From: Actinomycetota bacterium
GTDB lineage: Bacteria > Actinomycetota > Acidimicrobiia > Spongiisociales > UBA5794
DNA length: 46,588 bases
Assembly: GCA_030125685.1 (NCBI GenBank)
Contig: JASJYA010000001.1
Coordinates: forward strand, 1 to 46,588
Direction of reading: 5' to 3'
Shown piece after piece: positions 1-46,588 of the stretch. The position numbers and the translations under genes were made by a program. The notes under the pieces are model-generated. The model was not told the origin of the DNA. It searched no databases and saw only the letters and a program-made list of their open reading frames with translations. The first letter of the stretch is position 1. Each line of letters opens with the position of its first letter.

Positions 1-153
1 CCTCCACCTCTGCCCCGCCGGCCAGAACTTTCTATCGCCTTGAATTTCATCGGAGCGTGACGGAGATGTCGGATCCTTCGGTGGTAGCCGTACGTATAAC
101 GCGACCGAGCATTGCACAGCCAACGACACCCCGCTCATCTCCGGAGTCCCGGA

Positions 154-612
154 TCAGGCTGACACCCGACCGTCGAGTACGTCAAGGATGATCGTCACAG
201 GGCCGTCGTTAACGAAACTGACCTGCATGTGAGCTCCGAAGACGCCTCGCTCCACAGCCAATCCGCGTGCCGCGAGGCCGGAGCAGACGGCCTCAACGAG
301 CGGTTGGGCGACCGTGGGATCCGCTGCATCCGTGTACGACGGCCTCCTCCCCCTACGCGTTTCAGCCAGAAGCGTGAACTGGCTCACGACGAGAACGGCG
401 CCGCCGACCTCCTCAATAGACAGATTCATCCTCCCCGTGTCGTCGGGAAACAACCTCATCTCGCAGATCTTGCGCACGACCGTGTCGACATCAGCTTGAT
501 CGTCGCCTCTCGCCACCCCGATGAGGAGAACGTACCCCCTTTCGATCTCACCGACGGCTCCGTTCTCGACGGTCACTCGAGCTGACGAAACCCGCTGAAT
601 CACGACGCGCAT
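154..612 (-). CDS. dtd: D-aminoacyl-tRNA deacylase
   Basis: 152-aa ORF with MRVVIQRV N-terminus and SQFTL and GPVT motifs typical of Dtd. GGAGG lies 4 nt upstream of the ATG. Confidence 0.9.
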   Translation of the reverse strand: MRVVIQRVSSARVTVENGAVGEIERGYVLLIGVARGDDQADVDTVVRKICEMRLFPDDTGRMNLSIEEVGGAVLVVSQFTLLAETRRGRRPSYTDAADPTVAQPLVEAVCSGLAARGLAVERGVFGAHMQVSFVNDGPVTIILDVLDGRVSA

Positions 613-657
613 ACCACCTCCACCGTTGCCTGGCAGACCGAAACTACACTTGTCGAG

Positions 658-1578
658 ATGATTCGATCAATCTTGTTGTCTGTGACGCGCGGTTTCGTGA
701 TGGGGGCCGCGGACATCGTTCCCGGTGTATCAGGAGGGACGATTGCACTCATCTTCGGCATTTACGAACGACTCATCGCGTCGATCAAGTCAGGTTCGTC
801 CGCACTGGGCGCCATCCTCAAGTTCGATGGAGGAGGTTTCAAACGGTGGATGGGCAGGGTTGAGTGGACTTTCATCCTTCCGCTCGGCGGGGGCATTCTG
901 CTCGCCGTCGGATCTCTCGCTTCAGTGCTTGAGCATCTCCTTGATACCCAGGCCGTGTTGATGGCCGCGCTCTTCGGTGGACTCGTCGCGGGTTCCGTGG
1001 TCGTTGCCTGGACGATGATCCGACACCCGCTGAGCCGCCATGTGTGGATTGCGCTCGGTGTAGCAGTCGTCGTGTTCGTCGGCCTTGGCCTCGGCGGCGG
1101 CACATCCGCCGAGACAGTCAGCCAGGTCAGCCAACCCGCGATGTGGGCGTTCTTCACCTCGGGCGCCATTGCGATCTGTGCGATGATCCTCCCTGGGATC
1201 TCGGGTTCCTTCATCCTCGTACTTCTCGGCATGTACGCTCCGCTCCTAAACGCCGTTACCAGCCGCGACTTCGCGACGCTGGCGGTCTTCATGTTCGGCG
1301 CTGTTATCGGACTGGCCCTGTTCTCACAGGTCTTACACCGCGCACTGACTCTTCACCACGACGTCGTGATCGCATCTCTCGTCGGGCTGATGGCCGGCTC
1401 CCTCCGAGTGCTCTGGCCCTGGCCACACGGAATCGAATCGGTGGCGCTTGCGGCGCCTGACAGCGATGTCCTCGTGGCGACCCTGATCGCAGTCGCAGCA
1501 TTCGTCGTCGTGATCGTGGTCGCCCGTTTCGCGCAGCGGCTCGAAACTGTCGATCATCCCGCGTCAGCGGTCGGTTGA
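658..1578 (+). CDS. DUF368 family integral membrane protein (PopT-like polyprenyl-phosphate transporter family)
   Basis: Polytopic hydrophobic ORF with the duplicated signature PGVSGGTIALIFGIYERL and LPGISGSFILVLLGMY characteristic of DUF368. Confidence 0.8.
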   Translation: MIRSILLSVTRGFVMGAADIVPGVSGGTIALIFGIYERLIASIKSGSSALGAILKFDGGGFKRWMGRVEWTFILPLGGGILLAVGSLASVLEHLLDTQAVLMAALFGGLVAGSVVVAWTMIRHPLSRHVWIALGVAVVVFVGLGLGGGTSAETVSQVSQPAMWAFFTSGAIAICAMILPGISGSFILVLLGMYAPLLNAVTSRDFATLAVFMFGAVIGLALFSQVLHRALTLHHDVVIASLVGLMAGSLRVLWPWPHGIESVALAAPDSDVLVATLIAVAAFVVVIVVARFAQRLETVDHPASAVG

Positions 1579-2799
1579 GGCATCGTCGTTTCGCACCCCG
1601 ACCAAGTCAGGCGACAACAACCGGAACAGCACCGGACTCAGAATTGCAGTCACGCCGACAAGCAGCACGGCGCCCGCCGCGAGACCCTCGCCGATGACGC
1701 CGATCTGGACGCCGACCTCAGCAAGGGCGATGATCACGCTCAGTTGACCGGCCAGGAGAACACCTGCACCGAGGCTGTCGCGCAGCGTGAGTCCTCGCAG
1801 CATCAGAAGCGGCGCCGGGATGAGCTTCGCTGCGATCGCCACAACAATGACGCCGAACGCTGTGACAAGTACAGCGGAGTCCGCCAACGCGTCAAGCGGG
1901 AACCGGATACCGACTGATATGAAGAAGATCGGAATCAAGAATCCGTATGAGAAGCCTGCGAGGCGAGCCTCGAGATCGCCGGAGTTCCGGAACACGAACG
2001 TGAACATCGCTCCTGCCATGAACGCTCCCAGTATCGGATCCATCCCCAAGGCAAGCGAAATGCCGACGAACACGAACAGGAGCGAGAGGCTGAAGCGAAT
2101 CCCCATCTCATCTGGATCGTTACCGACAAAGAGTCGCTCGGCTCGCTCCGGGTACCACCAGGCGAGCGTCCGCATCAGCCACAGCGTGGCGAGGAGGATA
2201 AGGACAAAGAGCGGCACGGCGAGGAGCTCTATGCCCCAGCCGTTCTTGATCCAGACCGCAAATACGATGATGGCTGTAGCAGCAAGAAACTCGGCAAGGA
2301 TGCCGATCACGATTGTCATCTGTCCCTGCTGTGTTCCAGACCGCTTCGCGCCCCGAAGCGCGGGGATGATAATCCCCAAGGATGCGGCCGAGATGAGCAG
2401 CGTCAGGAAAATTTGCTCGTTGATGTTGTCCAGGCCCACCAGTCCAAGTCCGAACCAGGACAACACGACTATCAGTCCGTAGAAACCAAAACCGAACAGG
2501 ATCGGCCCCCGGCCTTCACGCTCTAGCGATGTGAAGTTGATCTCGAAACCGGCGAGGAACATAAGGAGGAAGAGTCCGAGCTCTGCGAGCACAAGGATGA
2601 ATCCCTCGGAAGCTGTCTCGGTAGAGATCAATCCCAGGATTTGAGGGCCGATGAGCAACCCGAACATGATCTCAAGGACAACCGCAGGGAGGCCGACGCG
2701 ACGCGCAACGAGGGGTAGAAGGAAGGCAGCGAGGCCGATGACGATGAACGTCGTCGCACTCGGCAGAACACCTCCGACTGCGAATACGACCTCAGACAT
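1564..2799 (-). CDS. cation:proton antiporter (CPA2/Kef-type, no fused RCK domain)
   Basis: About 12 TM helices with the Na+/H+-exchanger-like segment FLLMFLAGFEINF. Start refined to ATG 2799 (MSEVVF), 4 nt after the stop of the upstream RCK gene. The ORF track extends to GTG 2838. Confidence 0.8.
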   Translation of the reverse strand: MSEVVFAVGGVLPSATTFIVIGLAAFLLPLVARRVGLPAVVLEIMFGLLIGPQILGLISTETASEGFILVLAELGLFLLMFLAGFEINFTSLEREGRGPILFGFGFYGLIVVLSWFGLGLVGLDNINEQIFLTLLISAASLGIIIPALRGAKRSGTQQGQMTIVIGILAEFLAATAIIVFAVWIKNGWGIELLAVPLFVLILLATLWLMRTLAWWYPERAERLFVGNDPDEMGIRFSLSLLFVFVGISLALGMDPILGAFMAGAMFTFVFRNSGDLEARLAGFSYGFLIPIFFISVGIRFPLDALADSAVLVTAFGVIVVAIAAKLIPAPLLMLRGLTLRDSLGAGVLLAGQLSVIIALAEVGVQIGVIGEGLAAGAVLLVGVTAILSPVLFRLLSPDLVGVRNDDASTDR

Positions 2800-2803
2800 G
2801 TGC

Positions 2804-4249
2804 TCAGCCCCCCGAAGGAACGAACAGAACGGATCCACTACCGCGACTCGCCGCCCAGACCGCCGTCCCGGGCCGGATCCTGCTCAGCCTCCCCTGTGGC
2901 ATCGCGACAACGAGCAGCGAATCAGTCGTATTCGCCTCGGCTAGTACCTTGATCAAGTTTCCTCGTACCACATGCCTCTCTACATCGACGTCCTGTACTG
3001 AGGCCTCCCTCCGTAGCCACGCAGTCGCGTCCCTCATCTGCTTGAGGTCGTCAGAGCCCATGAACAACGGGTTCGCCACAGCGACACCGACCACCTTCAT
3101 TCCTGCACGCCGAGCAATGTCGATCGCGGCTCGCCCGGCGGTGTCACCCGAGATCGTGCGCCTCGCAGGTGCAACAATTTCGTTGAAGGCCGGGCCGCCC
3201 CTCGTCAAGAGCACGGGAACTCCCGCCGGCGCGAGCTTGTTGAGGAGGGCGGGTATGGCCGAATATGGGCGGGTCATGGATCTCGCAGCCATGGGCGCCA
3301 CGATCGTGCCGACACTCTCCTCGGCGGCGACAGCCATCACACCGTCAGCCAGGTTCCCCGCAACCGGTCGCAGGGCTATTTCAACGTCGAGCTCCTCGTT
3401 CGTTGCCGTGGCGATTAACCGTGTCATCTCTTCAGCGGACACGATGCTCTTGATGGACTCTGGATCCCGGTGCACGATTGTGAGTCCGACGGCATTCGTA
3501 TTCCGAACGAAGAACGCCGCCTCGGCGACCACACTCTGCCGGTCGTGCGCGTCACTCATGGCAACCACAACGTGCGAGCCGAAGTTGAGAGGGAATCTCG
3601 ACACACCACCCGCGAATGTCCGCACTACCTGAGCGAAATCGGTCGCCGACCCGACCACGGTCACGCGGTCGCCGGTGAGGATCCGAGTAATACCGTGGGG
3701 CACGACGAGGTTTCCGTCGCGCAGGATTGCCGCGACCACCCACTGCTCCGAGTGGATCTCCTTCAAGGCCTTCCCCTCGACCGGCGAGTCCGGGGTGATC
3801 TCGAACTCAATTGCTTCAGCCCGTCCATCCGCGAACGTCGTTGAGGTGACCTGGCGGGGCTCCATTGCAACCTCCATGGCCCGGGCCGCGAGGAGAGCCG
3901 GAGCGATGATGTCGATACCTAGCTCGCGGTACTCGTCCAGGCGCCCCGGCAGCCTGACGAGGCCCACAACCTGTTCCACGTCCGCGGCTCGAGCGAGTCG
4001 AGCCACTTCGAGGTTCACGTCGTCATCTCCTGACGCGGCAACCACGACCGCGGCGCCGTCTATTCCTGCCTTGCCGAGAATCAAGGCGCTCGTACCGTCG
4101 CCGAGTACGGTCTCGATGTCCCTGATCTTGGATATCGTGGCCAGTCGATCTTCGTCCGGATCAACGACGGTGACCGCCCAGTTATCCCCGAGTCTTCGGA
4201 TCAGATCACGTGCGCTTGCACCGGCGCCAACAATTATGACTCGCATCAA
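2804..4249 (-). CDS. RCK (TrkA-N/TrkA-C) regulatory protein fused to two USP-like domains
   Basis: Rossmann start MRVIIVGAGASARDLIRRLG, then a TrkA-C-like segment (EFEITPDSPVEGKALKEI...DRVTVVG). The C-terminal half has two USP-like repeats ending in VPVLLTRGG and GSVLFVPSG. Confidence 0.7.
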   Translation of the reverse strand: MMRVIIVGAGASARDLIRRLGDNWAVTVVDPDEDRLATISKIRDIETVLGDGTSALILGKAGIDGAAVVVAASGDDDVNLEVARLARAADVEQVVGLVRLPGRLDEYRELGIDIIAPALLAARAMEVAMEPRQVTSTTFADGRAEAIEFEITPDSPVEGKALKEIHSEQWVVAAILRDGNLVVPHGITRILTGDRVTVVGSATDFAQVVRTFAGGVSRFPLNFGSHVVVAMSDAHDRQSVVAEAAFFVRNTNAVGLTIVHRDPESIKSIVSAEEMTRLIATATNEELDVEIALRPVAGNLADGVMAVAAEESVGTIVAPMAARSMTRPYSAIPALLNKLAPAGVPVLLTRGGPAFNEIVAPARRTISGDTAGRAAIDIARRAGMKVVGVAVANPLFMGSDDLKQMRDATAWLRREASVQDVDVERHVVRGNLIKVLAEANTTDSLLVVAMPQGRLSRIRPGTAVWAASRGSGSVLFVPSGG

Positions 4250-4292
4250 TCCTCCCGGCCAGGAACGACCCGGCTGGCGTCAGTGGCTCGAA

Positions 4293-5486
4293 TCATTGTG
4301 TGGCATTATGCCGGTTTTCTGCGGCGTCGTGCTCGCGGCTGACCGAACCGGGACCGATCGCTTCGGCGAGTGTCATCTCCTCCACGGCTTCCGCTGACAG
4401 GCCGGACGCGACAAGAAGCTCCACCATCCGGTCCCATCCTCCTTCCGTACCCGTGGCGCCGAGAATACGGCCGTCAAACCGCGGGAGGAGACTTGATTGT
4501 GGTTCGGCGTCGGCCCGTGCCTGGTGGTGGGGGTGGTTAGGGGCGTCCGACATCGTGAGCACAGGGGTCACACACGCGTCCGTTCCGTCGAACACGCGCT
4601 CCCAGTGTGCCCTGGTGTTGCCTGCGAATCGGTCTGCGAACTGCACTTCGAGATCCGGCCAGTTGGAGGGATCGAATCGATTTGGGAGCTCCGCCTCTGC
4701 AATCCCGAGACCCTCGACGAAGATCGAGTAGAAAAGGGGCTCAAGGGCGCCGACAGCCATGAAGAGACCATCGCTCGTGCGGTACGTTCGGTAGAACGGC
4801 GCTCCGCCGTCAAGCATGTTCGATGCTCGCTGGTCGGACCACAGTCCGGCGTCCGCCATGTCGCGAATTGGTGCGAGGAGGCTCGAGACACCGTCGATCA
4901 TTGCAACATCTACCACGCTGCCCTTCCCGGAGGTGACCCGCTCGAGCAGTCCTGCCAGCACCCCAATCAACGCGAACATCGAGCCGCCGGCGAAGTCGCC
5001 GACAAGATTGAGGGGTGGCACGGGCATGTCACTCGAACCGATCGCTGCGAGGGCGCCCGTAAGCCCGATGTAGTTGATGTCGTGGCCTGCCGTCTGCGCG
5101 TACGGGCCGTCCTGGCCCCAACCCGTGAGACGCACGTACATGAGCCCCGGGTTGGTTTCTGTGAAACGCTCCGGGCCGACGCCAAGGCGCTCCATCACTC
5201 CTGGTCGATAGCCTTCGAATAGGACATCAGCGTCGTCGATGAGCGCTCTCGCTGCTTGTTGACCACCCTCGGACTTGAGATCGATCGCGATCGTCGTTCT
5301 TCCCCGCAGCCCGAGCTTGGTGAGATAGTCGGGCAGCTCATTCGTGTTCTTGGATAATCGCTCAATGCGGATCACGTCGCACCCGAGATCCGCGAGCATT
5401 GTGACCGCGTGCGGACCGGGGCCGATACCGGCGAACTCGATCACCCGAACGCCCTTCAGCGGTCGCGATACTTGGGAGTCGGTCAC
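4293..5486 (-). CDS. family III CoA-transferase (CaiB/BaiF; alpha-methylacyl-CoA racemase-like)
   Basis: N-terminal LKGVRVIEFAGIGPGPHAVTMLADLGCDVIRIE is typical of CoA-transferase family III. A 4-nt overlap links it to the upstream gene. Confidence 0.85.
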   Translation of the reverse strand: MTDSQVSRPLKGVRVIEFAGIGPGPHAVTMLADLGCDVIRIERLSKNTNELPDYLTKLGLRGRTTIAIDLKSEGGQQAARALIDDADVLFEGYRPGVMERLGVGPERFTETNPGLMYVRLTGWGQDGPYAQTAGHDINYIGLTGALAAIGSSDMPVPPLNLVGDFAGGSMFALIGVLAGLLERVTSGKGSVVDVAMIDGVSSLLAPIRDMADAGLWSDQRASNMLDGGAPFYRTYRTSDGLFMAVGALEPLFYSIFVEGLGIAEAELPNRFDPSNWPDLEVQFADRFAGNTRAHWERVFDGTDACVTPVLTMSDAPNHPHHQARADAEPQSSLLPRFDGRILGATGTEGGWDRMVELLVASGLSAEAVEEMTLAEAIGPGSVSREHDAAENRHNATQ

Positions 5487-6418
5487 AGCGTACCTATGCG
5501 CTCGATAACCAGCGAGAAGAACCGATCCGCGTCGACTTCTGTCATGACCGTCGCCGTCGGCGCCCCGCCTTCAACTTCGTAGGTGTTGCCGATCGACCCC
5601 TCGTTGTTGTGATCGATCGCCACGTGGGCGGTATGCCCCCTAAATATCGACGGGTCGATCAGGTAAGCAATCACGCACGGATCATGAAGCGGAGCTCCCA
5701 CTATGTCATATTTGTCTACATCGTGTTTTTCGTAGAACCTGATCATGCCTGCCGCAGCATCAGCGACAGGTGACCCGAACGCCTCGAGCCCCTCTACGTG
5801 GACGGGCGCCATAAGCGCCTTGTGCGTCACGTCGAGCGGAAATATCGTCAGCGGAGCGCCTGCGGTAAAAACGACATGCGCTGCATGAGGATCGACGAAC
5901 GCATTGAATTCGGCGAGGGTCGTCGTGTTCCCCGTCTCCTTGAAAGCTCCCCCCATCCACACTATCTCTCTGATCTTTGGAACGATCGACGGTTCCTTGA
6001 CGATCGCCATCGCGATGTTCGTCAGAGGGCCGATAGGACAGAGCGTCACCGTCGCGTCGCCGGACGCCAGACACCGGTCGATGATCGCATCGACGGCATG
6101 CTCGGGTTCGGCGCCGCGTGAGGGCTGCGGGAGAATCGCTCCGTCGACCCCACTGGGCCCGTGAACGTGTTCGGCCGTCGCGAGGTCTCGCAGCATCGGG
6201 CGTTCACACCCTCGGTACACGGGGATGTCCTCCCGGTCTGCGAGGGCGAGCAGACCGAGCGCGTTCTCCGTCACGAGCGGTTGCGGGACGTTCCCCGCGA
6301 CCGTCGTCACGGCTTCGACGATGAGTTCCGGCGAACCGAGAGCAAGAAACAGCGCGATCGCGTCATCCTGGCCAGGGTCGGTGTCAAGGATCAATGACCG
6401 CTTGGTTGTCTCCGTCAT
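5483..6418 (-). CDS. nucleoside hydrolase (inosine/uridine-preferring family)
   Basis: N-terminal aspartate cluster LILDTDPGQDDAIALFLAL (DxDxxxDD). Overlaps both neighbours by 4 nt. Confidence 0.85.
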   Translation of the reverse strand: MTETTKRSLILDTDPGQDDAIALFLALGSPELIVEAVTTVAGNVPQPLVTENALGLLALADREDIPVYRGCERPMLRDLATAEHVHGPSGVDGAILPQPSRGAEPEHAVDAIIDRCLASGDATVTLCPIGPLTNIAMAIVKEPSIVPKIREIVWMGGAFKETGNTTTLAEFNAFVDPHAAHVVFTAGAPLTIFPLDVTHKALMAPVHVEGLEAFGSPVADAAAGMIRFYEKHDVDKYDIVGAPLHDPCVIAYLIDPSIFRGHTAHVAIDHNNEGSIGNTYEVEGGAPTATVMTEVDADRFFSLVIERIGTL

Positions 6419-7269
6419 GTGATCTCTCTCAAGGCTCTCTCGACGTCTCTACGTATCGGCATGGCAGTCCTTGCTCCAATCTGTGTGGTGGCGAGCGAGG
6501 CCGCAACGGCCGCCCACTTCGCGGCGTTCAGGACAGCTTCGCCGCGCGCCACGGCTTCTGCGAATGCGCCACAGAAGGTGTCTCCCGCGCCGGTCGTATC
6601 AACAACTTCGACCTCGATCGATGGTACGTGGTCGGATGTTCCACGCGCCTCGACACTGACGCCCTCGGCGCCAAAGGTCGTGATCACCGTTAACGCGCCG
6701 GTCTCGGCGCCTTCCAGCGCGACCGTTCGTTCATGCTCGTTGACGATCAATGTGTCGACGTGACCGAGGAGCGCCTTCGGCAGGGGTGTCGCCGGGGCAG
6801 CGTTGAGGATCACGGTCCCCGTTGCAACTTGTACCGCTTCTATCGCAACGGCCATCTCTACTTCGAGTTGAACGAGTACGACAGAAGCCATGGCAATGGC
6901 GGATCGATCGCCATCGGAGAGGGTAAGGACGTGATTCGCGCCGGGGTATACAACGATGGAGTTCTCCCCGTGGGCGTCGACGGTGATTGCCGCCAAACCC
7001 GAAGATGTTCCCCCTGCGATTTGCACACGGGTCACGTCAACTCCCTCTGACGCGAGATCGTCGCGCATCTCCGTGGATTGCGCATCGTCCCCTACCGCGG
7101 CGACCAGCGTCACCACCCCGCCAAGCCTCGCTGCCGCCACGGCCTGGTTCGCTCCTTTGCCACCGTAAATTGTGTGCAAGGCCGATGCCGTCACTGTCTC
7201 ACCGGGCGTCGGGTGACGCTCAACCTCGAAAACAAAGTCAATGTTCACGGACCCGACAACGGCGATCAT
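6415..7269 (-). CDS. rbsK: ribokinase
   Basis: PfkB signatures GGKGANQAVAAARLG and DTTGAGDTFCGAFA. Confidence 0.85.
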   Translation of the reverse strand: MIAVVGSVNIDFVFEVERHPTPGETVTASALHTIYGGKGANQAVAAARLGGVVTLVAAVGDDAQSTEMRDDLASEGVDVTRVQIAGGTSSGLAAITVDAHGENSIVVYPGANHVLTLSDGDRSAIAMASVVLVQLEVEMAVAIEAVQVATGTVILNAAPATPLPKALLGHVDTLIVNEHERTVALEGAETGALTVITTFGAEGVSVEARGTSDHVPSIEVEVVDTTGAGDTFCGAFAEAVARGEAVLNAAKWAAVAASLATTQIGARTAMPIRRDVERALREIT

Positions 7270-8504
7270 GCGGATCGCTCGATCCGGAATATCGATCCTC
7301 GGTGGGAAACCACGTAGAGCTCGCCGTCGCCACCGATCCCGAACGCTGAAGGCGCCCGCAGTGCTCCGGTCGATTCGGTCCAGTCAATCATGGAGCCCTC
7401 GGGCGCATAACTCCACAGCGTTCCTGAACAGAAGTCTGCGAAGAAGTAATGGCCGTCGAGTTCGGGGATGAGATCGCCACGATATACGTGACCGCCGGTG
7501 ATCGAGCATCCCTGGTCGCGGCGATACTGGGTGACGGGGAGCGTGAGCCCGCTCGCATCACAACCAGAGCTCCTAAAGCACTCAGAGCCTTCCATGATCG
7601 GCCAGCCGAAGTTGAGGCCCGCAGACGCCGCTGGAACGACGTTGACCTCCTCGATCCTCTCCTGTCCCACGTCCGCGATCCAGACCTTGTCCAGATCGAA
7701 TGAGAACCGCCACGGATTGCGCAGGCCGATGGCGTACACCTCTCGCGCACCGCCGACGCCGTCAGCGAAGGGGTTGTCCGGTGGAATCGCGTAGCGATCG
7801 GGGCCGTCGCCAGGTACCGAAATGCGCACCATCGAGCCGAGCAGCGTGTGGGGATCCTGCCCATGTCCGAACCTGTCGTTCGATGCTCCCCCGTCCCCCA
7901 TCCCGATCCACAGGTACTCCTCAGGCCCGAAGGCGATCATCCCTCCGTTGTGGTTACCAGCCGGTTGGCCGATCCTCAGGATCACCAACCTCGACTCGAT
8001 GTCAAACACTCCATCTCGGACCTGGAATTCCTCGATGACCGTGCGCCCCCTGTTGTCGGTGTAGTTGACATACGCGAGCCGATTCGCGTCGAAACCGGGG
8101 TGGAATGCGAGACCGAGGAGGCCCTGCTCACCACCGAACCGCACATCGCTCGCGATGTCGAGCACGACGACGTGCTCGGCGGCGTCGGCCCGCACGATAC
8201 GCCCAGGCTGTTCAACGACGAGATCCGCTCCACCGCCTGGATCCGCGACGAGCAGCACGGGGTGATCGAAGCCTGAGCCGACCTCGGTCAACGTCAGCTT
8301 GAGCTCCGAAATTGGAAGAGTCGTGGTCGACGGTTGTTGGACCGTCGTTGTCGTCTCGGTTTCGCTCGTCGTCGTCGGTGGATCCTGTGTCGTTGAGGTC
8401 ACGACCACGAGAGCGGTTGTGGACGTCTGCTCGGCGTTGCTTGTCGAACACGCCGCAACTGCTATGACGGCAGCAAGCACGCCGACTACGAAGATTCGAT
8501 GCAT
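7266..8504 (-). CDS. PQQ-dependent sugar (glucose/sorbosone) dehydrogenase, lipoprotein
   Basis: Signal peptide with lipobox (AVIAVAACSTS), a Thr/Ser-rich linker, and a beta-propeller region with GNHNGGMIAFGPEEYLWIGMGDGG. Confidence 0.8.
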   Translation of the reverse strand: MHRIFVVGVLAAVIAVAACSTSNAEQTSTTALVVVTSTTQDPPTTTSETETTTTVQQPSTTTLPISELKLTLTEVGSGFDHPVLLVADPGGGADLVVEQPGRIVRADAAEHVVVLDIASDVRFGGEQGLLGLAFHPGFDANRLAYVNYTDNRGRTVIEEFQVRDGVFDIESRLVILRIGQPAGNHNGGMIAFGPEEYLWIGMGDGGASNDRFGHGQDPHTLLGSMVRISVPGDGPDRYAIPPDNPFADGVGGAREVYAIGLRNPWRFSFDLDKVWIADVGQERIEEVNVVPAASAGLNFGWPIMEGSECFRSSGCDASGLTLPVTQYRRDQGCSITGGHVYRGDLIPELDGHYFFADFCSGTLWSYAPEGSMIDWTESTGALRAPSAFGIGGDGELYVVSHRGSIFRIERSA

Positions 8505-8522
8505 TGCTCCAGCGTACCGCCG

Positions 8523-9971
8523 CTACCGGAACGCCGCGTTCTCCTGGTTCGTCAAGAATTCGTATATCTCCACCATGTCCACCCCCGGAATGGTCTCTAC
8601 GGGCATCGCCGCGAGGACGTGCGAATTCGGGCGGACCGACGACCACGAATTGCCGTTCCAACGTTCCGCCATCCTGTCTGTGACGGTGCGGCAGCACTCG
8701 CCGTCAGGGCAGTCGGACGTTGATCTCCGGTCGGTGTTCCAACCCCTGAACCACTTTGCCTCCTCGAAACGGACACCCACTGTGATCGCTGCGTATGGTT
8801 CGTCAACGGTTTCCACGAACGTCGCGCACCAGAACGTGCCTTCGCTCGTGTCTGTGTATTGGTAGTGAATCGTGTACCTGGCGTCGGACACGAAGGCCTG
8901 ACGCGTTCCCCACTCCCTGCACAAGCGCTGCCCCTCGATCGCCCCGATCGAATTCGCCGGGAAGGGGACACCGTTGTTCGAATACGCCTTCCATATGATG
9001 CCTTGGTCGTCGGATCGAACGAAGTGAGTCTTCAGACCCAGATGCTCGGTAGCGAGGTTCGTAAAACGGTGGCCCGCCATCTCATAACTCACGAAGAACC
9101 GATCCTTCAAATCCTCAACAGAGAGATTCCGGTTCGTCTTGGCGTCGAGAAGATACGGCACCGCGACAGCCTCCGGCACGAGCACGGCCCCCGCGAAATA
9201 GTTCGATTCGACGCGCTGTCTCAGAAACTCCGAGAAGTTCTTCGGATCAGGATGGTCGAGTGCGAAGTGGCCCAGGGTCTGGAGGACGACGGTTCGGGAA
9301 CGCTTCGAATCGAGGCTGTCCCTACCGTGCACATACAACTTGCCGTTGCGCATGTCGGTCACAGACCGCACCGACGCGGGCACGTCCGGCGTTCGGATCA
9401 CTTTGAAACCGAAGTGGCCTGCCAGCTTGTTGAGGTCACCCTTCGACATCGCCCCCTGGCCCTCATACCCGATCGCTGCAACCGCACGCGCCGCGAGCGC
9501 TTCAATCTCGGCGAAATAGTTCCCGCGCTCGGTCATCTCCGCCCTGAGCTCGGCGTTCACCGCTCTCGCCTCACTTCTCGTGAACGAAGCGGATTTCTCC
9601 CTCCCCCTCAACTCCCCGTACAGTCTCACGATGTGTTCGAGGGCTGCATCGGGAAGGCGGGCCGTCGGCTTCAGATACGGAAGGCCGAGATCGCGATACG
9701 CCTGATCACGCTGAGCACGCTCAATCGCCACCTCCATCTCCGCCCTTCGCGAGGGCGCGTCCGCGGACAGGAGATCAGAGACGTCCACCCCGAGCGATAC
9801 CGAAAGGTCGTTGATCAGGCCGAGCTTGGGCTCCTTCTTCCCGTTCTCTAGGAGCGACAGGAAAGGTGCGGGCTTCGACACCTTTGCGCCAAGGTCGTCG
9901 AGGGTCATCCCTGCCGCCTTTCGGTAGTGCCGAACGCGTTGTCCGAAGACGAGTGGGTCGATTACTGCCAC
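8523..9971 (-). CDS. ramB: XRE-family HTH regulator with ImmA/IrrE-like and DUF2083-type C-terminal region (RamB-like)
   Basis: N-terminal [43 protein letters not shown] in a long 482-aa architecture. Divergent from aceB-aceA, as for RamB in Corynebacterium and Mycobacterium. GTG start with AAGGAG 8 nt upstream. Confidence 0.7.
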
Positions 9972-10026
9972 AAACTTTTCTCCTTCATCACATTATGCGA
10001 AACATCAGCCGTTTTTATCCTTGCAG

Positions 10027-10049
10027 CAATTTGCTTTTAGCGCAAATTG
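10027..10049. promoter_or_regulatory. candidate RamB-type operator: perfect 8-bp inverted repeat CAATTTGC-N7-GCAAATTG
   Basis: Read directly in the AT-rich 112-bp divergent ramB/aceB spacer. The half-sites contain the TTTGC/GCAAA core of the C. glutamicum RamB box (A[A/G]AACTTTGCAAA). Confidence 0.45.
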
Positions 10050-10083
10050 GTCGTTTCCTGCACACTCACACGAAAGGACATTT

Positions 10084-11694
10084 GTGCAAGAGATTCGAGT
10101 TCTCGGCCCGCTCGCTAAAACGAAGGGCACCATGGATCCTGCCTTTGACCGGATCCTCACCAGCGAAGCACTCTCGTTCGTTGCTGATCTGCATCGTCTC
10201 TTTGACGCTCGTCGCATCGAGCTGCTAGCCAGAAGGGAAGTCCGACAGCAGGAACTCGACTCCGGGGCAGGCTTCGACTTTCTCCCCGACACCACCGCGA
10301 TCCGCGACGGCGAGTGGAGCGTCCGACCGGCGCCGCCTGATCTCCAGGACCGCAGATGTGAGATCACCGGGCCTACAGACCGCAAGATGGTCATCAACGC
10401 ACTCAACTCCGGGGCGAGAGTCTTCATGGCTGACTTCGAAGACTCCAACTCCCCCACATGGGACAACATGGTGCGGGGCCAGAGCAACCTATTCGACGCT
10501 GTCCGGAGACAGATCGACTTCACCGCAGACACAGGCAAGAGGTACGAACTCTCTCGTGCTTCTGCGACCCTCATGGTTCGCCCCCGTGGATGGCATCTCG
10601 TCGAGAAGCATATGGAAATCGATAAAATGCCCGCGTCCGCATCCCTCTTCGATTTCGGTCTCTACTTCTTCCACAACGCCAGGGAGCTCCTCGACCGAGG
10701 ATCAGGACCGTACTTCTACATTCCCAAGCTTGAGAGCAGGCTAGAGGCACGGCTTTGGAATGACGTGTTCCTCCGCGCTCAGGAGCAACTAGGCATCGCG
10801 GAAGGAACGATCAAAGCGACCGTGCTCATCGAGACGATTCCTGCAGCTTTCGAGATGGAGGAGATCCTCTACGAGTTGCGAGACCACTCAGCGGGACTCA
10901 ACGCGGGCCGATGGGACTACATATTTTCCGTGATCAAGAAGCATCGATCCCGCGCGGGGTTCGCGCTGCCTGATCGCGGGCAGATCTCGATGACGGCGCC
11001 GTTCATGCGCTCCTACACCGAGCTACTCGTCAAGACCTGCCACAAACGAGGCGCCTTTGCCATGGGTGGCATGGCTGCGTTCATCCCGTCACGAAAAGAT
11101 GAAGAAGTGAACCGGATCGCGTTCGCCAAGGTCGCGGAGGACAAGAAACGCGAGGCGGCCGACGGTTGCGACGGAACCTGGGTTGCGCACCCCGATCTCG
11201 TTCCCCTGGTCACGGACATCTTCACCGAAGTACTCGGCGACGCCCCGAACCAGCTCGGGAGGCAGCGACAGGATGTCAGTGTCACAGCAAGCGACCTCAC
11301 ACAATTCACGATCGAAGGCGCCACGATCACCGAGAGCGGTGTCCGCCAGAATGTGGACGTTGCTATCCAGTACATCGCCTCCTGGCTCCGAGGCACGGGA
11401 GCGGCGGCGATCTACAACCTCATGGAGGACGTCGCTACCGCCGAGATCTCGCGATCCCAGATCTGGCAGTGGGTCCGGTCGGAATCCGTGACCATCGAAG
11501 GTGTCGCGATCACGCCGTCGTACGTGAACAAGATCGCGGATGAGGAGACGGAACGGCTCCGCGCTGAACTCGGACATGAGATGTACAAGGTTTCGCGCCT
11601 CGATGAGGCCCGAGTCCTCTTCACAGACGTAGCCCTCGCTGACGACTTCCCTGACTTCCTGACCCTGCCCGCATACGACGTCCTCGAGAACTGA
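10084..11694 (+). CDS. aceB: malate synthase A
   Basis: [33 protein letters not shown] and overall malate synthase A layout. Start refined to GTG 10084 (AAAGGA 5 nt upstream). The ORF track starts at TTG 10021, inside the operator-like AT-rich region. Confidence 0.9.
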
Positions 11695-11722
11695 CCACCC
11701 GGTCCCAACCATTGGAAGGAAC

Positions 11723-13012
11723 ATGACCAACAAGAACGCTATCGCCCAGCGAGCGGAAGATATCAGAAAGGACTGGGAGTCCAACCCCAGGTGGAAAGGC
11801 ATCGAGCGGGGGTACTCCCCCGAGAACGTCGTTCGGTTGCAGGGTTCGTTCCTCGAAGAGCACACGATCGCTTCGATGATGGCGGACAAGCTCTGGGAGG
11901 AACTCCACTCCAGGGATTTCGTGAGCGCTCTCGGTGCAATGACCGGCGGCCAGGCCGTGCAGATGGTCAAGGCGGGGCTTCCTGCGATCTACCTCTCAGG
12001 CTGGCAGGTCGCTGCGGACGCGAACCTGGCGGGATCTGTCTATCCGGACCAGTCGCTCTATCCGGCAAACTCTGCTCCGGCTCTCGTGGAGCGAATCAAC
12101 AACGCCCTCCGACGAGCAGACGAGATTGAGTGGTCCGAGGGGGATGGATCGAGGGAGTGGATGGTCCCAATCATCGCGGACGCCGAGTCTGGTTTCGGGG
12201 GCTCGCTCAACGTGTTCGAGCTCACCAAGGCTTTCATCCGATCCGGGGCCGCAGCGGTTCACCTCGAAGACCAACTGTCGTCAGAGAAGAAGTGCGGGCA
12301 CATGGGTGGCAAGGTTCTCATTCCAACGTCGCAGCATGTGCGAACCCTCAAGTCTGCGAGGCTTGCCGCAGACGTGATGGGAGTTCCAACGCTCGTCGTG
12401 GCGAGGACCGACTCGCTCGGGGCCACACTGCTGACCACTGATGTGGACGAAAGGGATCATCAGTTCCTAACGGGTGAACGCACTACTGACGGGTTCTACG
12501 GCGTCCGCAACGGCTTCGAGGCCGCGGTCAGTCGTTGCCTCGCCTATGCGCCATACGCGGATCTCATCTGGTGCGAGACGTCGACTCCCGATCTTGGAGA
12601 AGCAGCCGCATTCGCCGAAGCGATCCATGCCGAGTACCCGGACAAGATGCTTGCATACAACTGCTCGCCCTCGTTCAACTGGAAGCGCCATCTCGACGAT
12701 GCGACCATTGCCACCTTCCAGAAGGAGCTGGCCGGAATGGGCTACCGCTTCCAGTTCATCACCCTGGCAGGATTCCACGCCCTCAACGCAACAATGTTCG
12801 AGCTCGCCTCGGGCTACGCCGAGCGTGGCATGGAGGCCTACGTCGAGCTCCAGGAGGCCGAGTTCGCGATGGAGAGCGCCGGATACACCGCTACACGCCA
12901 TCAGCGAGAGGTGGGCGCCGGATACTTCGACCAGGTCTCCCAGGTGATCTCTGGCGGCATGTCCTCAACCCTCGCGCTCGAAGGTTCCACCGAGGAGGAA
13001 CAGTTTGCTTAA
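11723..13012 (+). CDS. aceA: isocitrate lyase
   Basis: Catalytic signature [17 protein letters not shown]. Lies 28 nt downstream of aceB with a GGAAGGA Shine-Dalgarno sequence. Confidence 0.95.
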
Positions 13013-13034
13013 CAGGAGACAGGAGACAGGGAGG
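13013..13034. repeat. tandem heptamer array CAGGAGA/CAGGAGA/CAGGGAG
   Basis: Read directly. It starts immediately after the aceA TAA and fills the 24-nt convergent spacer. The unit is the reverse complement of the CCTGTCT-type unit at 23884. Confidence 0.9.
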
Positions 13035-13036
13035 AA

Positions 13037-14164
13037 TCAGATACCGATGGCGTCTGCGAGGCGGTCCCGGTAGGAGTCGACGGAACCGAGGAGAAGTGAC
13101 GTGGACTTCGCTCGCTTGAGATAGAGGTGGGCATCGTGCTCCCATGTGAACCCGATACCACCGAGGATCTGGATCGTGTCTCCCGACGCCTTCACGAACG
13201 CGTCCGAGCAGACAGACTTTGCGAGCGGCACGGCGATCTTCGATTCGTCCGCATCATCGAGCGCCCGTGCGGCGTGCAATGCCGCAGATTTGGCGTGCTC
13301 GACGGCGACGAGCATGTCAGCGCACATGTGCTTGATCGCTTGAAACGATCCAATGGCACGCCCGAACTGGAAGCGGTTCTTCGCATACTCAACGGAGATC
13401 TCAAGGCAGCGCTGTGCACCGGCGGCCTGTTCCTGCGCCAGGGCGACAACACCCACATCGAGAGCCTTCCTGACAGCGCCGGAGTTCGGCTCGCCACCGA
13501 GGTAGGCGTCTGCATGAACGAACACACTATCAAGCACCACCTCACCGAGTGGACGCGTCGCGTCGAGTGAAGGCGAAGCGGCCACCGTGACGCCCTGCGT
13601 GTCGCTGTCAACTACGAAGAGCCCCACTCCGTCATCAGTCGCGGCGGAGATGACGAACACCTCGGCATGAGGAGCGTCAGTGACGTAGCGCTTGACCCCT
13701 GAGATTCGCCATCCGTCGCCGTCCCGAGCGGCTTCCGTCCGGATTTCAAGAAGATCGTGAGGATCCTCAAAGATCGCGAGAGATGCGATGCGCTCGCCCG
13801 ACGCGATTGCCGGGAGGTATTCGGCTCTCTGGCTCTCTGTGCCTGCCGCGAGAACCGCAGCCGCGGCGATGACCGAGGAGAGGAGCGGGACAGGTACGAG
13901 GCGGCGACCGAGTTCCTCGAACACGATCGCGGTCTCGACGAAGGAGTAACCCGCGCCGCCGTACTCCTCGGGGATGTGAAGACCGAGGACACCCATCTGC
14001 GCGAGTCCGTTCCAGACCGCTCGATCGATTGCAGTGTTCGAGAGTGAAGCCTCCCGAACCGAGTCCATGTCTGCCGTCGACTCGAGAAGCTCACGTACAG
14101 TTGCGGCGAGCATCGCCTGCTCCTCGGTGCGGGTGAACGTGATGATCTCAACCACGCGGCACAT
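13037..14164 (-). CDS. acyl-CoA dehydrogenase family protein (downstream member of an adjacent pair)
   Basis: ACAD fold motifs including IQILGGIGFTWEHDAHLYLKRAK. Start set to ATG 14164 (GTG 14155 is an alternative), overlapping the upstream ACAD stop at 14148-14150. Confidence 0.8.
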   Translation of the reverse strand: MCRVVEIITFTRTEEQAMLAATVRELLESTADMDSVREASLSNTAIDRAVWNGLAQMGVLGLHIPEEYGGAGYSFVETAIVFEELGRRLVPVPLLSSVIAAAAVLAAGTESQRAEYLPAIASGERIASLAIFEDPHDLLEIRTEAARDGDGWRISGVKRYVTDAPHAEVFVISAATDDGVGLFVVDSDTQGVTVAASPSLDATRPLGEVVLDSVFVHADAYLGGEPNSGAVRKALDVGVVALAQEQAAGAQRCLEISVEYAKNRFQFGRAIGSFQAIKHMCADMLVAVEHAKSAALHAARALDDADESKIAVPLAKSVCSDAFVKASGDTIQILGGIGFTWEHDAHLYLKRAKSTSLLLGSVDSYRDRLADAIGI

Positions 14165-15353
14165 CCTTCCATGGAAGATCCTTGTCGACACGCGGCTCAC
14201 CCGGCAATCCGAGAACCCGTTCACCAAGGATGTTCCTCATGATCTCCGACGTGCCCCCTTCAATGCTGTTCGCTCGCGCTCTCAGGAACGCACGCTGGGG
14301 GCTCATCACTCGTTCAACTTCTCGGGTGTCATAGGTCGTCGGATCGAGCGAGTATCCCTCAGGGATCGTCGCCCCGTCGAATCCGAGCATCGACACCGTG
14401 AACGACGTCACTTCCTTGTTGAGGTCGGCCCAAGCGAGTTTCGCGGTTGATCCCTCTGGGCCGGGAACCCCTGCTTGCATGTTCTCCGCGGCCCGAAGCG
14501 TGGTGAGGCGGAACGCCTCAACCTCACCCCAGAGGCGAGCGAGTTCCCTTCGCGTAGCGACGTCTCCTGATCCCGACTCGTTCCACACGTCCATCGCGAC
14601 TCCGACGGCGCCATCGCTGCGAGGGAATGTACGCCCACCGATCGCAACTCGCTCATTCATCAGGGTCGTCATCACAACTCGCCACCCAGCACCGACATCA
14701 TCGATGCGCTGGTCATCCGGAATGTGGACATCGTCGAAAAATACGTCATTGAATTCAGCTTCTCCCGTGATCTGATACAGAGGCCGGATGTCAACGCCCT
14801 CGGCTTCCATATCCACGATGAAGTAGGTCATGCCTCGATGTTTCGGCTGGTCAGGATCGGTCCGCGTGACAACCATCCCCCACTTCGAGAGGTGCGCAAG
14901 CGTCGTCCAGGTCTTCTGGCCGTTGACAACCCATTCGTCGCCGTCGCGTACCGCCCTCGTGGCGAGGCTCGCGATATCAGAGCCTGCGCCCGGCTCTGAG
15001 AACATCTGGCACCAGATTTCGTCCATCGTGAACATGGGCCGGAGCCAACGCTTTCGCTGGTCTTGGGTGCCGTGTGTGACGAGGACACCTGCACCCATGC
15101 CGATGCCGAGGATGTTCGCCGTCGTATTCCACGTCTCGGCGCCCGCCTCGGCTAACCGCCTCGAAACCAGTTCACGGTGGCTAGGGCTTACCCCGAGACC
15201 CCCGTCTCCCTTCGGGAAATCAACCCAGGCCAACCCCGCATCGAACTGTGCGCCCCAGAAAGCCTTGGCGTCGGTACGAGACGGTGGGAATTGGCTGAGG
15301 AGGGTGTCGATAGCGTCGTTGACATCCGCCGCCTGATCGTCAAGCGATGTCAA
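14148..15353 (-). CDS. acyl-CoA dehydrogenase
   Basis: FSEPGAGSDIASL, WTTLAH and C-terminal IEGGTSEIMRNILGE motifs of ACADs. Its start makes a 4-nt overlap with the upstream MaoC gene. Confidence 0.85.
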   Translation of the reverse strand: MTSLDDQAADVNDAIDTLLSQFPPSRTDAKAFWGAQFDAGLAWVDFPKGDGGLGVSPSHRELVSRRLAEAGAETWNTTANILGIGMGAGVLVTHGTQDQRKRWLRPMFTMDEIWCQMFSEPGAGSDIASLATRAVRDGDEWVVNGQKTWTTLAHLSKWGMVVTRTDPDQPKHRGMTYFIVDMEAEGVDIRPLYQITGEAEFNDVFFDDVHIPDDQRIDDVGAGWRVVMTTLMNERVAIGGRTFPRSDGAVGVAMDVWNESGSGDVATRRELARLWGEVEAFRLTTLRAAENMQAGVPGPEGSTAKLAWADLNKEVTSFTVSMLGFDGATIPEGYSLDPTTYDTREVERVMSPQRAFLRARANSIEGGTSEIMRNILGERVLGLPGEPRVDKDLPWKDVPRG

Positions 15354-15817
15354 CCTGGTTGCCCCAGAAAGGCGAGAGTCAGGAGGTCCGCGACGAGGGC
15401 CGGTTTCTCCTGACCTTCGATCTCAACCGTCACAGTGTTCGTGATGAGGATCTGGCCAGGCGACTTTTCTCGAACTGCCTTGAGCACGGAGATCGCCCTG
15501 ACTTTTGAATCGACAGCGACCGGATTGAGGAATCGCACCTTGTCCGTGCCGTAGTTCAGGTACATCACGGCCCCTTCCGGCAGCACCATTCCTTCGGAGG
15601 AGAGATAGCTCAGCAACGACAGCGTCAGGAATCCGTGAGCGATGGTCGTACCGAACGGTCCCTGCGCCGCGGCGTCAGGGTCGGTGTGGATCCACTGATG
15701 GTCGACGGTCGCCTCAGCGAACTGGTCGATCCGATCCTGATCGATCGTGAACCAGTCCGATCGCCCGGTCTCGGTCCCCACGTGATCTTGGAGTTCATCA
15801 GCCGGTAGTACACGCAT
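15350..15817 (-). CDS. MaoC-like (R)-specific enoyl-CoA hydratase (hot-dog fold)
   Basis: 155 aa with DPDAAAQGPFGTTIAHGFLTLSLL, typical of MaoC dehydratase domains. Confidence 0.85.
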   Translation of the reverse strand: MRVLPADELQDHVGTETGRSDWFTIDQDRIDQFAEATVDHQWIHTDPDAAAQGPFGTTIAHGFLTLSLLSYLSSEGMVLPEGAVMYLNYGTDKVRFLNPVAVDSKVRAISVLKAVREKSPGQILITNTVTVEIEGQEKPALVADLLTLAFLGQPG

Positions 15818-15829
15818 TGGATCCTCTGC

Positions 15830-15878
15830 TTTCGATTTTCGGATCTTGGATTTCGGATTTCGGATCTCGGCCTACGGT
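15830..15878. repeat. tandem heptamer array, 7 units, consensus TYTCGGA
   Basis: TTTCGAT TTTCGGA TCTTGGA TTTCGGA TTTCGGA TCTCGGC CTACGGT, read directly in the divergent maoC/SDR spacer. Confidence 0.9.
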
Positions 15879-15919
15879 ACTACTACCTGGGATGATGCTC
15901 AGATGGAGGAGGCCGGAAC

Positions 15920-16702
15920 ATGGAGATAGAAGGGCGCATCGCAGTCATTACGGGAGGTGGCAGCGGCATCGGCGCCGCGATGGCCCGCCGATTCGCAGTG
16001 GAGGGCGCCAAGAAGGTGATCATCGTCGATCTGGACGGCGACGCCGCTCACTACGTCGCGTCTGACATCGACGGTGGCGCCTTCACTCTCGATGTCACGG
16101 ACGAGCAGGCAACCATCGACGTACTGACTCAGGTAGAGCGCGAGCACGGTCGTATCGACATCCTCTGTCTCAACGCAGGAATTCCGACCGACGGGTCGGT
16201 TGACGCATCCAACGAAGACTGGCAAAGAACCTGGGATGTCAACGTCATGGCCCACGTGTACGCCACACGCCACACGCTGCCCGGCATGCTCGCGCGGGGC
16301 GAGGGCTACATCGTCACCACCGCTTCCGCTGCCGGGCTGCTCACCAACGTCGGAGCTGCTCCGTACTCCGTCACGAAGCACGCCGCCGTTGCACTCGCCG
16401 AGTGGCTCTCGGTGACCTACGGCAGCCGGGGCATCGGCGTCTCCTGCCTGTGCCCGATGTTCGTTGACACTCCGATGCTCGATGCCTTCGCAGGCCACAC
16501 AGACGAGATGCGCGGCTGGGTCGAAAGCCTGGCCATCGATGTTGACGACGTCGCCGAAGCGGTTGTCGAAGCCATTCGCAGCGAGTCGTTCCTCATCCTC
16601 CCCCACCCAATCGTCCTCGACTACTTCCAGCGGAAAGCCCTCGACTACGACCGCTGGATCAGAGGCATGCAGGATCTGAGCGACCGGCTGACGACACCGT
16701 GA
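15920..16702 (+). CDS. SDR family oxidoreductase
   Basis: VITGGGSGIGAAMARRFA cofactor motif and YSVTKHA catalytic YxxxK. GGAGGAGG lies 8 nt upstream of the ATG. Confidence 0.8.
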   Translation: MEIEGRIAVITGGGSGIGAAMARRFAVEGAKKVIIVDLDGDAAHYVASDIDGGAFTLDVTDEQATIDVLTQVEREHGRIDILCLNAGIPTDGSVDASNEDWQRTWDVNVMAHVYATRHTLPGMLARGEGYIVTTASAAGLLTNVGAAPYSVTKHAAVALAEWLSVTYGSRGIGVSCLCPMFVDTPMLDAFAGHTDEMRGWVESLAIDVDDVAEAVVEAIRSESFLILPHPIVLDYFQRKALDYDRWIRGMQDLSDRLTTP

Positions 16703-16704
16703 GG

Positions 16705-16739
16705 CACCGTAGACCGCTGACCGTTGACCGCTGACGGTT
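16705..16739. repeat. tandem heptamer array, about 5 units, consensus GACCGYT
   Basis: CACCGTA GACCGCT GACCGTT GACCGCT GACGGTT. It fills the convergent spacer between the SDR stop (16702) and the QOR stop (16739). Confidence 0.9.
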
Positions 16740-17722
16740 TACCTGTCCACCCGCAAGACAATCTTGCCCATCGCCCTGCGTGAGGCGAGGAGTTCATAGG
16801 CGTCGATGACTCGTTCAAGTGGAAATGTCTCGGTTATCGGAGGTTTCAACTCGCCTCCAACGATCAGGCGCGAGATCTCCGTGAGATTCGCTGCGGCGGT
16901 GTGAGGCTCGCGAGCGATAAACGATCCCCAGAACACACCGATGATCGACGCCCCTTTCAAGAGAGGAAGATTCAAGGGCAGTCTTGGAATGTCGCCGGCC
17001 GTGAATCCCACGACAAGGTAGCGCCCATTCCAGGCGATCGCTCGAAAAGCGGATTCGGCAAAGTCGCCGCCGACAGGGTCGTAAATGACGTCTGCACCAT
17101 CGCTCCCAGTGATCTCCATGACCCTCGACTTAAGATCCTCGGTGATGTAGTCGATTGTGTGGTCGGCCCCGATGGAGCGACAGAATTCGAGCTTCTCATC
17201 GCTGCTCGCCGCCGCTATGACCGTGGCGCCCAACACCTTTCCGATCTCAATGGCAGCAGAGCCAACGCCTCCGGCGGCGCCCAGCACAAGAAGCGTCTCA
17301 CCCGAAGCAAGCCGGCCCCGCTGCACGAGGGCGTGATAAGAGGTGCCGTAGGCCATCGTCATTGATGCTGCCGTCTCGAAGCCGATCTCGTCTGGAATCG
17401 GTATCGCCGTGCTTTCGTCGACAACCCGCAGCGGAGCAAACGCGCCCACTACACCGACCGACGTCACCCGACGGCCTACCGAAAGGCCGGAGACTCCTTC
17501 ACCGAGGGCTACGATCACACCCGCTGCCTCGGTGCCGGGAACGAACGGCGGCTCAGGCTTGAACTGGTACTCGCCCCGAATGACGAGCAAGTCGGGAAAG
17601 TTGAGGCTCGCTGCGTGGACATCGATGAGCACCTGGCCCGGCGCTGGCGCCGGGTCGGTTACATCGTCCAGGATCAGCTTCTCATGGGAACCGTATTCGG
17701 TACACAGGACCGCCCGCATCAA
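16739..17722 (-). CDS. NADPH:quinone oxidoreductase / zeta-crystallin-type MDR
   Basis: MDR layout with [23 protein letters not shown] 4-nt overlap links it to the thiolase gene. Confidence 0.85.
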
Positions 17723-18900
17723 GCTACCTCAAACAGGCCTGCTGCGCCCATGCCACCTCCGACACACATCGTAGACACGACGTACTTGGCCCCGCGACGC
17801 TTTCCTTCGATGAGCGCGTGCATCACCATCCGTGCGCCGCTCATGCCATAGGGATGCCCTATCGAAATTGCGCCGCCGTCGACGTTCAGCTTCTCATCCG
17901 GTATGCCTAGTTCGTCTCTGCAATACAGCACCTGAACCGCGAACGCCTCGTTGAGCTCCCACAAGTCGATGTCGTCCATAGTGAGACCAGCCTTGTCGAG
18001 GAGCTTCGGCACCGCGAAGACAGGCCCGATACCCATGATGTCCGGGTCGACTCCGGCCACGGCCATACCCCTGTAGTAGCCCAGCGGCTCGAGTCCTCGA
18101 TCGTGGGCGATGTCGGCATCCATCACGACCATCGCCGCGGCGCCATCCGACAACTGGCTCGCGTTCCCCGCCGTGATCACACCGCCTTCGTTCACGGTAC
18201 GCAAATCCCGCAGACCTTCGAGTGTCGTCGAAGGACGGCTGCCCTCGTCTTTGGTGAGCGTCACCTCCTCAAAGGTCGTCTCTCCAGTTTCGCGATCCAT
18301 CACCTGTTTCGTCGCAGTAACGGGCACGATCTCGTCATCGAAGGCGCCGGCTTCCTGGGCCGCTGCTGTCCGCATCTGAGATCGGTATCCGTACGCATCC
18401 TGTGCCTCACGCGATATCCCGAACCGCTCGGCGACGACTTCGGCCGTTGCAATCATTGGAAGGTACGCCGACGGATGGAGAGCGATGAGAGCCGGATCGA
18501 TCATTCTGAACATGTTCGTATGCTCATTCTGCGCGAGCGAGATCGATTCGACGCCACCAGCCACAACGACCCGCATGCCGTCAACCATGATCTGTTTGGC
18601 TGCGGTGGCGATCGCCATCATGCCCGACGAACACTGCCGGTCGATTGTCATGCCACTCACCGAAGTAGGCAGTCCTGCCCTGAGCGCCGCCAGCCTCCCG
18701 ATGTTGAGGAACTGGGTTCCCTGGGCCATGGCGCATCCCATGATGACGTCATCAACCTCGGTCGGGTCGATGCCCGCACGCTCTACAGCCGCTTCGATCG
18801 GAACAGCACCGAGACTCGGCGCCTCGAGATTGTTGAATGCCCCTCGGTACGCCTTGCCAATCGGCGTACGTGCCGCCGATACGATCACCGCTTCTTTCAT
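17719..18900 (-). CDS. acetyl-CoA C-acyltransferase (thiolase)
   Basis: Active-site Cys context [11 protein letters not shown], plus [19 protein letters not shown] and [13 protein letters not shown]. Confidence 0.9.
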
Positions 18901-18908
18901 GATTCTCC

Positions 18909-19823
18909 TCAGCTCTTGTCCTGGAGGCCTGTCATGGCCATTTGCAGGAATTTCATCGACTGTTCGGCGCCACCGGCGAACTCCTGATTTCCCTCCGGAT
19001 CCCGAATCTCGTCGAACCGTTCAGCGATGGTTTCCGGTGTCCGCTCGCCAGGCGGTAGCCAGACGCCTGCAGTCTCAAAGATGCCTGCGGTGGCAAATCC
19101 TCCGGCGCCCGCCGTTAGCACTACGCCGTTCGGAGCGTCCTTCGATACAAGGAACAGCGCACCAGGGGTTACTTCTTCCGGTTTTAGAAGAGCTTTCGCC
19201 TCGTCTGGCAGCAGGTCGTCCGTCATGCGGGTGTGAGCGACGGGAGCAAGCGCGTTGACGCGGATGTCGTATCTCGCTCCCTCTGTGCGCAGGGTGTTCA
19301 TCAGCCCGACGACGGCGAGCTTCGCCGCGCCGTAGTTCGCCTGACCGAAGTTCCCGTAGAGACCTGAAGACGATGTCGTGACCATGATTCGACCGTAGTT
19401 CCGCTCTCTCATCCGCTCCCAGACGGCCTTGGTACAGATCACGGTTCCGGTGAGGTGAACCTTGACGACGAGATCGAAATCAGCCTGGTCCATCTTGACG
19501 AACGACTTGTCGCGCAGGATGCCTGCGTTGTTGATGAGAACATCGACTCGTCCCCAGCGCTCGACGGCGTCCCTCACCATTGCCTCGACGGCATCCCCAT
19601 CGGTGACGTCCGCTCCATTAGCGACGGCCTCACCCCCCGCAGCCTCGATCTCAGCCACCACAGCCGCAGCGGCCTCCGAGGATGCACCCGTCCCGTCCCG
19701 TGTCACACCGAGATCGTTCACTACGATTCGCGCCCCGCGCTCTGCGAGGGCAAGAGCGTAGGATCGACCGAGACCTTGGCCTGCACCGGTGACGATCGCG
19801 ACTTGTTCATCGAATGTGATCAT
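18909..19823 (-). CDS. SDR, MFE-2-type (3R)-hydroxyacyl-CoA dehydrogenase-like
   Basis: [29 protein letters not shown] and YGAAKLA. Start refined to ATG 19823 (AGGAG 7 nt upstream). The ORF track extends to TTG 19886, across repeat DNA. Confidence 0.8.
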
Positions 19824-19871
19824 GGCCATACTCCTATCGGTTGATCGCCCACATGCTACGCAACTACTGAC

Positions 19872-19960
19872 ATCCGCAATCCGCAAGCAGTCTGGCGTCT
19901 GGCATCTGGCGTCAGGCGTCAGGGAAGAAACTCTTCCTGTGACCTGTGACCTGTGACCTG
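19872..19960. repeat. composite of three heptamer arrays (ATCCGCA x2; TCWGGCR x5; CTGTGAC x3.4) around a short hairpin
   Basis: Read directly: arrays at 19872-19885, 19891-19925 and 19937-19960, with the hairpin GGAAGA-aac-TCTTCC at 19923-19937. Confidence 0.9.
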
Positions 19961-19962
19961 AT

Positions 19963-20727
19963 TCAGAACTTCAAATAACCGCCGTCGATGGTGATGGTGT
20001 CCCCTGTGTGCCAGGCCGAGGCGTCAGAGGCCAGGTAGACGGCGATTCCTGCGAAATCCTTCGGATCACCCCAGCGTCCAGCCGGGATTCGCGGTTTCAC
20101 CTGCGCCTCAAAGCGATCTTCTGTGATGAACCCGTCTGTCATCCCTGTGACGACCCAGCCGGGCGCAATGGCGTTCGCCCGAATGCCGTGTTTCCCGTAT
20201 TCGACGGCCAATCCCTGGATGAGGGCGCGAACGCCTGCCTTCGTGGCGGCGTAGTGCTCCCCTCTCGGAAATCCCACGTCCGCAGACACCGAGGAAGTCA
20301 CGATGAGAGATCCACCACCGCGTGGCTGCATGTGGTTCACTGCCTCGCGAAACGTCCAGAACACACCATCCATGTTGACAGCGAAGATGTGCCGCCACTC
20401 CGCGGTCGTCATATCGCCAAACGGCGTCGCAAGAGCACCGACTCCTGCGTTCGCGAAAACGGCGTCGACGTGGCCCAGCGCTTCGACGGTCGCCACGAAG
20501 GCTTCGACGACTTCGCTTTCTGATGAGACGTCGACATCGAACGAGTAGGCCTCCCCTCCCTGCCTCGTGATAGCGTCCCTCGCCTCTGCGTTGCGATCGG
20601 GGTTCCTTCCCCAGATCGCAACCGAGGCGCCCGCCGCTCCAAGCGCTTCCGCCATGGCAAGCCCAATGCCATTGTTCCCTCCTGTAACGAGTGCGCCCTT
20701 ACCGTGCAAATCGAAGAGATTCGTCAT
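19963..20727 (-). CDS. SDR family oxidoreductase (FabG/gluconate-5-dehydrogenase-like)
   Basis: VTGGNNGIGLAMAEAL and YAATKAG. Start refined to ATG 20727, which has an upstream GGAGG. Confidence 0.8.
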   Translation of the reverse strand: MTNLFDLHGKGALVTGGNNGIGLAMAEALGAAGASVAIWGRNPDRNAEARDAITRQGGEAYSFDVDVSSESEVVEAFVATVEALGHVDAVFANAGVGALATPFGDMTTAEWRHIFAVNMDGVFWTFREAVNHMQPRGGGSLIVTSSVSADVGFPRGEHYAATKAGVRALIQGLAVEYGKHGIRANAIAPGWVVTGMTDGFITEDRFEAQVKPRIPAGRWGDPKDFAGIAVYLASDASAWHTGDTITIDGGYLKF

Positions 20728-20822
20728 TTTTCCTGCCTCCGTAATCGCCTGGACATGGCACTCTAGAGGCACCGGGTCCGGAGCTGCCGCGAGTTTCTTC
20801 GATAGCCCGGTACCTTTGCGCC

Positions 20823-21779
20823 ATGCGTCGCCGCATCGTGCACAGGGGGATCGTGCCCCTCATCATCGTTCTCGCACTGGTAGCGTCGGCGTGCAACACC
20901 CGCCCCACGCCGGATGCGTTCAATACAACGACCGCAAATACGGCCGACCTCGGCCTCGGCGGCGCCGTATCCACGACGCCGCCGACACTTCCACCTCCCG
21001 AGGAGCGTGTCATTGGATCTGTGATCTCGGTAATCGACGGGGACACCGTCACACTTCGGATCGCAGGCGTCGACCGCGATGTCAGACTACTCGGGATCAA
21101 CGCCCCCGAAACGTCTGCATGCTGGGGCCCTGATGCGGCTGCCCTCCTGTCGGCGATGATCGTCGGTCGAGACGTCCTCCTCGTCTCAGGCGACGAGGAC
21201 GCCGACTCCTTTGGCCGACTCCTCCGCTACCTCTATCTCGACACGACAGCCGGGCCGGTGTTCGTCAACTCGGAGATGGTGAGAGCCGGAAACGCACTTG
21301 GGCTCCAGAACGGACACGAATACGAACGGGCGTTCAAGTCTCTCGAAGGCGCAGCGTTCCAATCCGGAAGGGGTATGTGGGGGACGTTCGTGTGTGGTGA
21401 CGCGGAAGGCATCAGAGCCGATCGTCCTGTGATCCGCGTATCGGCCATCGAGTTCGACCCTCGGGGGCCGGATGACGACAATCTCGATGAGGAGTGGGTC
21501 ACGATCGTGAACGAGGGCTACGGACGAGTGTCACTTTCGGGGTGGACGCTGAGAGACGAGAGTTCGCGACACCGCTTGACGCTGCCACAAGGGATTGTGC
21601 TCGCCCCAGGCGATGAGCTCACCGTCGTGACCGGATGCGAAGGCGGGCCCGTCGACGCAATTCACTGGTGCAGCGACTCAGCCGTTTGGTCGAACCAGGG
21701 CGACACCGTGATCGTCTCTGACACGCTCGGCAACGCAGTGGTTTGGTACACGTACACCGGCGAGGACGCCGGTAAGTAG
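20823..21779 (+). CDS. secreted thermonuclease (SNase-like) lipoprotein with C-terminal lamin-tail domain
   Basis: Lipobox LVASACNT and SNase motifs VISVIDGDTVTLRI and LLGINAPE. LTD-like C-terminus IEFDPRGPDDDNLDEEWVTIVNEG...LSGWTLRDES. Confidence 0.75.
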   Translation: MRRRIVHRGIVPLIIVLALVASACNTRPTPDAFNTTTANTADLGLGGAVSTTPPTLPPPEERVIGSVISVIDGDTVTLRIAGVDRDVRLLGINAPETSACWGPDAAALLSAMIVGRDVLLVSGDEDADSFGRLLRYLYLDTTAGPVFVNSEMVRAGNALGLQNGHEYERAFKSLEGAAFQSGRGMWGTFVCGDAEGIRADRPVIRVSAIEFDPRGPDDDNLDEEWVTIVNEGYGRVSLSGWTLRDESSRHRLTLPQGIVLAPGDELTVVTGCEGGPVDAIHWCSDSAVWSNQGDTVIVSDTLGNAVVWYTYTGEDAGK

Positions 21780-21787
21780 TACGATGT

Positions 21788-23338
21788 TCAGCCGATCTTT
21801 CGGCTGACGCTTTTCATCTCCATGAAGAGCCTCAGGTAGTCCGGGCCTCCCGCCTTCGCATTGCTTCCAGACATGTTGAAACCACCGAACGGCTGAATGC
21901 CGACGAGTGCACCCGTGATCTTCCTGTTCAAGTAGAGATTGCCGACGTGGAACTCCCGCTTTGCGCGATCAAGGCGCGATTCGTCACGAGAGTGCAGACC
22001 TCCGGTTAAGGCGAATTCGGTGCTGTTTGCGACTTCAAGCGCCTCATCGAAATCCTTCACGGTTATGACGGTCAGAACCGGACCGAATATCTCGTGCTGG
22101 GCTAGCCTCGCGTCAGGCGCGACACCATCGAAGATCGTCGGTTCGATGTAGTAGCCGCCGTCCCGATCAATGGCGGCGCCACCCATGACAAGCTCTCCTT
22201 CCTCCCTGCCTGCATCGATCTCGGCCAGAATGGAACGGTGCTGCGCCGCCGATATGACAGGCCCGACAGGATGATTCTCAGTCGGAGGCCCCACGCTCAA
22301 CCTCGATGCGTGCTCGACGACTTTGTCCAACACTTCGTCATGTACGGACTCAAACACGATCAGTCGACTGCACGCTGAGCACTTCTGACCCTGGAACCCG
22401 AAGGCAGACCGAACCGCGTCGAGCGCCGCAGCGTCGAGGTCGGCAGTGTCGTCGATGATGAGCGCATCCTTGCCACCCATCTCCATGTACGCCCGCTTCA
22501 GCCACTTCTGGCCGTCCTGGACCTTCGCTGAGCGTTCAGCGATACGGAGTCCGACTTCCTTTGACCCTGTGAAGTTGATAAACCGCGTCCGGGGATGGTC
22601 GACAAGCGCGTCACCGATCGTGCCACCGGATCCCGGAAGGTAGTTCACGACACCCGGAGGCAGCCCAGCCTCCTCAAGAACCTTGATAAAACCCCATCCA
22701 ACCAGCGGCGTGTTGGAGGCAGGCTTGAGCACGACAGTGTTCCCGGCGGCTACCGGGCCGACCGTCATGCCTACAAGGATCGCAAGAGGAAAATTCCAGG
22801 GGGGAATCACGACACCTGCGCCGATCGGCTGGAGCCAGGATTCGTTCGTCTCCCCTGGAAATTTCTCGACTGGCACAGGCTCGGCCATGCGAAGCGCCTG
22901 ATGTGCGTAGTAGCGACAGAAATCGATCGCCTCGGCGACATCCGCCTCGGCCTCCGCCCAGTTCTTCCCCGCTTCGAACGTCTGCCAGGCAGAGAATTCA
23001 TACCTCCGCTTCGCGATGATGTCGCCAACCCTGTGAATCAGGCCTGCGCGCTCCTCCGCTGTTCGAGTCGACCATCCGGTATATGCCTTCCAGGCAGCGT
23101 CTATCGCGGCGCCGGCGTGTTCGACACCACCGGATGCTGACGTGCCGACAAGCTTGGCGGGGTCCGCCGGGTTTATCGATTCGATCGAAGTCTTCGTATC
23201 AACGTGCTCGCCCCCGATGACGAGCAACGATCGCTCGCCGAGAGTTGCCGCCACTTTGTCGAGGGCAAGCCGGTATCCCTCGCTCGCTGCGGGCTCACTG
23301 AAATCGGAGTAGGGCTCTGAGCGGTATGGAGCAAGCAC
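21788..23338 (-). CDS. pruA: L-glutamate gamma-semialdehyde (1-pyrroline-5-carboxylate) dehydrogenase
   Basis: ALDH motifs EMGGKDALIIDDTADLD and FGFQGQKCSACSRL, with end-to-end resemblance to bacterial P5CDH. Start refined to GTG 23338 (GGAGG 4 nt upstream), giving the family-typical N-terminus VLAPYRSEP. Confidence 0.9.
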   Translation of the reverse strand: MLAPYRSEPYSDFSEPAASEGYRLALDKVAATLGERSLLVIGGEHVDTKTSIESINPADPAKLVGTSASGGVEHAGAAIDAAWKAYTGWSTRTAEERAGLIHRVGDIIAKRRYEFSAWQTFEAGKNWAEAEADVAEAIDFCRYYAHQALRMAEPVPVEKFPGETNESWLQPIGAGVVIPPWNFPLAILVGMTVGPVAAGNTVVLKPASNTPLVGWGFIKVLEEAGLPPGVVNYLPGSGGTIGDALVDHPRTRFINFTGSKEVGLRIAERSAKVQDGQKWLKRAYMEMGGKDALIIDDTADLDAAALDAVRSAFGFQGQKCSACSRLIVFESVHDEVLDKVVEHASRLSVGPPTENHPVGPVISAAQHRSILAEIDAGREEGELVMGGAAIDRDGGYYIEPTIFDGVAPDARLAQHEIFGPVLTVITVKDFDEALEVANSTEFALTGGLHSRDESRLDRAKREFHVGNLYLNRKITGALVGIQPFGGFNMSGSNAKAGGPDYLRLFMEMKSVSRKIG

Positions 23339-23455
23339 AAGACCTCCAGAAAGGTTGATTCCAATGCGCCAAGGGTACGACATCGGTGTGTTCTCACGTG
23401 AAACGGGGACCCAACGAATCACTGAAGTAGCCTGAATCGCCGCCGATGAGGAAGA

Positions 23456-23824
23456 ATGCGTCAACGCGTGCTAGTCATCGAGGACTCGCCTTCGGTCAGA
23501 AGGCTGATCGAGGTGTGTCTCAGAGCGCTCGACGTCGATGTCTCGACTGCGGTCGACGGAGCGACGGGACTCGAACAGATCGACGCTACCGACCCACACA
23601 TCGTCGTACTCGATATCGGTCTCCCCGGGCTCGACGGTTGGGATGTGTTGAGCCGTCTGCGGGACAAGCCGGAGTTCACCGAGATGAAGGTACTCGTACT
23701 CACCGCCCACGCGCAGCCTGAGATGGCTGACCGAGCTGCTGAGGGCGGCGCCGACGCGTTCATGACCAAGCCCTTCCGACCGATAGATCTCCGGATCCAG
23801 GTCGAGAAACTCCTAGCAAGCTAG
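23456..23824 (+). CDS. single-domain response regulator (REC only)
   Basis: 122 aa with VLVIEDS, VVLDIGLPGLDG (phospho-acceptor Asp), VLVLTA and MTKPF. No output domain. Confidence 0.85.
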   Translation: MRQRVLVIEDSPSVRRLIEVCLRALDVDVSTAVDGATGLEQIDATDPHIVVLDIGLPGLDGWDVLSRLRDKPEFTEMKVLVLTAHAQPEMADRAAEGGADAFMTKPFRPIDLRIQVEKLLAS

Positions 23825-23840
23825 ACAAGAGACAAGGGAC
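23824..23840. repeat. tandem heptamer GACAAGA GACAAGG GAC
   Basis: Read directly. It starts at the last base of the response-regulator stop codon. Confidence 0.7.
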
Positions 23841-23883
23841 CGCTCGGCTGACGCCTCGCTTTGCGACATGAGACCTTGGATCG

Positions 23884-23938
23884 CCTGTCTCCTGTCTCCT
23901 GTCTCCTGTCGCTACTCTTCTGTCGCTACTCTTCTGTC
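23884..23938. repeat. CCTGTCT x3.9 followed by the 14-mer GCTACTCTTCTGTC x2
   Basis: Read directly. The array ends at the base before the ATG (23939) of the lipid kinase gene. Confidence 0.9.
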
Positions 23939-24886
23939 ATGCGGTCGGCTGTGCTCATCTCGAATCCCTCTGCCTCCCAGTTCACCGGCGGATCGTTTCG
24001 CGAGGTCGTCGCATCCCTCTCAGCATCGTTCGACCTGGCGACAGAGTGGCCGATCAATGCAACCGAAGCGTCAACGGCGTCTGCTAGGGCTGTCGAGCAG
24101 GGCGTCGATGTCGTATTCGCCATGGGGGGCGACGGCGTCGCCCACCACGTCGCCAACGCGCTTGTCGGCACGAGCACCGCCCTCGGCCTCATCCCCGTGG
24201 GTACCACCAACGTCCTCGCGAGGGTTCTCGGCGTGCCTCTGGTTCCCCTGGATGCTGCGAAGTCAGCCACGGAATGGCGCCCCAGACCAACCCGTGTGGC
24301 GCTCGTGGAGGCTCTGACCGAATCCGGGAAGCAGACCCGGTACGCCACATTCTCTCTTGGAGTCGGGTTCGATGCGGACGTCGTCTCGATCGCTGAATCT
24401 CGCCCGTACGCGAAGCTACGATTCGGAGGCGTGCACTATGCCCGGACTGCCGTAGGCCGGTTGTTGTCGACCTGGCGATCTCACATGCCGAATCTGCGAA
24501 TCACATGCGAAGGCGATCGATTTGACGGCGTCGTCGCCCTGACCCAGGTCCACAGTCCATACACATACTTCGGAAAGGTTCCCCTTCACCTCGCGCACGA
24601 TCGTATCGACGGTCTTGCAACTCTGGCGGTGAGCAATCTCGGGATTCTGCGATCATCAGAGATCCTCGCGAGAGCCGTCCTCGGGCGGAGGCACAGGGAC
24701 GCAACCGGAACCCGGCTATGGACGGCCTATGAATCACTCGTCATCGAGGCCGAGCCTGCAACCGCCTTCCACGCTGACGGCGAGCTTCTCGGGATGGCGC
24801 GCTACTTGAAGATCACGCCGGCTCACACCGCGCTGCTCGTCCTGCGCCCCGAGAATCAACGCTCGGATCGGTCAGCGCCGTCGTGA
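23939..24886 (+). CDS. diacylglycerol kinase catalytic-domain lipid kinase (YegS/DagK family)
   Basis: MRSAVLISNPSAS N-terminus and VFAMGGDGVAHHVANAL motif. Start refined to ATG 23939. The ORF-track extension to 23861 translates the tandem repeats. Confidence 0.8.
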   Translation: MRSAVLISNPSASQFTGGSFREVVASLSASFDLATEWPINATEASTASARAVEQGVDVVFAMGGDGVAHHVANALVGTSTALGLIPVGTTNVLARVLGVPLVPLDAAKSATEWRPRPTRVALVEALTESGKQTRYATFSLGVGFDADVVSIAESRPYAKLRFGGVHYARTAVGRLLSTWRSHMPNLRITCEGDRFDGVVALTQVHSPYTYFGKVPLHLAHDRIDGLATLAVSNLGILRSSEILARAVLGRRHRDATGTRLWTAYESLVIEAEPATAFHADGELLGMARYLKITPAHTALLVLRPENQRSDRSAPS

Positions 24887-25740
24887 AGCACGACACTCAC
24901 GTAATTGAACGGGATCTCGATGCTCTCTGCGTCGAGCCGGTTCTTGATACGTCTGAGGAATTCACGCTTGACGGCCCACCGATCCTCAGTAACGACCGTC
25001 GCGAGCACTCGAATCACCACAGCGGATTCTGCGAGTTCGTTGACACCTAGCATGTCCGGCATCTGAAGAAAGCTGGATGACCAATCAGGATCATTCGCCA
25101 GCAGCGTCGCTTCGTCGAGAATCACCTCGATCGCGCGGTCAACATCGGTGTCATAGGACACCCCGATATCGGCGACAATCCTCGCGAAGTCCGGCGTCCT
25201 GTTCGATGCAACGATGATCTGGCCGTTCGGAACGTGGTGAAGGTTTCCGTTCAGGTCTCTCAGGACGGTCGTTCGCAGTCTGATCGCTTCGACCGTGCCG
25301 CTCACTCCAGCAATCGCCACGACGTCACCGATGCCGAACTGATCCTCTACAAGGATGAAGAACCCACTGATGATATCTTTGACGAGATCCTGGGCGCCAA
25401 ATCCGACCGCGATCCCTATCGTTGTCCCGACCGCGATCAAGGGAGTCATCGGGATTCCCCAGATTCCCATGGTCGTCAGGATGACGATCACCCAGACAAC
25501 GATGGAAACTAGCATCTTCAGGACCCTCGTGATCGTGACGAGACGCTGGCCTCGCTCCCTGTCAGAGTGATCGTCAGACTTGGCGTAACGGCTCTCGACC
25601 CTCCGCAACCATCGTGAGACGCCTCTTTTGGATAGACCGACGGCTACGATCGCACCGCCGATCACCACAGCAGTGGCGATCATATCTCCCCCGCTCTGGA
25701 CCCAGAATTCACTCCACCAGTCGGTTATAGATCCAAACAC
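24856..25740 (-). CDS. mechanosensitive ion channel (MscS family)
   Basis: N-terminal TM helices followed by the MscS beta-domain GDVVAIAGVSGTVEAIRLRTTVLRDLNGNLHHVPNGQI. GTG start with GGAGGG 8 nt upstream, inside the preceding gene. Confidence 0.85.
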   Translation of the reverse strand: MFGSITDWWSEFWVQSGGDMIATAVVIGGAIVAVGLSKRGVSRWLRRVESRYAKSDDHSDRERGQRLVTITRVLKMLVSIVVWVIVILTTMGIWGIPMTPLIAVGTTIGIAVGFGAQDLVKDIISGFFILVEDQFGIGDVVAIAGVSGTVEAIRLRTTVLRDLNGNLHHVPNGQIIVASNRTPDFARIVADIGVSYDTDVDRAIEVILDEATLLANDPDWSSSFLQMPDMLGVNELAESAVVIRVLATVVTEDRWAVKREFLRRIKNRLDAESIEIPFNYVSVVLHDGADRSER

Positions 25741-25744
25741 TCGG

Positions 25745-26647
25745 TCAACCCTCCATCAAGCCGTGAAGCACACTGATCGCCTCGACGCCCAACGATACGA
25801 AGGTTGCGGACGAAATCGCCGAACGCTCTGCCTTGCTGCTGTCATCGGCGTTGGCATGCATCGATGCTTGGGCATCGGCCCAACCACGATTTGCTGAAAT
25901 CCTGAGGTCGGTGACGAGTCTCGTGGTCACCGTTCGCTTGGTGTCGAGCCTTACAGACAGCGCAGAAACCAGCCGCGATACATCCACATTGGGCGCTCGC
26001 GCAGTCGTTGAGATGACCTCTGGCGCCGCGAAGCCGTCATCAATCAACAGTCGAGCAAGGTCTTCGGAGACGACATCAACCAAATCTCCGAGCCGGTCAG
26101 CATGGTTGAGAACAAAGAGGAATTGGTTCTCGTATGCGGTGAACTCCGACAGGAATCGGTCATGCATCGTCCTGTCCGAGTACTTTTCGGGATCGAACAC
26201 CCACACCACAGCGTCCACGCGCGGAAGCACATCTTCGACAATTCGCCTATGCCCTTCGACGGTACTGTCAAAGTCCGGAAGATCAACGAGAACTGACGAC
26301 TCAAGGGCGCCGGACTCGACCCGTTCCGTCACGCCGAGGTCACTGAGCAAGCGGTCGAGATTCACAGGTGAACGCATCGGCGTCACCGCGAGAGCCGCGT
26401 CCGTCGTCGGGCGAACCACGCCGATCGGCGCCACCGACTCTCCAACTATCCCGTTCACAAGCGAGGACTTGCCGGATCCGGTTCCGCCTGCGAACGCAAC
26501 GACGAGTGTTTCGCCGATGAATCCGCGTTTTCGACGCGCGCGGCGCACGGTGTCGGCGAGTTCTTCCCGAGACTCGTCGGACAGCACGCCTTCGCACCGG
26601 GCGACAGCGAGATCGGCGAGGTCGAGGAGAGACCCGAGGCTGCTCAT
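25745..26647 (-). CDS. P-loop GTPase-domain protein (dynamin/HSR1-like, paralog 2, degenerate G3)
   Basis: Walker A FAGGTGSGKSSLVNGIVG, switch-I-like GVVRPTT, G3 position reads LVDLPDFD, and G4-like VLNHADR. ATGA overlap with the upstream paralog. Confidence 0.65.
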   Translation of the reverse strand: MSSLGSLLDLADLAVARCEGVLSDESREELADTVRRARRKRGFIGETLVVAFAGGTGSGKSSLVNGIVGESVAPIGVVRPTTDAALAVTPMRSPVNLDRLLSDLGVTERVESGALESSVLVDLPDFDSTVEGHRRIVEDVLPRVDAVVWVFDPEKYSDRTMHDRFLSEFTAYENQFLFVLNHADRLGDLVDVVSEDLARLLIDDGFAAPEVISTTARAPNVDVSRLVSALSVRLDTKRTVTTRLVTDLRISANRGWADAQASMHANADDSSKAERSAISSATFVSLGVEAISVLHGLMEG

Positions 26648-27957
26648 CGTTCGCCGACCGCCCTGGCTGCTGCGAGCAGCTCACCGGGTTTGAACGTTCC
26701 AACAGCTTCGACAGCAGACCGCCACACGCCGCGGCGTCGCAAAGCTTCATCGTTCGCCACGTCGACCAACTGCCCGTGGATGTCTCGAATGGCAGAGTCG
26801 AGGTTCGCTCCCATCAATCGCTTCACTCGGCTGGCAACCTGTACGGTCGGATTCACGCCCACCTTCCACGACGTCTGATCGAGGAGCTGCTCGGCAGATG
26901 ATCTCCGCCAACGGATCTTCGCGTCCGACCGGAAGCGGTCCGCGGCTTCACTCCGCCACTGAACGAGGCTGTTCTCGAAAGCGGCGCTGCTCCACTGCCC
27001 CATCGTCTCGAGCATGCGCTGAGACACCTCGCTCCCGCTTGTGTCGATGATCTCGCGATCGAGGTCGTAAATAGATCGCTGCACGTGGTCGACCAATTCC
27101 TGCTCCGTCGCCAACCAGCTCTCAAGCACGGCCAATCCGCGGTCCGTGATTCTCTGAGGCGGAGCAGCGTCCACCGTGTCCCCCAATCGGCCGAGATCCG
27201 TCGCGCGAGCAGTGACCGCACCGGCAATGTATCGACCAGCCCTCGACGCCGCTGCGCGGGTGATCGCGATCTTGTCGCCGTCAGTGCTTCGACGAGCCAT
27301 AGCTCCGAGGACGCTGCTCGAGAGCTGATCGGCTCTGCCTCCTTCGTCGACCGTCACCACGTCAGCTCCAGCGAAATGGGATCGCACGGACGCGAGAACC
27401 TTTGAGCGCTCGAGAGACGGCCCGCCCAGCCGATTGAGCACGACCGTCCTCTGCGGTGTCGATTCCGCCGCGTCCCATAGGTCGCGCGTCTGGGCATCAC
27501 CATATCTGGAGGGCGAGACAACCACGATCGCGAGATCTGCGGACGACAACGCGGCTGCGGCGGCCTCCCGGTCGACCTCCCACCCGGGGGTGTCTACGAA
27601 CACCAAGCCCTCGGCCGCTGCGGGCACAACAACGTACTCGAATGCATGTTCGATAACGCCAGGACCCATGGACCCTGCCGCGACAACCGATCGAGTCGTA
27701 GGTCTCAGGACACCGACCTTGGACACTTCGGCCCCGACGAGCTCGTTGACAAGATGTGACTTTCCAACTCCGGTGCAACCGACGAGAACGACGGACATGG
27801 GAGAAGACAAGAGGTTGTCAAGGACATCCGCGGACGTCTGTGCGTCCCTGAGAACTCGCATATCCTCAGAGCTGAGAAGTACGCGCGGCACCCGTTCCAA
27901 GGCGTCCCTGAAGGCAGCCACTAGGTCAGCGGCCATTATTGATCCGATGCCGGGCAT
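26644..27957 (-). CDS. P-loop GTPase-domain protein with long helical C-terminal region (dynamin/HSR1-like, paralog 1)
   Basis: Walker A LVGCTGVGKSHLVNELVG, GVLRPTT, G3 FVDTPGWE and G4-like VLNRLG. About 230 aa of predicted helical C-terminus follow, with no obvious TM segment. Confidence 0.65.
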   Translation of the reverse strand: MPGIGSIMAADLVAAFRDALERVPRVLLSSEDMRVLRDAQTSADVLDNLLSSPMSVVLVGCTGVGKSHLVNELVGAEVSKVGVLRPTTRSVVAAGSMGPGVIEHAFEYVVVPAAAEGLVFVDTPGWEVDREAAAAALSSADLAIVVVSPSRYGDAQTRDLWDAAESTPQRTVVLNRLGGPSLERSKVLASVRSHFAGADVVTVDEGGRADQLSSSVLGAMARRSTDGDKIAITRAAASRAGRYIAGAVTARATDLGRLGDTVDAAPPQRITDRGLAVLESWLATEQELVDHVQRSIYDLDREIIDTSGSEVSQRMLETMGQWSSAAFENSLVQWRSEAADRFRSDAKIRWRRSSAEQLLDQTSWKVGVNPTVQVASRVKRLMGANLDSAIRDIHGQLVDVANDEALRRRGVWRSAVEAVGTFKPGELLAAARAVGER

Positions 27958-27984
27958 GTCCCCGGAAGCCGCGATGCGGAACGG

Positions 27985-28833
27985 TCACGAGAGCCCCTCG
28001 AACAGATCTGATTCGCCTTCGTGCCAGCGAACAGACGAGTACAGCAACTCGAAATCCTCCCACGGATACACAGATTCGACCAGCTCGGTCGGCACAGCGA
28101 ACCAGAAGCCTTCAGGATCCACCTGGGTCCGATGTGCTCGCAACGCATCCCTCCCCTGATCGATGAATCCGGTGACATCGACCCGCGCCAGTCTTCGGCC
28201 CGGCGCCTCAAAGGCGTTCATGCGCTCTATCCACATCTCGAAGGGAGACTCGCCTGCGGCCCGGAGCATCGCTCGATGGAGCGTCATAATCCGGTCGGAG
28301 GTGAACACCGGCGCATACAGTTTCTTGATCTCCCATGGGTCTCCCGCTTCAGGGAAACGCTCACCATCGGCAGCCGCGGCAACGACAGCGACCGAAATTT
28401 CGTGGATTCGCAGATGATCAGGGTGGGGATAGAACTCGTGGGCGTCGTAGCCGAGAACAACGTCGGGACGGTGACGCCTCACCAGCCGAACGACGCGCTC
28501 AAGCACTCCGTCGAGAGGCTGCCTGCAGAATGCGTCCGGGTGTGCGTTCGCTTCCGAACCCGGCATTCCTGAATCGCGGTAACCCAACATCTCAACCACG
28601 TCGTACCCGATTATCTTCGCCGCCTCGGCGAGCTCCACTGCACGCACCTCTTGGAGGCGCCCTGCAATCTCGGGACGATCCATCGTTGAGTTCAAGATAT
28701 CCCCTGCCTCGCCGCCTGTCGCTGTGACGAGCACCGCCCTCGCACCCTCAGTGACATACTTGGCCACAGTCGCGGCGCCCTTCGAGGACTCGTCGTCGGG
28801 GTGAGCATGAATCGAGAGGATCGACTTTGGCAT
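27985..28833 (-). CDS. mca: mycothiol S-conjugate amidase (PIG-L/LmbE family)
   Basis: IHAHPDDESSKGAATVAKY, HPDH and C-terminal WEDFEL...DLFEGL closely follow the Mca pattern. Start refined to ATG 28833 (the ORF track extends to 28983). Confidence 0.8.
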   Translation of the reverse strand: MPKSILSIHAHPDDESSKGAATVAKYVTEGARAVLVTATGGEAGDILNSTMDRPEIAGRLQEVRAVELAEAAKIIGYDVVEMLGYRDSGMPGSEANAHPDAFCRQPLDGVLERVVRLVRRHRPDVVLGYDAHEFYPHPDHLRIHEISVAVVAAAADGERFPEAGDPWEIKKLYAPVFTSDRIMTLHRAMLRAAGESPFEMWIERMNAFEAPGRRLARVDVTGFIDQGRDALRAHRTQVDPEGFWFAVPTELVESVYPWEDFELLYSSVRWHEGESDLFEGLS

Positions 28834-28885
28834 AAGTGCGAGTATGGCGCGGTACGGGTACCAGCCGTGCGTCAAGCGGGAATTG

Positions 28886-29656
28886 TCAGAAAAGAATCTC
28901 AAGAGCCGATCGACCCTCCGCGCAGTCGCCGCGCAGCGGGCACCACTGGCAGTGAGGACCGGCCGATCTTGGAAGCTCCGCATTCGAAGCCATCGCAGTC
29001 CTAACGTGCGAGATCATGGCGACTACGTCAGCTTCCGTCTCGTCGGCTTCGCCGTCGCTCGGCGCAGAAACTCGTCTCTCCCCGGTCTTGAGCGACACAG
29101 CTTCCATCGTGGTTGGAAGGGCGCCCTCGGCGAGCCGCCAAGCCATCGCGTAGAACGCGAGTTGGTGCTCAGCATCGTCAAGGTTCGACCCTGTCTTCCA
29201 GTCGACGATTCGCACACCCTGATCGTCGGAGAACACGGCGTCCATACGCCCACGGAGCGTCACACCCTCAACAAGCGCAGCTTCGATGTCAACCTCGACA
29301 TCTACCAGGCCAACCGCCGGAAGCGCCTTGAATCGTTCATAGAGCTCCTCAACTTCTGCAACGATCCGAGTGAACTCCGAGTATTTGAGGGAGAGAGAAG
29401 CCATTGAACCTGCCAGGTGTGCTCCGGTCTCCTCTCGGCACACGCTCGCGAATGTATCGGAAGGAACCGGGCCGTCGACGAGATGTCTCGCAAAGATCCG
29501 ATGGGCAAGGCTCCCCCTGAACATCGCCTTCGTCGTAATTGGGTATGTACCCCTGAGACGCGCAAGCGCCTGTTGAGGACATTTCAGGTACGTCACGTAC
29601 AGAGTCGCCGAAACCGAGAATTCGTTCCCCGGTGGAATACGAGTGAAAGCCGCCAC
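28886..29656 (-). CDS. PD-(D/E)XK nuclease, Cas4/AddB-like with 4-Cys Fe-S cluster motif
   Basis: N-terminal YLKCPQQ, the GRMDAV...VRIVDWKTG (D...DxK) core and QLAFYAMA. C-terminal CQWCPLRGDC. GTG start. Confidence 0.75.
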   Translation of the reverse strand: MAAFTRIPPGNEFSVSATLYVTYLKCPQQALARLRGTYPITTKAMFRGSLAHRIFARHLVDGPVPSDTFASVCREETGAHLAGSMASLSLKYSEFTRIVAEVEELYERFKALPAVGLVDVEVDIEAALVEGVTLRGRMDAVFSDDQGVRIVDWKTGSNLDDAEHQLAFYAMAWRLAEGALPTTMEAVSLKTGERRVSAPSDGEADETEADVVAMISHVRTAMASNAELPRSAGPHCQWCPLRGDCAEGRSALEILF

Positions 29657-29760
29657 CCGGCGATCGTATCGGAATTACGACCGAAATTCGAGATGCAGTC
29701 AGCTATTCGACCCTTGGCCATATACTCCGCGAGTTGCAATCACATCCCGGGAAAGCATCG

Positions 29761-31827
29761 ATGGCCGCATCCAAATTCAGACTCGTCCTCTTCATCGCGG
29801 TACCTGTGTTGATCCTCGTCCTGCCACTCTCGATCTACTTTGTAGACAGCGCGGCAGCGTCGGAGAGAATCGCGCGAAATGTCACGATCGCAGGCATAGA
29901 CGTCGCCCGCCAAACCGAATCCGAAGCGATCGCATCGGTCGAGGCATACACAACCGTTCTTACCGCTCGCGTCGCCCGCATCGAAGTCAACGGCAGATTC
30001 TATGATCTTGACCCATCCGACGTCGGTCTGACATTCGACAGCTCTAGCGCCGTCAATGAAGCTCTCAGTCTCCTCAAGGATGGCATCGGTGAGTGGCTCG
30101 AGGCTTTCACCCAGGATCTTGACGTCCCGCTCACTGCGTCGCTTGATCAGGACATGGTCGAAGCGCAGCTTGTCAAGTGGGAGCAAGACGCCATCCCGAA
30201 TCCCGCGTTCGAGGGGTCAATCACGATCTCGAACGGCAGAGTAAGCCACGAGTATCCGAGGTCTGGCGAAGCTATCGACCGGGATGAAGCAGCGAGACTG
30301 CTCCTCGGAGTGCTCGAATCAGGAAGCAACGACACAATCGGGCTCCCGACGGTTCAATCCGATCCGAAGCTCACCGAGGCCGACATCGATACAGGGGTCG
30401 AGCGAGCAGAGATGATCATCGACCGCGACGTCGTGCTGACCAACGACGAATACGGGTTCGAGTTCCACGTTGGCCCAACGGATCTCGGCCGTGCGCTGGA
30501 AGCGACCGTCGGGTACGGAGAGAATGCGTCGATCGAATTCTCCATCAATCCGTCGATCATCGCTCCGCTCGTTGAAGCCGTTCGAGAGGGCCTCGAGATC
30601 GATCCGGTCGACGCCCGCTGGGAGACGGTGCTCGTCGACGACTTCGAGGACTATCCAGATCAGTACGAGATCAAAGACTCCCCGCAAGAGGAGATGGAGG
30701 GTCTCCCCGAGAATGACACGATTGAGCTAATACCAGGCCTGAACGGTACCACGGCGGATGCGGCGGACATCTCGGCTGCGGTCGAAGCAGCCGCACTCGG
30801 GAACGGCACGGGCGAGCTCCCAATCGTCAAGGACGCAGAACCTGAATTCACCACGGCCATGGCCGAGGCGTTCGGGGACCTCTACGAACTTGCGGAATTC
30901 ACGACCTGGACTCCTGGTCGTAACCGGGTACACAACATCCAGCTCATGGCAGATTTCGTCGACAACGCCCTGGTGATGCCCGGTGAGGAGTTCTCTGTGA
31001 ACGAGAGAGTCGGCCGCAGAACCCTTGAGAAAGGTTTCAAGTACGACTGTGCGATCGTGGGAGGGCTCCTTTCCTGCGAAGAGGATCTGGTCAACGTCGG
31101 AGGAGGCGTAAGCCAGTTCGGCACCACGATCTTCAACACCATTTACTTCAGCTGCCTCGAAACGGTCACCCACCAACCGCATAGCATCTACTTCCGCAAG
31201 TACCCGGAGGGTCGCGAGGCCACGCTCGGATATCCACACCCTGACGTCGTGTTCAGAAATGACACGGACGCGCCTGTCATCATCCGAACGTCTTACACGC
31301 CTCGGACAATCACGGTTACCTTTTTCGGAAACAACGGCGGCGCCACCTGCGGCACCGAACGCGGCGATCGCACCGGGCACACAAGTGCATCGGTTGTCTA
31401 TCGCGCCGATGAAGATGGGAACGTCCCCCCCGGCGAAGAGTTCGTCGAGAGCGAAGGTTCGGGTGGGTGGTCGATCGTCAATACGCGGATCTTCTACGAC
31501 TCGGGCGGCATCGAGTTCGCCCGCGAGACGTTCCCCTGGCGCTACCGCGGCGAGAAGACGCTCATTCTGATGCACCCCTGCGAGGAGAAGGTCGGCGGCG
31601 ACGGCGACTGCCCTGTTGCGGTACCCGCCGTGATCGGCCTGTCCAAAGAAGTTGCCACTGCGAATCTGGTCGCAGCCGGGTTCGCGGTCGCAGTGAATGA
31701 GGTCTCAACGCCCGATGAGGCCCAGGACGACATCGTCCAGTCGGTGACCCCTGACGGGTTCCACGAGTTCGGCGCCCTTATCACGATCCATGTCGGGAAA
31801 TGGGACGGCCCGACGCCCGACGACTGA
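29761..31827 (+). CDS. VanW family protein with N-terminal TM anchor and C-terminal PASTA domain
   Basis: TM FRLVLFIAVPVLILVLPLSIYF and VanW core NIQLMADFV...NVGGGVSQFGTTIFN...REATLGYPHPDVVFRNDTD. PASTA-like tail VPAVIGLSKEVATANLVAAGFAVAV...ITIHVGK. Confidence 0.8.
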   Translation: MAASKFRLVLFIAVPVLILVLPLSIYFVDSAAASERIARNVTIAGIDVARQTESEAIASVEAYTTVLTARVARIEVNGRFYDLDPSDVGLTFDSSSAVNEALSLLKDGIGEWLEAFTQDLDVPLTASLDQDMVEAQLVKWEQDAIPNPAFEGSITISNGRVSHEYPRSGEAIDRDEAARLLLGVLESGSNDTIGLPTVQSDPKLTEADIDTGVERAEMIIDRDVVLTNDEYGFEFHVGPTDLGRALEATVGYGENASIEFSINPSIIAPLVEAVREGLEIDPVDARWETVLVDDFEDYPDQYEIKDSPQEEMEGLPENDTIELIPGLNGTTADAADISAAVEAAALGNGTGELPIVKDAEPEFTTAMAEAFGDLYELAEFTTWTPGRNRVHNIQLMADFVDNALVMPGEEFSVNERVGRRTLEKGFKYDCAIVGGLLSCEEDLVNVGGGVSQFGTTIFNTIYFSCLETVTHQPHSIYFRKYPEGREATLGYPHPDVVFRNDTDAPVIIRTSYTPRTITVTFFGNNGGATCGTERGDRTGHTSASVVYRADEDGNVPPGEEFVESEGSGGWSIVNTRIFYDSGGIEFARETFPWRYRGEKTLILMHPCEEKVGGDGDCPVAVPAVIGLSKEVATANLVAAGFAVAVNEVSTPDEAQDDIVQSVTPDGFHEFGALITIHVGKWDGPTPDD

Positions 31828-31850
31828 CGCCTGTGAGCAGAGAGCATGCC

Positions 31851-31876
31851 GACCTGTGACCTGTGACCTGTGACCT
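31851..31876. repeat. tandem heptamer array CTGTGAC x3.5
   Basis: GAC CTGTGAC CTGTGAC CTGTGAC CTA between the two VanW genes. Same unit and strand as at 19937-19960. A degenerate CTGTGAG CAGAGAG lies at 31831-31844. Confidence 0.9.
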
Positions 31877-31949
31877 ATCCAGAAGCATCGAGTTCCCTGG
31901 ACTCATTCCTACACTTCCAAGACCTTACAAAGTGCGGATCGCCACGAGC

Positions 31950-33935
31950 ATGAAATCACCAAAGCCGATATTCGCGATCGCGCCGATAGCCATCCTGCTG
32001 CTCCCCCTCGGCATATACCTCGCTGATCGAGCAACCTCGACGGAAGAAATCTCTCGCAATGTGATGGTCGCGAACGTGCCCGTTGGGGGTATGGTCCGGG
32101 CGGATGCGACGCTCGCGGTCGAAGCGTATGAGAACACCCTTCGCACCGATACGGGCGTCTTCACCGTGAACGGTCAGACATTCAAGCTTTCCCCGATCAC
32201 GGTTGGTCTCAGAGCCGACGTCGCCACAGCGATCGACGAGGCATTCGCAGCGAGGCGCGACGGTGGAGTATTCACGAATTTCCGTTCCTGGCTCTCCTCC
32301 TTCTCAACGACAGAATTCATTCCCCTCGCGATCCGGTTCGACAACGATGCAGTCGATAAGCAAATCGACATGTGGGAAGCTGAAGCGATACCTAATCCTG
32401 CGTTCAGCGGGGCCGTGACGGTCGTTGAAGGCGTCGTCCTTCTTGAGTACCCACATCCGGGGCAGGCGATTGACCGCAGCACTTCATCCGCCGCGATTGC
32501 TGCCGAAATGAGCACGCTCGACAAACAGGGCGTCGTGCTCGACGTCATCGAGTCGGTTCCGGTCCTGACGAAGGCCAACATCGACGCCGCCGCTGAAGAG
32601 ATCGCCGGAATGATCGACGCATCGATCACCATGGTCTCCTCCCAAGTCGGATTTCGGACCACCTTCAGGCCCGAACACCTCGCTTCCGCAGCTCGGGCGG
32701 ATATCAACGATGACGGAACCGAGCTGCTCACGTCGTTCGACGCCGGCCGGGTCCTCGCGATCCTCGAACCTCGCCGTACGGAGTACGAGATATTGCCCCT
32801 CGACGCCAGATTCGACATCGACCTGGAGACCGACAAGTTCACGATCATCCCGGGCCGCAGCGGCACGCTACTCGACATCGACAGTCTCCTCATCGAGATG
32901 AAGACTGCCGCACTCGGCTCCGGCAACGGCCCCTTCCCCCTCCTCGTCGGCACGCAACCCACCTTCACGACCGAAGATGCACAGGCCTTCACCTCCCTCG
33001 GGCCACTCGCAGGATTCACAACAAAGCACCCGGCGCGACAGTCACGAGTCACGAACATCCAGTTGATGGCGGACGAAGTGAACGGGGCGATCGTCCTTCC
33101 AGGGGATGTGTGGACGATCAATGGCCACGTTGGAGAACGGACCGAGGCCAAGGGGTACGTGGCGGCGCCGGCGATCATTAACGGTGAGCCGTACTGCTGC
33201 GACCACCCGGCGAACATCGGCGGTGGCGTCAGTCAATTCGGCACCACGCTATTCAACGCTGTTTTCTTCTCGTGTCTCGAGGATGCGGGTCACAAACCTC
33301 ACTCGCTGTACTTCTCCCGTTATCCGATGGGGCGCGAAGCAACCCTCGGCGTACCCGCGCCGGATGTGGCTTTCAGGAACGACACCGACCATCCGATTGT
33401 GATCGCGACCGCGTATACCGATACGTCAATAACCGTCAAGATGTACGGTGACAACGGCGGCCTGACATGCACCGACGTCACGCACCACCCCGAGGACATC
33501 GTCGAGTTCGAGGAAGAGCTCGTTGCCGACGAAGAGGGGGAACTCGAACCGGGCCAGCGCGAACACCTCCGGTCCGGCATCGATGGATTTTTCATCAAGG
33601 TCGACCGATTGGTCACATACCCGGATGGGCGTGTCGAGACCGATATGAATCTCGTACACCGGTACCGGCCTCTCACTGAGCAGTACCTCGTCCACCCATG
33701 CGAAGTGACCGGGGAGCCCTTGCACTGCCCTGTCAAACTCATCTCCGTTGTAAATTTGACATGGGCCGACGCACTCGCCCAACTCTCCGATCTCGGCCTG
33801 TTCGCTGCAAAGAACACGGGTTTCGTGGACGATCCCGCTAAGCACGACATCGTCCTCACACAGGATCCGGCGCCAGGCGACTGGGTGGAAGACGGCTCGA
33901 CGATCGCGCTCACGGTCGGCGTGTATCAGGAATGA
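31950..33935 (+). CDS. VanW family protein with N-terminal TM anchor and C-terminal PASTA domain (paralog)
   Basis: Same architecture as 29761-31827, with NIQLMADEV...NIGGGVSQFGTTLFN...REATLGVPAPDVAFRNDTD and a PASTA-like tail ISVVNLTWADALAQLSDLGLFAAK...IALTVGV. Start ATG 31950 (GTG 31932 is possible). Confidence 0.8.
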   Translation: MKSPKPIFAIAPIAILLLPLGIYLADRATSTEEISRNVMVANVPVGGMVRADATLAVEAYENTLRTDTGVFTVNGQTFKLSPITVGLRADVATAIDEAFAARRDGGVFTNFRSWLSSFSTTEFIPLAIRFDNDAVDKQIDMWEAEAIPNPAFSGAVTVVEGVVLLEYPHPGQAIDRSTSSAAIAAEMSTLDKQGVVLDVIESVPVLTKANIDAAAEEIAGMIDASITMVSSQVGFRTTFRPEHLASAARADINDDGTELLTSFDAGRVLAILEPRRTEYEILPLDARFDIDLETDKFTIIPGRSGTLLDIDSLLIEMKTAALGSGNGPFPLLVGTQPTFTTEDAQAFTSLGPLAGFTTKHPARQSRVTNIQLMADEVNGAIVLPGDVWTINGHVGERTEAKGYVAAPAIINGEPYCCDHPANIGGGVSQFGTTLFNAVFFSCLEDAGHKPHSLYFSRYPMGREATLGVPAPDVAFRNDTDHPIVIATAYTDTSITVKMYGDNGGLTCTDVTHHPEDIVEFEEELVADEEGELEPGQREHLRSGIDGFFIKVDRLVTYPDGRVETDMNLVHRYRPLTEQYLVHPCEVTGEPLHCPVKLISVVNLTWADALAQLSDLGLFAAKNTGFVDDPAKHDIVLTQDPAPGDWVEDGSTIALTVGVYQE

Positions 33936-33948
33936 GAGAGCAAAGAAT

Positions 33949-33988
33949 TCAGAGCTCAGACAAGAATGTCTGTGCTCTGTGCTCTCAG
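33949..33988. repeat. drifting heptamer array (TCAGAGC TCAGACA ... TCTGTGC TCTGTGC TCTCAG)
   Basis: Read directly in the convergent spacer after VanW paralog 2. The core TCTGTGC x2.7 at 33969-33988 overlaps the stop codon of the small minus-strand gene. Confidence 0.75.
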
Positions 33989-34278
33989 TAATACAGGAAG
34001 AACTCTTCAATAACCCTGTTGCTCGATGCTTCCGCGTCGTGCAGCCAGCCGCCCTCCCTCTGGAGGATTATGACATTCGACGCGACATAGACACGCGAGA
34101 TCGAGTCGTCAGACTCGAAGAGGTCTGATGCGAGCTTCGCTCCGAACGTCGATTCTCCTGCTGCGCCATGGGCGGATGCATACCCCTCTCCATCCGCGCC
34201 TGTCAGGGACCGATCCGTTGTGACGATCATCGAATCATCTGTGACTCTCGTGTCTACGACTTCGATTCGCTGGCCCAC
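33985..34278 (-). CDS. small conserved-looking protein, possibly Nfu/NifU N-terminal-like
   Basis: 97 aa from GTG 34278 (GGAGG 4 nt upstream). The segment FGAKLASDLFESDDSISRVYVASNVIILQRE..W loosely resembles the Nfu_N pattern. The functional call is weak. Confidence 0.4.
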   Translation of the reverse strand: MGQRIEVVDTRVTDDSMIVTTDRSLTGADGEGYASAHGAAGESTFGAKLASDLFESDDSISRVYVASNVIILQREGGWLHDAEASSNRVIEEFFLYY

Positions 34279-34334
34279 ACAACCTCCTCGTAGCTCCAAT
34301 GGCGCGATGGTAGAGACAGGACGCCTTCTACCCC

Positions 34335-34376
34335 CCTGCCGGCATCTGGCATCTGGTGTCTGACATCCGGTCTACG
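34335..34376. repeat. tandem heptamer array, about 5 units, consensus GYRTCTG (GCATCTG GCATCTG GTGTCTG ACATCCG GTCTACG)
   Basis: Read directly between the pyk stop and the small gene. The unit is a rotation of the TCTGGCA unit at 19898. Confidence 0.85.
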
Positions 34377-34382
34377 ATTTCG

Positions 34383-35819
34383 TCACGTGTCAGAGACCGG
34401 ATGCAGTACGTCACCTGATCCGACGACGTGAAGTTTCATGAGATTGGTCGAGGCAAGCTGATTTGGGGGCACACCCGCAACCATCACCAGCCCATCCCCC
34501 TCTTCCACGAGACCTCTCCGCAGCAATTCGCTCTCAGCCGAGGCGATCATCTCATCCGTAGAGTGGACGCGGTCAAGATGCATCGGCCAGATACCGCCGT
34601 AGATGGCCATGCGGCGGTATGTGGAATCAACCGGCGTGAACGCGTACACATCCGCTCTCGGTCTGTACTTCGCAAGGAGTCTCGCTGTCGTCCCACTCTC
34701 GGTGAACGCAACGATCGTGTTGAGGCCGAGGCGATCGGCTGTGTCGACGGACGCTTCCGCTGTTGCGGACGCAAACGCAGCGCCGACCGAGAGACCCGAG
34801 ATGTCCTTTGCCCGCCCAAAACTCGGTGACTGTTCAGCCTCCATGCAGATCGAAGACATGACCTTGACGGCACGAGTCGGATACTTGCCGATCGCAGTCT
34901 CCGCCGAAAGCATCACGGCGTCAGTTCCATCGAGCACCGACCGGTAGACGTCCGCCACCTCGGCGCGGGTCGGGCGGGGACCTGTCACCATCGACTCGAG
35001 CATCTCTGTTGCTGTGATCGAGATCTTGCCGGCCGCGTTCGCCTTATGGAGAATCTCATATTGTGCCCATGGCACAGACTCGAGAGACAGTTCCACGCCA
35101 AGATCACCTCTCGCGACCATTGCGCCATCCGCCTCAGAGAGAATGTCGTCGAGGTTCATGTACCCGAAGGCTGTCTCGATCTTGGCGATGATGGGTGTAG
35201 CTCCGACAATCTCGCGCACGGATCGAATGTCGGCGCCAGAGTTCACGAAGGAAGCGGCGACCAGGTCCACACCGAGCTTGGCGCCGAACTCGAGATCCTC
35301 GATGTCTCGGTCGGTAACAGCTGAAAGATCCGTCTTCGCGCCTGGGAATGACACACCCTTGTGGTCGAGGAGCACACCTCCCTCGATGACATTGGCCTGT
35401 ACGCCGTCATCACCGACTTCGGTGGCTTCAAGCTCGATTACGCCATCAGCGAGGAACACCCTGCCCCCAACGCTCATCTCGACACATTCGAGATACGCGA
35501 TGCAAATATTCTGAGAGTCGCCGAGTCCGCCTCCAGGATTCAGATGAACAGTCGACCCGGTGGCCAGCACGATCTCACCGTCGGGAAATTCACCGACCCT
35601 GATTTTCGGGCCCTGGATGTCCTGCATGATCGCGATAGGTGTCGCCATGTCGCTTGCAACCCGCCGAACGATGTTGTACAGCGTCTCGTGATCTTCGTGG
35701 GTGCCGTGGCTGAAGTTGAGACGCGCAACGTTCATGCCGCGTTCCACCAGCTTGGAGACCTTGTCGGGGGAATTGGTCGCGGGACCCAGGGTTGCGATGA
35801 TCTTGGTCTTGCGATGCAT
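34383..35819 (-). CDS. pyk: pyruvate kinase
   Basis: KIIATLGPATNSPDKVSKLVERGMNVARLNFSHG and full-length PK layout. Start refined to ATG 35819 (the ORF track extends to 35972). Confidence 0.95.
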   Translation of the reverse strand: MHRKTKIIATLGPATNSPDKVSKLVERGMNVARLNFSHGTHEDHETLYNIVRRVASDMATPIAIMQDIQGPKIRVGEFPDGEIVLATGSTVHLNPGGGLGDSQNICIAYLECVEMSVGGRVFLADGVIELEATEVGDDGVQANVIEGGVLLDHKGVSFPGAKTDLSAVTDRDIEDLEFGAKLGVDLVAASFVNSGADIRSVREIVGATPIIAKIETAFGYMNLDDILSEADGAMVARGDLGVELSLESVPWAQYEILHKANAAGKISITATEMLESMVTGPRPTRAEVADVYRSVLDGTDAVMLSAETAIGKYPTRAVKVMSSICMEAEQSPSFGRAKDISGLSVGAAFASATAEASVDTADRLGLNTIVAFTESGTTARLLAKYRPRADVYAFTPVDSTYRRMAIYGGIWPMHLDRVHSTDEMIASAESELLRRGLVEEGDGLVMVAGVPPNQLASTNLMKLHVVGSGDVLHPVSDT

Positions 35820-35959
35820 GGGGCCAACCTTAGGGCGTGCCGAGCGTGACGCCCACAGGCTCATCGCGTCACACGTCGACTGATCTCGTCGCGCAGACCA
35901 CCGGATGCGAGTACCGTGTGAGTTGCGCCTCGGGCGTATCACACACGGAGGTTCGATAC

Positions 35960-36727
35960 ATGACCAAGACACTCAAGCTCCTGATACTCGTCGTTGCGTT
36001 CGCACTCGTTGCGGCAGCATGCGGCGGCGGCACCGACCTCGGCGGCCGAACCGTCACAGTCGGAGTCGAGAACGTGTACCCACCGTTTAACTTCATCGAT
36101 GAGGCAACGGGAGAGGGCGCCGGCTTCGACTACGACATTTGGAACGAGATCTGTGACCGCATCGAGTGCACAGCTGAATTCGTCGAGGCCGGTTGGCCCG
36201 CCGTCATCGAGGAGACAGGCCGTGGCGTCTACGACACCGCCGCCGATGGCATCACGATCACCGAGGACCGCAAGGCGGTCGTGGCGTTCTCAGATTCGTA
36301 CATGACCACGATCCAGAAGTTCATGGTTCGTGCTGATGAGGATCGCTTCACGACCTCTGAAGAGTTCATCGCCGGGGACTATCTCCTCGGCACACAGGTC
36401 GGCACGACCAATTATGAGCTTGGCGCCAAGCTCGTCGGTGACCAGCGAATTGAGGCGTTCGATTCGTTCCCTGTCGCCGTCCAGGCTCTGATGTCTGGAG
36501 ACTTGGACGCGGTGATCATCGACGACATCGCGGGCCAGGGTTACCAGGGAGCGAACGCGGACGTGCTGAAGAATCTCGAAGGTGACCTCCAGTCGGATCC
36601 CCTCGGTTTCATCTACCCGCACGACTCCGATCTGATCGAGCCGGTCAACCAAGTCATTGCGGACATGAAGGAGGACGGCACGCTCGATGCGCTCATCAAG
36701 AAGTGGTTCGTCGACTTCGAGCTGTAA
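35960..36727 (+). CDS. polar amino-acid ABC transporter substrate-binding lipoprotein (SBP family 3)
   Basis: Lipobox LVAAACGGG and a family-3 SBP pattern ([28 protein letters not shown]). Start ATG 35960 has an ACGGAGG Shine-Dalgarno sequence. Confidence 0.85.
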
Positions 36728-36745
36728 CAGACACACAACTCAGGG

Positions 36746-36777
36746 AGAAGGGTCGGGTCGTTTGGCCCGACCCTTCT
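36746..36777 (+). terminator. strong intercistronic hairpin (12-bp perfect stem, 8-nt loop) after the SBP gene
   Basis: AGAAGGGTCGGG-tcgtttgg-CCCGACCCTTCT with no U-tract. It is positioned like the attenuator or mRNA-stabilising hairpins between SBP and permease genes of ABC operons. Confidence 0.55.
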
Positions 36778-36824
36778 GCGTGTAGCCGTCTACATTGCTG
36801 GCATCGTCGCACAAAGGATATCCC

Positions 36825-37634
36825 GTGACCACCAGCGAAGCCACCACACCCACCGCTCCGGCGCCGCCCGGCTCCAAAGCTTCCTACGACTGGTCGAGTT
36901 TTCCGTGGTGGTTCGTAGGGATCCTGCTCACGATCCTATTCCCCGTCTACAAAATGTTGACCGATGAGACATGGGCGGATGGCTTCCTGTTCATCAAAGA
37001 CGGCATCACGCTCACGTTCACGGTCACGATCGGAGGATTCTTCATCGCTGTGATCGTCGGGCTCTTCGTAGCGTTCGGGAGGATGTCGAAACGCGCGGTG
37101 CCAAGAAACCTCGCGATGTATTACATCGAGCTGATGCGGGGTATCCCCGTCCTTGTCACGCTGTTCATGATCGGTCTTGTCATTGCTCCGTGGATCTTCG
37201 AGATGCTCGGTATCGGCCCTCGAACGGCGATTGCGTCAAAGGCCGTCAGAGCGACGGTCGCCGTCGGCCTCATTTACGCAGCATTCATCGCTGAAGTGTT
37301 CCGAGCCGGTATCGAGTCTGTCGGGAGAGGGCAGTGGGAGGCAGGGATGTCACTCGGACTCAACAGGTGGAAGGTTTTCCGTCTTGTTGTGTGGCCCCAG
37401 GCGATCAAGAACGTTCTCCCTGCCCTCGGAAACGACCTCATCGCCCTTCTCAAGGACTCGTCGCTCGTGTCGATCCTCGCGGTCCGTGAGCTCACTCAGA
37501 TGTCGAAACTGTGGACAGGTCGGTCCTTCCAGTTCTTTGCCGGGTTCATGATTCTCGCTGCGATGTATCTCACACTCACCGTCTCGCTGTCGCTGGCCCT
37601 TCAGTGGTACGAGCGCAAGATCAGTACCCCGTGA
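36825..37634 (+). CDS. polar amino-acid ABC transporter permease (His/Glu/Gln/Arg/opine family)
   Basis: EAA-loop region GQWEAGMSLGLNRWKVFRLVVWPQAIKNVLPALGNDLIALLKDSSL. Start is probably GTG 36825 (AAAGGA upstream). The ORF track starts at TTG 36795. Confidence 0.85.
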   Translation: MTTSEATTPTAPAPPGSKASYDWSSFPWWFVGILLTILFPVYKMLTDETWADGFLFIKDGITLTFTVTIGGFFIAVIVGLFVAFGRMSKRAVPRNLAMYYIELMRGIPVLVTLFMIGLVIAPWIFEMLGIGPRTAIASKAVRATVAVGLIYAAFIAEVFRAGIESVGRGQWEAGMSLGLNRWKVFRLVVWPQAIKNVLPALGNDLIALLKDSSLVSILAVRELTQMSKLWTGRSFQFFAGFMILAAMYLTLTVSLSLALQWYERKISTP

Positions 37635-38221
37635 CGTCCGCCCACTCCGGACCAGTCCAGCTAGTCATCCTGCCTGTGCACCATTTCGGCGGGATGTCTC
37701 GCCTGAGTGGCGTCCTGGGCCCCGGGCAGCGGTCAAAGCTGTCCCGAAACCTCTGTGACCGCGCCGTGAGCGCGGTGCAGGCCGCCGGACTCGACATCGT
37801 CGTGGTCTCGTCTTCACCGGATGTGGCGGAATGGGCGGAGGCCGCCGGAATCGAGACCTCGCCCGATCCGGGCGCCGGACTGTCAGCCGCAGCACACAGC
37901 GTCGTCACGAGATTGGGAGACAGACCGTGGATGCTGCTCCACGCCGATCTGCCTCTTATCACCGCTGCGGAAGTGACAAGGGTCGCCGAAACTGCGATTG
38001 ACACAACCGTGCTCGTACCCAGTCTCGACGGTGGCACCAACGCGATCGCGTCAAAGGGCGCCTTCCCTTTCGCTTACGGCCCGGGATCGTTCCACCGCCA
38101 TTTCGCGTCTGCGCCTGAAGCGACGATCATCTCGTCAACTGCTCTCTCCATCGACATCGACACGCCCGCGCAACTCAGGAACTTCCCGAATCTGACAGAA
38201 GTTTCTAGCCTCACCCCATGA
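37631..38221 (+). CDS. CofC/FbiD-like nucleotidyltransferase (2-phospho-L-lactate / PEP guanylyltransferase family)
   Basis: From GTG 37631 (GTGA overlap with the permease stop). Shows LHADLPLITAAEV, DGGTNAI, FAYGPGSFHRHF and SIDIDTPAQL, which parallel the conserved blocks of Mycobacterium FbiD as I recall them. Confidence 0.6.
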   Translation: MTSAHSGPVQLVILPVHHFGGMSRLSGVLGPGQRSKLSRNLCDRAVSAVQAAGLDIVVVSSSPDVAEWAEAAGIETSPDPGAGLSAAAHSVVTRLGDRPWMLLHADLPLITAAEVTRVAETAIDTTVLVPSLDGGTNAIASKGAFPFAYGPGSFHRHFASAPEATIISSTALSIDIDTPAQLRNFPNLTEVSSLTP

Positions 38222-38970
38222 CCTCAGACCTCTACGACGAGCTGGCGGGCGATCAAGCGCCACTCGCCACCCCGGATCGAGTGCTCACCATCGGAGCACA
38301 TCCAGACGACGCCGAGTTCGGTGCAGGGGCGACGCTCGCGCGCTGGGCGTCGGACGGCGCAGACGTGACGATGCTCATCGTGACCGACGGATCGAGGGGC
38401 TCGTGGGATCCAGACACCAACCAGACCCACCTGATACATCGCCGCAAGGACGAACAATCGCGCGCGGCGGACGTCCTCGGCGCCGCCTCGGTGATCCATC
38501 TCGACCATGTCGACGGCGAACTCGAAAATACGATGGAGCTACGCAGAAGTCTCGCCATGCACATCCGAGCCGCGAGACCAGACGTGCTGTTGACCCACGA
38601 CCCCTGGCAGCGGTACCAACTCCACCCGGATCACAGAGCGACGGGATTCGCGGCCGTCGACGCCATCGTCGCCGCGAGGGAACCGCTCGCCTATCGAGAC
38701 TCCTCGACCGCAGCGCACCGTCCTTCATCGGTACTCCTGTGGTCCGCAGATGAACCCGACCACGCCGAGCCGGTCACGCCGGAGTGGTTCGACGTGAAGA
38801 TCGAAGCGCTGTTGTGTCACGCCTCCCAGGGCAGCACCACAATGGGGGGTGCAGATTCCGGCGCCGATCGGCGTTTAGCGTTCATTGATCGACTCGCCGT
38901 ATGGCACACAGAGAACGGCGAACTCTTCGGTATCGGCCCTGCGGAAGTTTTTAAGAAGATCACCCCATAA
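38218..38970 (+). CDS. PIG-L/LmbE family deacetylase
   Basis: LTIGAHPDDAEFGAGATLARW and HPDH motifs. ATGA overlap with the preceding gene. Confidence 0.8.
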   Translation: MTSDLYDELAGDQAPLATPDRVLTIGAHPDDAEFGAGATLARWASDGADVTMLIVTDGSRGSWDPDTNQTHLIHRRKDEQSRAADVLGAASVIHLDHVDGELENTMELRRSLAMHIRAARPDVLLTHDPWQRYQLHPDHRATGFAAVDAIVAAREPLAYRDSSTAAHRPSSVLLWSADEPDHAEPVTPEWFDVKIEALLCHASQGSTTMGGADSGADRRLAFIDRLAVWHTENGELFGIGPAEVFKKITP

Positions 38971-38979
38971 GGAGGAACC

Positions 38980-40080
38980 GTGCACACTCTGGTTCTTGGC
39001 TCCGGCATTGTCGGCGCGGCGGCAACGTGGGATCTTGTCCGACGGGGCCACGAAGTCACCGTGGCGGACACTGATTACGACGCCGCGGTGCGCGTCGCCA
39101 CAGAGCACGGCGCACACCCCCTCCCCCTCGACGCTTCCGACTCGGTATCTCTCTTGACGGCGCTCAACGCTCACGACATCGTCGTCTCGGCGATCCCCTA
39201 CCGATTCGGTGAGAGCGTCGCGTCTGCGGCTGTCTCCACCCGTACCCACTACTTGGACTTCGGTGGAAACCCAGCAGTGGTTGCTGTTCAGAAGAAACTC
39301 CACAACGAGGCGCACGAGGCCGGGGTGATGATCGTCCCGGACTGCGGCCTTGCTCCCGGCCTCGCGAACGTGCTCGCCGAGGATCTCATCGCATCGGCCG
39401 ACGACGGACCTATCGATTCGATCCAGCTCCGCGTCGGAGCTCTCCCCCAAGAGCCCGTGGGAGCACTCGGATACCAGTTGGCGTTCAGCCCGGCGGGACT
39501 CATCAACGAATACGCGGAGCCGTGCGAGGTCATCGAAAACGGCGTCTACGGCGCTGTAGAGCCCTTGACCCGATTCGAAGATGTCGCATGGAAGCGTTGG
39601 GGACCGCTCGAGGCTTTCTCGACCGCAGGTGGAACTTCCACCATGGCGAAGAGACATGTCGGCAGGGTCACGGCACTTGAATACAAGACGTTGCGCTATC
39701 CGGGACACGGTCGGATCTTTCGTGCTCTCTATGAGATGGGCCTGTTTGAAGAAAAGAGTCGATCAAGTTCGGGGCCGCCGCGGCCGGTGCTCCTTGAGGC
39801 GCTGGAGCGATCCCTGCCGAGAGGAGAGCCGGACGTCGTGTTGATCCGAGTGTGGCGCGAACAGGCCGGCGACCGCTCGCAGGTGCAGATCGTCGACACG
39901 GCGCGGGACGGAATTTCCGCGTTAGCGAGGACCACGGCGTTCCCCGCAACGGCGCTCGCTGATCTGATTGCACGTGGCGTCGTCAATCAGCCGGGAGTAT
40001 CCACGATGAACGAGGCCGTACGAGGAAGCGACCTCCTGCCCGAACTCGTATCGGTCGGGATCGAACCTGAACGGATCTAG
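38980..40080 (+). CDS. saccharopine dehydrogenase-like NAD(P)-binding oxidoreductase
   Basis: Rossmann start LVLGSGIVGAAATWDLVRRGHEVTVAD with a C-terminal Sacchrp_dh-like region. GTG start with AGGAGG 5 nt upstream. Confidence 0.7.
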   Translation: MHTLVLGSGIVGAAATWDLVRRGHEVTVADTDYDAAVRVATEHGAHPLPLDASDSVSLLTALNAHDIVVSAIPYRFGESVASAAVSTRTHYLDFGGNPAVVAVQKKLHNEAHEAGVMIVPDCGLAPGLANVLAEDLIASADDGPIDSIQLRVGALPQEPVGALGYQLAFSPAGLINEYAEPCEVIENGVYGAVEPLTRFEDVAWKRWGPLEAFSTAGGTSTMAKRHVGRVTALEYKTLRYPGHGRIFRALYEMGLFEEKSRSSSGPPRPVLLEALERSLPRGEPDVVLIRVWREQAGDRSQVQIVDTARDGISALARTTAFPATALADLIARGVVNQPGVSTMNEAVRGSDLLPELVSVGIEPERI

Positions 40081-41306
40081 AGGTCTGTCTCGTACTCGGC
40101 GACCACGCCGATCTTGTCTCCCGACTCGATGTCGAAGAAGTGCAACTTCCTCGTGTCAATCACGAGATCGACCTCCGAGCGGTCGGGTACCGCCACGTCA
40201 GGGCTGACACGGGCTGTAAACCGATTCTGGTCACCGAGGGACGCTGCGGTCTGGCCGGTGTCCGCAAGCAACTCCAAGATGTCGGGAGTGACGACCGGGG
40301 GCGAGTCCAAGTAGAAGTGAACGTACGACTCAGAACCGAGCAGCTCGTTGACATCTGTGGTGACATGAATCGTCCGGTCCGCAACGCCGGTCGTGACCCT
40401 CGCGTCCTCGAACGCGCTCGGGCGGATTCCGATGACGATCTCCACACCGAAGTGGTTTTCGATCCCGGGGTGCGCGTCGACAGCAGCCTGATCGACAGTG
40501 ATCGTGTGGCCCCCGAAGGACGCCGTGACAGAGTCACCCTCTTCGTTGAGCACACCGTACACCATGTTCATTGCAGGACTGCCTATGAAGCCTGCTACGA
40601 ACAAGTTGACAGGGTTGTTGAAAAGCTCGGTCGGTATAGCGACTTGCTGGAGGTTGTATGGGCGCTTTGTTGACACCGGTCGCATCACAGCGACCCTGTG
40701 CCCGAGGGTCATCGCCTCGATCTGATCGTGGGTCACATATACCGTGGTCGTACCGAGGCGGTGATGCAGACGGCTGAGCTCGGTGCGCATCTGGACGCGC
40801 AGCTTCGCGTCAAGGTTCGAGAGCGGTTCGTCCATCAAGAAGGCCTTCGGCTCTCTCACGATCGCACGCCCCATCGCGACCCGTTGGCGCTGACCGCCTG
40901 AGAGCGCCTTCGGCTTGCGTTCCATGAGTTCGGTGATCTCAAGGGTCTCCGCTGCTTCGTCGACACGCCGCTTGATCTCGTCCTTGGGCATCTTGCGCAG
41001 CTTGAGGCCGAACGCCATGTTGTCCCGCACCGACATGTGCGGGTACAGGGCGTAGTTCTGGAACACCATTGCTATGTCCCTGTCCTTGGGCGGAACGTCA
41101 TTCACGACCGTGTCGCCAATACTCATCTTGCCTTCGGTGATGTCCTCGAGTCCGGCGATCATTCGAAGCACGGTTGACTTTCCACACCCGGAAGGCCCGA
41201 CAAGAACGAGAAACTCGCCATCCCTGATCTCGAGGTTTACCTGCCCGACCGCCCGAGTCCCATCCGGGTAGATCTTCCCGATGTCTTCAAGCGTGATCGA
41301 TGCCAT
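40077..41306 (-). CDS. sugar-type ABC transporter ATP-binding protein (MalK/UgpC/MsiK-like)
   Basis: Walker A GPSGCGKST, signature LSGGQRQRVAMGRA and Walker B FLMDEPLSNLD, plus a long MalK-type C-terminal regulatory domain. No adjacent permease genes. Confidence 0.9.
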   Translation of the reverse strand: MASITLEDIGKIYPDGTRAVGQVNLEIRDGEFLVLVGPSGCGKSTVLRMIAGLEDITEGKMSIGDTVVNDVPPKDRDIAMVFQNYALYPHMSVRDNMAFGLKLRKMPKDEIKRRVDEAAETLEITELMERKPKALSGGQRQRVAMGRAIVREPKAFLMDEPLSNLDAKLRVQMRTELSRLHHRLGTTTVYVTHDQIEAMTLGHRVAVMRPVSTKRPYNLQQVAIPTELFNNPVNLFVAGFIGSPAMNMVYGVLNEEGDSVTASFGGHTITVDQAAVDAHPGIENHFGVEIVIGIRPSAFEDARVTTGVADRTIHVTTDVNELLGSESYVHFYLDSPPVVTPDILELLADTGQTAASLGDQNRFTARVSPDVAVPDRSEVDLVIDTRKLHFFDIESGDKIGVVAEYETDL

Positions 41307-41386
41307 GGCTCCTCCGAGATCGTCCGAATATCGACGGAGGTTACTACGCGACGAGGAGGATCCGTAATGGTCGCTAGTGTGGAGGC

Positions 41387-42100
41387 ATGACCGAATCCCA
41401 AGTTGCAGTGATCCCAGGAGGCACCGGCTCTGTTGGAAGCTGCCTCGTACCGAAACTTCTTGACCGAGGCTTCAAGGTAGCAGTGACCTACCTCCTGCCG
41501 GATGAGGCGACCGCGCTCGAGGAGAAACTCGATGTCGATGAAACCAGGCTGATTATCCGCAGGGTCGATGCTGTAGACACGAACGCGCTCACTTCGTTTT
41601 TCCAAGAGGCCAGCGAGAGATTCGGACCTATCAACGTAATGGCTTCGCTCGTTGGCGGATGGTCCGGGGGCCGCGATGTGTCCGAAACGGATGACGTTCG
41701 TCTTGAGCGTATGCTTGATCTGAACCTCAAGACAGCGTGGAACGCCACGAAAGCAGCGCTGCCACACATGTCTGAAGATTGGGGCCGGATCATCCTCATG
41801 GGGTCGAAGCACGCTCAGGAAACCCCGACAGGCCAAGCCGCCTACAACATGGCGAAGGCGGGCGTCGTGGCGCTCGCACACTCCGTTGCCGCCGAGCTGC
41901 TCGACACAGAGACGACATGCAACGCTCTGCTGCCCTCAGTCATCAACACCGAGGCGACACGCGCGGCTCTTCCGTACTCTGATTACGTCAAGTGGCCGCA
42001 GCCCGAGGAGATCGCCCAGGTGATCAACTTCCTCGCAAGCAGGGAGTCGAAGGTCATCAATGGCGGCGCTGTCCCCGTGTGGGGCTCAGCCCTGATCTGA
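41387..42100 (+). CDS. SDR family oxidoreductase
   Basis: VIPGGTGSVGSCLVPKLLDRGFKV cofactor motif and YNMAKAG catalytic motif. Confidence 0.8.
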   Translation: MTESQVAVIPGGTGSVGSCLVPKLLDRGFKVAVTYLLPDEATALEEKLDVDETRLIIRRVDAVDTNALTSFFQEASERFGPINVMASLVGGWSGGRDVSETDDVRLERMLDLNLKTAWNATKAALPHMSEDWGRIILMGSKHAQETPTGQAAYNMAKAGVVALAHSVAAELLDTETTCNALLPSVINTEATRAALPYSDYVKWPQPEEIAQVINFLASRESKVINGGAVPVWGSALI

Positions 42101-42107
42101 TCGAAGC

Positions 42108-43901
42108 GTGACGCGTCGTAGGTCTCGCGGAGGAACGGCGGTGCCACTCAAGTTCGATGTGATCATCATCGGATCAGGATTCGGCGGAAGTGTGAGCGCT
42201 ATGCGTCTCACCGAGAAGGGGTACCGAGTTGCTGTGTTGGAGGCCGGCAGGCGTTGGCGGACCGAAGACTTCCCGAAGACCAACTGGAACACTCGCAAAT
42301 CGCTCTGGTTCCCAAAGCTCGGCATGCACGGCATTCAGCGCATGTCTCTCCTCCCGGACATCATGGTGCTCAGCGGCGCAGGCGTCGGTGGAGGCTCTCT
42401 GGTGTACGCCAACACGCTCTACGAGCCGCTCGATCCGTTCTACTCAGATGACCAGTGGGGAGCGATCACTGACTGGAAGAAGGAGCTTGCTCTACACTTT
42501 CTCTCGGCGAGGCACATGCTCGGGGCCACGGAGAATCCACTGGACACGCCCGCTGACGAGGTGATGCGGCGTGTCGCGGGCAAGCTCGGGGTCGGCGACA
42601 CGTTTCACCCGACCGATGTCGGGGTGTTCTTCGGTGAAGCGGGTGTCGATATCGAGGATCCATATTTTGGCGGCGAAGGCCCGGCCCGAGCAGGATGCAT
42701 CGCGTGTGGGAACTGCATGGTGGGGTGTCGCCACAACGCAAAGAACACGCTCGACAAGAACTACCTCTACTTCGCCGAGCAGCGAGGGGCGTCCGTGTTC
42801 CCCTCCCAGCAGGTGGTCGACGTCGAGCGTTCGAACTCACGTTGGTTGGTCACGGCTCGCAAGCCCGGCGCCTGGTTCGCTCGGAGTGGAACGACCTATG
42901 AGGCGGATCACGTCATCTTCTCCGCCGGCGCGCTCGGGTCAACCCGGCTCTTGCTGGAACTTCAAGAACGTGGGCGACTGCCGCGACTCTCCCACAGGAT
43001 CGGCTATCAGACCCGGACCAATTCTGAGGCGATCGTCGGAGCAGTCGCCAAGAACCGAAAGGTCGATTACAGCAGAGGCATCGCGATCACGTCCTCGATC
43101 CACCCGACGCCCGACACCCATATCGAACCGGTTCGCTACGGGCCCGGCTCGAACGCTCTCGGCCTACTCGGTGTGCTGCTCACCGACGGCGGAGACGGAA
43201 TGCCGCGCCAGTTACGTTTCGCCGCCAACATCGCAAGACACCCGGTCGCGTTCCTGCGATCGCTGTCGGTGTGGCATTGGTCTGAGCGGTCCATCATCCT
43301 GCTCGTGATGCAGACGAAGGACAACAGCATCCGGCTGCTCCGCAAGAAGGGCTGGTTCAGAACCAGGCTGTCATCGACCCAGGGCGAGGGAGAGCCGAAC
43401 CCGAGCTACATCCCTATCGCGAACGACATCGCCCGCGCAACCGCCGCCGAGATCGACGGCGTCGGATTCTCGTCCTTCAACGAAGTGCTCTTTGACACGC
43501 CTACAACCGCGCACATCCTCGGCGGAGCGCCCGTCGGGGCCACGCCGGACACGGGGGTGATCGACGCGTACCACAGGGTCTTCGGCCATGCGGGCCTTCA
43601 CGTGATCGACGGCGCTGCGATCGGCGCCAACCTGGGGGTAAACCCCGCCCTGACGATCACCGCCATGGCCGAGCGAGCCGTGTCGATGTGGCCGGACAAG
43701 GGCGATCCTGACCAGCGCCCTCCCCTCGGCGAGGAGTACCGGAGACCTACGTCCCACCTTCAGGGAGGATTGGCGAGTCTTCGAGCCAGGGGGGCCTGCG
43801 AGCCCGCGAGCCTGGAGGAGCTCCGAGCCATCGAACCTTCTTCACGGACCAACAAACTCGTCGAGGAAGGCCGCGACCTCACCCACGAGACGAGGCCCTG
43901 A
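42108..43901 (+). CDS. GMC family FAD oxidoreductase (ChoD/cholesterol oxidase-like)
   Basis: DVIIIGSGFGGSVSAMRLTEKGYRVAVLEAG FAD motif, GCIACGNCMVGCRHNAKNTLDKNYL, and C-terminal HILGGAP...VIDGA. Confidence 0.85.
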   Translation: MTRRRSRGGTAVPLKFDVIIIGSGFGGSVSAMRLTEKGYRVAVLEAGRRWRTEDFPKTNWNTRKSLWFPKLGMHGIQRMSLLPDIMVLSGAGVGGGSLVYANTLYEPLDPFYSDDQWGAITDWKKELALHFLSARHMLGATENPLDTPADEVMRRVAGKLGVGDTFHPTDVGVFFGEAGVDIEDPYFGGEGPARAGCIACGNCMVGCRHNAKNTLDKNYLYFAEQRGASVFPSQQVVDVERSNSRWLVTARKPGAWFARSGTTYEADHVIFSAGALGSTRLLLELQERGRLPRLSHRIGYQTRTNSEAIVGAVAKNRKVDYSRGIAITSSIHPTPDTHIEPVRYGPGSNALGLLGVLLTDGGDGMPRQLRFAANIARHPVAFLRSLSVWHWSERSIILLVMQTKDNSIRLLRKKGWFRTRLSSTQGEGEPNPSYIPIANDIARATAAEIDGVGFSSFNEVLFDTPTTAHILGGAPVGATPDTGVIDAYHRVFGHAGLHVIDGAAIGANLGVNPALTITAMAERAVSMWPDKGDPDQRPPLGEEYRRPTSHLQGGLASLRARGACEPASLEELRAIEPSSRTNKLVEEGRDLTHETRP

Positions 43902-44666
43902 CGTCAGCGCGTGGTCGTTGTGATTCGCGCCCTCGATCATCACGAATTTCTTCGGCTGAGCAGCCGCTTCGTACACAAGGCGACTCTGATCAGCAGGCAC
44001 GATGCTGTCGGCCGAACCTGCCACGATGAGGAGGGGGACATCGATTCCGGCAATCCTTTCGACGTTCGGAAAGCGGTCCCACATCAACAGCGATGTCGGC
44101 AGGAACGGGTAGTGGACCGCTCCGATGTCGGGGAGAGAGGCGAAGGGCGAGCGCAACACGAGAGCGGCCGGCGGTCGCTGCTTCGCTACGCCGATCGCCA
44201 CGGCCGCGCCGAGGGACTCGCCGAAGTACACCAGAAGGTCGGCATCGATGTCCGGACGAGCCACGAGATACGCAACGGCAGCTCTCCCGTCTGCAAGGAG
44301 GCTGTCCTCTGTGGGACTGCCGGGATTTCCTCCATAGCCTCGATAGTCGACGAGCAGCACGCTGTAGCCGTGGTCGGCCAGCGCTCTCGCGAACGGTACT
44401 CGATCACTCCGGTTGCCTGCGTTGCCGTTGAACACGATCACGGTCGCCCCGTTGGGATCCCGGGCCGCAGGTAGCAGCCACGCCGCCAAGGTCAGCCCGT
44501 CCTCGGTGGGAAACGTCACCTCTTCAGCGCTGGGCAGTACGACGGCTATGTCCGTCAGAGCCTGGGTCGGGAGGTAGATGAGCCGCCGTTGGAAGACCCA
44601 CATGAACGCGACGAGCAGCAGGAATACGAGCGCTACGATGACAACGACTCTCACGATACGTCGCAC
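43842..44666 (-). CDS. alpha/beta hydrolase with N-terminal membrane anchor
   Basis: TM VVVIVALVFLLLVAFMWVF and nucleophile elbow GESLGAAVA. The start is uncertain. GTG 44666 (GGGAG upstream) is preferred over the ORF-track start at 44855. Confidence 0.7.
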   Translation of the reverse strand: MRRIVRVVVIVALVFLLLVAFMWVFQRRLIYLPTQALTDIAVVLPSAEEVTFPTEDGLTLAAWLLPAARDPNGATVIVFNGNAGNRSDRVPFARALADHGYSVLLVDYRGYGGNPGSPTEDSLLADGRAAVAYLVARPDIDADLLVYFGESLGAAVAIGVAKQRPPAALVLRSPFASLPDIGAVHYPFLPTSLLMWDRFPNVERIAGIDVPLLIVAGSADSIVPADQSRLVYEAAAQPKKFVMIEGANHNDHALTSGPRLVGEVAAFLDEFVGP

Positions 44667-44838
44667 AGTTGCCGCTCCCAGCACCAGGGTATGAAAACTC
44701 CGAGGGCACACTTCACCATGCAAGCTTGACAGCTCGACCCACAACCGGCAAACCCGAGACAGACCAAGCAATCCCTGGGATGATGGAGCGCCAAAGAACC
44801 CGGACGTGTTCACGGCGCCGCAGAAAAGGAGTTGACCG

Positions 44839-45597
44839 ATCGCCCACCAGGCCACCCTCAGGTTTTACGCAGAGCTGAAGGACTTCCTCCCCAAGAGCCT
44901 GCGGTCGGGTACGGTAACCCGCAGCTTTGAAGTCCCAGGGAGCGTGAAGGACATGATCGAGGCTTGCGGCGTCCCTCACACCGAGGTCGATCTGATCGTT
45001 GCGAACGGTCGCTCCGTCGACTTCTCCTATCTTGTCAACGGTGAGGACCGCATCAGCGTCTTCCCTGTGTTTGAGGCATTCGACATCACACCGATCGTCA
45101 AAGTACGACCGGAGCCCCTTCGAACGGTGCGGTTCGTCGCCGATAACCACCTGGGTCGCCTGGCGCGTCTCCTCCGGCTCTTGGGCCTCGACACGCTCTA
45201 TGAGCGCGATTGGACCGATCCTGAGCTGGTGCGGATCTCGACCTCAGATCAACGCATTCTCCTCACCCGGGATGTGGGCCTTCTCAAGCGCGCCTCGGTC
45301 ACCCACGGCGCCTACGTCCGAGCAACCGACCCGAGGGAACAGATGACCGAGGTCGTCCGCCGCTTCCATCTGGCTCGACGCCTCGCTCCCTTCACTCGAT
45401 GCATGGCCTGCAACGGGGAGCTGACTCCGGTCGCCAAGGAGGAGATCGCCCACCGGCTGCCACCCGAAACGCGCAGACACGTCGACGACTATCGGGCGTG
45501 CGCCTCGTGCGGCAAGGTCTACTGGCAGGGGGCGCACCATGCCGAGCTGCAACGGATCGTTGCAGCCGCCTGCCGAGCCGACCCTGTCTCCAAGTAG
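44839..45597 (+). CDS. Mut7-C RNase domain protein with N-terminal ubiquitin-like (Ub-Mut7C) domain
   Basis: RFVADNHLGRLARLLRLLGLDTLY, RILLTRD, and the zinc ribbon CMACNG...CASCGKVYWQGAHH. The conserved RFYAELKDFLP N-terminus lies upstream of the first canonical start (GTG 44944). The proposed start is ATC 44839, 7 nt after AAGGAG. Confidence 0.7.
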   Translation: MAHQATLRFYAELKDFLPKSLRSGTVTRSFEVPGSVKDMIEACGVPHTEVDLIVANGRSVDFSYLVNGEDRISVFPVFEAFDITPIVKVRPEPLRTVRFVADNHLGRLARLLRLLGLDTLYERDWTDPELVRISTSDQRILLTRDVGLLKRASVTHGAYVRATDPREQMTEVVRRFHLARRLAPFTRCMACNGELTPVAKEEIAHRLPPETRRHVDDYRACASCGKVYWQGAHHAELQRIVAAACRADPVSK

Positions 45598-45678
45598 CTC
45601 GTCGAGAAGCCCTCGCTTGGAATCGATGACGGTGGTTCCGCCGCCTCGCCCGAGGCAGGCACGATGCGACGTGCTGTG

Positions 45679-46194
45679 CTATTCGTAGCTACGTCGGATC
45701 GACGCTCTCAGGTCCTTCATTAGCACATACAGGTGGTTCGGGTTCTGCTCGAGTGCCACGAACCCGTATCGCTGGTAGAACGCTGCAGCTCCATCGTCCT
45801 TGGCGTGCACAAACACAGCTCTCCCACCGATGTCGTCGGCCGCGGCCGCACAGCGTGCCAGGGCGTCCTTCAGGAGATCGCCACCAAGACCGGTGCCCTG
45901 GACGCACCGATCGAGACCAAGGCGCGCGAGGAGGATCACCGGGATCGGCCTTTGGCGCGGCAGCCCGGCGCCCAGGCGGCCTGGCGCCTCTTCAGGCTCG
46001 ATTGTGTGCGGGGCCAAGGTGCAGAAGCCCACGATCCGTGTATCTCGCTCGAGGACGTAGGACACCGAAGCGCCGGCGCCCTGAGCGGACAGAGCGAAGC
46101 GCTTGAGCCACTCGTCGAGGGCTGGCACACCGCAGTCAAACCGATCGAGGTCGTCGCTTGCCTCGATCCTGCGAACGCGCCGCAGTTCGGTCAC
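45679..46194 (-). CDS. GNAT-family acetyltransferase toxin (TacT/AtaT/KacT-like)
   Basis: 171 aa with an IEASDDLDRFDCGVPALDEWLKRFA N-terminus and a GNAT core ending in FYQRYGF. A 4-nt overlap links it to the DUF1778 gene. Confidence 0.8.
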   Translation of the reverse strand: MTELRRVRRIEASDDLDRFDCGVPALDEWLKRFALSAQGAGASVSYVLERDTRIVGFCTLAPHTIEPEEAPGRLGAGLPRQRPIPVILLARLGLDRCVQGTGLGGDLLKDALARCAAAADDIGGRAVFVHAKDDGAAAFYQRYGFVALEQNPNHLYVLMKDLRASIRRSYE

Positions 46195-46469
46195 CCCGGT
46201 GGAATCTGGCTCTGCTGTGCGAACAAGTCCACGAGTTCAGGAACAGCGACCGGCGCGTCATCAAGAGCGTCAACAAAGCGGGAGAACTCTTCACTGCTGA
46301 GAACCACCGGCTGATACTCAGCGATCACCGACCGGGCACGCGTGACCGCGCTCTCTTCGACAAATGCTGTCTTGGACGTTCCCAACAAGGTTGCTGCCTC
46401 GCGCACAAGTGCGTCGCTGTGAGCCTTCACGCGGAAGTTCCATCTGCTGTCGCGTTGTTCAACCGTCAT
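46191..46469 (-). CDS. DUF1778 (RHH) antitoxin (TacA-like)
   Basis: 92 aa with the N-terminal RWNFRVKAHSDALVREAA ribbon-helix-helix pattern typical of DUF1778. GGAG lies 7 nt upstream of the ATG. Confidence 0.8.
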   Translation of the reverse strand: MTVEQRDSRWNFRVKAHSDALVREAATLLGTSKTAFVEESAVTRARSVIAEYQPVVLSSEEFSRFVDALDDAPVAVPELVDLFAQQSQIPPG

Positions 46470-46491
46470 GCAGTACTCCGAATCGATGTAA

Positions 46492-46506
46492 GTACATTGT
46501 ACGTAC
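46492..46506. promoter_or_regulatory. overlapping palindromes GTACA-T-TGTAC and GTACGTAC upstream of the antitoxin gene (candidate TA operator)
   Basis: Read directly 23-37 nt upstream of the DUF1778 ATG, in a locally AT-richer stretch. RHH antitoxins typically autoregulate through such palindromes. Confidence 0.4.
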
Positions 46507-46588
46507 GATTAGGGTTCAATGTCAACGCCCCCATTGGAGCCCCTGAAGTGGCACTTGCCAAGCCTGATGTGTCCCAGGCGTGTCCCAA

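Follow-up and report, generated by a model that had tools for sequence, protein, structure and literature searches.

Heptanucleotide tandem arrays that vary by whole units between strains occupy intergenic DNA in a lineage of uncultured Acidimicrobiia

Two minus-strand genes for short-chain dehydrogenases, SDR1 and SDR2, are separated by a 139-bp spacer at positions 19824-19962 of the window, the whole stretch of 46,588 nucleotides that was analysed. The SDR2 protein is 100% identical to a protein of an ENA metagenome contig, and the nearest named proteins and MAGs are labelled Acidimicrobiia or Actinomycetota. The content of the spacer, as an earlier note on this DNA had described it (ATCCGCA in two copies, a TCTGGC-type mosaic, a hairpin with a 6-bp stem and a CTGTGAC array within 139 bp), was borne out by Tandem Repeats Finder (TRF) and by the sequence. 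The features are as follows, with strand given for the genes.

18909-19823, minus strand: SDR2, short-chain dehydrogenase gene downstream of the spacer (Pfam and public gene calls)
19872-19886: array of ATCCGCA, 2.1 copies, in the SDR1|SDR2 spacer (TRF and sequence)
19890-19925: mosaic array of GTCTGGC/ATCTGGC/GTCAGGC, about five units in one phase (TRF)
19923-19937: small hairpin between two arrays, 6-bp stem GGAAGA-AAC-TCTTCC (sequence; paired in minimum-energy folds)
19936-19960: perfect array of CCTGTGA, 3.6 copies, beginning 2 nt past the SDR1 stop codon (TRF)
19963-20727, minus strand: SDR1, short-chain dehydrogenase gene upstream of the spacer (Pfam and public gene calls; 254 aa in public assemblies)

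The core of the mosaic array (19890-19920) has 4.4 copies with 87% matches in TRF and decays to 19925, and the unit of the neighbouring CCTGTGA array is found again at 31851 and at position 1502 of L149. The wider fold enclosing the small hairpin is not significant (z = -1.1 and -1.6), and no consensus promoter was found in the spacer. A scan of 19600-20200 was empty of terminator-like sites, and an intrinsic terminator, that is a GC-rich stem-loop followed by a T run, is therefore rejected for this spacer. A plasmid origin was likewise rejected, since megablast of the 18-22 kb region against PLSDB gave no match. The idea that three TGA-containing heptamers would provide a stop codon in every frame was discarded because TGA lies on the non-transcribed strand at 19937; relative to transcription, CTGTGAC is in antisense orientation at this position and in sense orientation at 31854.

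Arrays of the same period are present in other spacers of the window.

13012-13030: ACAGGAG, 2.7 copies, taking up the 24-bp interval that separates the convergent genes for ICL and acyl-CoA dehydrogenase (TRF)
15839-15870: TCGGATY, 4.6 copies, in the divergent SDR3|MaoC spacer (TRF)
16706-16743: ACCGYTG, about five copies (a 14-mer in 2.7 copies in TRF), between convergent SDR3 and ADH genes (TRF)
23823-23839: AGACAAG, two copies, overlapping the stop codon of a response-regulator gene; near reverse complement of the 23884 array (sequence and fold)
23884-23910: CCTGTCT, 3.9 copies, perfect, upstream of the diacylglycerol-kinase (DAGK) gene (TRF)
23902-23938: TCTTCTGTCGCTAC, a 14-mer in 2.6 copies, extending to the DAGK start codon at 23939 (TRF)
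31808-31831: GCCCGAC, 3.4 copies, imperfect, running across the stop codon of the first of two VanW-domain genes (TRF, sequence and gene ends)
31851-31876: GACCTGT, 3.7 copies, perfect, between two VanW-domain genes (TRF)
33969-33985: TCTGTGC, 2.4 copies, supplying the 3' side of a strong hairpin (33936-33986) that lies where two genes converge (TRF and fold)
34341-34371: GGCATCT, 3.9 copies, decaying (75% matches), 12 nt past the stop codon of the pyruvate-kinase gene (TRF)

Altogether TRF returned 14 period-7 rows for the window, together with three period-14 rows that overlap period-7 arrays, and at least 10 different units occur within 46 kb. Stop codons are adjoined or overlapped by arrays at 13012, 16706, 19960, 23823, 31808 and 33985, spacers between convergent genes are also occupied, and the 40-50 nt ahead of start codons, where motifs are conserved with relatives, are usually array-free. 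The array at 31851 consists of the same unit as that at 19936, in the opposite orientation relative to transcription. All of the arrays that the earlier note had listed in eight other spacers are real, but the spacers are seven, as 23824 and 23884 share one, and at 33949 the repeat is weak, an exact array lying at 33969. The units described there as shared between loci are indeed shared: CTGTGAC at 19937 and 31854, TCTGGCA and GGCATCT at 19890 and 34341, and CCTGTCT at 23884 as the reverse complement of the unit at 13012.

The preference for period 7 and for intergenic DNA is pronounced. Twelve exact tandem runs in the window have period 7, and the remaining periods from 3 to 15 have 0-2 each. 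Of the exact arrays with at least two copies 11/14 are intergenic, and intergenic DNA makes up only 2,292 nt, or 4.9%, of the window when it is divided by public gene calls on near-identical contigs. Array density is accordingly 4.8 per kb in intergenic versus 0.068 per kb in coding DNA, a difference of about 70-fold (binomial P = 1.3e-12), so that the intergenic enrichment which the earlier note had put forward for checking is strong in this window. Periods other than 7 displayed no intergenic enrichment in the window, and about 9% of its intergenic bases lie within exact heptamer arrays. The impression that coding sequences are free of arrays holds for the majority given above, but genes do harbour short two-copy arrays (16260, 33040) and an imperfect one (43101), and that at 31808-31831 extends over a stop codon.

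The pattern seen in the window was subjected to a blind test in its left-hand extension (9.3 kb), which contains four further intergenic heptamer arrays, again with CCTGT-core units and in one case with 11.9 copies. The right-hand extension (5.5 kb) contains no arrays. The distribution is thus patchy, with no array from 34.4 kb of the window to the end of the right extension, about 17 kb, within a total of about 61 kb of this genome covered by the window and the two extensions. The excess of period 7 is real and lies far beyond chance.

SARP sites are built from heptamers about 11 bp apart which are not contiguous. Exact 7-mer recurrences in the present DNA peak at offsets 7 (73 recurrences) and 14 (42) and not at 11 (9), and an operator of the SARP type is rejected on this ground. 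In Streptomyces, SARP regulators bind heptameric direct repeats in promoter regions (PMC5930380), and what these have in common with the arrays described here is that both are heptamer direct repeats in actinobacteria, the latter being contiguous.

Comparison of strains showed that the arrays belong to the organism and are not artefacts of one assembly, since they are seen in independent assemblies; the concern about artefacts that accompanied the first description of the arrays is thereby settled. The SDR1|SDR2 spacer is base-for-base identical in an ENA MEGAHIT contig, and six NCBI MAGs together with Logan assemblies from at least three sequencing projects have no indel across it. The near-identical strains differ from the window by 9-46 substitutions per locus, and those covering all 21 kb are more than 99.8% identical to it. 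Over about 32 kb aligned, only two indel sites were found among them, each of exactly 7 bp, in the arrays at 13012 and 23884. At 13012, between convergent genes, strains L124, L126 and L130 carry one additional CCTGTCT unit (7 bp), and at 23884, upstream of the DAGK start, one unit fewer is present in all six covering MAGs except GCA_030123745.1 (L138).

L144, a sister lineage, shares 98.9% identity with the window across 20.9 kb, and all six of its indels (6/6) fall in array-bearing spacers. Three of these are 14 bp, corresponding to two units: L144 is 14 bp shorter at the 15839 array and again at the 16706 array, and has one 14-bp unit fewer at 23902-23938. The remaining changes include an 18-bp insertion at the 23823 array and a 1-bp deletion with substitutions at the 19872-19886 array. 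In the focal spacer of L144 the mosaic shows an in-phase redistribution of variants, with CCTGACG in three and CCAGACG in two copies versus two copies and three variants in the window. Copy number, which the earlier note had suggested comparing between strains, therefore differs by unit lengths at 13012 and 23884 and by 14 bp in L144. The CCTGTGA array has its edge at 19960, and it is at precisely this base that eight Logan contigs from two projects start; these starts are consistent with a branch in the assembly graph caused by reads that disagree on copy number.

More distant relatives with conserved synteny, at 81-85% protein identity (L002, L004-6 and L148), have unrelated spacer sequence and essentially no heptamer arrays, and the excess of period 7 is absent in them. 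With indels confined to array-bearing spacers and relatives essentially devoid of arrays, the arrays are young and lineage-specific, and no other sites of the region are as prone to indels.

The units form a restricted repertoire. Among 20 arrays, from the window and the 9.3 kb to its left, seven pairs share the same unit versus 0.28 expected, a number reached in 0/20,000 simulations, and pairs within one mismatch number 26 versus 5.2 expected. ACAGGAG and ACAGGTC are each found at three loci and ACAGGCG at two, and the recurring units have a common CCTGT core (CCTGTCT, CCTGTGA, CCTGTCG). Such recurrences involve loci 10-30 kb apart, and some arrays of the same unit have short similar flanks, as exemplified by GACATGAGAC beside two CCTGTCT arrays. 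The flank similarity extends over about 10 nt or less and could represent decayed repeat units.

Three entire spacers and most arrays folded no better than shuffled sequence, the regions 19824-19970, 31820-31955, 34335-34385 and 16696-16745 being among them. Where two arrays are inverted relative to each other the outcome is different. The inverted pair at 33936-33990 of the window forms a strong hairpin (-28.9 kcal/mol, z = -5.35), that at 1490-1565 of L149 also does so (z = -6.2), and the pair at 23822-23912 forms a hairpin with z = -2.8. The statement of the earlier note that the arrays are neither REP-like palindromes nor hairpin terminators consequently needs qualification: the focal spacer contains no terminator-like site and most folds are insignificant, but inverted pairs fold strongly, e.g. 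at 33936-33990 (z = -5.4). Compared with REP/BIME palindromes, which are imperfect and 20-40 nt long, most arrays are direct repeats without a significant fold, and three inverted pairs form strong hairpins. No Rfam family matched the window at the gathering threshold. Around the L149 arrays, Rfam gave only a spurious match of a miRNA model to the hairpin. Just to the left of the window two tandem non-coding elements of about 450-500 bp were observed, each beginning with an inverted array pair; the conserved motifs of the L149 element were not found in the window. We see no sign of a strand-specific or sequence-specific RNA role; a strand-specific one is contradicted by the presence of CTGTGAC in both orientations and of arrays between convergent genes.

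Tandem heptamers are an established feature of bacterial genomes. According to the account given in PMC4692102, a 2007 survey by Mrazek, Guo and Shah found heptameric simple sequence repeats (SSRs) over-represented in many bacterial genomes, and polymerase slippage has been hypothesized to be responsible for the excess. Xanthomonas, a high-GC genus, and Nostoc have a strong intergenic heptamer excess; the repeats differ in length among closely related species and are occasionally paired in inverted orientation (Rehm et al. 2015, PMC4692102). In Chloroflexus 22 (GATAGRA)n arrays have been described (Subirana and Messeguer 2019, PMC6749651), TAACTGA repeats occur in Beggiatoaceae, cyanobacteria and Bacteroidetes (MacGregor 2015, PMC4679880), and a regulatory function has been proposed for heptamer repeats upstream of genes in Nostoc (bioRxiv 10.1101/2022.06.06.494920).

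The arrays reported here have the properties of long SSRs, in that contiguous units within the range of 5-11 bp occur above chance frequency and change by whole units between close genomes. As far as the long SSRs (units of 5-11 bp) and the heptamer excess of 2007 are portrayed in the citing paper, they and the present arrays are alike in consisting of contiguous few-copy heptamers that are over-represented, intergenic, variable among close relatives and found in free-living hosts; what differs from that portrayal is the host, a member of the Acidimicrobiia, and the polymorphism in unit length seen directly between natural strains. The GGGAATC and GGGGA(T/C)T repeats of Xanthomonas and Nostoc are similar in their intergenic location, in the high-GC genome, in the variation between close species and in the occasional inverted pairs, whereas their units are G-rich and can form G-quadruplexes and those found here are without G-tracts and unrelated. 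The TAACTGA repeats (PMC4679880) are also intergenic tandem heptamers, in 2-6 copies, with one unit at many loci and in distant phyla, in contrast to the many units, both orientations and mostly stop-proximal location in the present genome.

The short tandemly repeated repetitive (STRR) sequences of cyanobacteria are tandem heptamers in which few units recur at many intergenic loci, STRR1 being CCCCAGT, STRR2 TTGGTCA and STRR3 CAACAGT. The earlier note had named them as the closest analogue, and in behaviour the analogy is a fair one, as both have tandem heptamers and a small repertoire of units recurring at intergenic loci. The arrays here differ in having other units, in belonging to another phylum and in being shorter, with 2-4 copies and at most 12. 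None of STRR1-3, TAACTGA, GGGAATC, GGGGATT or GATAGRA was found in tandem in the 61 kb of this genome, and membership of the STRR family is rejected because its units are absent in tandem and the host is not a heterocystous cyanobacterium. CRISPRs had been dismissed from the start for lack of spacers between copies, correctly so: contiguous units of 7 nt are incompatible with repeats of 23-50 nt separated by unique spacers.

A scan for (CTGTGAC)x3 in one genome per species gave at least 117 stretches, a count that stands for this single unit and has no control unit beside it. Acidobacteriota, Cyanobacteriota, Chloroflexota, Gemmatimonadota, Bacteroidota, Planctomycetota, candidate phyla and Streptomyces are represented among the matches listed. 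In 854 kb of the matches listed, a count of additional exact arrays gave 208 of period 7, 98 of period 6 and at most 28 of each other period from 4 to 12; this sample was chosen for carrying one heptamer array, and it demonstrates that array-rich genomes exist in many phyla and not that the bias exists in all bacteria. Mosaics of different adjacent heptamers, like that of the focal spacer, are common among the matches listed. Loci of Streptomyces and Nocardiopsis with 67-73% GC carry CTGTGAC arrays, often in mosaic with other heptamers. In viral contigs the counts were small, with five for (CTGTGAC)3 and 20 for (CCTGTCT)3 against 0 and 5 for two composition-matched permutations.

The feature is therefore an example of the already described class of bacterial heptanucleotide SSRs and not a new type of element. 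The novelty that the earlier note had seen for high-GC genomes was overstated in view of the excess in Xanthomonas (PMC4692102) and the CTGTGAC arrays of Streptomyces and Nocardiopsis. What is new is the host clade, as the literature searched contained no paper linking Acidimicrobiia with heptamer repeats, together with the single-unit gains and losses seen among natural strains, the contrast with array-free syntenic relatives and the CCTGT-core repertoire.

Our preferred interpretation, which we hold with good though not complete confidence, is that the arrays are mutationally active heptanucleotide microsatellites that change by slippage of whole units and are near-neutral in non-coding DNA. 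Slipped-strand misalignment during DNA replication or repair would create the arrays and resize them in whole 7-bp steps, and they would persist only where a change in length is harmless, i.e. in non-coding DNA. As 7 is not a multiple of three, gain or loss of a unit in a coding array shifts the reading frame and would not be tolerated, and purifying selection of this kind probably keeps coding DNA nearly free of arrays. Within spacers the arrays would take up the unconstrained part, which is usually that beside the stop codon. A single lineage at species level within the uncultured Acidimicrobiia acquired them recently, and their turnover is fast. Most arrays are probably filler without a dedicated function, with altered spacing of promoter elements, and hairpin stems where two arrays are inverted, as possible side effects.

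Three other interpretations were weighed against slippage, and for each of them the evidence against outweighs the evidence for. That the arrays are binding sites of a sequence-specific DNA- or RNA-binding protein and constitute a regulatory network would agree with the restricted CCTGT-core repertoire at distant loci, with the location of 23884-23938 just upstream of a start codon and of 15839 in a divergent promoter spacer, and with proposals published for the TAACTGA repeats of Beggiatoaceae (PMC4679880) and for Nostoc (bioRxiv 10.1101/2022.06.06.494920). We nevertheless regard this as very unlikely, as at least 10 different units are present in 46 kb, one unit can point either way with respect to transcription, arrays also separate convergent genes, a setting with no regulatory target, copy number varies among near-identical strains, and the orthologous spacers of relatives with conserved genes and gene order are without arrays. 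A role as transcription terminators or 3'-end stabilisers appears extremely improbable. Relatives with the same operon layout lack the arrays, the focal spacer is devoid of terminator-like sites, and 19824-19970, 31820-31955, 34335-34385 and 16696-16745 fold no better than shuffles, even if arrays at or overlapping the stop codons at 13012, 16706, 19960, 23823, 31808 and 33985, the 34371 array 12 nt off its stop codon and the strong hairpin between convergent genes at 33936-33990 are what such a role would lead one to expect. Neutral filler would also sit near stop codons if the promoter and ribosome-binding parts of spacers were constrained.

It may also be speculated that a dispersed, actively copied element, either REP/MITE-like or made by a dedicated enzyme, gave rise to the arrays as its parts or remnants, with the inverted pair as the functional unit and solo arrays as half-sites. 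The mutations seen, being simple gains and losses of units in place, leave this only a slim chance, and neither a transposase nor a RAYT-like gene was seen in the 61 kb. Units do recur at distant loci with short similar flanks, but this similarity of about 10 nt or less is possibly that of decayed units; inverted pairs do form strong hairpins at 1490-1565 of L149 and at 33936-33990 and 23822-23912 of the window, but most arrays have neither an inverted partner nor a significant fold. The two tandem non-coding elements of about 450-500 bp left of the window, with an inverted pair at the start, would fit such copying, yet nothing else that is conserved in the L149 element was found in the window. 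Among the matches listed, several unrelated genomes have a CTGTGAC array on two or three separate contigs, which would also be in keeping with a copied element.

Slippage of whole units, the reading we prefer, leaves two observations unexplained, namely the period of 7 and the recurrence of a few CCTGT-core units. Slippage in its generic form gives no reason for 7 to be so sharply preferred over 4, 5, 8 or 9, and if arrays were born neutrally from the sequence around them, the same units with short similar flanks would not be expected at distant loci. The sharpness of period 7, the few units recurring at distant loci, sometimes inverted, and the (CTGTGAC)n mosaics on multiple contigs of unrelated genomes are the reasons for keeping open, as a rather unlikely alternative, that the arrays are the output of a period-7-specific and sequence-biased process that was switched on in this lineage and is active in many phyla. 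Candidates for such a process are an enzyme, defective repair or a selfish element, which would seed and copy CCTGT-core heptamers.

Heptamer excess in bacterial intergenic DNA was reported in 2007, as cited in PMC4692102, and the present lineage offers a compact natural example in which an array-rich clade can be set against array-poor syntenic relatives. Comparison of replication and repair genes between array-rich and array-poor relatives could make the question of why the unit is seven nucleotides testable. The arrays are furthermore hypervariable strain markers, with single-unit differences between strains visible in many metagenomic samples, and they are break points of short-read assemblies, eight contigs ending at one of them.

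Conserved sequence signals were found in two array-bearing spacers of the window. In the spacer between SDR1 and SDR2, a −10-like motif is placed by eye about 30–40 nt upstream of the SDR2 start, reading TAGCAT both in the window and in L002 and TAGAGT in L004, two syntenic relatives with 81–85% protein identity whose spacers carry no arrays. The motif is retained although the rest of the spacer upstream of SDR2 is unrelated (window 19824–19871 compared with its orthologous counterparts in L002 and L004). The sequence comparison suggests that SDR2 is probably transcribed from a promoter of its own. In the divergent spacer between SDR3 and MaoC (window 15871–15919) a motif spanning some 35 nt, GAGCATCATC(C/G)CAGGT(A/G)GTAGTAC(C/G)GTAGG, is kept in all four lineages compared, as far as 81% protein identity, and is likely to represent an operator or promoter. 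A heptamer array adjoins this motif and does not overlap it.

A promoter-like element is also seen in window 23913–23941, where a 14-mer repeat runs straight into the start codon of the diacylglycerol kinase gene (DAGK; ATG 23939) and inspection by eye revealed no Shine-Dalgarno sequence. Each 14-mer unit contains TACTCT, and in relatives TACCCT stands at an equal distance (both by eye). On sequence grounds TACTCT looks like the −10 box of a leaderless mRNA, and since every unit carries this −10-like hexamer the repeat may have duplicated a promoter element.

Two sequencing projects yielded eight short-read contigs (L127–L129, L131–L133, L146 and L147) whose first base is the outer edge of the CCTGTGA ×3.6 array, at window position 19960. 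This common start suggests that within-sample heterogeneity in copy number breaks the assembly graph here.

Arrays also take part in predicted folds or adjoin other repeats, in the window and in L149 (GCA_030123665.1, JASJYC010000004.1), the contig that extends the window to the left:

Window 33936–33990: strong predicted hairpin, −28.9 kcal/mol, z = −5.35 relative to shuffled sequence
L149 747–797: 23-bp unit GTCTCATGTCTAAGAGCGAAGCG ×2.2, directly after a GACAGGA ×4.4 array
L149 1449–2498: about 1 kb without genes, some 6.8–7.9 kb left of window position 1

The first lies where the VanW-domain gene and a 97-aa gene converge, has the TCTGTGC array as its 3′ arm and is a candidate bidirectional terminator. 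The stop codon of a gene of tRNA U5-methyltransferase type falls within the GACAGGA array, and the adjacent 23-mer opens with a sequence close to the reverse complement of the heptamer. The gene-free stretch holds a non-coding element in two tandem copies, spaced 431–503 bp. Both copies open with two heptamer arrays in inverted orientation, for which folding predicts a hairpin of very high stability (−48.7 kcal/mol, z = −6.2). An AAACCCC..GGGGTTT hairpin comes next, then a middle part that differs between the copies and an end that is conserved, TTGGTTTTCGCG..TTTTCGCG. Searches of this stretch for an ORF, an Rfam family or a tRNA gave nothing convincing, and the remaining motifs of the element are absent from the window.

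Two gene arrangements in the window were also recorded:

Window 8523–13012: HTH and Peptidase_M78 regulator gene, in divergent orientation to those for malate synthase and isocitrate lyase
Window 45679–46469: TacA1-family antitoxin gene, then GNAT acetyltransferase gene (Pfam labels)

By these labels the latter is a putative TacAT-like toxin-antitoxin pair. In the former, the common spacer contains an AT-rich motif conserved across relatives, and the layout resembles that of the RamB-type regulator beside glyoxylate-shunt genes in other Actinobacteria.
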